Source: Octopus vulgaris (taxonomy: Eukaryota). From it: 64,000 bases of DNA. The stretch covers positions 68,696,001 through 68,760,000 of the forward strand of contig OX597831.1 of the NCBI GenBank assembly GCA_951406725.2, read 5' to 3'. The position numbers and the translations under genes were made by a program. Under the pieces are notes generated by a model that saw only the letters and a program-made list of their open reading frames with translations, was not told the origin of the DNA and did not search any database. Below, one piece after another: positions 1-64,000 of the stretch (the stretch's first letter is position 1; the number at the start of each line of letters is the position of its first letter).

Positions 1-241
1 AGTTTCAACAGCCCTGAACTAAGAACAATAAAGATTTTAAGCATTTATTGTTGAACACAGAATTTCAGTGGCTGTCAAAGGGTAAGTTTCTATTCCCTTT
101 TTAAAACAGTTGTTGACTTCTTGCAACACTTGTATTCTGTTCTTTGTGATGAACCAAGAAATCTGAAGCATGACATTGCTTATTGGGCAAATATATTCAT
201 GAAGTTCAAAGAAATTAATTTGCAACTGCAAGGAAATAAAG

Positions 242-470
242 TTAAACCTTTTGTTACAGTATTTATTTTGAGATGCTCTGTGTTTCTTTCAATTACTTTA
301 AATATAGCAAAGGATTTAGTAAAAGAACTTAGTTATCATTCAGCTAGTGTTAGAAACGTAAATTGTGACTAAGGTTTGGTGGAAGATTTTAATCCAGAAC
401 TTATGAAAACAAGACATTTGTACTACAGAGCCAGAGGTGATTTCAGGTGGGTTGGTGTCAAAAGGGTTAA
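242..470. mobile_element. ~225-bp TTAA-flanked MITE (piggyBac-type non-autonomous), copy 1
   Basis: ttaa-accttttgttac...gtcaaaaggg-ttaa termini; same body as five other copies. Confidence 0.85.
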
Positions 471-493
471 GAATTGTTTCTCTATTATATATT

Positions 494-723
494 TTAACCC
501 TTTTGTTACTGTATTTATTTTGAGATGCTCTGTGTTTCTTTGAATTACTTTAAATATAGCAAAGAATTTAGTAAAATAACTTAGTTATCATTAAGCTAGT
601 GTTAGGAACATAAATTGTGACTAATGTTTGGTGGAAGATTTTAATTCAGAACATATAAAAAACAAGACATTTGTACTTGGAGACAGAGCTGGTTTCAGCC
701 GGGTTGGTAATGAAAGGGGTTAA
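494..723. mobile_element. TTAA MITE, copy 2
   Basis: ttaacccttttgttac...gtaatgaaaggggttaa; near-identical to 3899-4127. Confidence 0.9.
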
Positions 724-1429
724 ACCTTATCAAAGTAAAATCAACCCTCTCCCTGTTTCTGTCCAAGTTACAGCTATTCAAATGTAACATAAGCTATCAT
801 TAGTTCTTCCAATTTCTGAGCCTATCTGGATTGGTGATGGAAAAACACATACCAGAAAATGTGATCCAAGTGTACTGCTCACACCGAGATATGTCAGACA
901 AATTTCATGATATTCATTTTTAATTAAAATATCAGTCTGGATCATTCCTAGATACCAGTAAAGAGGTAACAAGAATATTGGAACAAGAAATGGTTCCACT
1001 TTAACCCCTTCCTCAGTGACTTTTTTTGGAGAAAGTGTTTCATTTTCAGACAAATGTTTTTATTGCCTTTTTTTATAGTATTTTTAATGCTGTTTATGGA
1101 AATAACTTCTGTTTTTATCCATTTCCTATATTTTACTTGAAATTTTATTTTGAAGATACAATTTTCAGCAAAAATGAGATAACTCGTCTTCCCATATTTT
1201 TTAATATTTCTTTTATTTATTGCTTTTTTTCCCCCAACTTTATCATCAAAAGTAAAGGAGAATGACACATTTATTTTATTCTTTTTTTAGCATGTCTTCT
1301 CAAAAATCTTTATATGTATTTTTTTTTCTTCAATTTTCATAACAAAAAGTAAATGTAAATAAAATACTGTATTTATTTTATTTTTTATTTTACTTCATCT
1401 TCCCACACATATTATTTTCTCTGGCATTT

Positions 1430-3300
1430 TATGAATGAATATTTGTAATGGTATTTTTCGAAGCATGATACTACACATATATCATGACTCCTTCCTGATT
1501 GGTTTCCGTCTATGGCCACTTTTCAGACAACATACAGCACATTTTCTTCTTGAATTTGTCTTCTTTTGTGTTGTTTGAATTTCCTCTGGAAAATGTCCTG
1601 GTGTAAAATGCAAACATCTTGGTGAAGTCAAAGGTCTACCTACTACTTAAGTAGACTGTAAATCTGCTCCATATTTTGCGATGGTATCTCGTATTATCTG
1701 CATACAAAATATCAGGTGTATGAAGGCTTTTTTTTTCTGCCTCAGTGACTGCTACATTGTACAATAAGTAAGAATTCTATATCACAAGGTCGATCAAATG
1801 GAAGAAGACTTTCTTGTAATATTTCTTACCAAATTTTCTTGTGATGGGATAATCTACTAGTTGTCGGTTCACCTTGTCATCTCCACCCATTGTAAAATTG
1901 TAACCATATACCACTGTTGGTTTCTTCATAGGCTATTGTCTTGTGTCAAAATCCTTCATAGTGGGGTTTCAAAGCATTCCAACGTCCTTCTTGTCTTTCC
2001 TCCTTGTCCTTCCATTATCTTACATCATTGACATGCTGTAACTTTACCATTCTTTCAACTTCGCTCTTTTCACCTGTTCAGGCACTTCCTTTCTATTCAA
2101 ATTGAGAGGTCCATAAATATCAATGTAGCGACTAACCAGAGTGTCAGCTAATTGTGGACTAGTATAAATGTTATCCACAATAAACTTTACCAAGTAAAAG
2201 CTTCATCAGAGACAACACATCACGAGAATTCATGGGATATTCACTATATTCTGAATCAAGCTGTGTTCCTTAGCCAACATAAATGATTATTCTATACACA
2301 AATCCAGTCTTGGTTTCATACACAAAAAAATACTTCACTTCAAACCTCCTCCTTTTTAGAGGTATATACTGCACCCATCCTAACCTTCCCCCAAACAACA
2401 TAAGGCTTTCATCTATAGATAAATCTTGGTTAGGGGTATAACACTTCATAAAGTTCTCACTAAACATCATAAACACATCATAAACTTTATACAATTTTAG
2501 GTTGGGATGTGTTTCTGCATCAAAAGTTTCATTATTCACAAAATGAAGAAGATACTGTTTTATCTTATTATGGCATTTCAAGCTGATCAGCTTCCAAAAG
2601 ATTGGTCTTTCAAGTATTTCATCTTTCAACCAGTTCATTTCTTGATCTGCCATTCTCACAATGCCCCTAAGCATTTTCAAGGCGAAAAACACACAAATTT
2701 CTGCCTTTGTTACAGGGCGCCAAATACAATCTCTTTCTTCAGTTTGTTCCGCAAAGCAATTAGCTTTGTCCACAACTCGATCAATAATTCTGTTGTCACA
2801 AAAAAGACTAAAAAAAATCCAAAGGAATCACATCAGCTGTGTTTTGATCAATTGATATTCCAAGATTTCCAGTGAATGGGAAGTGTGGTGGTGGAGGAAG
2901 CATGCATTCTTCCAACACCACATGTTGATACCAAATTCCTCCTCCTCCTCCTCCTCCATACTCTCCTCCCCTCCTCTTCCATATTCTCCTCCCCTCCTCC
3001 TCCATATTCTCCTCCCCTCCTCCTCCTCCATACTCTCCTCCCCTCCTCCTCCATACTCTCCTCCCCTCCTCCTCCGCCTCATCCTTCATACTCTCCTCCC
3101 CCACCTCCTCCATACTCTCCTCCTCCTCATCCATACTCTTCTCCCCCTCCTCCGTCTCATCCTCATCCTCCATACTCTTCTCCTCCTCCTCCTTACTTGA
3201 GAGGAAATAGCCATTATTAGACAAGCTTGCACTCTCATCTGATGTATCCAAGCTTCTAATAGAAGGTTCATACTCATTGTTATCTTCTGAGCTCGACATC
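1430..3300 (-). pseudogene. piggyBac transposase pseudogene (PGBD4-like)
   Basis: YTPNQDLSIDESLMLFGGRLGWVQYIPLKRRRF (ORF 2270-2773), DNIYTSPQLAD (~2145-2180), YNFTMGGDDKV...KKYYKKVFFHLID (~1790-1910), acidic N-terminus, Cys-containing C-terminus; frameshifts and stops. Confidence 0.9.
2936..3192. repeat. Imperfect ~21-30-bp (ctccatactctcctcccctcctc) minisatellite in the piggyBac N-terminal region
   Basis: About 10 visible tandem units; source of the overlapping E/G/R/P-rich ORFs. Confidence 0.85.
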
Positions 3301-3360
3301 TGGGTGTCATTTGTAAAAAAAAACCCAGAAAAATCCAAGAAATGTCGAGAATTGACGTTT

Positions 3361-3538
3361 AGGCACAGGAGTGGCTGTGTGGTAAGTAGCTTGCTTACCA
3401 ACCACATGGTTCTGGGTTCAGTCCCACTGCGTGGCACCTTGGGCAAGTGTCTTCTACTATAGCTTCGGGCTAGCCAAATCCTTGTGAGTGGATTTGGTGG
3501 ACAGAAACTGAAAGAAGCCTGTTGTATATATGTATGTG

Positions 3539-3583
<45 letters not shown>

Positions 3584-3788
3584 TTGTGTTTCTGTGTTTG
3601 TCTCCCCAACATCGCTTGACTACCGATGCTGGTTGTGTTTACATCCCTGTAACTTAGCGGTTTGGCAAAAGAGACTGATAGAATAAGTACTAGGCTTACA
3701 AAGAATAAGTCCTGGAGTCGATTTGCTCGACTAAAAGTGGTGCTGCAGCATGGCCACATTCAAATGACTGAAAGTAAAAAGAGAGAGT
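3361..3788 (+). mobile_element. tRNA-derived SINE family A (full length, inserted in piggyBac)
   Basis: Head ggcacaggagtggctgtgtggtaag (A box), gggttcagtccc (B box), CORE-like ccttgggcaagt, internal (TA/TG)n, tail ggtgctgcagcatggcc...gactgaaa; ~19 copies or fragments in the window. Confidence 0.9.
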
Positions 3789-3898
3789 ATAAACTCATCT
3801 GTGGCTGTTTTTGAAATTATATGTTTTGGACGAGTTTACTCATCGTACTCTGAAAAAGACAAATTGGGTGAAGACAAGTTAACTCATCTTTGCCAAGT

Positions 3899-4127
3899 TT
3901 AACCCTTTCGTTACTGTATTTATTTTGAGATGCTCTGTGTTTCTTTCAATTATTTTAAATATAACAAAGAATTTAGTGAATTAACTTCATTATCATTAAG
4001 CTAGTGTTAGGAACATAAATTGTGACTAAGGTTTGGTGGAAGATTTTAATTCAAAACTTATGAAAACAAGACATTTGTACTAAAGAGCCAGAGCTGGTTT
4101 CAGCCGGGTTGGTAACGAAAGGGTTAA
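3899..4127. mobile_element. TTAA MITE, copy 3, inserted in the TTAA inside the piggyBac terminus
   Basis: Perfect termini ttaaccctttcgttac...gtaacgaaagggttaa, followed by gggg-ttaa. Confidence 0.92.
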
Positions 4128-4809
4128 GGGGTTAAAATGACATTGAACTGAGGCCAAAATTTTAAAAAATTATATTAGAATTTTTTATTGCAAAAGGACA
4201 TTACTGATTGCTATCTTGCACTGTGGAACAAAGGCAAGATGTACTTCATTGTATTCCGGACAACATATTTTGTAGAGTTGCCCAGATTTTTTCAAAGCCA
4301 AGAAGCAGACAGAAAATTATTGAATACTGGGGTCTAAGACTACTTCTTAGTAACTTTCAGCCTGATTTCAAGAAGCTGATATCCCTGCAAAATGTACTGA
4401 AATTGCATTAAAAATATGAAAACAACATAGTTACAGGTGAGATGTAAATTTACTCTTTCACATTGTAAAATCAATAAAATAATGGATTAATTATATTAAG
4501 TTTATTTATGAAATACAATCGTTTTGAATTCATTGTAGAAAGTGATCTATGTTTGTGGTAGTGGTGGTTATGCGTGTGTGGGTGGGGGTGCTAGGAATGT
4601 GGCCTGGTTGCCAAGGTGACAGCAGTCCCAAAAGGTTTGGAAACAACTGTTCTCTATTTAGGTAACTATTTATAGGCATGCATAAAATATAGACAGAATA
4701 TGAATGTTAATGCAGGTTGTATATGACAGACCATAAAGAAAGTAGATAGGAAAAAGGTGGATGGAGACATAAAAAGTGACCAAAACCAAATCTACAGAAA
4801 GAGAGAGAG

Positions 4810-4847
<38 letters not shown>

Positions 4848-4960
4848 GCCTTGTACAAAGTTGTAAAACTGTCCAACATGTCAGAGTTGTCAGATTGACA
4901 ATTAGCAGGTTAGTACATTTGGAAACATTTATATAACATGTGTATAATCTCTAATGTGTA

Positions 4961-5002
<42 letters not shown>

Positions 5003-5065
5003 CATATATATACAAATATATGTATAAATATATATATATACAAATATATATATATATGTATATAT

Positions 5066-5415
5066 ACTCTTTTACTTGTTTCCGTCATTTGACTGCGGCC
5101 ATGCTGGAGCACCACCTTTAGTCAAATAAATCGACCCTAGGACTTATTCTTTTTGCTGAGCTGCTAAGTGACGGGGACATAAAGACATGAACATTGGTTG
5201 CCAAGTGATGGTGCAGGGACAAACACAGACACAAACAACAAACACATACATACATATATATATGACAGGCTTCTTTCACTTTCTGTCTACCAAATCCACT
5301 CACAAGGCTTTGGTTGGCCTAAGGCCATAGTAGAATGCACTTCCCATAGGTGCCACACAGTGGGAATGAATCCAGAACCATATGGTTGGGAAGCAAGCTT
5401 CTTATCACACAGTCA
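5066..5415 (-). mobile_element. SINE family A (internal deletion)
   Basis: Reverse complement of family A tail and head. Confidence 0.85.
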
Positions 5416-5934
5416 CTTTTGCATATGTATGTATGTATGTATGTATGTATGCATGCATCATTTAATATACACATTATTTAGATATGTGCTACTATTCATT
5501 TCATACTGTGAAAACACAATAAACTGACAAGCTCTTATATCAAATCTTATGTTTCTAAGAAATCTTTCAGACTCAAATACACAATATGGGCAGCCTTTTT
5601 TTTTTTTATAAAATGAGAAAGAATGCTGGTTTTTGAAAAAAAAACATTCAAGAAAAGACACTTGGTCTTTCAGAAAACCTAAGAAAGAATGAGACAAAGG
5701 TAAAGGTAAAAAGCGGAATGAGAAAAAAAGCAAATAGTGGAATGGGAAAAATTAAAAAGAAAAAGAAAACAAAACAAAAAAAATCAAGAATTGCATCCTT
5801 TTCTCCATTCGAATCAGAATTAATATGGATAGCATTTGAATCAGAGTTAATATAGTTGCTGTAAATTAATTCTACAAGGAAGGAGTCAAAGTCTGTGAGA
5901 TTGCATGCTTAATGTGAATAGAATAGTGTGCTCC

Positions 5935-6290
5935 AGTCCATCAAAAGAAGTTTGTCCATATGTTTACATTTAATGAAAATTTCAAATCTTGAATTTAGTA
6001 GGCCCACGGAGTTCATAGATCTGAAAAGAATATGAGATCTTTCAGTTACACTATGCCTGCATCCATTAATATATGATATGGATCACTTCATAATGCTCCA
6101 CATAATGGTGCATAGTGTGCCATTGGCCTTCAAATCCCATATATGGTTAGCTAAATTTATGGCTTCCTTTTTATCCAAGTGTTGGAAAGAAGACTGGCAG
6201 TCTGCAGGTCATTTTCTAAAAGTTTTCATTTGGGTTTCCTTATTTTGGAGCATTGCTGTGACTTCAGCTGAATAAACCACTGAGCTGATC
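5935..6290 (-). pseudogene. Penelope-like element GIY-YIG C-terminal relic (Naiad/Chlamys-like)
   Basis: Minus strand reads TFRK*PADCQSSFQHLDKKEAINLANHIWDLK...IMWSIM...LLNSRFEIFIKCKHMDKLL; same pattern as 52300-52690. Confidence 0.7.
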
Positions 6291-6315
6291 ATGCATACAT
6301 ACATATATATATATA

Positions 6316-6358
<43 letters not shown>

Positions 6359-6400
6359 AAATAAATCTCTGAACGAGGTATAAACAGTAGCTGCATGACA

Positions 6401-6516
6401 ATGTGAAGCATATTCGCCACTTAAATGTAGATAACCACTAAGGGTGGGTGCTACAACCTACAGTAGCATCCACCCTTAGTGGTTAGCCACATTTAAGTGG
6501 CAAATATGCTTCACAT
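6401..6516. repeat. Fold-back: 54-bp inverted arms, 8-nt loop, inside (TA)n
   Basis: atgtgaagcatattcgccac...gtgctac / gtagcatcc...atatgcttcacat, ~4 mismatches. Confidence 0.9.
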
Positions 6517-6536
6517 ATATATATATATATATATAT

Positions 6537-6938
6537 ATATTGTTATATTTCGGAATGGTCATATTGCTAGTTTAGCCAATAAAAACACACGCACTATATA
6601 TTTGGTGTTATTTTGCTTCAGTGATATTTATTTTTTACATTAATCTTAATCTTATTTCGGCCAAAGTTCTTTCGTCACACTCCTGACGGTTAGTAAGGAG
6701 AGACACAAGTAAGTGAGAAGAAAACAAAGGACCACTGATGCGGTCACAGGAGTGTGACGAAAGAACTTTGGCCGAAATAAGATTAAGATTAATGTAAAAA
6801 ATAAATATCACTGAAGCAAAATAACACCAAATATATAGTGCGTGTGTTTTTATTGGTTAAACTAGCAATATGACCATTCCGAAATATAACAATATCTGTT
6901 TCAACACACGACTTCACATAAAAAATCTTGCACAACAA
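6537..6938 (+). mobile_element. Fold-back PLE-type short element (family FB1), ~148-bp arms, candidate HHR
   Basis: Arms 6537-6685 and 6747-6895 nearly perfect; second copy at 60943-61360; flanked by (TA)n. Confidence 0.8.
6729..6773 (+). ncRNA. Candidate minimal type I hammerhead ribozyme, A9C core variant
   Basis: ggacca-CTGATGC-g-gtcaca(ggag)tgtgac-GAAA-gaac-TT-tggcc; stem I gg(a)cca/tggcc. Confidence 0.5.
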
Positions 6939-6965
6939 ATATATATATATATATATATATGTATA

Positions 6966-7527
6966 TTGGGTTGTCTGGAAAGTTTGTGCCAACTTTTAAA
7001 GGAAAGAAAAAGTTCAATAAATACTTACCATTACATTTTTAATCAACCAAATATGAACCATTTTGTTGCACAATGCATCTCCATCTTTCTTTTAGCTTGA
7101 AAATACCCTCTTCCCAGAATTGAAGTGGTTTCATGGCAAAGAATTCAAGGTATTTTTTACGTCATCCAAGGAATTGAAATTTTTACCATTAAGACTATTC
7201 TGCAGAGAACTGAATAAGTGGAAATATGAAGGAGCAATATCTGGTGAATATGGAGTGTGGGGTAACACATCCCAGCCAAGCTGCAGCAATTTTTGTCTGG
7301 TTCCCAAAGCATCAAGTACCGGAAATAAACTTTCTTATCTTCCATTTTAACGGGTTGCAGAATTAACACAGGTTATAGGAACATAAATCTTCTTCCACGA
7401 AAAGATAGCTTAAACTGTACTCTAAATGGAGGTGTAGTCAAATCCTATTTTATGGACTAAACCATGTTCTAAAATAAGTCGAAAAGTAAGCTACTATAAA
7501 TTGGCACGAACTTTCTGGACAATCCAA
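6966..7527 (-). mobile_element. Internally deleted mariner (~560 bp)
   Basis: 27-bp TIRs ttgggttgtctggaaagtttgtgccaa / ttggcacgaactttctggacaatccaa; minus strand PYSPDIAPSYFHLFSSLQNSLNGKNF. Confidence 0.88.
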
Positions 7528-7719
7528 TTTATATATATATAATGTAAAAGGGTAAAGGTATTCATTGATTTTTACATTCATTTATCTGTGTTTGCATGGG
7601 TTAGATAAATTGAGGCATTGATTTTTCAAGTCAGTGATCTATTATTTGATGTAATTTCAAAGGTGTTATTGTTTGTAGCTTGTGGTGTTCAGAGAATATC
7701 TAAAGAAACATGTCAATCG

Positions 7720-8040
7720 CATACACATTCATATACATATGTATGTACATACACACTAACACATACACACACACGCTTGTACATACATACATACATACAT
7801 ACTTACATACATACATACATATATGCATACATACATACATGCATACATGCATACATACATGCATGCATACATACATACATGCATGCATACATGCATACAT
7901 ACATACATGCATACATGCATGCATACATACATACATACATACATACATACATACATACACACATACATACATACATACATACATACATACATGCATGCAT
8001 GCATACATACATACATACATACATACATACATACATACAT
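7720..8040. repeat. (TACA/TGCA)n microsatellite
   Basis: Direct inspection. Confidence 0.95.
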
Positions 8041-8104
8041 TAGAAGATGCTTACTCAAGGTGGGACTGTATCTAAAACTCTGTGGACATGCAGGTAGGAA
8101 GTGA

Positions 8105-8755
8105 ACTTCTTAACCACACAGCATGCTTGTGGGGTAAGAAGTTTGCTTTCCAACCACATGGTTCTGGATTTGGTCCCACTACATGACACCTTGGGTCAGT
8201 GTCTTCTACTATATATTTATTTACTACCCACAAGGGGCTAAACACAGGAGACAAACAAGGACAGACAAACGGATTAAGTCGATTACATCGACCCCATTGT
8301 GTAACTGGTATTTAATTTATCGACCCCAGAAGACAAAGTCGACCTCGGCGGAAATTAAACTATGTACGTAACGGCAGACGAAATACGGCAACGCATTTCG
8401 CCCGGTGTGCTAACGTTTCTGCCAGCTCACCGCCTTGTGTCTTCTACTATAGCTTCAGGTTGACCAAAGCCTTGTGACTGAATTTGGTAAATCAAAACTG
8501 AAAGAAGCCTGTTGTATAGATATGTGAGTGAGTGAGTGTGTGTGTGTGTGTGTGTGTATCTTTGAGTTTATATTTGACCCCCATCACCACTGGTATGTTT
8601 ACATCCCTGTAACTTAGCAGTTTGGTAAAAGAAAGTGATAGGATATGTACCGGAATTTAAGAAATAAGTATTACGGTTGATTTTTTGACTAAAATTCACT
8701 AAGGTAGTGCCCCAGCATGGCCACAGTCTAATGACTGAAACAAATAAAAGATAAT
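8105..8755 (+). mobile_element. SINE family A (older), interrupted by a family B copy
   Basis: Family A sequence resumes after the insert. Confidence 0.8.
8214..8436 (-). mobile_element. SINE family B with 15-bp TSD
   Basis: Head ggcggtgagctggcagaaacgttagcac..., tail gccccttgtgggtagtaaa; gtgtcttctactata duplicated at 8199-8213 and 8437-8451. Confidence 0.9.
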
Positions 8756-8966
8756 TATAAAAGACACACACATATATAAAATACAGGTAAAGTTCTCCGG
8801 TTCTCTAAGACACTACAATTGCTAGGCTACACAATCTCTGATGATCTTAACATAAAGTCTTCACATAACTAAAATGACCAAAATGTTTAAGCTACACTAA
8901 TATTAGCCCTTTCTGGAAAATTTCACTCGTTTGCATGCATTCATGGTACGTCGAAGGAAAACTCAC

Positions 8967-9031
8967 AAGTTCCTCCTCCTTTGTCAGTCTTGGAGGCTTT
9001 GTAAAAGTTCAAGGGCTCCGACATTTTCCCT
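8967..9031 (-). CDS. Candidate isolated 65-bp exon of an unidentified host gene ((GK)MSEPLNFYKASKTDKGGGT)
   Basis: Acceptor atctttatattttcctctgacttaatcag, donor gtgagt, apparently non-repetitive, one open frame; no homology recognised. Confidence 0.35.
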
Positions 9032-10261
9032 CTGATTAAGTCAGAGGAAAATATAAAGATGTTAACACTCTAAGTAACTGAAGTGTGATCCACATCTTAT
9101 TACTGCAAACCTTAAGATGGGGAGTTGGTTGAATCGTGGGAACACTGAGAAAGCACTCAGCTGTATTTGTTCTGGATCTTTACATTCCGAGTTCAAATCT
9201 TACTTGAGTCAACTTTACTTGTCTTTCTTTTGAAGTTGATAAAATAAAGAACCAGTGAAGTAATGGGTATTGATTAATGTATTGACTAATCCTTTCCACT
9301 CAAATTTGCCAAAATCAGAAACCATTCTTGCATGCATCGATTGAACAGCATTATGGTGTCTGGTCATCACAGACGCCATGCTTTTTTTCTTCTTACCTCT
9401 TCTACCACTTTTGCAATGATTCACATTTCCATGAACTAGTGAGCTACACACTCCTTCTTGTCATACACTCTGTCTTCTCTCATTATTCAAACCAAGTTTC
9501 ACTGTCTTGTCTTTCGTTAAAAATTTGCATAATTGTTTGACCCCCAAAGCTGCATCTTTCTATCACCAACAACTTTTTATATAGGTGTTGGCTTAGAGAA
9601 GTTAAACTGAATATCAATCATATGGCTTTTAGCAATTTAGAAGGGCCAACAGAAAACATTGAAACTGACCCTTCTCTCCTCTATAATTAATAAAATATCA
9701 ACTGTCAGAGTTCCAGAGCAGTACATCAATATATCACGCATGTTTCAATACACATATTAATATATATGAGATGTATTCAAACATACATACACACATTTAG
9801 GTATACATATAGCTATACATACAGGCACATATATGAACATGTATATCCCTATTATATTTACACACATGCAGAAACACAACCACAAACATCCCTGCACCAT
9901 ACACATGCGAACACATATTCAGGGAATCATTAAAAGAATGTGAAAATATTTTCCTTCAAGATAAGTGGCAAACATAATTAGTTTCAATATTTAGTATTTA
10001 ATAGAGAGTGATGATGGAGGTGGTGACCAGAAGGAAGAAGAGGAGGGGTTTACTCTTCCATAAGTGAACCTGTCACATCTAAAGTGACGCCAGCAACTTT
10101 TTGTAATCCTTCATCAACTGTAGTTCTGCTTTGTAATTTTGGGGCCAAAAATTGGAAAGTTTATCTTAAGTTTCTTTGGTGTTTAAGTTCTTTTTTAGTT
10201 GTTGAAGTATTCTGACGAGGAAAAATTTAGTTTTATCAAGAAATAGAAGCTAAAGATCGTG

Positions 10262-10510
10262 TTCAGACTTCATCAAACAATTTTACTGATAGTGATGACA
10301 ACACCACTGCTACAGCTATTACTGCCACCAACACTATGACTAACACTATTGATACAACTTTTGCTGCTGCTGCTACTACATTTGTTGCTGTTGCTACTTC
10401 CATTGCCACTACGGATGAGGAAAATTCTATTGGCAGTAGCAGTGATGGTGGTAGTGGGGCTGGTGTTGCTGCTACTGTAGCCACTACTGTTGGTGCTGGC
10501 AATGATTTGG
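10262..10510. repeat. Degenerate trinucleotide (GCT/ACT/GGT) low-complexity tract
   Basis: Direct inspection. Confidence 0.7.
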
Positions 10511-10539
10511 TAATAGATTAATCTCTTTCAACTCAAAGT

Positions 10540-11290
10540 CTTCAGTTATAATAGATCATTCTGTGCTGGAATCAATGGTCAATATTCTTAAACAGAATTC
10601 CTTTTGCTTGATTTATTTTTATTTTTACAAATGAAATTTTCCTAATTTCGCTTTTATTCATATGAGAAGGGTTTCCATCATACCTCATATCATAGGCCGT
10701 ATCCCACTTTGGAACTTCAAACTGAAATTCACAAAAATATTGTTTCTCATGTATTTTCTAGCAACAGCTTAATTCTTTCCGAACAGAATGCAATATGTAT
10801 ACATTTTTGTTAGCTTTTACCACTACTCTGTTTGATTCAAATTATTTTGATTGAATTTTCAAACACAGCTGACACATAATAGCTGCTGTTGATAAATGTT
10901 TGAAATAGCTGTGTCAATAGGCTGATTAGACAACTTGTAAAGAGTTTGATGTTCTGTATCCCTTTGCCAATGCTGTACTGTATCCATGCCAAGATAACAC
11001 TTAACAGCCTAGTTCATGCATCAAGTGAAAAATGTCTACATTAAAATTACAAGACAACTTTCGTTTATACTGCTGTATGTGTCTCTTGCTTGGCTGTTTA
11101 TTGTCCATTTCCTATTGATTCATCATTGTATGTCTATCAAAGGTAGATTGGTTGAAATTATATTCATCTAACTGATTTGTCTGTCCTTATCTGAATCTAG
11201 TCCTATCATGTCAGTTGGCAGTATACTCCTCATCAGAATGATATGCCTACCCTTATAAAACAGTCAATGCGAAACTGGCCATAACCAATC
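10540..11290 (-). pseudogene. Possible highly decayed hAT (Ac/ZBED1-like) transposase relic
   Basis: QFEVPKWDTAYDM resembles DVPTRWNSTYDM; upstream DTYSS and DTAISN pieces in hAT order; many stops. Confidence 0.35.
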
Positions 11291-11346
11291 AGATTAATGT
11301 ACAATCAACAGGAAACTAGCAAAAGCAATAAGTCTTTTGAACTCTG

Positions 11347-11410
<64 letters not shown>

Positions 11411-11784
11411 TTCCCAAGCTGTGAAAAAAAAAAGGCACTCAGTGAATCCTGTAAAATGTGGTGATATCTTGTGGTCTATCATAGGAATATGATTTCACAG
11501 TCACTCTCGAAAATGTACATCATATTGTGGTCTATGAAAAATGGATGCTGGATGGTCATTGGTGCATCTGTGGACTTGGCTGTTCTGCTAAAACTACATT
11601 CAACTTTACCTTGCCAGAACACAGTAACAAAATAGCACTTTATAAGAGAGCCAATTTTTTTTTACCTAAACTACACATGGAAAAGCTGAAAAACACACAC
11701 ATTTATATATACCATGGAAAAGCATATAAGTGTATGAGCATATGTGCATGTATGTGCATGTAAGCTTGCACAGACATGCATATG

Positions 11785-11822
<38 letters not shown>

Positions 11823-11825
<3 letters not shown>

Positions 11826-12268
11826 TCATCATCATCATCATCGTTTAACGTCCGTTTTCCGCGCTAGCACAGGTTGGACAGTTCAACCGGGGTCTGGGAA
11901 GCCAAGGGCTGCTCCAGGCTCCAGTCTGATCTGGCAGAGTTTCTACGGCTGGATGCCCTTCCTAACGCCAACCACTCCACGAGTGTAGTGGGTGCTTTTT
12001 ACGTGCCACCTGCACAGGTGCCAGGGGGGGGTCCAGCATCGGTCACGATCGGTTGGAGCTTTTAACGTGCCAGCGACACGGAAGCCAGCCAAGTCGGCGC
12101 TGGCAATGTTCGGATGGTCTTTTTATGTGCCACCGGCACAGGAGCCAGTCGGGGCGGCGCTGGCATCGGCCACGTTCGGATAGTGCTTTTTATGTGCCAC
12201 CGGCACACAGGAGCCAGTTGGGGCGGCGCTGGCATTGGCCACGTTCAGATGGTGCTTTTTATGTGCCT
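11823..12268 (-). mobile_element. SINE-like family D: (GAT)n tail, ggcgttaggaagggcatcc domain, ~60-bp internal tandem units
   Basis: Shared with 26360, 28785, 36288, 50440, 59001; unit motif gtgccaccggcac seen 5 times. Confidence 0.85.
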
Positions 12269-13249
12269 TTGAATGAGTGGGCTTTGTTAGGTGGTTTGGT
12301 GATGTCATGACAGTTCTACATCAGGGCTTTTTGAAATTGTATGATGTTGATGTTTTTGCTTCCTATATCATAGCATTTACTGCATATTCTGCTATCCTAC
12401 GGTAGGTCACCGTAGCTCTGATGGGCAGCAATGAATTATAGTGTACAAATTAGTCCCTCTACTTTATCTGCCTTCAAGCTCTTGTTCCCTTTCCCCACAT
12501 CCTGAAACTCTCTTATCACTCTGTTTCCTGGATCACTTTGCCTTTTGTCATCACTCCATCCTCTTGGTTACATTGGATTCAATATACATATTTCAGAATA
12601 CTGTGTACTCTTATCAATTATCACCCAATCACACAACCCTCTTACTGTGTCTCACTCTGTAAACAGGTTGGTGAACAAGCAGAGACATAGCCTTTAGTCG
12701 TGTCAAGGAGATGGCTACCAAAACAAATAAAAAGAAAAGTGCAAACCTAATACATGCCATTAAATGTAAGATTGTGAGGACATGACAACTCTCTAGGGCT
12801 GATGACATGAGCAAAAACATGCCATATACTCTGTAAAGTGGTTCATATTAAGAAGGGCGTCAATCCATATAAATCTTGTAAAAAATGTAATACAAGTGAG
12901 ATGCAGTTCTTCTGATTCATCTTTAAGAAGAGCACACCAAGTATTGAAAATGACAACTTGCTCAACTCATACCAGTATGGAAAGGAGATGTAAAAGAATG
13001 ATGCTAATAATGGTATGTGTGTGCATACTTGTGTGCTTGTGTGAGTGATTTCACATCGACCTCTCTGGTATGCCTTGCTCTATGCTTTCACATGCAAAAA
13101 ACCATTATTAGCATGAAATACCATCAAAGGTTGGAATGAGGAAGAGCATTTAACCATAAATATAGCTTCAAGAACTCTTACAAAAATGATGGTGGTAATG
13201 ATGGTGGTGGTAATGGAGGTGGTGACAATGATGATGATAAATGTACGTA

Positions 13250-13344
13250 CACACACAGAGGCACAGACACACACACAGGCACACACACAGACACACACAC
13301 ACAGAGGCACATGCACACACAGGCGCATGTACACACACACAGAG

Positions 13345-13380
<36 letters not shown>

Positions 13381-13390
13381 GCACATACAC
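13250..13390. repeat. (CA)n-rich microsatellite
   Basis: Direct inspection. Confidence 0.9.
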
Positions 13391-14058
13391 AGAAGCACTT
13401 GCCTTTTGCTCTAAGAAATATGCATATATCCAATGTCTGGTTATGACTTTATATGCATAAACATGCATTTATTCATATGTATTTGTTGCAAAGCATGTAT
13501 ATAATCTATATATTTGTTATGAAGTTTATGCGCGAAATTCAATACCACTGAAAATATTAGTTATGTGGACTTGTCTCATGGAGACAGTCGATTTGCCAGA
13601 TCTCTTCTAAATAAGTCACATCCTATGTTAACAGCAAAATAACAATATTTCAATACTTTGTTTGATAATTAATCAAATTTGCTATTTCAGTGGCAACAGT
13701 TGTTTTTATTGTTTCATGCGTACTTTGTCGATTCCATTAACTTATCTTTCTCAGATATTCAACTAAACGAACAAGAAATGCAATATTTACCTCTTTCTTA
13801 TCTACTGTCTCCATCTCTCTCACACTAGTTGTATCTATTTGTCTGCCTAATTGGTTAACACACACACACATACACAAATATAGTCCAACGTTAACGAAAA
13901 ATGCGCTCAATACATATAAGTAGTATGTATTTTCAGTATGGGAATTATTTTCCCAAAGAACATGCCGATAATATCTACAAAGCTTTTCCAGTAGTCAAAC
14001 TGTTGCACAAAGCCAACCACTACAGAAACTATATTTCTGCCTATTTAGACTCCCACCT

Positions 14059-14060
<2 letters not shown>

Positions 14061-14096
<36 letters not shown>

Positions 14097-14100
14097 GTTA

Positions 14101-14189
<89 letters not shown>
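14061..14189. repeat. (TTA)n microsatellite
   Basis: Direct inspection. Confidence 0.95.
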
Positions 14190-14192
<3 letters not shown>

Positions 14193-14548
14193 TAGTTTTA
14201 TTTTTATAGCGTGCTTTCACTTCACTACCGAGCGCAGTTCTGTGTGCCTTGGGTATGTGCTGTGATTTGTTGTGATGCTCTGATGGTTATTGTATTGAAA
14301 GTGTTCTGCGTAGGATGTGTGCAGTGTCCAGTAGTGCAATTTTCTGTATGTTATATGTGTTTGTAAGTCCTGGTGTTTTTGTTATGTATTTGTCTGAATA
14401 TTTTTTTATCATGCCTAATGCACCTACTATGATAGGAATTGTTTTTGTTTTTAGATTCCACATTCGAGTTACCTCTATTTCCAGGTCTTTGTATTTTGAA
14501 AGTTTCTCCATTTCTTTTAGAGACACGTTGTCATCTGCTGGTATTGAT
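14190..14548 (-). mobile_element. 5'-truncated R4/Dong-like non-LTR retrotransposon (restriction-like endonuclease C-terminus + 3'UTR) in (TAA)n
   Basis: SIPADDNVSLKEMEKLSKYKDLEIEVTRMW...IPIIVGALG...IQKIALLDTAHILRRTL*; (TTA)n on both flanks. Confidence 0.85.
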
Positions 14549-14865
14549 TTATTATTATTATTATATAACTGTTCAATATTTGGTAGACTGAGGCAAATTT
14601 CTACGGCATCATCAGCTACACCTCTTTGTTTCTGCGATCTGTACAGTATTGTGTTTTCTTTTCTACTGTTGGGAGTGTGCAAACACTTCCCGGTACTGTA
14701 CTGTGTAAGTTTCTTTTCTCTCTTGACGTATGGTGCAGTCTTTCGTTGTGTTACTGCTTGTATTGTGTGTTGTGTGTGTAATGCTTTGGTTTCCTAGCTT
14801 GCTGCTGGAAGTTTATTTCACTAGATAAATGCTGTACAGAGTGTGTCTTGTATTTGTAGGTTATT

Positions 14866-15275
14866 TTACTTACTCTTTTTACTCTTTTACTCATTTTTAC
14901 TCATTTGACTGTGGCCATGCTGGAGCACCGCCTTTAATCAAGCAACTCAACCCCGGGACTTATTCTTTTGTAAACCCAGTACTTATTCTGCCGGTCTCTT
15001 TTGCCGAACCGCTAAGTAACGGGGACATAAACACACCAGCATTGGTTGTCAAGCAATGCTAGGGGGACAAACACAGACACACAAACACACACACGCATAT
15101 ATATATATACATATATACGATGAGCTTCTTTTAGTTTCCGTCTACCAAATCCACTCACAAGGCTTTGGTCAGCCCGAGGCTATAGTAGAAGACACTTGCT
15201 CAAGGTGCCACGCAGTGGGACTGAACCCGGAACCATGTGGTTGGTAAACAAGCTACTTACCACACAGCCACTCCT
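14866..15275 (-). mobile_element. SINE family A
   Basis: Full-length reverse copy. Confidence 0.9.
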
Positions 15276-15458
15276 GTGTCTTAGTTTGTGTTATTGGATG
15301 GATAGTTTGTGTTATTGGATGGATGTTCCTAGTAGGGCTGTTTTTTGGACAGTATGTAGTGTTGAGGATCAAGGTATAGATTCTACGTTTTTGCTCATAA
15401 GTTTTTTATCATGCCCAATGCTCCAATTATTATTGATATTGTTTTAACTTTCATGCCC

Positions 15459-15466
15459 CATAATCA

Positions 15467-15554
<88 letters not shown>

Positions 15555-15567
15555 CATCATTATTGTT
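15459..15567. repeat. (ATT)n microsatellite
   Basis: Direct inspection. Confidence 0.95.
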
Positions 15568-16190
15568 ATCCATACTAGAAGCATTGCATGTCTTCTCATT
15601 TTAAAGTCTAACCTTTTAATTTGTGACCCCAAAAGTCATTAATTTTTTATTTTCTTACAAAATGCTTGTTAAAACCACAACCATTGCACAGGTTTGACTT
15701 GTTTCTTTATTCGTTTGTGCCCCTGTAAAGGCACAATTTTGAAAAGTAAATTTTCATTTCACTTTGGAAAAAATAAGTTTAAAGGCAGACATTGTGATGA
15801 AAGCCTTATTTAAATACATAAAAGAGGAAGTAAGAGGTAGCTTTGACAGTGAGTTACAAGACACCTCAAACGCCTCCACTCTTCTATCCTCAAATGGAAG
15901 TGTAAGTGTTCTCTCACCATGTTCAAAGTACAGTGAACCACACTTCCATTATGACAACAAACAGCTGCAACAACAACAGTAATGACAACACAGCAGGGGA
16001 ATTTAGTTCCAATTATGAAACTAAATTCTCCACAATAAATGTGACAATACCAAAGACATCAACTAACAGAGTCAACACTAAGACAACGAGCACCACCACC
16101 ACCATCATCATTGCAGCAACAAAAATTAGGAAAGAAACAAGAACAACAGTAGCGTTGACAAGTTAAATGGCAACAATATTTCCATTGTGA

Positions 16191-16572
16191 AAGGCAGGGA
16201 GCTGGTAGAAACGTTCGCACACCGGGCGAAATGCTTAGCGTCTGCCACTATGTTCTGAGTTCTCGGTTGACTTTACCTTTCATCCTTTTGGAGTCGATTA
16301 AATAAGTACCAGTTACACACTGGGGTCGATATAATCAACTTAATCTGTTTGTTTGTCCTTGTTTTATCTCTCTGTGTTTAGCCCTTTGTGGGTAGTAAAG
16401 AAATAGGTATTTCGTCTGTCTTTACATTCTGAGTTCAAATTCTGCTGAGGTCGACTTTGTCGTTCATCCTTTCGGGGTTGATAAATTAAGTGCCAGTTGC
16501 GTACTGGGGTCGATCTAATTGGCTGGCCCCCTTCCCCCAAAATATCAGGCCTTGTGCCTAGAGTAGAAAAGA
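16191..16572 (+). mobile_element. SINE family B, two tandem/nested copies with different tails
   Basis: ctgagttcaaat B box and tcatcctt core occur twice. Confidence 0.8.
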
Positions 16573-16769
16573 ATATTTCCATTGTGAATAACAACAACAA
16601 TGCATTGCAGCAATGGCCATGAAAAGCACAGAACTATATAAGATGGGTGTCCATCAGAAGGATATATGTCTGGCCTAAGCTTCCAAACTGATAAGGCTGA
16701 AAAATCATGGGGTGGATAGATATATAGATAGATACACACAGACATAAACATATATATATATATATACCA

Positions 16770-16810
<41 letters not shown>

Positions 16811-16833
16811 CCATACGTCAAGAGAGAAAAGAA

Positions 16834-17165
16834 ACTTAGCGGTTCGGCAAAAGTGACCGATGAATAAGTACTGGGCTTACAAAGAATAAGTCCCGGGGTC
16901 AATTTGCTCGACTAAAGGCGGTGCTCCAGCATGGCCGCAGTCAAATGACTGAAACAAGTAGAAGAGTAAAAGAGTAAAAGAGATATGTGTGTCTTTGTGT
17001 CTCTGCTTGTCTCCTCATTGTCACTTGACAACTGGTGTGTTTATGTCCCCATAACTTAGTGGTTCAGCAAAAATGACTGATAAAATAAGTACTAGGTTTA
17101 AGAATTAAATCTTGGAATTGATTTGTTCGACTAAAAACCCTTCAAGGCAGTCCTCCAGCATGAAC
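16834..17165 (+). mobile_element. Two 3' fragments of SINE family A
   Basis: acttagcggttcggcaaaag...gactgaaacaag tail, then an older copy. Confidence 0.8.
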
Positions 17166-18119
17166 CACCCATTGGCTATTGATACATTTACTCAAGTTTT
17201 CATTTAAATCTCTCTCTCTCTCTCTCTGTATATATATATATTACGAAGTAAAAGCGATCAATAAATCTAGGCAGATATCTATAAATCACTGAGTGTTAAA
17301 TGAATTTGGTTAACTATATCAAATAATCAGACACCAATAAATGCAAGTTGAATTAATAGCCAAGGTAATTCTTCAAATATGACAAGTAAATCTAAATATT
17401 ATTTAAGAGACAAGAGCAAGAATAGAGAAGGTCACACCTCTAATTGGTGATTAAACCATAGATTACTAACGACTGTTTCTGCTGTCTAGCATATTTGGAC
17501 ACAGGAAAAAGTTATAAAATATCAGTCACATTAATATAGCTGAAAATATATGCTAACAGAATGTTACCAAGGCAATCCAAAACTGGATTAAATTCAAAGG
17601 GAACTATAATTAGCCATAGCTTTATGATCAAGATGTCTGTGCCCAACTATGGGGATTTAGGTTCAATCCAACTGTGTAGTATCTTGGGATTGTGTCTACT
17701 ATTAAAAAAGATGATACATACATGCATACATAAATACATACACATTCACTTTGCAAATAAATATATATTCATACATATTCATACATAATTTAATCATTTA
17801 TTCATATTTCATACTCTATAGTACATGCTTTCATATTTTCATTTTATACTTGTTTATATTTCTTATTGTTCATAAAGAATTAGGGTTATATTGCATCACT
17901 AATATCTTATTTTTGTTCATTCTTAATTCGTAGTTTTGGTTTTTATTTTTTAATATGTTTAGAAAATTATTTTCAAAATTCTCTTAAACTTTATATCTTT
18001 TAATTTTTAATTCGTCCCTTAATTTCTAACTTCTTCACATTATTGCATTTTCATCATTGGTACCTCAACATCAAACCTTGGCATTGATCTTTTATAACTT
18101 TTCAACTTCTCACTACACA

Positions 18120-18267
18120 TTATTTACATTATTTACAATTGACGGATAATTGTCCTCATCTTGTTTGTTGTTAATACAATGTTTCGGCTGATATACCATC
18201 CAGCCTTCATCAGGCATCTTGGGGAAATTTCGAACCTGGGTTCTCATTCCTAAGGTGTTTTTCAATG

Positions 18268-18313
<46 letters not shown>

Positions 18314-18541
18314 TATTCAGGTCACTGCTTGGAATCGAACTCAGAATCTTGGGGTTAGTAGCCCCAAGATCGAAGAACACCTTAAGAATGAGAACCCAGG
18401 TTCGAAATTTCCTCAAGACACCTGATGAAGGCTGGTGGGTATATCAGCCGAAACGTTGTGTTAACAATAAACATGATGAGGACAAATATCCATCAATTGT
18501 AAATAATGTACATAATTCCTCATCTCCTAAATATGGAACTG
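18120..18541. mobile_element. Inverted pair of the tRNA-head/(AAT)n/HHR Penelope terminal-repeat unit, without ORF
   Basis: Minus copy ~18120-18363 and plus copy ~18369-18541, both matching 33616-33872. Confidence 0.88.
18417..18462 (+). ncRNA. Minimal type I hammerhead ribozyme (canonical core, Penelope type)
   Basis: gacac-CTGATGA-a-ggctg...cagcc-GAAAC-GTT-gtgtt; palindromic AACGTT stem III; decayed copies at 18173-18218 (-) and 33748-33792 (+). Confidence 0.85.
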
Positions 18542-19080
18542 TATTCTCACTACACCTCTTCCACTTTATTTTCCATTTCTTACTTATTACACTCTATCTC
18601 TTTTGGAGTAGAACTGTGTTCTTCTACAGCCCAGGGTTGGCTTTTCCCATATTTTTCTGTCAGAATGCGTTTTCAGCCCAGTGCTCGCATACTTTTCCTT
18701 GGGCTCTCTGTGTTCCTCAGGAGTTAGTCTAAGATGTAATTCTCCCAAGGTCACTTGCAGATTTATAATACATATAATGCTGGCAATACTCTATACTTTA
18801 TTTCATTTTACTTTACTTTATCCTGAATTCTGCTACCCCTTATGTAGAATGTTCTTTTTATTCTTGAATGAGAGTAAACAGCTTCAATTTATTCCTATTG
18901 TATCTATACCTCTACAATTCAGGAATTTCTAATATCTACCTCTGTAACTAACTAGCTATGTATTAAGCATTTATTCTCTACTTCTCTTATTTTAATCCTT
19001 ATTCCTGCTGTTCTCTTTACAGTGATTACTAATATCTTTAGAACTAGTTAAGTATTAACCATTTACGCTATATCTTTAAT

Positions 19081-19395
19081 GTTGTGTCTGGGGAGAGTCA
19101 TTCTCTTTTAGTGTCTTATTATTTAACACACTCACCAGTAAAATTTCCACTTAATACTTATTTTTATTTTTTTTAATTTTCGTTGCGTGTTGCAACCTTT
19201 TCAAGAGTCAAGACTATTGAAAAGGTTGCAAGACACAACGAAAATTTTAGAAAATAAAAGTAAGAAATAAGTGGAAATTTTACCGGTGAGTGTGTTACAT
19301 TATAAGGCACAAAAAGAAAATGACTCTCCCCAGATACAACAGAATATGCTTCAACAGACGAACTCATATAAAGAATCTTGCAAACCAAAATCCCA
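19081..19395 (+). mobile_element. Fold-back PLE-type short element (family FB2), ~124-bp arms, 12-nt loop
   Basis: Arms 19081-19204 and 19217-19340; 3' extension resembles the FB1 3' end. Confidence 0.8.
19214..19250 (+). ncRNA. Candidate minimal hammerhead, U3-A8 covariant core
   Basis: cta-TTGAAAA-g-gttg(caagaca)caac-GAAA-at-TT-tag; palindromic AAATTT. Confidence 0.45.
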
Positions 19396-19829
19396 AAACG
19401 AAATATATTTTTAATACTTTACTCCTAATTTCTACAGTTCTTTCTTGGTCTTATACAAGTGTTCCTAGACCTATTTTAATTTTAATTTACTCTATTTCTG
19501 CTCAACACTAACATATTGCATAAATAAATAGTTTTATACCACACTTTAGTTTCTTCCTTTATTTTAGGTTTTTATTTTAGCTTCTTGAACCCCACCCCTA
19601 CTCCACTTAACTGTATTTCTTTTATGCCTAGGCATGTCACGTTTTAGGGTCTCCAGGAATAGTTCTGGTTAGTTTCATTACCACACCTCACACTTTTCTT
19701 ATGTAGTTTATTGCCTGTGTTCGTCCTACATCTTCCCCTACCACCTATATAATGCTACCTTACTTTAGTCATCATCATCATCATCAATATTGTTTGTGTT
19801 CCAACTTCTTCTTCTGCAATGGGTACCAC

Positions 19830-19886
19830 TTTGTTGTTGTTGTTGTTGTTGTTATTATCATTATTATTGTTATTATTATTATTATA

Positions 19887-19935
<49 letters not shown>
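19830..19935. repeat. (TTG)n/(TTA)n microsatellite
   Basis: Direct inspection. Confidence 0.9.
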
Positions 19936-19936
<1 letters not shown>

Positions 19937-19954
19937 TTTCAAACTCTGCTGTGG

Positions 19955-20322
19955 TTGACTGTGCCTTTCATCCTTTCAGGGTTGATAAAATAAGTACCAG
20001 TTGAATACTAGGGTTGATGTGATCACCTAGCCCCCTCCTCCAAATTTCAGGCCTTGTGCCTATAGCAGAAAGAATTACTATTATTATTATTATTATTGTT
20101 ATTATTATTAAGGTGGTAAGCTGGCAAAATTGTTAGCACCCCAGGTAAAATGCTTATTGGCATTTCCTCTGTCTTTACATTCTGAGTTCAAATTCTGCCA
20201 AGGTCGACTTTCATCCTTTCAGGGGTTGATGAAATCAGTACCAGTGGAGCACTGGGGTCGATGTAATCGACTATCCCCCTTCTTCCCCAAATTTAAGGCT
20301 TTGTGCCTATAGTAGAAAGGAT
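19955..20322 (+). mobile_element. SINE family B, partial plus near-full copy
   Basis: ctttcatcctttcaggg core twice; ggtggtaagctggcaaaattgttagcac head at ~20111. Confidence 0.8.
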
Positions 20323-20374
20323 TATTATTTCTATTTTAATTTTTAATATTATTTTATTTTAATATTATTGTGTT

Positions 20375-20438
20375 TACTACAACTACTACTACTACTACAG
20401 AAGAAAATAAGATATTAGTAATACTACTGCTGCTGCTG

Positions 20439-20497
<59 letters not shown>

Positions 20498-20504
20498 ACT
20501 ACTA

Positions 20505-20548
<44 letters not shown>

Positions 20549-20590
20549 ACTACTACTACTACTTGTAGTAGCAGCAGTAGTAGTATTACT
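20375..20590. repeat. (CTA)n/(CTG)n compound microsatellite
   Basis: Direct inspection; source of the poly-Leu ORF. Confidence 0.95.
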
Positions 20591-20864
20591 AATATTTTCT
20601 TATTTTCTTCTTTAATACTGTTGTGGTTGTTGTTATTGTTTTTACTATGACCCTTCCTTTTTCTCTTTGTTATTTTCTTTATTTCATCATTAGATATTTA
20701 TGGTTCTAAACCAAAATTACTATTCACATATCCATCATAATTCCATACTGGCAATTGTGGGACCATTTGTTATTGTCCACAATGTTTCTCTTTCTTTCTT
20801 TTCTCCTTCTTCTTCCTTTCTTCTTCTACTTCTTGTTTTTGTCCTCCTCCATATTCTTCATATG

Positions 20865-21243
20865 TGGAGGTGCAATGGCCCAGTGGTTAGGGCAGCGGAT
20901 TCACGGTCATAGGATCGCGGTTTCGATTCCCAGACCGGGTGTTGTGAGCGAAAACACCTAAAAGCTCCACGAGGCTCCAGCAGGGGATGGTGGTGATCCC
21001 TGCTGTACTCTTTCACCACAACTTTCTCTCACTCTTACTTCCTGTTTCTGTTGTACCTGTATTTCAAGGGGCCGGCCTTGTCACTCTCTGTGTCGCGCTG
21101 AATATCCTCGAGAACTACATTAAGGGTGCACGTGTCTGTGGAGTGCTCAGCCACTTACACGTTAATTTCACGAGCAGGCTGTTCCGTTGATTCGGATCAA
21201 CCGGAACCCTCATCGTCGTAACCGACGGAGTGCTTCCATTCCA
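20865..21243 (+). mobile_element. SINE family C (tRNA-Arg-like head)
   Basis: tggcccagtggttagggcagcgga..gtttcgattcc head; highly similar to 43414 and 63359; tail gacggagtgcttccat. Confidence 0.9.
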
Positions 21244-21464
21244 TTCTTCATATTTTTCTTCTTCTCTCATCTTCTTTATCTACTTTGGCATTGACACTTC
21301 ATTTGCCCTGTCCATACTTTCACAGTCAATTTACATTTTCATCTTTATTTGCTTTCGTTCCTTTCTGATATAAAGAAAACACAAAGTCTGGCAGATGCGC
21401 AATATAAGAGCATACCTTTGTTGCAGGTCTGAGGCAGTGTCATTCTAATATTTAAAACTGCAAA

Positions 21465-21859
21465 TCTTTATATATAAAAGAGAGGTTGTGTGCTGTCTGT
21501 CTCCTACGATTTAGATTCCTAACTACTCCCACATTTTGCGGTGCAGTTTAACCAAAACCGGGTATCTTATAGTCATGATTCATATCGAGCCCTTCTGGGT
21601 ATTAGCGCACGTCTACGATGAGTCTACGATTTAAAAAAAAATTTACCATCAATTTTTCCGATTTTTAATGCATTTTTGGCATATATAAGGGAAGTAACTC
21701 TCTAAAAATGTATTATTAAATCTCAGAACGTAAAAAGCTACAGTAACCCCCCCCTTTGTGGTTAGCCATATTGAGATGGCTATTATACTTTACATCTCTA
21801 AAAATGCTTATATAGTTATTTCCCTTACAAACCCAAGCAACGCCGGGCAATACTGCTAG
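21465..21859 (+). mobile_element. Non-autonomous Helitron
   Basis: A|TCtttatatataaaa 5' end, GC-rich subterminal hairpin cccaagcaacgccggg, CTAG|T 3' end, no TSD. Confidence 0.85.
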
Positions 21860-22029
21860 TATTACATAAAATATTCACATGGAACTTTTGTGTGAACTGG
21901 TGTTGAAAGCAGAGCTGGTACAGAAACAATTATAGCTGATCCTTAAAGATGAGTCTTTCTTTGTCTTCTTATTTGGATTCTGTGTGAAAATGTGTGGTTT
22001 GGGTATTTGGCTTATGATAGTTAGCAGTG

Positions 22030-22260
22030 TGTTGTGTCCTTGAGCAAGATACTTTATTTCATGTTGCTCCAGTCCACTCAGCTAGTAAAAATGAGTTGTA
22101 CCTGTAATTCACAAGGGCCACACTGTATCACACCGAATCTCCCTGGGAACTACGTCAAGGTTACTCATGTCTGTGGAGTACTCAGCCACTTGCGCATTAA
22201 TTTCACAAGCAGGCTGTTCCATTGATCAGATCAACTGGAACCCTCGTCATAACCAGCAGA
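22030..22260 (+). mobile_element. Older SINE sharing the family C 3' body but with a ccttgagcaagatactt central domain
   Basis: gaactacgtcaagg...tctgtggagtactcagccactt matches the family C tail. Confidence 0.65.
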
Positions 22261-22269
22261 ATGTCAGTT

Positions 22270-22480
22270 TACACACATACACACACGCACACAAACACAC
22301 ACACACACACACATTCACACACACACACACACGCACGTGCACACACACACACACACAGACACGCACACACACACGCGCACACACACATGCACACACACAG
22401 ACACACACACACACAAAGATGCACACACACACACACAAAGATGCACACACACACACACACACACACACTCGTGCATGCAC
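22270..22480. repeat. (CA)n microsatellite
   Basis: Direct inspection. Confidence 0.95.
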
Positions 22481-23049
22481 ATAATGTGTGTGTTTGTGTA
22501 TTAGTTATCAGAAACTAGTTACTATTGCCTATTGCCTGCTGAATCAAAATATTTTGGTAGTTGTGTGTATAAATTGTTCAAAAAACTTTCTGCAAAGTAG
22601 TAATCTTGATTTAGCTTGTAGATTGTTCATAAAATTGGAGACTAATATCGGTCAGTGTTGATGATTTCCAATGAAATCTAGTTATTGCAACCAATATACC
22701 CACAACGGATTACTTCTCGAGTCTTTACGCTGAAATTCTCTATTTCCTTTGTGGCATTTCCAATAATTTGTTTTGTTGTTACTAAGAATTTCTTTCAAGC
22801 CATTTTCTATTTTAATTTAAAACTGGGGCTTTTGTTAACAATTAGTATAAAGGAAAGAAATATTAAAGCTTTTTCCTACTCTTACTTCTCAAAATATATT
22901 TGCAAAAAACAAAACAAAACAAAAACAAAACAAGCAAAAACAAAGCTAAAACATGACATACTCTCTGCTTGGTTGATTTGCATTCATTCTTGACAATAAA
23001 ATGTTTCTTTACACCTCAGTGTTTTTATAAGAATATATTCTTTTTCTTT

Positions 23050-23470
23050 CTTTTCTTTCTTTTACTTGTTTCAGTCATTTGACTGCGGCCATGCTGGAGC
23101 ACCGCCTTTAATCGAGCAAATCAACCCCGGGACTTATTCTTTGTAAGCCCAGTACTTATTCTTTCGGTCTCTTTTGCCGAACCGCTAAGTGACGGGGACT
23201 TAAACACACCAGCATCGGTTGTCAAGCAATGCTAGGGGGACAAACGCAGACATACACATGCACACAAACACACACACACATATATATATATATATACATA
23301 TATACAACAGGCTTCTTTCAGTTTCCGTCTACCAAATCCACTTACAAGGCATTGGTCGGCCCAGGGCTATAGCAGAAGACACTTGCCCAAGATGCCATGC
23401 AGTGGAACTGAACCCGGAACTATGTGGTTGGTTAGCAAGCTACTTACCACACAGCCACTCCTGCGCCTAT
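23050..23470 (-). mobile_element. SINE family A
   Basis: Full-length reverse copy. Confidence 0.9.
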
Positions 23471-23525
23471 ATTGGATGCATATTGGATCTACATAAGAGA
23501 GTAATATGCAAAATGGGAGTTTTCT

Positions 23526-23815
23526 GGAGGCACATGGCTTAGTGGTTAGAGCAGCGGACTTGCGGTCGAGGGATCGTGGGTTCGAATCCCAGACCAGACG
23601 ATGTGTGTGTTTATGAGCGAAACACCTAAGCTCCACGCAGCTCTGGCAGAAAGTAATGGCAAAACTTCTGCTTACTCTTCCGCCACAACTTTCTCTCACT
23701 CTTTCCTCCTGCATCTTGCAGCTCACCTGCGACGGACCGGCATCCCGTCCATGTGGGGAACCTATACGCTGGGAAACTGGCCCTTATGAGCCAGGCATGG
23801 CTCGAGAAGGAACAA
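23526..23815 (+). mobile_element. SINE with family C-type head and a different 3' body
   Basis: tggcttagtggttagagcagcggacttgcggtcg...gggttcgaatccc; diverges after actttctctcactc. Confidence 0.8.
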
Positions 23816-24211
23816 ATGAAATAGGAGTTTGTTTTTTAGAAATTGGTGTTAAGTTGAATTTACAAACATGTCATCATCATTGTTATCATGAGCACTGCCA
23901 CCATCTCTTTCCATCTGTACTTTTTGTGTGCCTGCATGGATCAAATGAATTTTGTTGAGGCAGATTTTCCTGTTGCTAATTTTCACTTATTTCTAAGCAA
24001 GGCATAATTACTTCCCTAATGGTCAAATATTTTTTCACAATGAACTCAAAACAAACAATAGCATTTATATGGTGACAGTTGTTTACAAAAATCACTCAAT
24101 CATAATGGAGCAAAAACATGCATGCATACTACATACATTCTTGTACATATCTGTCTGTATGTATGTGTGTCTCTGTCTATGCTGTGCTTGCATGTATACA
24201 TACATACATGC

Positions 24212-25308
24212 TGGCCAACCACTCATGATCGAGGAAGACCATTGCTGACCTTATCTAGGACTAACTTATATTTTGCATTTTCAGCTCAGTTGGTGGTTAA
24301 TGAGCCCTGCTCTTGACAAACATACACGACTGTAAACATTGCAAACCAAGCTTTCTCCATTTACTACACCAGCAGTGCACTTTTGAGCAGCACGCTTTAG
24401 TTCTTCATACAGAATACATGCTCTCTCAAAAGTGTCGACCCCTCCTTAACCTGCTTTCTCCATTTGTGGTGTTGACTGGCATTGCTTTCCCAGTCAGTCT
24501 CATGCATATCACAAGACTTGACACAGTCCTTAACCCTTTTGTTACTGTATTTATTTTGAGATGTTCTGTGTTTCTCTCAATTATTTTAGATATAACAAAG
24601 AATTCACTAAAATAACCTGGTTATCATTAAGCTAGTGTCAGAGACATTAATTGTGGCTAAGGTTTGGTGGAAAATTTTAATTCAAAACTTATGAAAACAA
24701 GACATTTATACTACAGAGCAAGAGCTGTTTTCAGCTGGGTTGGTAACGAAAGGGTTAAATTGCAGCCTTGATTTCTGCCAGGGTCTCTTTCCATTCACAA
24801 GTTCCCCATATAGCATCTGCTTATGGGTCCCGCAATCCTTCATTCTAATAAGGTGTCCAGTCCAACATAATTGGTGCTTGTGCACCATTACCTCAATACT
24901 CAAGATATCAGTTGTCCTCAGGACCTGTGTGTCTGGAGTTTTTAAGGTCCAGCCAACATTCAGAATGTGTCTGAGACATCTCTGATGAAAGCATTCAAGG
25001 ACCCTTACATGACTGCTGTAATGTTCCAGCCTGCGCCAGGATCTCCATATGTGGAGCTATCTATCTTGGTTGAAGGAGCAATTCTGAAAGTGGTAGACAA
25101 GTTTATCTACCTGGGCAGCACACTCAGCCATTCTTGCTCCTTGGATGACGAAATATCTTTCAGGTTGCAGAGAACAACTGATTCCATCCTGTCTCTTCAG
25201 TCTCGTGTCTGGTCCCAGAATGGCATTAAAAAGCAAACAAAAATTACTGTGTACCGTGCATGTGTACTGATACTGCTCCTTTACTCATGTGAGACATGGA
25301 CCCTTTAC
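24212..25308 (-). mobile_element. RTE (BovB-like) LINE fragment with inverted 5' segment, interrupted by a MITE
   Basis: Minus: HVRVLECFHQRCLRHIL...QLCWTGHLIRM...KQMLYGELVNGKR; plus 25012-25308: VDKFIYLGSTLS...LLYSCETWTLY. Confidence 0.9.
24530..24758. mobile_element. TTAA MITE, copy 4
   Basis: ttaacccttttgttac...gtaacgaaagggttaa; splits the RTE at RLQF|KD. Confidence 0.92.
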
Positions 25309-25329
25309 TTACATACATACATAATACAT

Positions 25330-25830
25330 ACATACATACATACATACATAGTATGTTACTCTATCCAGATTACAAGTTCAGGTTTATACCTGTAATTATT
25401 AGGGCCTTAGGATATGTAACTCACTGCATAAATACCAATCTTGAGAAATTAGGCTTCTCAAAACCAGAAAGGAGAAAGCTCTTTTGAAGACTACAGATCC
25501 AGTCTATCACTGGATATGTAACTATATGTATACATATGTATTAAGTATGTATACATAATACATATATGTATACATACATAAAACATACAAATCTGTGCAT
25601 ACATACATACATACATACACACAAGCATGCATGCATACATACATACATAAATCCATACATAAAATACATACATATATACATGCACGCATGCATGCATACA
25701 TACATACATCCATAAAATACATACATACCCTGTTGTTGATGTTGAAATTCCAATGAAGGAGCCTTGGATCTTGGTTAGAAACCAATTCTTTCTCTATAGG
25801 CAAAAAATCTTGAAATAAACTGAATAATGA
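25330..25830 (+). mobile_element. Restriction-like-endonuclease non-LTR retrotransposon 3' fragment embedded in (TACA)n
   Basis: LLYPDYKFRFIPVIIRALGYV...LQIQSITG resembles the IPIIVGALG motif; probable 3'UTR 25728-25830. Confidence 0.6.
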
Positions 25831-26359
25831 CATATATACATATTGCTGAGCTTAACCTTTTAACATTCAAACTGGCCAGATCCAGCCTCCCACACATACC
25901 CTACAATGTCATTCTAAAAATAGGCAAGTATATCATCAAGATTTTGAAGGTACAGGATAATACGGGATTAACTCAAAGCATTGTGAAAATAAGCATTAAA
26001 TTTGACAGAGTAATCTGGATGCAAAACGATTCAAAATTTTTTGGAGTAAATACTATCATGCAAGGTTTATGCACCATTATTTTTACTTTTAAAGATGATT
26101 CTTTATTTTGTCTCAAAACCAGCCCCAAATACATAGTCCATCCCCTTCAAATTCTAGGAATCTTATGTTTAGGACGTCAGAGGGATGATGGATAAGTTGT
26201 TCTTTATCTTTTGATGGCTTACACAGAGGAGGCAGGACAGGATCACTGACTCTTGTCTTAAGTCTCTCAGGAGAAAGGAAGAAGCTATCATAAAACTAGG
26301 GACCTAATGTAAGTGAGTGCAATGGAGTAGACTCTGTTACAGGCACCTAAAGACCAAGT

Positions 26360-26542
26360 ATCATCATCATCATCATTTAACGTCCACTTTCCATGCTAGC
26401 ATGGGTTGGACGGTTCAGCTGGGGTCTGGGAAGCCAGAAGGCTGCATCAGGCCCAGTCTGATGATCTGGCAGTGTTTCCACAGCTGGATGCCTTCCTAAC
26501 GCCAACCATTCCATGAGTGTAGTGGGTGCTTTTTATGTGCCA
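26360..26542 (-). mobile_element. Family D 3' fragment
   Basis: catcatcatttaacgtccactttccatgctagc... Confidence 0.85.
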
Positions 26543-26599
26543 ATAACGTGGAATTGGGAAAAGCATTAAGTCTTCCACCCTGGTTGGATTTGAACTCCT

Positions 26600-27500
26600 T
26601 ATGTTTTAAAAATTAGCAAGTGGGAAAAAAAGGGTGCAATGCCCATGGTATTTGTAGGCTCTCCTAGATATGAAGGTGATGTTCATTTCGAATGCATTTA
26701 AGTTGGCACCTGTAAGAACAGTGTGTGTACAAAAAAAAGCCAGGTAGTTGCAGCTGTGGTGATATAATTTGGAAATATGTTTAGTGCAGAAGTGGAGCTG
26801 AGAGATGAGACAGTGTGAGGTTGACTAAAGAAAAATATAGTCAATTAGGTAGAGGGGAATGTAGTTTGCTAGTTCAGAGGAGTGATGGCTATTATCATTT
26901 GGTAGAGTAGAAGAGACAGAAAGAAACGACAGTATTTGTGAAATAGTGTTTTTGCCAAGTGGTTAGCTTGCTTAGGATATTGCTTAGAATTCCTATGAGT
27001 ATAACAGTTGTAACACCTTAAATAAGCAAGCAGTGTTCCATCATAGGTCTTCCTTGAATTTTTGTAGAGAATCAGCAATTGTTTTGGACCTGAAGTAGAA
27101 GCTTGGTGCTGAGGATATTGTTTTCATATGTAAAGGTGCCTTGAAAGTTTGTCAGAGATTGAATGAATTAGTAGTTGAAGTGACTTTGAGAACTTTAGCT
27201 GTATATTTTTATCCTGTAAGCAGATAGTATCATTGGTGTCAGAATGAGTATAATTAAAAAAGCAGTTAGTAATGCCAATAATGTACAGAAACAAATACTT
27301 GTAGAAAACAAGGAATCTCAGAAAGCACTAAAATAACCTTATCATAGTCTCATCAGAATTGGGGTTATCTGACTGGAAATTCCAAGCCAAGAGACAAGAG
27401 ATGCAAATTATTAAGAGACAGGAGATAGCCAAGAGCTTATTATGCCAGACACTGCTGACATAGATAAATCAAAGTAAATACCTCAGATTATTAGTCAGTT
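26600..27500 (-). pseudogene. Possible very decayed Penelope-like RT/endonuclease relic
   Basis: Scattered PLE-like peptide pieces (LLAYLRCYNC, YLGEPTNTMG); no clean motif. Confidence 0.25.
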
Positions 27501-28784
27501 GCTTTATACTCTGGTACTTCACTATCAAATTTTGATCTAAAATATTGGTTTCAAATTTTGGCTCAAGGCCAGCAAGTTCAGTGGAGAGGGCACGTCGATT
27601 ACATCAACCAGTTTTCAACTGGTACTTATTTTATTGACCCCGAAGGGATTTTGGTCTGAAATATTGCACTCTCTGTACAGTTATTATACTAATATAGGGA
27701 ACTGTGGATAAAGTTTAAACTGACTTTAAACAATTTGGTATTGCATATTAAAACTTTATGAGTGACTCATGAGTCTGGACTTACAAGTTAAGAGAGCAGA
27801 TGATGTTTTATCATGTTAGCTAAATGAGCAAGATCAAACCAACTTAGTATTGAGTAGAAAAGGCAAGAAGTGAAGTTAAAATCTGGGACTGATTCTCAGC
27901 TCACACAAGTTTACTTTACTTTAGCTACTAATGCTCTTGGGATAGCCATGTTCTTTCTCCATGCCTCTATTAAAACATGGGTACTTAAGAAGAATCCACT
28001 ACATTGCAAACATTTGGATCAGGAGACTAGACTGCAAATAACTTCCTCCACCAGTTTCAGATGCCCTAATGAATATCATAAGGAGTATCTTTCATCCCCT
28101 AACAATGTGGTTGTGTAGTAAGGAGTTTGCTTCCCAACCATATGGCCACATATGGGTTCAGTTCAACTGTGTGGTACTTTGGACCAAGTGTTTTTTTAAA
28201 ATAGCCCCAGGCTAGCCAAAGCCTTGTGAATTGATTTGATAAAAGGAAACTGAAAGAAGTCTGTCATATATATATGTGTGTGTATGTGTTTGTATCTGAT
28301 AATTGTTCAAGGTGCACAATACTGAAACTGAACTTAGAATCGTGTGGTTCAGAAGCTAACATTTTACCACACAGCCATGCCAGTACCTAATAAATTTGTT
28401 TTTTATGTTCTAAGTTTAAACCTTACCATAGTTAATTACCATATGATAAATTCAATCGACCATACTTATTCTCAATACATCTTGCTTTTGCCAGAAATTA
28501 TTACAGAGAAAGAGCAGAGAACATTAAAGGATAAGAGTGAGCATGTAATTATTACATGCAATCATTACTTTTATTGTTTCGATGTTTAATTAAAATAACG
28601 ATTTGAGAGTCTTTTCAGGTATTTTTGTGAGCTTCCGATTAGTAAGTAATGACAGTGATGTGACACAATCTACAATCTGTGAAGGGATTAAATAAATACC
28701 CTGAAGTTTTTGGTTACATTCTTTTATGTTATAAGTCCTAGAACCACTGATGTCAATTTTGGCTCACAATTTTGCCTCGACTAG

Positions 28785-29118
28785 CTCCAGTGCCGGTGGC
28801 ACATAAAAAGCACCATCCGAACGTGGCCATTGCCAGCGCTGCCTTGGCTGGCTTCCGTGCTGCTGGTGGCACGTTAAAAGCTCCAACCGATTGTGGCCGA
28901 TGCCGGACCCTCCCCCCCCTGGCACCTGTGCAGGTGGCACATAAAAAGCACCCACTACACTCGCGGAGTGGTTGGCGTTAGGAAGGGCATCCAGCTGTAG
29001 AAACTCTGCCAGATCAGACTGGAGCCTGGTGCAGCCCCTGGCTTCCCAGACCCCGGTCGAACCATCCAACCCATGCTAGCGCGGAAAACGGACGTTAAAC
29101 GATGATGATGATGATGAT
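28785..29118 (+). mobile_element. Family D element with 3 tandem-unit motifs
   Basis: Close to the reverse complement of 11823-12140. Confidence 0.88.
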
Positions 29119-32100
29119 ATCACTGGAGTTAATAAAATCATTATTACCTGTATGTGACTGGGGTGAACTGAAATTAATTACTATACTTTTGGTTGGTTGT
29201 TGTTATCGTAATTCTGGTTAAGCTCTGATCAAGCAGACCTGTGATCAAAGTATTTCAGCAATGGCTATCACATCTTATTTTTAGAGATTGTATCTGGGAC
29301 CACATAATCCAATCTGGAAAGTGTAGTCATAGATGCAGTGTCCAATAATGAAAGAAAAGCCATTGTTTGAGAAGAATTTGGTTGTTGGTTGTTGAATGAC
29401 CAAGTAGATTCTCCCTTAATGGCATGATTAGCAAATAAAGGAAAAGAGGAATAGGCAGCAATGATTTTGGATCAGACAATATTTACTAGAATTATTCTCT
29501 CACTATTTTTTGTTGTGAAATCCAATCCTACCTGGCTAAAGTTGGTCATGCATTATTTTTCAACCAGAAAAATAAGCTATTATTTATGTACTCAAATGTA
29601 TTCATTCATCTGCATTCACCCTTATAAATCATGACCGTGTGTCTAGTTTAAAAATCAATATTTAGATAACATAAAAATTATAGAAATTTGTAAGATCCTT
29701 ATTTAGAGATATTAAATGAAGATTAACAGCTTTGTAACATCAATGGGATAAATTGCCTCAAATGTTAGAGTTCAGGGAATAAAAATGTCGAAGAATATTA
29801 GAAAATAAAAATTCAAAGATTATTTTCCTGGGTTGCTTTGCAGCCATTGGAAAAAAGTTTAATTATTTTAGTATACTTCAATGTTAAGATCAAAGCTGAA
29901 TAGGTTAATAATAAATAAATAAAAGTTTAATATGGTATATTCATGCAAAAATGATAAAATACTTGTTAGCTGCAATAATATTTAGAAACTAAACTGACTG
30001 ACATTATTCTTAAAGGTTACTACATATTAATATTTCAACTATAGTGTTTCGTTTTTTTTTTCTGTTTTATATGTTAGTCAGAAAAAGAGAGGAAGTGTCC
30101 ATAGTTTTTGCAGACTTTCTTTTGCTGACTTTTTCAGGATAATGAGATCATTGTGATTGATGTTCTTTGGGACATTTTAAACTATTAAAAACAGCACAAC
30201 ATGAAGTAGTGGTTAACTGGAAAGGTAGGGATCTGACTGAGTACTTTGCAGTATTTGTTTTGATTCTCTGTGCTCTGAGTTGAGATCCTGCCGTAGCTGA
30301 ATTTGCCTTTCGAGGTTGATGTAAAAGTACCAATCCAGCGTAATGGTTGGTCAGAATTGGTCAGAATTGCCTGAGCATCAGTCTGAATGCTTGATATCTT
30401 TTATGATTTTTTTTTAGTTCTGACAGCAGCAATTGTGATGACATTGGTGCCAAGCTTTATCAGCCTCACCCTTCCCTTGGACATCATTGGAAGTGTAGTG
30501 AAGGGAGACTTATAAACACTAACCCTCCACAGAAAGAACCTTACTCACACCTGTACCACGGAGAGGAACTTTTCAGCTGTAGAAATTTATGATCCACCAT
30601 GGCTGAAAGAGGTCATGTACGATTAACCAAAGAACGTTCTTTATGATGACATGGTGTTTGTATTAAGGCAATGTTTTTGCCATTGATCAAAAGTAAGTTG
30701 GAGGTTGCATCAGCAGAAAATCTTAAAAGTTGAGAGTACAGCATAAGTGGCATGGTTATATATTAAAGTGTGATGAATGCACAAATAGAATAAACTTGTT
30801 TCTTTGTCAAACATAGTAGCAGCAGGTCAGGGCTGTTGCTATACATGAAGCAAACTAGGTTATTGCTTAGCATGTCACAAATAACTTCTATAAAAGTTTT
30901 CAATCCAATTACAAACATAAAAACTTCCTGACAAAGAGAGCTGGTGAGGTCATTCACAAGACAAAACAAGAAAGAGAGCATGGGTAGGGAGCAGAGCCTT
31001 ATATGGTATTATGACCTTTCACATGCATTCATGTGAAATACTTCAAACTTTTCCCCTGTAACAAATTTACTCAGTGGTAGTATGAACATAAAACTATAGC
31101 TTCCTTGTTCACAAGTTAACTATATTCTTTTTCTATATTTTCCAATTGGTGTAATGAAAATGATGGCTAGTGCATATTGTAGAAAATAATTGGTGAAGGA
31201 GGTTTCATTGTAGGAGTAGAGGAAGGGAGTATGCACTGTAAGACTGAGAATGGAGAGCACATTGTAAGGCTAGTACACGTAAGGTACAGAATACCCTGGC
31301 AGTGGCCCCGCAGCAGTAATAATGATGATAATGAAAGGTATAAAATAAAGAGAAAAAATCTAAATATTTCATTAGATCAAATTTTGGGTGATGTTAATCA
31401 CTGTCGATAGAATTAGAGTAAAATGTTTCTAACTGTTGAAGTAAAATTCACTACTTGTCTCTTATAATGACAATTAATGAGGCAGAAGAAAATTCACTGT
31501 TGTCATTTGAGATTTATTTGGCAGCAGACCAAAATTATATTGATTCCTGTAACAAAACAATGGGTGTTTTTTGGCAGCTCATTGGTCAAAGCTATCATAA
31601 CTCAATTAATAGGCTGGTTACCTGACATGAGTATACTAACATTTAGTACTTGTGCATCCTATTTAATCTATGCACGAGTTCTTTACTGTAACTAATTTTA
31701 GTTAAATGTCATGAAATACTTGATGTATTTTCTCTTCATTCTTTGTGGAATATCATGCTCTAGTCTTATTGAAGACATTGCTTTTGTGTATTTCTTTGTT
31801 TTCTATGTGTGTTAGTGTGTGTATGTGTATGTATGTTAATCTGTGTAAGTACGTGCACATCTGTGTGTCTATGCTCTTGTATTTGGTAATATGTCTGCGA
31901 GAGGATAATTATATTGACTTCTATGGAACAATTTATGACAGTTAAATTAAGGAATAATTTTAAAATCTACTGACAAGATATTGTTATATTCAGACAGGTA
32001 ATTTGTAATCAAAATGTATTAAATTTATTTTGAAAATGTGTGTTTTAGTTTAATAAAAGAAATATTACGAGAAAAGCCTATAATAACCATAATGGTTTTT

Positions 32101-32423
32101 GTCATGTGTACAAGACTGTAAATTTTAGAATAACTTAGATCAACCTCAATGCTTAACTAGCATTATTTTATCAACCATCAAGAGGATGAAATGTAAAGTC
32201 ACTCTTAGCAGGATTTGAACTAAAAATATAAAGTGATGTGAATTAAAAACCGTAAAGTATTTTGCCCACTGTTTTACCAATTCTGCTACTCCGTTGCCCA
32301 ATCAACAACAGCAATTATAGTTATTTCTTTAATTGGAGTGGGTAGTATGTTTTTGGGGTAGTTGTTGCTTAATAGATTGTTACTTAGCTTGATATAATCA
32401 GTCCATTAGCAGAAAAGTCAACA

Positions 32424-33586
32424 TTGTACGTGAAGAATTCCACCCACTTCACAGAATTGATCAAGGATACCCCCACTGAATCCAACCAGATGGTGAGTTT
32501 AGATGTGATAAGTCTGTTCACCAAAGTCCCAACAGGTGAAGCACTATGGGTAATTCAAGAAAAACTAGTGACAGACACCCATCTAGAATGTACTAGTATA
32601 CCAATAAGAAACTTGATGGAAATGTTGACCTTCTGTGTAGAAACTACCTACTTCAGTATGGACACTGATATATATCAACAAGAAGAGGGTTTAGCTATGG
32701 GTTCACCATTATCACTGATAATAGCCAATATATACATGGAATACTTTGAGAATTTGGCTTTAGGATCAACACTACTAAAACCAACCCTATGGCTGCAATA
32801 TGTTGATGACACCTTTATACTCTGGCCCCACAAGGAAGATGTCCAAGTGCAGTTAGATCATCTGAACACAATAAAGCCATCCATACAGTTCACAATGGAA
32901 AAGGAAAAAGACAATCAGCTAGCATTCCTGGACGTATTAATAACATGCACCAAGTATGGATACAGGACATCTGTATACTGCAAGCTGACCATCACTAGAT
33001 GATATCTCAGCTTCAATTCCCACCATCCATGCAGTGTAAAGAAGAGAGCGACTGCTCAGTACCTGAAACAGGAAAGAGAGGATGACACCAATAAACTGTC
33101 CACAGTCTGTCTACCCTATGAGAAAGGCCTCTCCAAAAAGATACAAAAGATATGCAGCCCATATGACACCAGGACAGTATTCAAGAGTAATACAACACTT
33201 TTCAAATATCTCCTTCAAGTAAAACCACCAATAAAGAGTATATGACCAAAGACTGCATGTATTCCATCCCATGCAGCTGTGGTAAGTTATGCAAAAGTGA
33301 AACATGACACCCCCTCAAGGTAAGGGTAGACGAACATCACAAAGCTGTGACATGAGGAGATATTGATAAATCAGGTATAGCTGATCATGTATGGAAAAAT
33401 GGAGACCACCTCCCCCTGTGGAATGATGTTAAAATAATAGACAAAGAACACCACTGGAAAATACAAAAACTAAAAGAAGCAGCACATATGCTAGGACACA
33501 ACAACTTCCTAAGCAGAGTGAGTGCAGATAAGAGTAGCATATGGGAGCCAGTATGAAGGAAGGATAAGAAAATATTAGATTTATAA
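32424..33586 (+). pseudogene. Penelope/Poseidon-type reverse transcriptase + GIY-YIG endonuclease pseudogene
   Basis: MVSLDVISLFTKVP, YQQEEGLAMGSPLS, WLQYVDDTF, IQFTMEKEKDNQLAFLDV; then MYSIPCSCGK...RVDEH...SGIADHVW...KLKEAAHM. Confidence 0.93.
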
Positions 33587-33615
33587 GCCCTAAAATTCAT
33601 ACCATAATTGCCCAT

Positions 33616-33676
33616 AGGCATATGGTGTAGTGGTTAAGAGCACAGGCTACTAACCTCGATTCCAGGCAGTGACCTG
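33616..33676 (+). promoter_or_regulatory. tRNA-derived head (Pol III A/B-box-like) inside the Penelope terminal repeat
   Basis: A box tggtgtagtggtta, loop ctactaa, tcgattcc, acceptor-like agg(t)ca/tgacct; intact B box gagttcgattcc in the minus copy at ~18318-18363. Confidence 0.7.
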
Positions 33677-34574
33677 AGTAATAATGATAATAATAATAAC
33701 ATTGAAAGTACCTTAGGAATGAGAACCCAGGTTCAAAATTTCCCTAAGGCACCTGATGAAGGCTGGAGGGTATATCAGCCAAAACGTTGTGTTAACAACA
33801 AACAAGATGAGGATAAATATCCATCGAATGTAAATAATGTACACAATTCCTCATCTCTTAAATATAGAACTGCATATTTCTATTAGCTACAATAGCTATT
33901 AATAGGGAATATTTCAAAAAGATTTACACTACATTTAGATGCTGTTACAGACATTTTAAAACAAATTTAGCGTTACAGTAATAATAGAATATAATACTTA
34001 AATTGATTAAATCATGTTCATTGTAGCTAGAACTAAGCTGTTGGTGATAATTGAAACTGAAAAAATGAAAAATTAAAATTCATATAAGCTGTAAAGTTTA
34101 ATTTTTAGGCTTTCCAAAAAATGTCTATTTAGCTATAGTTACAGTGTATCCTTTGTGCGGAAGATGCATGAAATTTAGTTGTGAGTATACGTTTATATAC
34201 TATTTGGTTTTCTTCAATACAAGTTGATTTTGTAAAATATTTTTAATGAACTGGTGCTTGACCTGGTTGCCTGTTAATATTTTGTCATTGAGGCAATTCA
34301 TTAGAGGGATAATCAATTATCAAAACAAAAGATTTTTAAATTTCCTTCTTCATACATTAAAAATTGTCAGCGGTGGTGCCCCAGCATGGCCGTGGCCTTC
34401 GGGCTAAAACATTTTTAAGGATTTAAGGATACAAATAAAACAATTTCAAATGCTTTTCTTGTTACTACAGATACTTTTTCCCTATGCTGCATTGTTAGCC
34501 CAGAATATTGTTTTGAAGAATTCCATGTGCCAACAGTTAGGCAGACTGATCAAACTTTTGAATTGTCCTTTTAT

Positions 34575-34950
34575 TCTTTTATTTGTTTCAGTCATTTGAC
34601 TGTGGCCATACTGGAGACCTGCCTTGAAAGGTTTTAGTTGAACAAATCGACCCCGGGACTTATTTTTTAAGCTTAGTACTTATTTTATCAGTCTCTTTTG
34701 CCAGACCGCAAAGTTATGAGGACTTAAACAAATCAACACTGGTTGTCAAGCAGTGATGGGGCACAAGCGCACACACACACACACATATATACTCGACGGG
34801 CTTCCTTCAGTTACTGTCTACTAAATCCACCCACAAAAATTGGTCAACCTGAGGTTATAGCAGAAGACATTTATCCAAGGTGCCATGCAGTGGGACTAAA
34901 CCTGGAACCCCGTGGCTGGGAAGCCAACTTCTTACCACACAGCCATATCT
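34575..34950 (-). mobile_element. SINE family A (older)
   Basis: Reverse tail and head. Confidence 0.8.
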
Positions 34951-35139
34951 GCACACACAGACACACACACACATGCATATATATATATATAAAAAGAATG
35001 TCAGAAGGTTTAAGATGAATATATTTCTTTCACCAGCTGATGTTCATAAGATTGCCATCATTTCACAGCCAAAGTTATGGAAAAATCATTTATTTTAGTG
35101 TACGATAAATCATTTTACATGTCAGTATATATATGAAAT

Positions 35140-35460
35140 GGTAAAGACCATGGGATTGCATCTAGAAAGTTCCCCTCCAAGGCACAAGTCCAGGCAAGGT
35201 TGTTTATGGAAGACCAGCAGTCACCCATGCATACCAGCCTCCCCTCTATATGCCACCAATGTCTCCTTAGGAAAAGGCAAAGGCTGATACAGCTTGGCAT
35301 CAGTGACAATGCTGTTCATTTCTACAGCTGAGTGAACTGGAGCAATGTGAAATAAAGTATCTTGCTCAAGAAAAAAATACACAGCCTGGTTTGAGAGTCA
35401 ACCTCATTACTTCATGATCATGAATCCAATGATCTAACCACTGAGCCATGCACCTTCACT
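35140..35460 (-). mobile_element. Older tRNA-headed SINE with a cttgagcaagatactt domain and distinct tail
   Basis: Minus head gtgaaggtgcatggctcagtggttag; related tail fragment near 30430-30600. Confidence 0.65.
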
Positions 35461-35473
35461 GTCTGTGTATATA

Positions 35474-35523
<50 letters not shown>

Positions 35524-35528
<5 letters not shown>

Positions 35529-35749
35529 CTTTACTACCCACAAGGGGCTAAACACAGAGGGGATAAACAAGGACAGACAAACGGATTAAGTCAATTACAT
35601 CGACCCCAGTGCGTAATTGGTACTTAATTTATCGACGCCGAAAGGATGAAAGGCGAAGTCCACCTCGGCGGAATTTGAACCCAGAATGTAACAGCAGATG
35701 AAATACAGCTACGCATTTCGCCCGGTGTGCTAACGTTTCTGCCAGCTCA
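35524..35749 (-). mobile_element. SINE family B
   Basis: Matches 8214-8436 and 60062-60277. Confidence 0.9.
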
Positions 35750-36147
35750 TATATATATAATATGATATAATATGATAGATTCTCTTGTAATGAACAAAAA
35801 ATGAAGGTTCAGTAAAATAAAGCATTAATCATGTTCTATGGACACTAATGTGTCTCGTGAGACCTACTGGTGCCTTGCAAACTTTTTGGCAAATAGAACA
35901 AGAATTTTTAGTCAAATGTATCAACCCTTGTACTTACTTTTTAAAACCTGTTTCTTATTCTTTTGGTCTTTTGCCAAATCAATAATTTACGGGGATGTAA
36001 ACCCACCAACAATGGTTGTATAACAGTGGTGCTCATTTACATCTGTCACATGTTATTATGGCAAGGCGATAAAAAAAACAGACACACATGCACACAAATG
36101 CACATGTGCATACATTCATACATATGTTCAAATGAAATGATATATAG

Positions 36148-36690
36148 GTATAGGAGTGACTGTGTGGTAAGAAGCTCGCTTCCCAACAACATGGTTCTGC
36201 GTTCAGTTCCACTACGTGGCACCTTGGGCAAGTGTCTTCTATTATAGCCTTAGGCCAACTAAAGCCTTCTGAGTGGAAATAAACATCATTGGCGTTAGGA
36301 AGGGCATCCAGCTGTAGAAACACTGCCAGATAAGACTGGAGCCTGGTGCAGCCTTCTGGCTTCCCAGATCCCCGGTCGAACCGTCCAACCCATGCTAGCA
36401 TGGAGAACGGACGTTAAACGATGATGATGATGATGATGATAAGCTTCTGAGAAACTGAAAGATACCTGTCATGTGTGTGTGTGTTTGTCCCCCACCACCA
36501 ATTGACCACAGGTGTTAATATGTTTACATCCCTGGAACCTAGTGGCTTGGCAAAACGACTGATAGAATAAGTACCAGGTTTAAAAAAAAAATAAAAGTAC
36601 AGGAGTTGATTCATTGGACTAAATTCTTCAAGGCAGTGCCTCAGCATGGCTGCAGTCTAATGACTGAAACAAGTAAAAGATAAAAAAATA
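36148..36690 (+). mobile_element. SINE family A containing a family D 3' fragment (36288-36440)
   Basis: A head, D tail with (GAT)n, then A resumes at gaaactgaaag. Confidence 0.82.
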
Positions 36691-36793
36691 AAGAAAAAAT
36701 ATATATATCTATATGAAAAGAGATGATACGTAAAACAATAAAACAAAAAATAATTAGTCATGATAATTAAGTGCTCAATTAATCAAAAGTCAT

Positions 36794-37018
36794 TAACCCT
36801 TTTGTTACTGTATTTATTTTGAGATTCTCTGCTTCTTTCAATTACTTTAAATATAACAAAGAATTTAGTAGAATAACTTAGTTATCATTAAGCTAGCGTT
36901 AGGAACATAAATAGTGACTAAGGTTTGGTGGAAGATTTTAATTCAAATCTTATGAAAACAAGACATTTGTACTCAGAGCCAGAGCCGGTTTCAGCCGGAT
37001 TGGTAACGAAAGGGTTAA
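36794..37018. mobile_element. TTAA MITE, copy 5
   Basis: ttaacccttttgttac...gtaacgaaagggttaa. Confidence 0.92.
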
Positions 37019-37489
37019 GTTCAGCATGTTATAACATTGCACTTAATTCTTGCATCTATACACATAATCAGCTAAAACGATCCATAAGAGCAATGTATAT
37101 TTGGAATAAAAAGAAGGAAAGCATAGATTTCCCAGATAGATCATAATTACTTGTAACATCTGTTTCATTAGAAATAAACATCATTAATTCTATAATTACA
37201 TAATTAAGATACATAATAAATGGCAATTAATTAGAATGAAATTAATCTAAAGCAGTGCATGTATCTGAGTGTGTGTGTCTAGGTATGTTGTATGTGTAAG
37301 GTGTGTGTGTGTGTGTGTGCATGTGTGTATATGTGTATATTTCTATTTGCTTATATGTATTTAAAGGTATATGTATATCTTTTATTTTTTATTGTTTATG
37401 TGTTTTAGCCATTAGACTGTGGCCATGCTAGGGCACTTCCTTGAAAGAGTTTTAGCTGAATGAATCGACTACAATACTTAATTTTTGTA

Positions 37490-37524
<35 letters not shown>

Positions 37525-37525
<1 letters not shown>

Positions 37526-37833
37526 TATCATGTGATCACATGACCGACCAGACCATCAGATGTTGTTACACATCACTGGTTACAATGCGTTCGCATTGTT
37601 TTAGCCTTCAAATGACGCCACCCTGCTGGCTAAGTGAGCAGACCAACAGAAGAAAGTGTGCGAGAAAGAGTGGTGAAAGAGTACAGCAGGGATCACCACC
37701 CCCTGCCAGAGCCTTGTGGAGCTTTTTAGGTGTTTTCGCTCAATAAACACTCACAACGCCCGTCCTGGGAATTGAAACCACGATCCTACGACCGCGAGTC
37801 TGCTGCCCTAACCCCTGGGCCATTGCGCCTCCA
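37525..37833 (-). mobile_element. SINE with family C head and a third type of 3' body
   Basis: Family C-like from 37833 to ~37665, then unrelated tail. Confidence 0.8.
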
Positions 37834-38270
37834 CATATATTTATATATATGTATGTATAGGTAACTGCGCTTGTGCGGTGGGTTTGAAAAAGTATAATGT
37901 ATATTGATGGAGCATGTGTATCTTCAGTGTTGGATAAATATGCTTTAATTTTACCACCCTTACTGAAGAAACACAGATGGCAAATTAATTTATTTCCACA
38001 TTAATGCAGAAACTCGAGTATAAGAGTAACTATTGAAATGTTTTTACTTTTCATTCCCTTTGAAATTACTTTTATTTGTGGTTTGGGCTCTAACTGCACT
38101 TTCCAGCTTGTAAGGTCACCTCTTTTGTGTATAAAAATGTACACTAATTTATACATATATATATATATATATATATATTTTTTTATTATCATTTGAGGGA
38201 ATAAAATCCAAAACTTACAAGGAAACAGAATTCAATTTAGAAATACTAAATCAAATTCCACACAATATAA

Positions 38271-38601
38271 TATATATATAAAATATTAGAAAGAAACCAC
38301 CTTTTATCAATTCAAAATGAACAATTAAATTACACCATCTAGAAAATTACATATAATAGAAAAGTTAAAATTAAAATAGCAATAGTAAGTAAAGATTAAG
38401 TAAATTACAAAAATAATAAAAATGTATATAATAGGTAGAAAAACCATTATATACCTTTATATACATTTTTATTATTTTTGTAATTTACTTAATCTTTACT
38501 TTTTATTGTTATTTTAATTTTAACTTTTCTATTATATGTAATTTTCTAGATGGTGTAATTCAATTATTAATTTTGAATTGATAAAAGGTGGTTTCTTTCT
38601 A

Positions 38602-38617
<16 letters not shown>
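38271..38617. repeat. AT-rich fold-back: ~160-bp arms, ~25-nt loop, inside (TA)n
   Basis: aaatattagaaagaaaccacc...atgtatataa / ttatatacat...ggtggtttctttctaatattt. Confidence 0.9.
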
Positions 38618-38633
<16 letters not shown>

Positions 38634-38696
38634 AATTTTCAGAATGAGATAAAAATCCAAGGCTGTGAAAAATTTTAGAACATTTATAAATAGAAG

Positions 38697-38744
38697 GTAT
38701 TATTGCTGTTTCCAGGATATTTTATATATCCCTTCATCGGAGAC
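38697..38744 (-). ncRNA. Degenerate hammerhead-like motif (CCGATGA core)
   Basis: gtct-CCGATGA-agggatat...atatcct-g-GAAAC-agc; related to 58947-59002; 3' side decayed. Confidence 0.4.
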
Positions 38745-39284
38745 GGTGTGAGAAAATAGTTAAGCAATAGTTATTCTAGAGAAGATATGAAAAAGAGAGT
38801 GAAGTGGAGGAATGAAAACAGATATGAGATATGCAGGAATATTGTGCAATAGGTATATATATATATGTGTGTGTGTGTATATACACAAGCACACACATAT
38901 AGATCTAGATATGTGAGATACTCTCACGGTCATCTATATTTAAGCCAGCAATGGTTTATGGTAAGTATAGTATTTTTTCCTGATGAACTGGGATTAGTGC
39001 TGTTCCACATTAATCTTCATGAATTATGCATCTTAATTACATAACTATAGAATTAATTGTGCTTATTTCTCATGAGATAAGCATAATGTTGAAAATAAAT
39101 TATGATTGACCTGTGAAACTTGTGTTTATTCGCTTTTTTTAAAAGTTTAATACACACACACACATACACACATGCACACACACATATATATTTATATATG
39201 TTTATATATATATATGTGCATATATGTATGTATATACATATATGTATGTGTTTATATGTATGTATATACATATATGTATAGATC

Positions 39285-39465
39285 GTTAGCTACTACACAC
39301 ATTTTTTTCTCTCCTTGTTGTTTTCTGTGTATCTTTCTGTAGAAGAGCATAGGCTCGAAACGTAAAAGACTTTTTCTATTCCTGAGCGCTTTACTAATAC
39401 ATCTGTTTGTTTTGTACACCACCTGCCTTCGTCTTTTGTTTATTTTCGTAAACTTTCCTGTTATA
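39285..39465 (+). mobile_element. Short HHR-bearing PLE-type unit (family H3) in (TA)n/(TG)n
   Basis: Second copy 46527-46682 (-), divergent fragment ~58095-58195 (-). Confidence 0.8.
39332..39369 (+). ncRNA. Candidate minimal hammerhead, A6U core variant (CUGUAGA)
   Basis: tcttt-CTGTAGA-a-gagc(atag)gctc-GAAAC-GTA-aaaga; perfect 5-bp stem I; same core at 46620-46657. Confidence 0.7.
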
Positions 39466-39535
39466 TGTATATATATATATATATCTATATATATAAATAT
39501 ATATATATATACATAATACATACATACACACACAA

Positions 39536-39567
<32 letters not shown>

Positions 39568-40741
39568 ACAGAGGCACAGTCATGACAGTGTTAATAGGTT
39601 GTCTCCCATCTTTATGATTTTGAGTTCCCTATCACTGCATGGCACATTGAACAATTAGTCAAATACTTGTGTGTGGATTTGGTAGATGAAACCTGAGAAA
39701 GTGAAACTTATGTATGTATGTATACATGCAGGCAGGCATACATATGTGTGCATGTGTAGTGTGTATGTATATATGTTTATGAGTGTATGTGCATGGATTT
39801 GCACCTCCTGATTTTGACATTATGTTACAGTTGTGACCAAGTTTCACCATCGTACAGTGTTATCCATTTCTAATCTTCTGTGAAAACATGTCTAGTCACA
39901 GGGAATATTTATCTTGCATGAAAACACATGAAATTTTGGCATCAAGAAGGGTATCCAGGCATAGAATATATCTACCACAATGAATTCTGTTTAATCCATA
40001 CAAACATAGAAAATGGATGCTAAAACAATGATGATTGAGTGTGTGCATGTGTACACATGAGCGTATATATGTATAAAACACATATTTCACACACACATAT
40101 AAGACTATATAAACATGATTTATATGGTTTTATATGTGTGAGTGTGAATGTAGTTGTGTGTATGAATACAGATACATAATATTATCAACAGAAGATAATT
40201 GAAGAGAATTTTCATTGTATGAGTTTTATGTTCTCTTTCAAGTATCCAAGTAGCTTAAACATAGAATAAAATTTCTGTGTCCCCTATATATGATGTTGGC
40301 CACATAAATTGATATGTTAAGCTTCACTTGTGTAGACACAGTTTTCAACTATTAATATAATTTAATATCATATTTCTTCCTTTGTTTCCCATAGTTATGT
40401 TTATTTTGCACAAAATTCCAAAATTCAATTACATTGGAAATATTGCTGAGAAACTCAAAGATTTAGTAATTTTACCCTCATCATGAATTACTATGGAGGT
40501 TAACCTGTTCTATTTGATGATGTCTCTTACAGGAAATACTATGTAAATATCATACAAGTTATTAATTTCTTAAAACACAAGTAAATTGGTTTTCTTGTTA
40601 TTTATGGTTAGTCTTTTAATAACAGAGCATCATCCTCATATTTATGAAAATAATATTAATAAGTTCTGTATTTGCCACAAGAGTAACATACAAGGCAAAT
40701 TAAAAAGATAAGATGCAAAAGCAGTAGATGCTTTTCATCAA

Positions 40742-40788
<47 letters not shown>

Positions 40789-40791
<3 letters not shown>

Positions 40792-40850
40792 TTGGCATCC
40801 TTTTTGTCTCAGGAGACAATGGAGTTGCGCATAAAATAGTCTAGTCCGGC
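40789..40850 (-). mobile_element. Probable RTE/BovB-like 3' terminus fragment
   Basis: gcgcaactccattgtctcctgagac...ggatgccaacc, recalled as an RTE-type 3' end; unverified. Confidence 0.4.
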
Positions 40851-40918
40851 TTTTACATTTCATGTCCTAATACATGGTCAGCATGGGAATAAAAAGGTAA
40901 TAATTATTTAAAATTATA

Positions 40919-41275
40919 ATTATAATTTAGGGTATCTAAGAGATACCACCACGCTGGAAATAGCAGTCAAAACTTGACTCCAAAAGCACTTTAAATGTTT
41001 GTACAGCAGCATCAAGTTTCCCACCAGCTCCTGGTGCTGCGTGAACATTTAATGTGGTTTTAGAGTCAAGTTTTGACTGCTATTTCCAGCGTAGTAGTAT
41101 TTCTTAGATACCCTGAATTATAATTTTAAATATAGATATATATATATAAGGATAAGATCGTTAATTTAAATTACGATCTTATCAAGTGGCCACATTTAAT
41201 GTGGTTTTAGAGCCAGGTTTTGGCTGCTATTTCTAGCATGGCGGTATCTCTTAGATATCCTAAATTATAATTTTA
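40919..41275. repeat. Inverted + direct triplication of an ~90-bp unit
   Basis: Arm 40919-41016 inverted relative to 41030-41125; direct copy 41190-41275. Confidence 0.85.
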
Positions 41276-42236
41276 TATATATATATATATTTGTGTGTGT
41301 GTATGTATGTATTCACTTGATGCAAGACACATACAGACAGAATGATAAATAGAATGATGAATATAAATAGATATAAATATATTATTTGATATTATTACTG
41401 TGGCAAGCTGGCAAAATCATTAGCATGTTGAACAAAATATTTAGCAGCATTTTTTCTAGCTTTTGCATTTAGAACTCAGACTCCACTCTGTTCAACCTTA
41501 CTTTTCAGCCTTAAGGGTGTGTGGGGGAGGTCAATATAATCAACTTACTCCTTCCCTCAAAACTGCTGTTCTTGTGCCAAAATTTTAAACCATTTTTTGG
41601 TATTGTCAATCAATTGCAGTCAGCAACAGATTTTCTGGTGATAGGACTCCATACTTTTAAAAGAGTAAAATTTGTTGATAAAATTGATTTCAATGGGACT
41701 TCGAGTTTCCCATTAATGGCCTATCAATCTGGTCAGATATGCCATTGAAAGGAAACCTTCTTGTCCCAGTCAAATCGAATTTCATAAATATTTGTGTTTG
41801 TGTATGTGATATGTGATTTATGTATCATACTTAACATATATACCCTATTGATATACTGTGGTTTGGCTCGGACATAAAGTCTCTTATAGATATGCAATAG
41901 ATATTGAGAAGAGATTAAAAACAAACTATCCTAGCAGTGGCTAGTAAGAGTACGAGATGTATTTTGGCCTTCTCAGGTCTTGTTCATGGTTTGTACTTGC
42001 AGCTACATGTATAGGCAAAATTTGGTGTCTCTTATATAAGAAACAGTGAATAGTATATTCACTGGATTTTTTAACATAGCATGTCTGTAGTAAGAGACTA
42101 TAAATATACTACATTAAAAAAATAATCAATAGCACTTTAACTTTAAAAATAAACACCATTACATTCATAGATTCAACGTGGTTCATTCATCTGCTGGAAA
42201 TAGTTGCTAAATTTCCCTAAGATCACACTTACCAAT

Positions 42237-42450
42237 TTAACCCTCTCATTACCAATGAAACCAGCTCTGGCTCTGAATACAAATGTCTTGTTTTGACAGG
42301 TTTTGAATTAAAATCTTCCACTAAACCTTTGTCACAATTTGTGTTCCTAGTACTAGCTTAATGATAACTAAGTTATTTTACTAAATTCTTTGTTATTTTT
42401 AAAATAATTGAAAGAAACACAGAGCATCTCAAAATAAACATACAAAGAAA
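42237..42450. mobile_element. TTAA MITE, copy 6 (opposite orientation, one end damaged), inside an older repeat
   Basis: ttaaccctctcattacc start; reverse complement of the MITE body. Confidence 0.85.
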
Positions 42451-43413
42451 GAGCACAATAGATAATATATTCCTGTATAAAATATGCCTGAAAAGGTTGG
42501 AATTGTTTCAATTGAAATACTTTTGCTTATAGGTCATCTTAATCAGAACTGATGTGGCATTAATCAATGAGAACTTCTATGAGAAATTTTGACTCTTCAT
42601 TTTATTAATGCATAAATGACAAATATGTCATGATTATGTATACCCACCTAATTAAATTAATTTGAATTATATATCACACAGAAACTTAACCTAATAATCT
42701 CTTCTGCTCTTTGGCTCTTGTCAATAATCACAGTTTGTTCAAATCTAAATTCTGAGTTTGCAAAAATGAAATTTTCTCTTAAGTTACAAATGTTCACATT
42801 AAAGTTGATATTTATAGTTCTAATTTCATGGTAAGAACTAAATGAGAAAGAAATATTGCTTAGGCCTGGATACCAGAACAGTATTACAAATAACATGACC
42901 AGATAATCTGATGTCTATTCTTAACAGTAAAATGAAGTGAGACATAGATTCAACTGTTCTATAGTGAAGGTGAATTTGCAGCAAAAAACACCTTCAGCAG
43001 ATTTTAATTAAAGACAACTCAGAGTTAGTTGTTTAAATTTTTTTTTAGACTAAAAACTTCAGTGGGTCCCATACAATTGCTCCCATTGTGACTCCAAACA
43101 TATGTTCACCCACACAAAGACGTCAGCAAACCAATACCAATAGGATTAGCAGCAAGCTAATACATGATAGATTATTCATCACAGACACATATACAAAACT
43201 GGTGTATTTGGGCTTCATAATATGTGGACTCCTTTGAGAGATGAGCATTTTTACCTGGACTGGCATAGGATCAGCTCCTCTCTCTAAGATACTTTTAGCA
43301 GTAAACAAGGTCAGTTAGCAGAATTGGTAGGCTAATGATATAAATGAATTGTAGTAGATATAAACAGAAATTTGTTGTATTTTTGTATATGTGAAGTAGA
43401 TACTAGCATAGTG

Positions 43414-43800
43414 TGGAGGCACAATGGCCCAGTGGTTAGGGCAGCGGACTCGCGGTCGTAGGATCATAGTTTCGATTCCCAGACCAGGCGTTGTGAGTGT
43501 TTATTGAGCGAAAACACCTAAAGCTCCACGAGGCTCCGGCAGGGGATGGTGGTGATCCCTGCTGTACTCTTTCTCCACAACTTTCTCTCACTCTTACTTC
43601 CTGTTTCTGTTGTACCTGTATTTCGAAGGGCCGGCCTTGTCACTCTCTGTGTCACGCTGAATATCCCCGAGAACTACGTTAAGGGTGCACGTGTCTGTGG
43701 AGTGCTCAGCCACTTACACGTTAATTTCATGAGCAGGCTGTTCCGTTGATCGGATCAACTGGAACCCTCGTCGTCGTAACCGACGGAGTGCTTCCATCCA
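43414..43800 (+). mobile_element. SINE family C
   Basis: Full length; head with gactcgcggtc (TCG anticodon-like); ctagcatagt on both flanks (TSD-like). Confidence 0.92.
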
Positions 43801-44633
43801 TCCACTAGCATAGTATCTACTTCACATATACCTTGAAGTCTCTCTGACACCAGTGCAGACTTTTTGTCTATTTGTTTTTGTATTAAATACTGTAAACACA
43901 GAGTTTTTATGTTGTTAAGAAAACTACAGTCTATATATTTCTTCACTCAGCAGTGCACATCATGAATATCAGAGCATTTCACAAATAATAACCCACTGTT
44001 GAATACTAAGAGGCTTGGACGTGTGAGTTACACTCCTGAAGAATATCTCATCTTCTGGCAAATAATTTTATATTCTGTTCTTCCTGGTCTTCATAAAAAA
44101 GCAACAAAAACAAGTCTGTTTAAACAAATTTTACCAGCGACTACTTCTCTGATGCAGTCACAAAACAAATGTCTTCTATAACAAGTTGTAGGCCAGAAAC
44201 TGAAAGCACTATTATGCTGTTTAGTCTAGTACAAAACATTGTCATCATATTTCTTGTCTGTCTTTCAAGATGACACTTTTATTGAACAAATGAAGTTAAG
44301 CTGTCTATGTTGTTTCTCATGGTGAGAATTGATTACTTTGGAACAATCTAATAACACTTCAGAATGAAGAATTATTATTATTTTCATGGTTGATATTTTT
44401 AAATGCTGGGCAAACAGAAAAAGTAGACCATCAGTCTGTTGTATTATGTTCCATCTTACTGTGAATTAAGAAAAGAGCCTTTACATTTCTGCTCAAGCTT
44501 CTAGAAATAGTAGCCAAATCTCATGGAAATCATACTCACCATCTTAGTAAAGGAAAGAACATTGTAGATAATGTAATTTTTGTTAACTCTAAAAGAACAG
44601 GATGGTTATGTTTGGAACCTTTGTAATCATATA

Positions 44634-45080
44634 TAGGCGAAGGAGTGGCTATAGGTGCAGGAGTGGCTGTGTGGTAAATAGCTTGTTTACCAACCACATG
44701 GTTCCATGTTCAGTCCTACTGTGAGGCACCTTGGGCAAGTGTCTTCTACTATAGCCCCGGGCCGACCAATGCCTTGTGAGTGGATTTGGTAGACAGAAAC
44801 TGAAAGAAGCCCATCGTATATATGTATATATATATATATATGTGTATGTGTGCGTGTATGTTTGTGTGTGTGTGTGTGTTTGTCCCCCTAGCATTGCTTG
44901 ACAACCGATGCTGGTGTGTTTATGTCCCCATCACTTAGTGGTTTGGCAAAAGAGACTGATAGAATAAATACTAGGCTTACAAAGAATAAGTCCCGGAGTC
45001 AACTTGCTCGATTAAAGGTGGTGCTCCAGCATGGCCGCAGTCAAATGACTGAAACAAGTAAAAGAGTAAGAGTAAAGAGT
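44634..45080 (+). mobile_element. SINE family A with duplicated first ~18 nt
   Basis: ataggcgaaggagtggct ataggtgcaggagtggct. Confidence 0.9.
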
Positions 45081-46526
45081 ATATATCTGCTTATACAGGG
45101 TTGATCTGAAGCTAAAACAAGAATAATTCGACTACATATTCAGATTCAAATCCAGCTGGGTTCAGCTCTGCTTTTCATTGTTGAAATGTCAATAAAATAA
45201 ATACCACTCATGCCATTTCCTTCATTGAAGCCCCCATGGCTTTGTGCCAATGAGAGAGAGAGAGAGATCTTTTTTATTATTACCATTGTTATTGGCTGTA
45301 GGAATATCAGAAATAGCTGAAAGTTAAACTAAATGCCTTAAAAAAGATTTTCTGGTATATTCTAAATTCAAATGCAGCAGGGGCCAACTTTGCCTCTCAA
45401 TGTCCTGGTAACTTGTAAGTTATTGATATATCGACAAAACCCCCAGCTGGAAAAATACGTGGCTTTGTGCCAACGTAAATTTTATCAATGTTGTTGATTT
45501 TATTGCTTAATTACGCTTGAATAAATATGATTTAAAATTAATCTAATGCCAGACAAAAAAGATCTAAAATATCAAAGAAAAAAAAGAAAAGAAAAATATT
45601 GTTACAGTTAAGAAAGCCAGCTTTATTCATTTTTGTGGAATGCTGAGAGTGTTTTTCATAACTTGGTAAATCCTAAGGGTCTCAATGTCATTGTGGAAGT
45701 CAAGAAATATTTTCTCATTCAGTTTAAATATAGATGTTTGTTGAATCTATTTATAAATATTTTTGTTTCAAATAGTTTTTATAATTACAGAGAAAGAAAC
45801 AATTTTGTTAATTTCAATTAAAATAGATTTCTTATTCACTACATTCTTTGTGTGAAAACTATTAGAAATTTATACATTATAGTGAATAGTAGAACATTAC
45901 AGGTTCTTTATTTTCATTGAAGCTGAAGTAATTTTGATATACAAGAAAAGCCCTACCTCTCATCAAATTAACCTTTTTGTCATAAATTTTACTGACTGTT
46001 TTTTTTTTTTTTTTCTTAAATAGACCATCACTAATAACTTTGGACTCTAACCACTTACAAAGTCTTGAATGAGGTGGAGGAGAAGGGATTACAAAATAAG
46101 TAAATACTTGGTGGCTTGCTTGCTGTTGTGTTGTGTACAGGATAATTATTCAAATTTTAACAGGTGGTTAATTAGTAAAGGAATGAGAAGAATTTTATTG
46201 ACTGTGAAGAGATGGAATTGGAAACTGACAAAAATGGAAATTATAATTTGGAATACAGAAAGAAGCCACTAAATACTTTATGGTATTTATTTTGGTGTGT
46301 ACTACAACCACTACAGTGACCTTTAAAGAACTATAAAAATTGATTATTTTCGTGTCATGGTTTTTGTGTCAGTGTTGATTTTAACTTCTGCAGACATGGT
46401 GAACTTAGAGGAGTTGGTTGAGACTGGTTTCACCTCTGTGTCTGTTTGTCTGTCCTTTCATCCATTCATCCTTCCAGCCATCTAGCTGCACACACACACA
46501 CCTCTCCTTTATATATATATATATAT

Positions 46527-46682
46527 AAAAGGGAAAGTTTACGAAAATAAACAAAAGACAAAGGCAGGTGGTGTACAAACAAACAGATGTATTAGTATAG
46601 CGCTCAGGAATAATAGAAGTCTTTTACGTTTCGAGCCTACGCTCTTCTACAGAAAGATACACAGAAAAAAACAAGGAGAGAA
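46527..46682 (-). mobile_element. Family H3 HHR-bearing unit, copy 2
   Basis: Reverse complement tctttctgtagaagagcgtaggctcgaaacgtaaaagac. Confidence 0.82.
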
Positions 46683-46883
46683 TTCTTTTACTTGTTTCAG
46701 TCATTTGACTACAGCCTTGCTAGAACACCACCTTAAAGCATTTTTTAGTTGAAGAAACTGACCTCAGGACTATTGTTTGTATGCTTAGTACCTATTCTAT
46801 CGATGACATTAGCTGAACTGCTAAGTTGCAGGAATGTAAAGATTCCAACATTGGTTGCCAAGCAATACACAAAGACACACACG

Positions 46884-46954
<71 letters not shown>

Positions 46955-47100
46955 CTTCTTTCAGTTTCCATCTACCAAATTTACTGACAAGGCTTTGGTC
47001 GACCCAATGCAATAGCAGAAAACACTTGCCCAAAGTTCCACACAGTGGAACTGAACCCAGAACCATGTGGTTGAGAAGCAAGCTTCTTACCACACAGCCT
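46683..47100 (-). mobile_element. SINE family A (older) with long (CA)n
   Basis: Reverse tail and head. Confidence 0.82.
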
Positions 47101-47759
47101 TGCCTTTACCTCCACTTTCCTTCTTGGCCATGGTTGGACAGGTTGGACAGGTTGTCATGGTCTGAGTCATTACCTATTGGTAACTGTTGCTTCTACAGAT
47201 TGATACATGAATGTGTCACTTTACAGCCGGTTGCTCTACCTATCGCCAGCCCTTTTGCAGGGTGTACTGGATGCATTTTTAATTGCATCAACACTAGAGA
47301 GGCTGGATAAGGAAACCTCAGAACTCTTTGCACTGTCTGCTCAGTTTACCAACCACTTTTCAGAGAATATTGAGTATATTTTGTAGTACCAGCACCAGAG
47401 GCATTGTTTCACTCATCCTTTGCTTTGAAGGGGCAAGGGTTGTTGCCCAGAGGAGGTGCAATGTTTTGTAGATAGGACAATATAGATAGTATTAAGACTT
47501 CTTGGAATATAGACTGAGGAGGGGCAATAGTGGGGAGCAATGCCAGCAGGAATGTTGGACGTGAGTAAGGGGAGCAAATAAGTGATGATAATACACAATA
47601 ACCTAAGGTGAGTATTATGAGAGAGTGAGAGAGCATTGATGTCCTTAGGGCTCGAAAAGCTGAGTGGAAGAAAGAAAGGGACAGAAGTGTGATCTAAGGC
47701 CCTTTTGTTGACAATACAAAGGTTCTGTATTTTTTCCTGCTCATGAACACATTATGAAC

Positions 47760-47960
47760 ATACTTTGAGGCCTCTTGATTTTAGTTTTCATTTCCATGCC
47801 TAGAACGGAATTAGACAAAAATTTGTCCAATTCTTGTACAAATTTAGCAATAAGAACTAGATCATTCATACATAGGAGCACCTATAACCAGTCTTGAGCT
47901 TCTGTGTGATGGCCTGTATGACTGATAAATGGGATTGGGCTGAGGATATAGTAGTCACAG
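47760..47960 (-). pseudogene. RTE-X-like reverse transcriptase relic
   Basis: LSPIPF...LLCMNDLVLIAKFVQELDKF...KSRGLKV resembles LSPLLF...LLYADDLALIAES..EL...ESKGLRV. Confidence 0.6.
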
Positions 47961-48165
47961 AATCACACACTCAGACAATGATGTAGGATTAGATCTCAGA
48001 AGATAAGTCCTCACTAATAAAGATCTCTACTGTGACTCACAAAAACAACATGGATTTTAAGGGTTTGTGGTAATAGCTGCAAAAGCAACGACCTATTGGT
48101 GTTATGTAATTTACTTGTCTGCAATCACAGTTATCAAAACAGAATTAAAAAATAATTTTCAATGT

Positions 48166-48553
48166 ATAGGCGTAGGAGTGGCTGTGTGATAAGTAGCTTG
48201 CTTACCAACCACATGGTTCCGGGTTCAGTCCCACTGCGTGGCACCTTGGGCAAGTGTCTTCTACTATAGCCTCAGGCCGACCAAAGCCTTGTGAGTGGAT
48301 TTGGTAGATGGAAACTGACAGAAGCCCGTCGTATATATGTATGTGTGTGTATATATGTGTGTGTGTTTGTGTTTGTCCTCCCAACATCGCTTGACAACCG
48401 ATGCTGGTGTGTTTACGTCCCCGTAACTTAGTGGTTCGGCAAAAGAGACCGATAGAATAAGTACTAGGCTTACAAAGAATAAGTCGACTTTCTCGACTAA
48501 AGACGGTGCTCTAGCATGGCCACAGTCAAATGACTGAAACAAGTAAAAGAGTA
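48166..48553 (+). mobile_element. SINE family A
   Basis: Full-length copy. Confidence 0.92.
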
Positions 48554-49761
48554 ATCATCTCACACTAACCTTTTTCATAAAAAACAACTATTGTATATTT
48601 GCCCCATAATTTGCCTTCTTCCTGACTGTTAGTAGTAACATCTGTAATCCAGAGCCAAATCTTTACTTATAAAGCTGTCTCTGCCATCTATAACAGGCAA
48701 ATGCTTTGTGTGTCATTTAGCAACATTATGTATTTTTTTCATCTTTATGTTATTATAACTCTTGATTTGGATATTAAAATGCAAAGATCTCACAACAAAC
48801 TACATCTGAAATGTCAATTTAGTGTATGTCATTTCTGAAATAATAGCTGTCACAATAAAGTGTTTACCCAATCATTAGTTTTATGCCATGGCTGTTTAAT
48901 CTAATTTTGGGTGACTTGTAAACAGCTAGAATTAATTTAAGAATATATTAAAACTTCATATCATTTCTAATGTCATTTTCTGAAATCAAATTTTCAAGTT
49001 AACAGAATTGGAACTGCATCACACAAAATGCTTTGTTGTATTTGATTATTGCACTTTACAGCATATGTTTATGTTGTGCTGAGGTCACCTTTGCCTTTCT
49101 TTCAGGGTTCATAAGATAAAGTACCAGTCAGGTACTAACATTGATATAACTGACAAACCCCTCCCCTTGTGCCTATAAGAAACGATTATTACCGTTATTA
49201 TGCTTTTAACAATTTCATCCAAGTTTATTCTCCATCTCTACCTCAGTACATTTGATAATAAAAAAGATAATACCATGCATGTAGTACTATCTTTTGTGAG
49301 TATAGGTTGATGTTTCATCAGAAATAACATGTTCCTAAAGTTATTTAAATGCTTCACCTGTTTGCTATGTAGAATCATCATCATCATCATCATGACAATG
49401 ATGATGATGATGACAACGTCTTCATCGCCACCATCATCAACATCATCATCATCATTTCGTGTCTGTTTTGCATGCCGGCATGGATGGGTTAGCTTGACAG
49501 GACCCAACAAGTTGAAGGACCATTTTTGGCTCCAATGTCTCATTTTTGGCCTGATTTCAATGGCTGGATAGAAACACCACCCACTTCCTTCCAAACACCA
49601 ACCACTTACAGATGCATTTTCTTATGGAACCAACCCTATTTGGATTGCCTTGAAGCTTGGAAACTGAAAAGAGCTTTCTTGATAGATGGAATAGATTTAA
49701 CAATGGAATCACTCTTCAGGTAAAGAACAAAGACGAACTAAGATTCATCATTGCTTGAAAG

Positions 49762-50160
49762 ATAGGCACAAGAGTGGCTTGTGGTAAGTAGCTTGCTTAC
49801 CAACCACATGGTTTTCGGTTCAGTCCCACTACACGGCACCTTGGGCAAGTGTCTTCTATTATAAACACAAACTAACCAGAACCTTGTAAGTGGATTTGAT
49901 AGACGGAAACTGAAAGAAACCCGTTGTATATGTGTGTGTACGTTTGTGTGTCTGTGTTTATTCCATCCACTATTGCTTGACAACCAGTACTGGTGTGTTT
50001 ACGCCACCATTACTTGGCAGTTTGGCAAAAGAGACTGATGGAATAAGTACTAGGCTTACAAATAATAAGTCCTGGGGTTGATTTGTTTGACTAAAGGTGG
50101 TGCTCCAGCATGGCCGCAGTCAAAATGACTGAAATAAATAAAGGAATAAAAGAATAAAAG
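49762..50160 (+). mobile_element. SINE family A
   Basis: Full-length copy. Confidence 0.9.
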
Positions 50161-50358
50161 AAAACACTTAATAGAAAAAAATACATAACTCACCTGCCAC
50201 AAATTTTTCAAGAAGTTAAAATAATACAAAAACAGATATGTTTAGAATATAAATAAGTGTAGACATGGTTTTGGGTTCAATCGCTTTGCATGGGACCTTA
50301 GTCAAGAGCCTTCTCTATAGTCTTGGTAGTCTGGAAACTCAAAGAAGCCCAATGTGTG

Positions 50359-50413
<55 letters not shown>

Positions 50414-50439
50414 AGTTTTGGTTAAGGTACCTGGCACCA

Positions 50440-50787
50440 TATGTGGCCGATGTCAGCACTGCCTTGACTGGCTTCCGTGTCGGTGGCACGTAAAAACCAC
50501 CAACCGATCGTGGCCGTTGCCAGCCTCCCCTGGCTCCTGTGCTGGTGGCACGTAAAAAGCACTATCCATACTTGGTCGATGCCAGCACCACCTTGACTGG
50601 CTTCCATGCTGGTCGCACGTAAAAAGCACTCACTACATTAACGGAGTGGTTGGCGTTAGAAAGGGCATCCAGCTGTAGAAACACTACCAAATCAGACTGG
50701 AGCCTGGTGCAGCCTCCATGGCTTACCAGACCCCGTGGATCCATCCAACCCATGCTAGCATGGAAAGCGGACGTTAAACGATGATGA
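50440..50787 (+). mobile_element. Family D element nested in the (TA)n of an old family A SINE (~50263-51120)
   Basis: Three tandem-unit motifs + (GAT)n tail; A sequence on both sides. Confidence 0.85.
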
Positions 50788-50820
<33 letters not shown>

Positions 50821-50889
50821 GCATATGTGTGTGTGTGAGTGTATGCATATATATATGTATATATATACACACATATGTATATTTATATA

Positions 50890-50924
<35 letters not shown>

Positions 50925-51339
50925 TTATATATATATGTGTGTGTGTGTTTGTTTTTCTGTTTGCTCCCACCTTTACTTGACAACCAGTTTGGTTTGTTTA
51001 CATCCTTGTAACTTAGCAGTTTGGCAAAAGGAGACCAATAGAATAAGTATCAAACATTACAAAAAGTACCAGGGTTGATTCATTTGAGTACACCTTTCAA
51101 GGCAGTGCCCTATTCAGTCAAAGAGGATCTTAATCATGCAAACTGCATAGCAACCTCATTAGTACAGTTGCCACATAAGAGTCACTTAGTGCATGCTGTA
51201 AGGTTGTTGGCATTAGAAAGAGCATCAAGCTATAGAAACAATGTCAAAGCAGACATTGGAACCCAGTGGATCCTGTAAAAACTTTTACCTGTACCAGTAT
51301 GGAGCATTGACGTTGAATGATGGGGATGGTGTTGATGTT

Positions 51340-52700
51340 AATGATATGAATATTCTGAGGTTTGCTGTTAATGAGGATGTATTTGCATAAAAGGAAAAGT
51401 ACTTTAACCTTGTATTATCTGAAGCTTGGTATATGGACAAATTTACTATATCCAGAATCAAAATACTAATAAAATTCCTGGTAATGCTATGATATTAAAT
51501 ATGATGGAACTTGACAGAATGCGATGAAAATAAATACATCAGACAAACTTATTTAAGTATGTATAAAATATAAAAAAGATTGGTAAAAATTAGTCTTGAA
51601 AATAAATATATTAATACTTATAAGCACGGCTGTAACTATGAAGATACTAAATGTATGGTTGTTTTAAATAACAACAACAACAATAGTAATACATGTGAAT
51701 AATGTCAAGCATAAGAATTATTTATGACTGGAGAACAACTAACTTTGGAATTAATAGTTGTAAACATGTTGATAATTTAACATTATGGAAAAAGGCAATG
51801 TAAATAATAGAAAGGTTAAACTGAGGAATATTATCAGATATAATGCACCATTCACATCTTAATTAACTACTAATATTCCTCAAAAATTATTTGCTGCACT
51901 TGATAGACATTTCCCACCTTCAAGTAGGTATAGGAAATTATTTAATTGTCATAGAGTAAAATTTTCCTGTTCAACCTCTAGAAATTTGACTGAGAATATT
52001 GCAGCATATAATGAATGTAAAAATTAGACAGTATCGCAACTCAAAATTAGAAAACATGAGACAAACTTATAGTATAAATTGTAAGATAAACTCTAATGAT
52101 AGTTTTCCTGAGCTAGTTTTCAATACTTTAGGCGACAGTAATTCCAACTGTGTAATTGATAGTACCTTTAAGATAACACTTAGTAATAATGTTGATTATA
52201 ATACTACTTATTATCTGAGTTTAGCACCTAATTCTGAAAGTAGAGTTAGTACTAATTCTTTTAATCAGGAGTACTACAAAAAGGTAAATAAACGCCTTTG
52301 TAATTTCGAAAACAAAATTGCCTGCCCTTTAGAAAATCAATGTTCAATGACGAATATGATATATCAATGTCAGATAATTTCAGAGAGCCACAATATTATT
52401 ACATGGGTTCTCTGCTACAATTTAAAAATCTAGATTACATAACCTTTCTTCTTCATTTAGGTTTAGAAATAATGTAATTTTATGAATCTTAGTACATTCA
52501 TTTGGGATTTGAAAGAAAGACAGGAACATTAACTATGATATAAAGTGGTCCATCATACAACACTGGTAATTTTAAATGTGATCTTTGCCTAGAGGAAATG
52601 TTGTATATAATTACTTCAACATTAGAATTATTGAATTGTAGATACAATCTTACATTAAAATGTTCCCACAAACATGGAAAAACATTTAAATATTTCAATA
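51340..52700 (+). pseudogene. Naiad/Chlamys-like Penelope element relic (linker + Cys-rich GIY-YIG)
   Basis: IIRYNAPF...TNI...LDRHFPPSSRYRKLFNCHRVKFSCS; CNFENKIACPLENQC...MIYQCQI; IWDLK; YNTGNFKCDLCLEE; LLN.R....KCSHK. Confidence 0.8.
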
Positions 52701-53319
52701 GTAAATAATGCTGTGATTATAATTGCTTTTTCTATAATCTAATAAGCATAATTTTTTAACATATATTAATACCTAAATAACTAAATGTTGTAAGATACAA
52801 TTTCTAAATTTATTTTTTTATTCTTTTGTTATCTACTAACAACACCATAAGTTTGAATACTAAACTAGTTTTTCTTAGAATATTATGTATTCTTCTTTTA
52901 TATGCATTCTTGTATTAAAGATAGTCAGTTTGAATTTAGACCATTTGAGTTACCTTGATAACATTGTCTAAATCTAAATTTTCAGATATATTTGTATCTT
53001 TTTCTATATCTAAATATGCTGGTGCAATAGAAACAACCGGCTGTTATATACAGTGTATTCATCAATTGAAGATGTGATTTTCTCTTTTCTTGTTCATGTT
53101 GCTAATTACTGTGGATTTCTTGAAATTCTTCTAAATGGTATTTAGATCTACAAGTCATACATGAGGAAATACTTCTAATGTTAATTCTATTTGAATTTAT
53201 TGCATTTGAGTTTTGAATATTGTTAACCAAGTTCACATTACTCTGATTGCATTCTAGATATCTGCCTGAATTTATTAATACCTTTTACCTTTTGTTACAC
53301 ACACACACACACACACACA

Positions 53320-54562
53320 TAGAGTGTCCCCAAAAAATGTATACACACTTCAAATAATTGTAAAGTAGGTGATTATTACAATACATTTCTATTTTCAAAA
53401 TTTAATAGAATCTACAGGCATTATTTTATTTTCTTGTCAATGCCTGTTTTCAAACTGACATCCGGCCTGGTCCAGGCACTGCTGACAACACGAGCAATGA
53501 AATCGCGAACATCATGAAGCAATTCGTTTGATATTTGTGTGCATTCTCGTTCAATGGCTGCTCTCAAATCGACGACTGTTTCTGGTTTCACAGCGTAGAC
53601 TTTGTCTTTTAGGTATCCCATAAAAAAAAGCCTTGTGGTATGAGGTCTGGTGAATGTGGAGGGTACTCAATGAAACCCCTTCGTCCAATCCACCCGTTTG
53701 GCAAGATCACATCAACGAAGGATCTAACATTATGATGGTAGTATTGGGGGCGGTCCATCTTGCTTAAAATAAAACTCCTCATCTTCAAAGTCTTCTCTAA
53801 TGCTTGGCATGGCAGACTGTTGCAGCAAGTTCAAGTAAATGGAACCAGTCACAGTAGTGTCAAAAAAGAATGGTCCAGTTAATCCTCTTGATGATAAACC
53901 ACACCGCACTGTAACTCCTGGTAAATTAACATAGTGTTCCACCATAACATGTGGATTCTCAAGTCCCCAGTATATGCAATTGTGGTGGTTTATTGGACTA
54001 TTTAATTTGAATGTGGCCCCCATCACTCCACACAATCTTTGTTGGAAAGTGTGAATCTTCTACACATTGTGCCAAGTACCACTTGCAATACTGCATCTTT
54101 GGTCTGGATCATCGTCATTAATAGTATGGAGTAATCTTGGACTGTAACTTTTCCATTGACAATGCTTCAAAATGCATCGACAGACGATTTTAAAATACCT
54201 ACCTTATGACTAGCTTGCTGCACAAATTTTCCTGGACGTTGGTGATACGCCTTCTTGCTTTGTGAGGGTTGTCAATGTCCGTGGTCTTCTGGATCACTTC
54301 TCATAGACATTTCCATCGGCTTCAAACTTATTTCTAATTAAAGTGATGGCAAGTCGTGTTGGTGGACCTGTTTGAAACTCCCTCCTAAACTGTCTTTGCA
54401 CTTCAACTGCGTTTTCCCACTTCCAGTGGCATTTTAGAATGAATTTCTTTTGTTCAAAGCTTAGTCTGACTGCCATCATTAATTCCAGTCGGTTTAATAT
54501 GGAAAGAAAAACATAAATTGAATTATCAGCTGCTAAATTAGGTGTACAATTTTGGGGATACC

Positions 54563-54565
<3 letters not shown>
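53320..54565 (-). mobile_element. Tc1/mariner-superfamily element, rosa/DD41D-like, decayed
   Basis: TIRs tagagtgtccccaaaa / ttttggggataccctg; N-terminal HTH (LSFEQKKFILKC..VQRQFRREF), KQDGPPP, YPPHSPDL, GYLKDKVY. Confidence 0.88.
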
Positions 54566-54606
<41 letters not shown>

Positions 54607-54663
54607 CTCTTGTATGTGTATATATATATATATATATATATCTATGTATGTATGTATGTATGT

Positions 54664-57542
54664 ATGTCACAGAAGTATGTACACCCCTAAAAAACTTTAG
54701 TAAAATTGCCATTACTCTGATAATATCGAATGAAATCAAACGCAATTTATTCCGAATAAAATATATTATAGATGCAAACATTATACAAATTTGGAACACA
54801 CGCAATAAATATTTTCAAGATACGAACGAAATATTAATTTTCAAATATTACAAAAATATGTACACCCTAAAGGAAATTTGATATATTTAGTATTTTATCC
54901 ACTTTTTTTTTTTTACTAAATTCAGATATTGCTAGTAATTTCAGTTCTAATAAATTATTTCTCCTGGCATTTTTGCACTAGTCCTTGTTATTGCAATTGT
55001 AGGAATTCTGATTTGTGTAGCATGGTGAAAATTTTCTTCATTGCGATTAAAACGGCACCAAAAGAAAAAGAATTGTCAGCAGATCTGAAAAAAATTATTT
55101 TTAATTTACACAAGAATGTTTTAGGATACGAATGTATATTAGCATAAACATAGTTGCCTAAGTAATTCAGAAGTACAAAGCTACTGGACGACTAAGCAAT
55201 AAACATTGTTGAGGTCATTCTTCTATTTTAACTGCATGTGATATTCACCATATCCAACGTTGTGTGATGGACGACAGGCGTTGTACCACTTCATCTTTGG
55301 CCCAAGAAATGTCTTCTGTTAGTGGAAAGTGTGTATTCACCCAAACAGTTTGCCAAAATTTGAACCAGTGTGGCCTTCATGGATGCATTCCTTGTAGGAA
55401 TCAAGCATCAATCAAGTTGTCATTCTTTTGCTGAAACCTATGTAAGGGGAAGAAGTTTTGGAATAAAATACTTTTTGTCTGGCAAGACTAAAATCAACTT
55501 GTTTGTGTCAGATGGTATTAAACAAGATAATAGCAACAAATGTACTGTGCCTACCGTGAAACATGGCAGCAGAAGTGTTATGCTTTGGGGATGCATGAGT
55601 GAAGCTGGTGTAGAAGGACTCACATTTATTGAGGGAACAATGGATTCGAGGCTTTATTGTGACATATTGCAGAAAACAATGTTGAAAAGAGCATCAAGGA
55701 ACTAGGAAGATATCCCATGTCCAACATGATAATGACTCTAAACACACTTCAAAGAAGATGACTAAGTTTTTATCAGATAAAAAGGTAAAGATATTGCTTT
55801 GGCCTACCACTTCACATGATATAAACACAATAGAACATCTGTGGGGTCTTTTGAAAAGGAAGGTTGAGGAGAAAAAAACCCCCGTAAAGTAACATAGTTA
55901 AAAAATATTATTCATGATACGAGGGGCGTTCAATAAGTAATGCCCCTGACCCACTTCCCATAGCAATAGAGCAACGAATCTTGGCAGAGTTAATAGTCTT
56001 TTTCTACATAGGAAACACCCAGAGTTACGCATTTCTCCCATCGTTTGATGCAGCTCTGATGACCGTTTTTGTAGAAGACCCCAGCTTGATCCTCCAGCCA
56101 TGACGTGACTTCAGAAATCAAGGCTGCATCATCTGGGAAAGGCTTCCCTTTCAAAAACAACTTCATGGCTGGGAAGAGGAGAAAATCAGAGGGTGCAAGG
56201 TCATGAGAGTAGGGGGATGGGGGGCGAGTTCATAGCCACATGCCTGTGCTTCTGATCTGGCGACAAGCGAGTTGTGGACAGGAGCGTTGTCCTGCAGGAG
56301 GAGGATGCCTTTGCTGATCTTGCCATGCTTCTTGATTTTGATAGCTTCTCTTAATTTCCTCAACAGTGAAGCATAATAGGCTCCTGTAATTGTGGTACCC
56401 TTTGCCAGGAAATCTGTCATCACTACACTGTCCTGGTCCCAGAAGACTGTGAGCATGACCTTGCCAGCGGAGAGCTGCACCCTTGCCTTCTTTGGAGGAG
56501 GTGAGTCATGGTGCTTCCACTGCATTGACTGGGCTTTGGTCTCTGGATCATAGTGATGGACCCAGGTTTCATCCTGTGTAATCAGTCTTTTGAAAAATTT
56601 TGACTCATCTTCTTGGCACATCTCCAAATTCATCCTCGAGCACTTGACGCATTCTTGCTTCTGGAAAGGTGTGAGCAGCCTGGGAATCCATCTGTCAGAC
56701 ACCTTTTGCATATGCAAATGGTAATGAATTATAGTTTCCACAGACCTGGTACTAATCTTGACCTCATGGGCTATTTAGCGAATAGTTATATGTCGATCTT
56801 CCAAAATGGTAGCCTCAACTTGACGGACAGATGCCTCATCAATGGCAGAAGGGGGGCGACCAGATCTGGGAGCTGTTTCCACAGAGTTCCGACCGTGTTT
56901 GAATTGACGATACCAGCGTTTTACAAGGCCATATGATGGGGCATCGTCACCATAAGTTACTTTCATTTCATCAAAAGTCTCCCGTGGTGTGCGTCCTTTC
57001 AAATACAAAAACCGGATCACTGCTCAACACTCAACAGGCTCCATTTCATACTTGACTCCGTTCAAACACCTGTAAATCAGAAACCACAATTAGTTCAGAG
57101 ATGTAATTTGCCACTTAATCTATAGAGATATAAATAATTGCACATGCAAAATTTCAGCTAGATCAAACAACTGCAAGTGGGTCAGGGGCATTACTTATTG
57201 AACGTCCCTCGTAAATAGAGGTCGATTTCATTGGTTATATGTGGAAATTTAGTTGACTGTATGCCCAGAAGACTTCATGCAGTCATTGAAAGCAAGGGTG
57301 TCACACTAAATATTGAATATAGCAAATAATCCTTTAGGGTGTACAGATTTTTGTATTGCTTGAAAATTAATGTTTCGTTCTCATCTTTGAAAATTTATCT
57401 CATTTTGTGTTCAAAATTTGTATAATGTTTGCATGTATATTATATTTTATTCAGTATAAATTTCGTTTGCTTCCCTTTAATATTATCAGATTAATGGAAA
57501 TTTTACTGTAATTTTTTAGTGGTGTACGCACGTCTGTGAGAT
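54664..57542 (+). mobile_element. Tc1 (DD34E, IR/DR type) with ~220-bp TIRs, interrupted by a mariner
   Basis: Long TIRs with gtacaccc direct repeats; KELSADLKKII, PTVKHGSRSVMLWGCMS, QHDNDSKH, DINTIEHLW, and MPRRLHAVIESKG after the insert. Confidence 0.92.
55920..57211 (-). mobile_element. Full-length mariner (DD34D-type, irritans-like), 1292 bp, TA TSD
   Basis: 37-bp TIRs with one mismatch (cgaggggcgttcaataagtaatgcccctgacccactt); WIPRLL, QDETWVHHYDPETK, QDNAPVH; a few stops/frameshifts. Confidence 0.96.
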
Positions 57543-57554
57543 ATACATATACAT

Positions 57555-57590
<36 letters not shown>

Positions 57591-57595
<5 letters not shown>

Positions 57596-58016
57596 CGCAG
57601 GAGTGGCTGTGTGGTAAGTATCTTGTTTACCAACCACATGGTTCCAGGTTCAGTCCCACGGCGTGGCACCTTGGGCAAGTGTCTTCTACTATAGCCTCGG
57701 GCCGACCAAAGCCTTGTGAGTGGATTTGGTAGACGGAAACAGAAAGAAGCCCGTCGTATATATGTATATATATATATATATGTGTGTCTGTGTTTGTCCC
57801 CCTAGCATTGCTTGACAACCGATGCTGGTGTGTTTATGTTCCCGTTACTTAGCGGTTCGGCAAAAGAGACTAATAGAATAAGTACTGGGCTTACAAAAGA
57901 ATAAGTCCCGGGGTCGAGTTGCTTGATTAAAGGCAGTGCTCCAGCATGGCCGCAGTCAAATGACCCAGAACCATGTGGTTGGTAAACAAGCTACTTACCA
58001 CACAGCCACTCCTGCG

Positions 58017-58020
<4 letters not shown>
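57591..58020 (+). mobile_element. SINE family A joined to an inverted second head (57964-58020)
   Basis: Tail cut at gtcaaatgac and followed by the reverse complement of the first ~57 nt. Confidence 0.85.
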
Positions 58021-58093
<73 letters not shown>

Positions 58094-58519
58094 TAGTTCA
58101 AATTTATAGGAAAACGAAGACAAAGACAGGTGTAGGAACAACAAGCAAATGTATTGGTTTGATACTTTCGATAAATGGAAAAGTCTTTTGCATTTCATAC
58201 ACAACAGGCTTCTTTCAGTTTCGGTCTACTAAATCCACTCACAAGGGTTTGGTTGGCCCAAGGCTATAGAAGAAGGCACTTGCCCAAGGTTTCACACACT
58301 ATATATATATATCACAAAACAAATGAGAGAAACAGAAAATTTTCTGTTTCTCTCATTTGTTATATACTCAACAGATACTGAAAATTTCCTGAAGTAGATC
58401 CAGTGGCATTTATATCAACACTGTAGATGACATCAGGTTGCTATAGACAGTGAAAGTGCTTTAATTGGCATAGTACTGGGTGTATATCCAAGGGTTAAAT
58501 AACTACTTATATATATATA

Positions 58520-58730
58520 AATAAAGTTAAACCAAACAAGAAAGCATAAAAAAACACAACAACGCGAGGACGTGGAGCAAATATAGTATTATTGGATGCT
58601 CAGGAAAGAAGGAAAGAAGGAGGGTTCAATGTTTCGAGCGGAGCTCTTCATTGGAAACATAGGAGAAGGAAAGATCCAGAGAAGGGAAGACAGAGGAAAA
58701 AAATCGCCAATGGTACACACGCGGTCACAG
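58520..58730 (-). mobile_element. Short HHR-bearing PLE-type unit related to H3
   Basis: gttt-CCaATGA-a-gagc(tcc)gctc-GAAAC-aTT-gaac at 58624-58658; ttcctgagc motif downstream as in H3. Confidence 0.65.
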
Positions 58731-58946
58731 GGGGTTTATTTCAAAGGTAATCTAAACGACTAGGTATGCCAGGTAAGTGCTGTAATAGATTACTAGGATT
58801 CCAAAGTTATAACCGAGACGGTAGTTATGGAGCCATTGTAGATTCCCTATATAGTGAATATATAATTGTTGAAGAGGGAAACAAACGTTAAGGCAAGGCA
58901 AACACATGAAGGCAAGGCAAACATCATTATTATTGGAAAAAATTCA

Positions 58947-59002
58947 GTCTTACAGCTGTTTGTGGAATATCCCAGAGTATGGGATATTCCATCATTGTAG
59001 AC
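58947..59002 (-). ncRNA. Degenerate hammerhead (stems intact, core mutated)
   Basis: gtct-acaATGA-tggaatatccc(atactct)gggatattcca-cAAAC-agct-GTA-agac: 4-bp stem I, 11-bp stem II, palindromic CAGCTG. Confidence 0.55.
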
Positions 59003-59281
59003 ATCATCATCATCATCGTTTAGCATCCACTTTCCATGCTAGCATGGGTTGGACAGTTCAACTGGGGTCTGGGAAGCCAGAAGGCTGCACCAGGTCCAGT
59101 CTGATCTGGCAATCTTTCTACGGCTGGATGCCCTTCCTAACGCCAACCACTCCGTGATTGTAGTGGGTGCATTTTAAGTGCCACCTGCACAGGTGCCAGA
59201 CGAGCTGGCAAACGGCCACGATCGGATGGTGCTTTTTACGTGCCACCGGCACTGGGGCCAGGCGAGGCTGGCAACGGCCAA
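59001..59281 (-). mobile_element. Family D element
   Basis: (CAT)n + body + two tandem-unit motifs. Confidence 0.85.
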
Positions 59282-60061
59282 GGAAAAACGAGAAGGGTAT
59301 AGATTAATGAAATGAAGAGAGAAGGAAAAAGGAGATGAAGAAAGAGAAGAAGAAAGAGGCATAAAAGTTCTCAGTTCAACTTCCTGATCATGAAGAAGTA
59401 AGGACTTAGGTACAATCCTGTCTAAATCCAAGCAGGTTAAAATCCTGATTGTGTAAATATCCAGAAATAGACACAAACATATCAATAACAGAATGGTAGC
59501 TAAGGTGGCTATTAAGTGGTAAAGAGAAATAAAAATAAATGAATAGAAAGAGAGGTAGAGAGAGAGTGAGGGAGGAAATTAAAGATTGGTATTCAGGATA
59601 AAATAAGGTACATAAAAATATAGTGTCTAAGAATATAGTGTACAAAAATAACCAAGAAGATATATAAATAAATATATATGGGTAAATAAGGAGAGAGGAG
59701 ATAAAGTAAGATAATGTAAAAATAACAAAATAAACAAAATAAAGTAAAATGAAAGGAATTCAAAGAGAATAGGTGTAGTGGTATTCTTCTGGTTTAGAGG
59801 GGTTGGCGAGGAAATCCTCACTTGTGTCCGTTGTGGCTAAGGTCAGTGGCTGAAGAAATATTTTTAGCAATGGGGTTATGGGTGTGTAGGTAGTTGTGAA
59901 TGGAGAAACTATTTGGGTGTTAAATTATTTAGGGATAAGAGTTAGAATGAAATATTGGGTGATTTATTAGGTTAAGGTAAGGAATTTTTCTGCCATATAT
60001 GGATAGTTTATCCTGTTCTTGCTATTGTATTAGCATTATCATTTGTTTGAGAATAAATAAT

Positions 60062-60277
60062 TGCGGCGAGCTGGCAAAAACGTTAGCATGCTTGGCAAAA
60101 TGTGTAGCCATATTTTGTCTGCTGCTACGTTCTGAGTTCAAATTCTGCCGAGGTCGACTTTGCCTTTCATCCTTTCGGGGTCGATAAATTAAGTACCAGT
60201 TACGCACTAGGGTCGATGTAATCGACTTAATCCACTTGTCTGTCCTTGTTTAGCCCCTTGTGGGTAGTAAAGAAATA
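60062..60277 (+). mobile_element. SINE family B
   Basis: gcggcgagctggca head, gagttcaaattc B box, gccccttgtgggtagtaaagaaat tail. Confidence 0.9.
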
Positions 60278-60763
60278 TAACTTCTGTATCATAAATTAAC
60301 GAATTACTATTTATCTTATAAAGTGATAAGGCAAGATTGATAGAAGAGATATAGAGGGGTCGGTTATCATCACTTCAAAATGACTGTTCTGTAGGAAACA
60401 ACATTACTGCCATTTTTAACCCTATCAGGATGCCTCTTACAGCTGGTTATCGATGCAATCTGCACCCCATATATATTGAGAGCAGGGGAGTGAACCCCCA
60501 CCATCTTCCAGTGATGATGGAACCGCCAGACAATCCAGTTTTGAGCTATTTGTACTCAAAGTCAGTGGTGGAGACTTGTCCACAAGTGATAGTAGTTTTT
60601 TCCAGCTCACAATTTATAAATAAGTGACAACCAGTCACTGATCTTGCAACAAGCAAAACAGCGAGTTAGAAAATCTCCATAAGAGATGAAAGCAGTAACT
60701 ATACTGAGAAGTAACAGTTATCGCCATTTCAACATATATATATATGCATATGTATATATATTT

Positions 60764-60910
60764 ATAGGCACAGGAGTAGATGTGTGGTAAGTAGCTTGCT
60801 TACCAGCCACATGGTTCCAAGTTCAGTCCCACTGTGTGGCACATTGAGCAAGTGTCTTCTACTGTAGCCTTGGGTCAACCAAAGCCTTGAGTGGATTTGG
60901 TAGACGGAAA
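60764..60910 (+). mobile_element. SINE family A, 5' part
   Basis: Head through ggtagacggaaa. Confidence 0.85.
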
Positions 60911-60942
60911 TCTATATATATATATATATATTACGTTTATAT

Positions 60943-61360
60943 ATTCTTGTACAAGATTTTTTATGTGAAGTCGTGTGTTGAAACAGATATTGTTATATTT
61001 CGGAATGGTCATTTTGCCAGTTTAGCCAATAAAAACAAATGCACTATATATTTGGTGTTACTTTGCAACAGTGTTATTCATTTTTTACATTAATCTTAAT
61101 CTTATTTCGGCCAGAGTTCTGTAGTCACACTCCTGTGACCGCATCATCTGACGGTTAGTAAAGAGAGACACACAAATAAGAAAGAAGAAAGCAAAGGACC
61201 ACTGATGCGGTCACAGGAGTGTGACGAAAGAACTCTGGCCGAAATAAGATTAAGATTAATGTAAAAAATAAATAACACTGAAGCAAAGTAACACCAAATA
61301 TATAGTGCATGTGTATTTATTAGCTAAATTGGCAAAATGACCATTCCGAAATACAACAAT
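60943..61360 (+). mobile_element. Fold-back family FB1, copy 2, candidate HHR at 61196-61240
   Basis: Same arms and loop as 6537-6938; core CTGATGC...GAAAgaacTC-tggcc. Confidence 0.85.
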
Positions 61361-63358
61361 ATATATATATATATATATACAGAGAGAGAGAGAGAGATAG
61401 TGACTGACAGACAGACACACACACAGAGGGAGAGACCTATTTTATATTCCATGTTTTAACTGAATCTTCAATACACATGCATATTCATAACAAGTCTTAA
61501 ATGTTTAGCCTACTCCTTGTATTATTTTGTTTTACTCAAAATATAAGTAATTTCATAAGTTATTCGAATAACTTTCATAGAATTCTTGCTGTCCCTGCTC
61601 CATTACTTTCTTCTCTATTATAATTAGTCTTTGTGTTATTACTATGAATTGTTTTGTTTTTGTTTGTCTAATATTTCTGTAAATTAAATCTGATAATCAT
61701 TTGATATTATTGCTTTATATGATTATCTCTTCTTTAAAGGCGGGTATCATTGTCTGTAGATATAGGTTTGGTTATCAATTTTGCCATTTTATTCTGCTTG
61801 ATAGAATTTATCCTCTTTCTCTTTTGTGCCTTTGAGTCATGTGGAATATATAGTCAACAATTTAAGAATTACTAGTCAATATCTAGGAGGAGTTTGCAGG
61901 TGGTTTCATTTCTTACAGAATATATATCTAGTAATAAGTGACTGTGTTTGATGAATTGAATATGGAATGGAGTGTTTTGCTTCAGTTATTACACACATTC
62001 AGAACATAAATAGAAACTAGCAGATTGATCTAGTAGCAAATTTCTCTGAGTAAATTGAAGAGTCTGAGACAAATCGGAGTTGCTATCTTTATTGTCTGGG
62101 TCAATATGGATAGTTGGAAGCTCCTACAGCTTGCATTAATTAATTACTAAGATGAAGCTGACTTGGTATATACCTTATGATAGTTCTGCTTGTCATTCTG
62201 TTTACTCAGCCTATCAGTAACACTTTCATGTGATTAGTTGAAGGGAAAGAGAGGAGAAAGAAAAGGAGGGAGAAAAATAGATAAAGGCAAAGAGTAAGAC
62301 AGAAAGTGAGAATGAAAAAGAGGGAGAGAGAAAACGACAGAGAGAGAAAAAGAGGGAGAGAGAAGCATCCATGACGTGAGGTAGGGGAATGTAATATTTA
62401 TTATGTGGTTAAAAAAGTTAGTCAAAAGTAGTGATGATAGAGAGGAGGAGAGTTGAAAATATAATTTCAGCAGTGGGGTAATGTTCTGATGATGAGATGA
62501 GGTTAAAGAAAGGCAGAGAGAGAGATTGAGGGGAGAGAAAGTGAGGAGAGAGATATGATGGTGATGGTGGGGGTGGTGGTGGTGATTGGATAGCGAAAAG
62601 TGTATTTTTTTATTTAATCGAACTAAGTTTTTTATGTCACCTATCACTTAACACATGCTCATAAGTGCAATTCTGTGAAATATTCATGCTTGTATACATG
62701 GCAGATATTTAACTAAAGGTTGTATCATATGTACAGGATATGTTTTTTCATTTATGGGAAAATGGAAAAATAAGAGTGAATATTAATTTTATGAGTGCTG
62801 TGTTTTAAGTCCATAGAATTATACATAAAGTATATAAAGTGTATATATAAAGTGCATTAAGTTATAATTGTATCTCAATTCCTTTCACTTTTCAATGAGT
62901 AGCTGATGAGTGACTATCTTTCTATACAGGCACAACACAAGCTATATTTTTAGGGATTTTTGGATAAAGTTTTCAGAAATAGCCCAATAGGTTCACCATT
63001 AATTCTGTGAAATAGTCACGGGATCCACTAGTTTACGTTGATTTAGACTGCACTAGTTAGAATATCTTTTCTATAGACAAAATACAGACCCAGTGGCAAG
63101 GTACAAAGTCTATTCCAAATGAAATCAAACTTTTAAAGCAGCACATCTATCAGCTGGCATAGCATGTTTGTGATTGCAGTGCTGTTGAGTGACTTCACTC
63201 TTTAGTCTAATAATAACCATATTATGTCACTCCAATTAGTCATCAGTCTACATGTGCCAAAGTCGATGTATATTTGGGGTACTTGGTATTTTGTCACAAG
63301 TTGAGCAATGAAAAATTTGGACTAACAAAACATTTATGTGAATTGCTATTTATTGTGA

Positions 63359-63744
63359 ATGGAAGCACTCCGTCGGTTACGACGACGAGGGTTCTGGTTG
63401 ATCCGAATCAACGGAACAGCCTTCTCGTGAAATTAACGTGTAAGTGGCTGAGCATTCCACAGACACGTGCAACCTTAACGTAGTTCTCAAGGATATTCAG
63501 CATGACACAGAGAGTGACAAGGCCGGCCCCTTGAAATACAGGTACAACAGAAACAGGAAGTAAGAGTGAGAGAAAGTTGTGGTGAAAGAGTACAGCAGGG
63601 ATCACCACCATCCCCTGCCGGAGCCTCGTGGAGCTTTTAGGTGTTTTCGCTCAATAAACAGTCACAACACCCGGTCTGGGAATCGAAACCGCGATCCTAT
63701 GACCGTGAGTCCGCTGCCCTAACCACTGGGCCATTGCGCCTCCA
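63359..63744 (-). mobile_element. SINE family C
   Basis: Reverse complement of 20865-21243; tgctatttattgt duplicated on both flanks. Confidence 0.92.
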
Positions 63745-64000
63745 CTGCTATTTATTGTACCAGTATTTTGAATAAGGAAGAATATCCACCAAAGTTGATA
63801 CCAAAACATATATTTCCATGACAACAAATGGCAATCACTTTGCAGAATTGCATGCTGTGATCTATAAAAATCATCATCTGTCTGTCCACAAAGTTTTCTA
63901 AGTAGGCATCTTTAAAAGTTTGTGCCATATGGTTTTAAAAGAAAATGCAAATGCATCATGTCATCACAAAATGTCTGCTATTCCTGCTGACAGACAAAAC

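What the first reader, a model, noticed from the sequence alone, without database searches (positions are those of the whole stretch)
6537..6938. Fold-back family FB1: fixed sense-strand start, variable inverted arm and a conserved A9C hammerhead-like core
Seen: two copies 54 kb apart (also 60943-61360). In both, the sense segment starts at the same point, (t)ctgacggttagtaa, whereas the inverted arm ends at different points. The 3' extension ...cacataaaaaatcttg lies on the sense arm in copy 1 but on the inverted arm in copy 2. Both keep CTGATGC-g-[6-bp stem, GGAG loop]-GAAAgaacTY-tggcc, so the A9C change is not random decay. Inference: independent integrations of a short non-coding RNA with a defined 5' end (retrozyme-like, PLE-mobilised) carrying a variant ribozyme.
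Basis: partly seen in the sequence, partly recalled or inferred. Interest (0 to 1): 0.7.

Follow-up and report, generated by a model that had tools for sequence, protein, structure and literature searches.

The report
Penelope-like retroelement fold-back ends
These hairpin-shaped repeats are likely the leftover ends of a Penelope-like jumping gene, a known insertion pattern; the one unusual detail is that most copies carry a changed letter in the core of their ribozyme-like motif, which probably weakens it.

Summary
In detail: two head-to-head fold-backs in (TA)n, same sense start, different inverted-arm starts, tail on opposite arms, and a minimal type I hammerhead topology with C at position 9. 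The 'short non-coding RNA' reading does not hold. The outer end plus tail reads as an ORF N-terminus (ATG 6870), shared with a sibling fold-back at 19320 with synonymous excess (p 0.005-0.015) and with nine database peptides, most losing similarity near residue 26-28. This is the published 'inverted pLTR + direct pLTR + optional tail' anatomy of Penelope-like elements. No RT/endonuclease could be linked, so membership stays inferred. Thousands of contigs match in 3 of 4 runs laid. C9 is the majority, but canonical A9 makes up 18-31% of depth, and no compensatory stem change appears, so C9 is an inherited lineage mark, not shown to be functional. The fixed start is real but not absolute: some contigs extend about 19 nt further. 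Both arms of each copy share variants (6 versus 0), so they likely come from one template. This scan noted the same pattern before in other genomes. New member of a known kind.

The parts
6515..6540 (.). (TA)n target microsatellite, left of copy 1
6537..6685 (-). copy 1 inverted arm: 5'-shortened pLTR copy equal to sense 6747-6895, no tail; 3-nt overlap (6683-6685) with the sense start
6683..6895 (+). copy 1 direct arm (inferred pLTR); preferred family 5' start at 6683
6729..6773 (+). minimal type I hammerhead-like motif; C at position 9 (6741), extra G (6742), G10.1-C11.1 (6743/6758), N17 at 6768
   Evidence: family variants
6870..6944 (+). start of an ORF (ATG 6870, about 25 codons), first 9 codons in the pLTR and the rest in the tail
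6896..6940 (+). tail on the direct arm of copy 1; family 3' ends pile up behind 6895 and near 6932
6939..6966 (.). (TA)n target microsatellite, right of copy 1
60933..61146 (-). copy 2 inverted arm with the longer tail (60933-60986); ATG at 61012; its GAAA has decayed (two substitutions)
61148..61362 (+). copy 2 direct arm, same 5' start, no tail; hammerhead-like motif 61196-61240; ATG 61337
19080..19400 (.). sibling fold-back of a related family; shares the ORF start (ATG 19320, 16/21 aa identical) and has the tail on one arm; no hammerhead core found in it

Best explanation
FB1 is a high-copy family of head-to-head fold-back insertions in (TA)n, each arm ending in the first codons of a protein-constrained reading frame, and it is likely the pseudo-LTR end of an endonuclease-bearing Penelope-like retroelement. 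Inferred mechanism: the element's GIY-YIG endonuclease nicks (TA)n; reverse transcription starts inside the RNA, 25-80 nt into the ORF (two or more start sites give the optional tail); it runs back through the pLTR to the RNA's 5' region near an internal promoter (the preferred start at 6683); the second arm is copied from the same template, by snap-back of the first strand on a short microhomology (3 nt in copy 1) or by a second priming from the other target strand, and so begins at a variable point. The hammerhead is a passenger of the pLTR. C9 marks the lineage that amplified most, probably weakens cleavage, and would be tolerated because cleavage is likely not needed for insertion.
For: Shown here: anatomy in 2 of 2 window copies. 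ORF start: versus the sibling at 19320, 9 of 15 differences are at third codon positions (hypergeometric p=0.015; p=0.005 for 5 or fewer amino-acid changes without a stop). A profile search of 1.84 billion proteins gave 11 hits; 8 align from the N-terminal end of the profile and 7 of these lose similarity at residue 26-28, 1 at 17; 3 are repeat artefacts. A UniRef Octopus bimaculoides model starts with the same peptide, 88% over 25 aa. Family scale: 9550, 8124, 6643 and 1 contigs laid in 4 runs; loose ends behind 6895 are (TA)n (24 and 23 contigs in two runs) and behind 6932 there are 69-93 per run; depth rises over 6683-6710; one further opposite-strand joint is 6683 to 6811. One template: 6 copy-diagnostic and 0 orientation-diagnostic positions among the four arms, including 6864 A, carried by both arms of copy 1 where 98% of family depth has G. 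Literature: pLTR holds the first 12 aa, 22 with the tail; tail optional on one inverted pLTR; inverted pLTR shorter than the direct one (PMC3846280); tail on either side and (TA)n bias (PMC8557442); tail lies between two internal RT start sites, both target strands are nicked and extended, hammerhead mutants still insert (PMC11167929); minimal hammerheads with an extra base between positions 9 and 10.1 sit in pLTRs, some in opposite-strand pairs 100-700 bp apart (PMC4209133).
Against: No RT or GIY-YIG domain was linked to this ORF start: three protein searches, one scan each of viral and metagenome contigs and one of prokaryote genomes found no full-length ORF, and the peptide is absent from the Naiad/Chlamys/Hydra supplement. 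The tail (37 nt to the main pile-up, up to about 57 nt) is partly longer than the 30-40 nt described. No Rfam hammerhead model hits. Simple snap-back from a tail-primed first strand cannot by itself give copy 2, where the full-length arm lacks the tail. The 5' start is not absolute: 7 and 19 contigs extend a median 19 nt further with a shared motif, and one joint (6794/6899) uses another start. Summed contig depth is not a copy number. Arm similarity within a copy could also come from later gene conversion.
Confidence: 0.88

Rival explanations
1. FB1 is a non-autonomous derivative: a pLTR-only RNA transcribed from its own internal promoter and mobilised in trans by a PLE protein (retrozyme-like in dependence, but monomeric and head-to-head). 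This differs from the best explanation only in whether the template is a short RNA or the 5' end of a full-length transcript.
For: Depth is near plateau from about 6700 to 6915 and most listed 3' loose ends run into AT-rich flank; no full-length ORF was found; the 5' extension seen in 26 contigs completes a YY1 core (GCCAT on the other strand) at the preferred start, and L1 5' ends cluster at such sites (PMC10620060, PMC11602158). Non-autonomous Chlamys elements and vertebrate retrozymes derive from pLTRs.
Against: Third-position excess in the tail points to propagation through lineages that translated the ORF. No go-back joints among the 9 listed. The YY1 match is post hoc and rests on a consensus of few contigs; the same extension could be the end of the upstream ORF or UTR of longer copies.
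Confidence: 0.25
2. The C9 motif is a working ribozyme variant kept by selection, cleaving as a dimer or with help from the element's protein.
For: C9 is 69-82% of depth in runs from two organism labels; the other core positions (6735-6740, 6759-6767) have no variant listed at 3% or more; stems I and II fold as predicted; natural core variants with low activity exist (PMC3088659); the PAc ribozyme cleaves only with protein.
Against: Stem changes are one-sided only (6758, 6772, 6773 C>T); the motif region is as variable as the rest (6/45 versus 22/205); canonical A9 coexists; stem III cannot form in a monomer (pair probability under 0.001) and its AA loop is not palindromic; head-to-head arms cannot supply a same-strand partner; A9 pairs with G12 in the active core (recalled, no call).
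Confidence: 0.12
3. The fixed junction is the 3' end of an antisense-strand intron; the released antisense RNA self-primes and is copied into the fold-back.
For: The minus strand ends at the junction in a branch-point-like TACTAAC, then CAG, after a long pyrimidine tract, in both copies; self-priming on an antisense template was proposed for head-to-head PLE structures (PMC3846280).
Against: Post hoc; the motif occurs 4 times in the window against 2.76 expected; the branch-to-AG distance is very short with the pyrimidine tract on the wrong side for an animal intron (recalled); no convincing donor site was seen by eye at the tail end; some copies extend past the junction.
Confidence: 0.04
4. 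An ordinary MITE or fold-back DNA transposon with terminal inverted repeats.
For: Long terminal inverted repeats, small size, TA flanks, high copy number.
Against: Termini differ (6895, about 6932-6940, and a longer end), the tail switches arms, the central junction differs between copies, and the arms carry an ORF start and a hammerhead topology.
Confidence: 0.02

Closest known systems
Canonical endonuclease-positive Penelope-like element insertions (Penelope/Poseidon, Neptune, Nematis, Hydra): direct pLTR plus adjacent inverted pLTR plus optional tail (PMC3846280, PMC8557442, PMC2377424)
   Same: Head-to-head arms, shorter inverted arm overlapping the direct one, tail on one end only, ORF start inside pLTR and tail, microsatellite target without a readable TSD, hammerhead motif on the ORF strand.
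   Different: No ORF body in the two copies; clade unknown because no RT/EN was linked; tail up to about 57 nt; most copies have C at hammerhead position 9.
Minimal type I hammerheads of metazoan pLTRs (PMC4209133)
   Same: Short helix I, 6-bp helix II opened by G10.1-C11.1, extra base between 9 and 10.1, rudimentary helix III.
   Different: Published consensus is CUGANGAH; here position 9 is C in the majority, the extra base is G, and loop 3 is not palindromic.
Poseidon from Anolis carolinensis (PAc) in vitro system (PMC11167929)
   Same: Internal RT start sites within the ORF explain the tail; AT-rich target; both strands extended; hammerhead dispensable for insertion.
   Different: In PAc the ORF starts inside the hammerhead and RT starts 111-118 nt into the ORF; here the ATG is about 100 nt downstream of the motif and the ends lie 26-80 nt into the ORF.
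Non-LTR retrozymes (bioRxiv 10.64898/2026.07.22.740005; PMC7229834 seen as listing only)
   Same: Small, type I hammerhead, PLE-related.
   Different: Retrozymes are head-to-tail tandem and non-coding; FB1 is head-to-head and carries an ORF start.

Membership tests
EN+ Penelope-like element | Single ORF with PLE-type RT and GIY-YIG endonuclease attached to the repeat | tested here: inconclusive
   Only the first 25-28 codons are present; no full-length ORF; no assembled genome held
EN+ Penelope-like element | Direct pLTR with adjacent, shorter inverted copy, head-to-head | tested here: met
   2 of 2 window copies; 2 opposite-strand joints
EN+ Penelope-like element | Optional tail at one end, equal to the continuation of the ORF start | tested here: met
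   tail 37 nt to the main pile-up, up to about 57 nt
EN+ Penelope-like element | Microsatellite/AT-rich target, TSD often unreadable | tested here: met
   (TA)n loose ends behind 6895
Minimal type I hammerhead of pLTRs | Topology: helix I, core, extra base, helix II with G10.1-C11.1, GAAA, UH | tested here: met
Minimal type I hammerhead of pLTRs | Core consensus CUGANGA(H) | tested here: not met
   C9 in both window copies; A9 in 18-31% of family depth; consensus from PMC4209133 supplement
Minimal type I hammerhead of pLTRs | Compensatory covariation in stems I/II | tested here: not met
   Only one-sided C>T changes listed at 3% or more; rarer changes and phase are not visible in contig tables
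Minimal type I hammerhead of pLTRs | Self-cleavage | not testable with these tools
   needs an in vitro assay
Non-LTR retrozyme | Head-to-tail tandem units each with a hammerhead | tested here: not met
   None in the window; 0 of 9 listed joints go back; contigs are short, so arrays elsewhere are not excluded
Non-LTR retrozyme | No protein-coding content | tested here: not met
   ORF start with synonymous excess
Non-LTR retrozyme | Circular RNA accumulation | not tested
   no raw-read RNA run was laid
MITE | Fixed termini, fixed internal junction and fixed TSD | tested here: not met
Described cephalopod Naiad families (Naiad_Obim, Ovul, Esco) | Matching ORF N-terminus or pLTR | tested here: not met
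   0 occurrences of three peptide words and two DNA words in the supplement; the N-termini shown differ; long sequence runs in that file are cut

The most novel reading that the evidence does not exclude
FB1 is a self-propagating, pLTR-only head-to-head element whose 5' end is set by an RNA signal (a YY1-type internal start, or an antisense branch-point/AG), and whose majority lineage spread to thousands of loci across several related species with a C9 hammerhead that still cleaves with protein help: a natural core variant not found in my searches, with a coexisting A9 sister lineage as a built-in control for what Penelope hammerheads do.
Probability: 0.1. Interest if true: 0.6.

Novelty: new member of a known kind. 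Interest (0 to 1): 0.27.

Why it matters
As anatomy it is ordinary: Penelope-like elements leave such fold-backs, and O. vulgaris has 31 recently active Penelope-like families (PMC13282606). Two points have modest value. First, the role of pLTR hammerheads is called unclear in the literature (PMC8557442), and a family in which a core-changed C9 lineage outnumbers its canonical A9 sister is a natural test of whether cleavage matters in vivo. Second, thousands of short insertions with one preferred start, a variable second arm from the same template and a tail on either arm are a large data set for telling snap-back from twin priming. Such units are also easy to mislabel as MITEs, and if transcribed they would give 150-210-bp double-stranded RNA (inference).

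Tried and rejected
No assembled genome is held, so no genome-wide alignment. Rfam: 0 hits at gathering score in the window, and only sub-threshold hairpin matches, no hammerhead, at E up to 10 on 6450-7000. A 25-nt exact pattern: 0 hits in metagenome and prokaryote contigs. Peptide scans: 0 of 107 candidates confirmed in viral contigs, 0 of 94 in metagenomes, 2 of 87 in prokaryote genomes; these two (L001, L002) are 12-19-aa matches without FB1 DNA beyond the searched stretch and were rejected as chance. Of 11 profile hits, P0002, P0008 and P0010 are repeat artefacts and were dropped before alignment A2. The rest of P0001 after about residue 26 has no PLE domain and is read as a chimeric gene model (inference). 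ESM Atlas: best score 0.84, uninformative. No homologue for the endonuclease-like fragment at 51990-52430, no Pfam support. An 8-aa match at 52919-52896 (minus) is marginal (profile E 0.01 in the window) and shows no pLTR similarity; left unresolved. A similar junction-like motif at 48622-48634 has no arm homology. A sense-strand intron ending at helix I, as in D. virilis Penelope, was rejected by eye: 41 nt, purine-rich, donor not conserved. Run X16 gave 1 contig and does not cover position 9. One energy evaluation was invalid (2-nt loop) and is not used. Literature searches for 'hammerhead + A9C + cleavage' and for A9U/A9G gave 0 papers; Lunse et al. (PMC5785218) is not held and figure 5 of PMC3088659 and one supplement of PMC4209133 could not be seen, so a known position-9 variant is not excluded.

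Full report
Observation. Both copies are as described. Copy 1 has an inverted arm 6537-6685, equal to sense 6747-6895, then a sense arm from 6683 to about 6940, between (TA)n runs. Copy 2 has an inverted arm of about 60933-61146, equal to sense 6736 onward, one extra base, and a sense arm 61148-61362. The sense arms are 197/213 identical with one gap. The arms meet at their 5' ends, so both outer ends are 3' ends of the unit. The tail is on the sense arm in copy 1 and on the inverted arm in copy 2, where it is about 54-57 nt. The junction of copy 1 has a 3-nt microhomology; copy 2 has none visible.

The outer end is an ORF start. An ATG at 6870 opens a frame through the end of the arm (9 codons) and the tail (about 25 codons). 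A third fold-back at 19080-19400 shares this stretch (75% over 73 nt): 16 of 21 residues are identical, 9 of 15 base differences are at third positions (p=0.015), and the same 15 substitutions placed at random give 5 or fewer amino-acid changes without a stop in 0.5% of trials. A UniRef model from Octopus bimaculoides begins with the same peptide (88% over 25 aa) and continues into unrelated sequence; the host is therefore likely an octopus. A profile search returned 11 proteins; 8 are short unnamed predictions that carry a diverged version of the peptide, 7 ending at residue 26-28 and 1 at 17, and 3 were dropped as repeats. So many related families end at the same point in the same ORF. In the rotifer element Pen2a the pLTR holds the first 12 residues, 22 with the tail, the tail is optional on one of the inverted pLTRs, and the inverted pLTR is shorter than the direct one (PMC3846280, passages). 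PMC8557442 (passages) describes the adjacent inverted 5'-truncated copy, the 30-40-bp tail at either end and (TA)n targets. In the PAc system the tail is the sequence between two internal RT start sites within the ORF, both target strands are cut and extended, and hammerhead mutants still insert (PMC11167929, parts 1-2 of 4).

What could not be shown. No RT or endonuclease was linked to this ORF start, no genome is held, and the peptide is not in the Naiad/Chlamys/Hydra supplement. The clade is unknown and membership in the Penelope-like class rests on anatomy, the ORF start and the ribozyme motif.

Family scale. 20 of 24 listed runs hold the stretch or part of it, from 12 studies and 8 organism labels. 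I laid 4 of them on 6650-6940 at 80% likeness: 9550, 8124, 6643 and 1 contigs. Summed depth climbs from 6683 to a plateau at about 6700-6710 and falls over 6915-6940; this is the shape expected for sharp ends when short overlapping contigs are summed (inference), and it is not a copy number. 3' loose ends fall behind 6895 into (TA)n (24 and 23 contigs in X1 and X4) and behind 6932 (69, 80, 93 contigs). One opposite-strand joint links 6683 to 6811, a third junction with the same start and another inverted-arm start; another links 6794 and 6899, a different start. In X2 and X4, 7 and 19 contigs extend before 6683 by a median 19 nt, and the two consensus lines agree over their last 15 letters. 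So the start is preferred, not absolute. 580 further loose-end rows were not shown. The extension plus the first base of the arm completes the YY1 core GCCAT on the other strand; L1 5' ends and start sites cluster at such sites (PMC10620060, PMC11602158, passages). This is a post hoc lead. Two others are open: the extension is the end of the upstream ORF or UTR, or the junction is an antisense splice acceptor (TACTAAC then CAG ends exactly there, but the motif is not enriched in the window, 4 versus 2.76).

One template for both arms. Among the four arms there are 6 positions where both arms of a copy agree against the other copy and 0 that follow orientation. Both arms of copy 1 carry 6864 A where 98% of family depth has G. 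The arms therefore come from one molecule or lineage, or were homogenised later. Copy 1 fits snap-back of a first strand on 3 nt. Copy 2, with the tail on the shorter arm, needs either a second priming from the other target strand at the distal start site or trimming of a hairpin intermediate.

The hammerhead. The topology matches the minimal type I motifs of pLTRs, including the extra base before G10.1 (PMC4209133, parts 1-2 of 4 and one of two supplements); the published consensus is CUGANGAH, from which FB1 departs at position 9 (C) and at the extra base (G). No Rfam model detects it. Folding gives stems I and II with z of -1.4 and -1.0; stem III does not form in a monomer. In the family, position 9 is A in 18%, 31% and 29.5% of depth (70, 62, 92 contigs), position 17 is C in 65-79%, and stem changes are one-sided C>T; these figures include relatives down to 80% likeness. 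6 of 45 motif positions vary against 22 of 205 elsewhere. The inverted arm of copy 2 has lost GAAA. C9 is thus inherited and in the majority, but nothing shows selection on it. That A9 pairs with G12 in the active core is recalled; PMC3088659 (section 8 and passages) says most core changes lower activity strongly while some natural variants keep a little. I found no paper on A9C but could not see PMC5785218 or the figures. Another family in this window (18119-18516) has a head-to-head pair of canonical A9 motifs.

Rivals. Non-LTR retrozymes are defined as tandem, non-coding units (bioRxiv 10.64898/2026.07.22.740005, part 1 of 5 and passages); neither feature is met. A pLTR-only non-autonomous derivative remains possible and overlaps with the best explanation. 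A MITE is excluded by variable ends and junctions.

Verdict. A new, high-copy member of a known kind. Two earlier notes of this scan reached a similar reading for other genomes; they came after my reading was recorded and are not independent support. Other papers seen: PMC13282606, PMC6765202, PMC2377424 (passages). Interest 0.27: ordinary anatomy, with a useful natural A9/C9 contrast and a preferred 5' end that is not yet explained.

Noticed in passing
window 18119-18516: Head-to-head fold-back of another family with canonical minimal hammerheads (A9) at 18422 (+) and 18213 (-), interrupted by an (ATT)n-containing insert.
   Followed up: partly
window 19080-19400: Sibling fold-back sharing FB1's ORF start, palindromic junction with almost no spacer, tail on one arm.
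   Followed up: yes
window 6401-6516, 38265-38624, 40905-41291: Further fold-backs flanked by (TA)n; the first is nested directly left of copy 1, the last has a third partial arm. Likely other Penelope-like remnants.
   Followed up: no
window 51863-52708 (+): Frameshifted remnant that looks by eye like the C-terminal zinc-finger linker and GIY-YIG region of a Neptune-type element (recalled resemblance; no Pfam or homologue hit); an 8-aa match to the FB1 peptide lies on the opposite strand at 52919-52896.
   Followed up: partly
window 32388-33002 (+): Reverse transcriptase fragment (Pfam RVT_1, E 3e-9), Penelope/Poseidon-like by eye.
   Followed up: partly
window 6683-6695 and 61148-61160 (-): Branch-point-like TACTAAC followed by CAG ends exactly at the fixed junction on the minus strand, after a pyrimidine tract.
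   Followed up: partly
just 5' of window 6683 in contigs of runs X2 and X4: A shared 15-nt extension that completes a YY1 core motif at the preferred start.
   Followed up: partly
window 60765-60910 and at least 8 other places (families D9, D13): Abundant SINE-like repeat; copy 2 sits in a TA run at the end of a shortened copy.
   Followed up: no
window 56163-56774 (-), 55364-55705 (+), 54294-54641 (-), 2270-2827 (-): ORF fragments that resemble Tc1/mariner and piggyBac transposases by eye.
   Followed up: no

Follow-up and report, generated by a model that had tools for sequence, protein, structure and literature searches.

We have analyzed a stretch of 64,000 nucleotides of Octopus vulgaris (the window), located on contig C18 of a genome of 2.8 Gb in 227 contigs (G000), in which the decayed 3' part of a Penelope-like element (PLE) of the Penelope/Poseidon type is followed by a short composite repeat (Table 1). 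The open reading frame (ORF) gives a match to the reverse transcriptase (RT) domain RVT_1 of Pfam (E 3e-9) and to protein P0002 by tblastn (59%), and is damaged by stops, one frameshift, an internal deletion and an inverted piece. The tRNA-like head, which the initial annotation had placed soon after the RT/GIY-YIG stop codon, has its +1 at 33616, 29 nt past the TAA, and the A box, the CTACTAA loop, the (AAT)n tract and a minimal hammerhead were all located at 33616–33872 as it had claimed. The same annotation described the sense strand as lacking TTTT (T4), and the first T4 of this copy is found only at 33954, beyond the repeat unit. The putative hammerhead shows CUGAUGA, an extra A, helix II and a GAAAC-GUU palindrome, with no loop 3, and a defined 3' end (ATATAGAACTG, at about 33875) is also present; what had been taken for a non-coding tail is, however, coding sequence, the opening 52 codons of the ORF of the element itself. 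This copy is a dead fossil, with a broken B box (a 14-nt deletion between 33655 and 33656 removed its 5' half), stops in the ORF and the G12 of the ribozyme changed to A (CAGCCAAAAC; the predicted cut site would follow 33788).

Table 1. Features located in the window (positions in the 64,000-nt stretch).
Feature	Position	Strand	Basis
Inverted 5' piece of the insertion, part of the ORF segment missing from the plus arm at 33070	32324..32393	-	blastn to natural copies L040, L060
Penelope/Poseidon ORF, 5'-truncated and broken: RT, thumb, C-terminal GIY-YIG-type region	32391..33586	+	Pfam, tblastn
ORF stop TAA	33584-33586	+	sequence
Leader, 6 nt before tRNA +1; 5' limit of solo copies, putative transcription start	33610..33615	+	boundaries of 73 non-ORF copies
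tRNA-Arg(ACG)-derived head	33616..33677	+	alignment to the genome's own tRNA-Arg(ACG) genes
A box TGGTGTAGTGG	33623-33633	+	sequence
Loop CTACTAA	33647-33653	+	sequence
B box remnant	33656-33663	+	sequence
(AAT)n tract, length varies among copies, target of later insertions	33679..33700	+	
First 52 codons of the element's own ORF (pLTR body), ATG 33719	33719..33874	+	open frame from ATG
Minimal type I hammerhead (predicted)	33748..33793	+	sequence compared with features in the consulted part of PMC4209133
PLE tail between two preferred 3' ends (putative reverse-transcription start sites)	33841..33875	+	arm ends; model in the consulted part of PMC11167929
Left arm of second locus: partial head, (AAT)n, hammerhead; ends at short 3' site	18119..18364	-	
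Right arm of second locus: headless, intact hammerhead core, ends at long 3' site	18376..18544	+	
12-bp target-site duplication of second locus	left copy 18107..18118, right copy 18544-18555	+	
Copies of the D9/D13 repeat (included among others)	3360-3592, 44652-44884, 48167-48399, 57592-57824	+	
Mariner-type transposase fragment	56163-56774	-	PF01359
piggyBac-like transposase fragment	2270-2827	-	PF13843
Long near-perfect inverted repeat, 162-nt arms 25 nt apart	38270-38618		
Second hairpin, near 19200	19122-19299		

At 18120–18541 a second copy with the same module order had been reported. What we found there is instead a head-to-head inverted pair within a 12-bp target-site duplication (TSD). 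The B box is intact as stated, in the minus arm, whose head is 5'-truncated and has no A box, and the hammerhead cut predicted after GTT at 18457 had been correctly placed, falling in the plus arm. Elsewhere in the window there are at least nine plus-strand copies of another abundant short repeat with a tRNA-like start (families D9 and D13), together with two transposase fragments and two inverted repeats that are possibly MITE-like or fold-back elements.

The unit is not a one-off insertion, as the initial annotation had anticipated. An exact 25-nt pattern of the head matched 2,521 times in G000 and an exact 24-nt pattern of the hammerhead 5,587 times, with no match for either reversed control. 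Since the exact 24-mer is kept in 20 of 111 sampled arms, the number of arms would be about 31,000, and for ORF segments 268–943 first-look candidates were obtained. Outside CpG, the bodies differ by about 5% from the majority base of the columns.

The genomic context indicates that the unit is the pseudo-LTR (pLTR) of an autonomous Penelope/Poseidon family and not a separate SINE. Among 30 copies selected by their RT, 20 reach the end of the ORF and in all of them (20/20) the head comes next. In 30 copies chosen by the 5' part of the ORF, the body passes straight into the ORF, and tandems of ORF end, head, body and ORF were found in L067, L068 and L085; L071 and L076 read head-body-ORF, with the head just upstream of the next ORF start. 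In natural copies the frame runs from an ATG after the (AAT)n, through the hammerhead, and into an N-terminus homologous to other PLE-type proteins. The majority frame, of 835 codons, opens 34 nt ahead of the hammerhead core and is 36–40% identical over ~800 amino acids to four full-length PLE-type relatives. As the hammerhead body makes up the first ~52 codons, the head and the (AAT)n are nearly the whole spacer between ORFs; the non-coding part of the repeating unit, mostly these two modules, measures about 130 nt. The ORF stop is followed by 29 nt, the head, the (AAT)n and the ATG, and the first 52 codons contain the hammerhead and the tail.

The single ORF contains the RT, with RVT_1 matches that in L298 fall below the Pfam cut-off; over RT and endonuclease, L298 shares 37% identity with a PLE-type protein of Anolis. 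At the C-terminus, the sequence VYSIPxSCGxxYxGET, which we take to be a GIY-YIG endonuclease motif, has its counterpart in the Anolis protein around VYRIPCSCGQVYIGTT, and the assignment is made from this alignment and the motif since Pfam gave no GIY-YIG match even for the Anolis protein. Tandem and inverted pLTRs with a tail are found, as expected for an endonuclease-bearing (EN+) Penelope/Poseidon PLE, and a quick tree built on an uncurated reference set groups the family with the Anolis protein (P0032, support 93). Proteins P0001–P0024 form a sister lineage, 56–71% identical to the RT. Open frames in the family loci examined reach at most 569 amino acids, so that the family, abundant and now decayed, looks inactive.

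The unit is also present in contigs of four other runs belonging to four organisms (codes including X17 and X20), and two of the pieces listed, one of X17 and one of X20, span the junction of ORF and head with at least 31 letters. The viral contigs searched gave no match to the unit. Nine distant loci appeared in metagenome contigs, and a B-box search of the two with a long frame found none; a distant metagenome PLE (L288:2390-2425) has a very similar minimal hammerhead ending GAAACGTT, without the tRNA head. Two young PLE families (L327–L334) have intact frames of 1,000–1,200 codons and pyrimidine-rich sense strands. When searched near the ORF they gave no tRNA-like head and no convincing hammerhead, and one of them has a long poly(T) immediately after the stop.

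The putative ribozyme has the features of a minimal type I hammerhead, namely CUGANGA, an extra base before helix II, G10.1-C11.1 and the palindromic 15.2-16.2. RNAalifold applied to eight hammerheads returned an alternative fold with no covariation, and the ribozyme fold was not supported, a result that is uninformative because seven of the eight belong to one family. In dimer folding the dimeric hammerhead was not the minimum-energy form. By comparison with the consulted part of PMC4209133, cleavage by the predicted hammerhead would require a dimer or the help of a protein.

The head resembles most the tRNA-Arg(ACG) genes of the octopus genome, with scores of 64–75 (z 8–10) in a sample of nine isotypes; the best among the eight others was tRNA-Arg(TCG), with 62. 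More than 20 tRNA-Arg gene matches are clustered at 211.887–211.907 Mb of contig C2, many with a spacing of ~206 bp. The family head keeps an A box and a B box, which presumably fit the consensus, while the pairing of the T-stem is broken, a combination more in keeping with a promoter than with a folded tRNA. Rfam (run on the whole window, L007 and L110) and ARAGORN detected neither the tRNA nor the hammerhead, giving only low-complexity miRNA matches, so that both assignments come from direct alignment and motif match. Near the ORF end, tRNA likeness was 57–80 in four family copies and 35–50 in eight loci of the two other PLE families of G000, the metagenome PLE and two LINE copies. A strict A-plus-B expression was no test, since it missed the four family copies too.

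A LINE fragment, 3' end only, was found in the window (14287-14793, minus strand) and at L347–L350, with 55,798 first-look candidates; from its protein end and (AAT)n tail it is presumably R4/Dong-like. Its 3' end, CTGAA(TAA)n, is identical to that of the tRNA head, a hint at an origin of the head as a SINE that this LINE mobilised. The same identity would also be expected if the head were just a passenger, i.e., a tRNA-Arg SINE with an (AAT)n tail that inserted in the founder pLTR, where either Pol II starts or ends are joined by a palindrome. The B box, intact in 43 of 90 sampled heads, is as neutral decay predicts. However, an (AAT)n target upstream of the head is found in none of the 90 cases, we saw no family of free heads flanked by TSDs of their own, and just ~30 nt upstream plus 40 nt downstream are left for another promoter. 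We consider a passenger head unlikely, also in view of the 5' ends of the copies.

These ends were studied in the first 90 of the 2,521 head matches in genome order, all on contig C1; this sample was used instead of a head-only blast (1 of 30 ORF-linked), which was biased by the fold-back variant of the query. Seventeen heads were linked to an ORF, and the other 73 had no ORF 3' sequence at all and stopped just upstream of the tRNA +1, with boundaries at 0 (6 copies), -1 (7), -2 (7), -3 (7), -4 (9), -5 (6), -6 (5), -7 (25) and -8 (1). That is, in 73 of 90 (71 of 86 with four duplicate loci merged) the end lies no more than 8 nt upstream of +1, an interval for which the truncation rate further upstream predicts ~2.5%. 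A template beginning ~6 nt before +1 would explain this pile-up, and a self-complementary leader would explain the head-to-head junctions; joining at this point could also be favoured by an imperfect hairpin (-8.7 kcal/mol) that extends across the start of the head. A wall 6–7 nt before the tRNA +1 lies at the position expected of a Pol III start, which speaks against the passenger. In its favour, defined pLTR 5' ends with palindromic junctions are described as common in PLEs devoid of tRNA heads in the consulted part of PMC3846280, and the pile-up therefore shows a start site and not a polymerase. We have also considered that the tRNA-like fold could be an RNA-processing signal, with RNase P cutting at +1 and trimming tandem precursors. 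Many solo copies do end at 0 to -5, but 30 of the 73 end at -6 or -7, beyond the RNase P cut, and the T-stem is broken, so we rejected this very improbable option.

The initial annotation had pointed to a head mostly lacking the hammerhead as the mark of an independent SINE. We found the hammerhead body downstream in 73 of the 90 heads (57 of the 73 solo copies and 16 of the 17 ORF-linked ones), which, with the head at every ORF end sampled, led us to reject a SINE of this kind. Conversely, 30 arms anchored by the hammerhead had a same-strand head fragment upstream in 18 cases and ORF 3' sequence in none. In some loci other elements sitting in the (AAT)n of the pLTR separate heads from bodies: the bodyless head of L194 continues after (AAT)n into the body of an R4-like LINE (97% identity), those of L155, L172 and L204 into sequence that elsewhere also follows an R4-like tail, and that of L173 into another repeat.

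A different version of the same idea is that most copies stem from master copies of their own, as an independent SINE lineage that is non-autonomous and relies on the Penelope enzyme. It would account for the 73 of 90 heads that start at the head and have no ORF sequence, and for the excess of the estimated arms over the ORF candidates. To compare both classes we used 36 ORF-linked and 73 solo copies over about 260 columns. Divergence was the same (5.2% in solo and 5.3% in ORF-linked copies, p 0.56), polymorphic columns were common to both, and a single column, at a CpG, had p<0.01 (p 0.002). With equal divergence, no diagnostic site and a head that belongs to the coding element, a separate SINE lineage is not needed, and we regard it as quite improbable, recent solo master copies being possible. 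The SINE/retrozyme hybrid proposed from the sequence is not supported as a distinct lineage by the same data. A tandem retrozyme was rejected, since the sampled copies are found singly or head-to-head and partial direct repeats are only occasional.

The other end of the copies is also well defined. Arm ends fall in two clusters about 27 nt apart in 79 of 90 cases, the interval corresponding to the PLE tail, and inverted pairs usually have one arm ending at each of the two 3' sites. TSDs of at least 8 bp (mostly 11–14) flank 25 of 43 inverted pairs, compared with 0 of 43 in a shifted null. This pattern fits internal initiation at two adjacent sites, as modeled in the consulted part of PMC11167929.

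The suggestion that a Penelope family captured a tRNA-derived internal promoter thus finds structural support in the head order at the ORF ends, the tandem copies and the 5' ends. As most copies begin at the tRNA head, the element was likely read by Pol III. Our preferred reading, to which we assign a probability of roughly 0.6, is a tRNA-headed PLE pLTR that would be read by Pol III and would yield its own SINE-like short copies; for the Pol III start at the head taken by itself, probable is the word we would use, with slightly more confidence if anything.

How far such a polymerase could go was approached through the terminators. From the head to the ORF end (~2.65 kb) there is no T4 site common to at least 15% of the covering copies. 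The family has 0.39 T4 per kb when 2.2 were expected, and A4 is at expectation. For the absence of shared T4 in the 2,591-nt majority sequence (head excluded), P was 0.027 with a synonymous shuffle, 0.0085 with a base shuffle and 0.005 with a third-base null, and TTT and other xTT codons are under-used in the majority frame. As controls, two other PLE families have 6–8 T4 per 2.85 kb and two T5 each, four R4-like LINE copies have 3–4 T4 each and 1–2 T5, and 16, 2 and 7 T4 were counted in the metagenome PLE, the mariner and the piggyBac-like element, respectively. The depletion was not significant in partial or frameshifted majority frames (P 0.15–0.18) nor in single natural frames (L298 has three T4, P 0.61), private T4 runs being frequent, and the sense strand of the family is A-rich anyway. 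The absence of T4 is therefore suggestive only as a sign of Pol III reading. In three RNA-seq runs from 2026 depth was equal on both strands and there was no pile-up of starts at the head, a result that we do not weigh on either side.

Pol III might make only short head-plus-body RNAs. Pol II read-through or a promoter of the host would then supply the ORF message and the long templates, and chance together with the A-rich strand bias would explain why the ORF lacks T4. The synonymous-shuffle P of just 0.027 is compatible with that. Uncapped Pol III RNA is poorly translated. This difficulty, also argued in the consulted part of PMC10886601, weighs in the same direction. Furthermore, L067, L068 and L085 have ORF 3' sequence upstream of the first head, which indicates that RNAs starting further upstream existed, although terminator-free reading of tandem arrays predicts such upstream sequence as well. 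T4 and T5 in all the controls with none shared in the family, and the under-used xTT codons, go against it. We hold this restricted role of Pol III to be a plausible option, short of an even chance. It is a sub-case of the preferred reading, in which the promoter is kept and full-length Pol III transcription is dropped, so the explanations considered here are not all exclusive. The most ambitious version, an autonomous coding element transcribed end to end by Pol III, with a captured tRNA-Arg promoter, a 2.6-kb sense strand purged of T4, and internal priming that yielded from one RNA the full-length copies as well as SINE-like ones by the tens of thousands, we put forward tentatively and with some doubt.

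Under the preferred reading, that of a pLTR read by Pol III, the RNA would start about 6 nt before the tRNA +1. To begin reverse transcription, the RT/endonuclease would use two internal sites within the first ~150–175 nt of the ORF, one per target strand. When the start takes place in the first repeat, or in the RNA of a solo copy, short head-to-head copies ending at the 5' end of the RNA would be produced (~80% of heads), and a start in a downstream repeat would give ORF-bearing copies with random 5' truncation (~20%). Given internal priming, the Pol III RNA would need no defined 3' end and any solo copy that is intact would serve directly as a SINE-like template. The T4-free sense strand suggests, more weakly, that Pol III possibly read through the whole ORF too. 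We propose that the family works like a self-contained LINE-SINE pair in one element, on Penelope machinery.

If true, this has several implications. Pol II is assumed to be a requirement of autonomous retrotransposons, and the partners of SINEs are LINEs (PMC10886601, in the part consulted); the Pol II rule would not hold for a coding PLE that carries its own Pol III head. It would also provide a direct route for SINE-like elements to arise from Penelope, an origin that may account for repeats of the type of Sm-alpha in Schistosoma. According to the consulted part of PMC13282606, 893 of the 900 SINE families with recent activity in cephalopods are filed as unclassified, and we suggest that some of these are PLE ends. 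Besides, the fixed 5' end and the paired arms make a clean dataset on the formation of PLE inverted insertions.

The closest relatives in architecture are the Poseidon and Penelope elements themselves. Poseidon_Ac of Anolis carolinensis and canonical Penelope/Poseidon have, like the octopus family, one ORF with RT and C-terminal endonuclease, tandem and inverted pLTRs, and TSDs around inverted pairs (PMC11167929, PMC3846280); in the Anolis Poseidon the pLTR overlaps the ORF start, with the minimal hammerhead inside the first codons, and the two 3' ends about 30 nt apart that define the tail are common to Poseidon and Penelope (PMC11167929). Unlike here, no tRNA-derived head is mentioned for Poseidon/Penelope in the accessible portions of PMC3846280, PMC4209133 and PMC8557442 (tRNA is named once in the last, in an unrelated context), and the mapped promoter of the D. 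virilis Penelope is described as LINE-like in that of PMC2377424. A full-text search of the literature returned no coding PLE headed by a tRNA; the family may already be present in collections beyond that literature, such as Repbase, Dfam, SINEBase or the published octopus library. The octopus SINEs OK, OR1 and OR2, attributed to Ohshima and Okada in 1994, are said to be tRNA-derived, OR1 and OR2 from tRNA-Arg. They are cited as CORE-SINEs in the consulted parts of PMC4824008 and PMC4758252. We set OR1 and OR2 apart by description only: the head found here runs directly into (AAT)n, leaving no room for a CORE central domain.

Pol III promoters derived from small RNAs are also found within the terminal repeats of other retroelements, the TRIMp3 Cassandra, Helenus and Ajax, for which an origin by SINE insertion has been proposed. 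These are non-autonomous LTR elements of 311–1263 bp with PBS and PPT, whose autonomous partners are argued to require Pol II (all in the consulted part of PMC10886601), while the octopus head is in an autonomous PLE. The combination seen in the octopus had been thought undescribed. In fact a tRNA head with a hammerhead is already known from the Schistosoma repeats Sm-alpha and Sj-alpha, high-copy elements with a tRNA-derived Pol III-type promoter and a type I hammerhead; the head in a coding PLE, which we did not find in the literature, is the new part. As far as the available text of PMC6765202 and PMC2770079 goes, the Schistosoma repeats are non-coding and tandem, with a canonical hammerhead, a tRNA-Gln-related head and no partner ORF named, whereas the octopus unit is part of a coding PLE, has a minimal hammerhead and is dispersed as inverted pairs. 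Finally, non-LTR retrozymes resemble the solo copies in being short repeats with a hammerhead that descend from the pLTRs of PLEs, whose enzymes are thought to mobilise them. In the consulted parts of the same sources (PMC7761336; bioRxiv 10.64898/2026.07.22.740005) they form head-to-tail tandem arrays that make circular RNA, with no Pol III head described, in contrast to the octopus copies, which are mostly head-to-head pairs.
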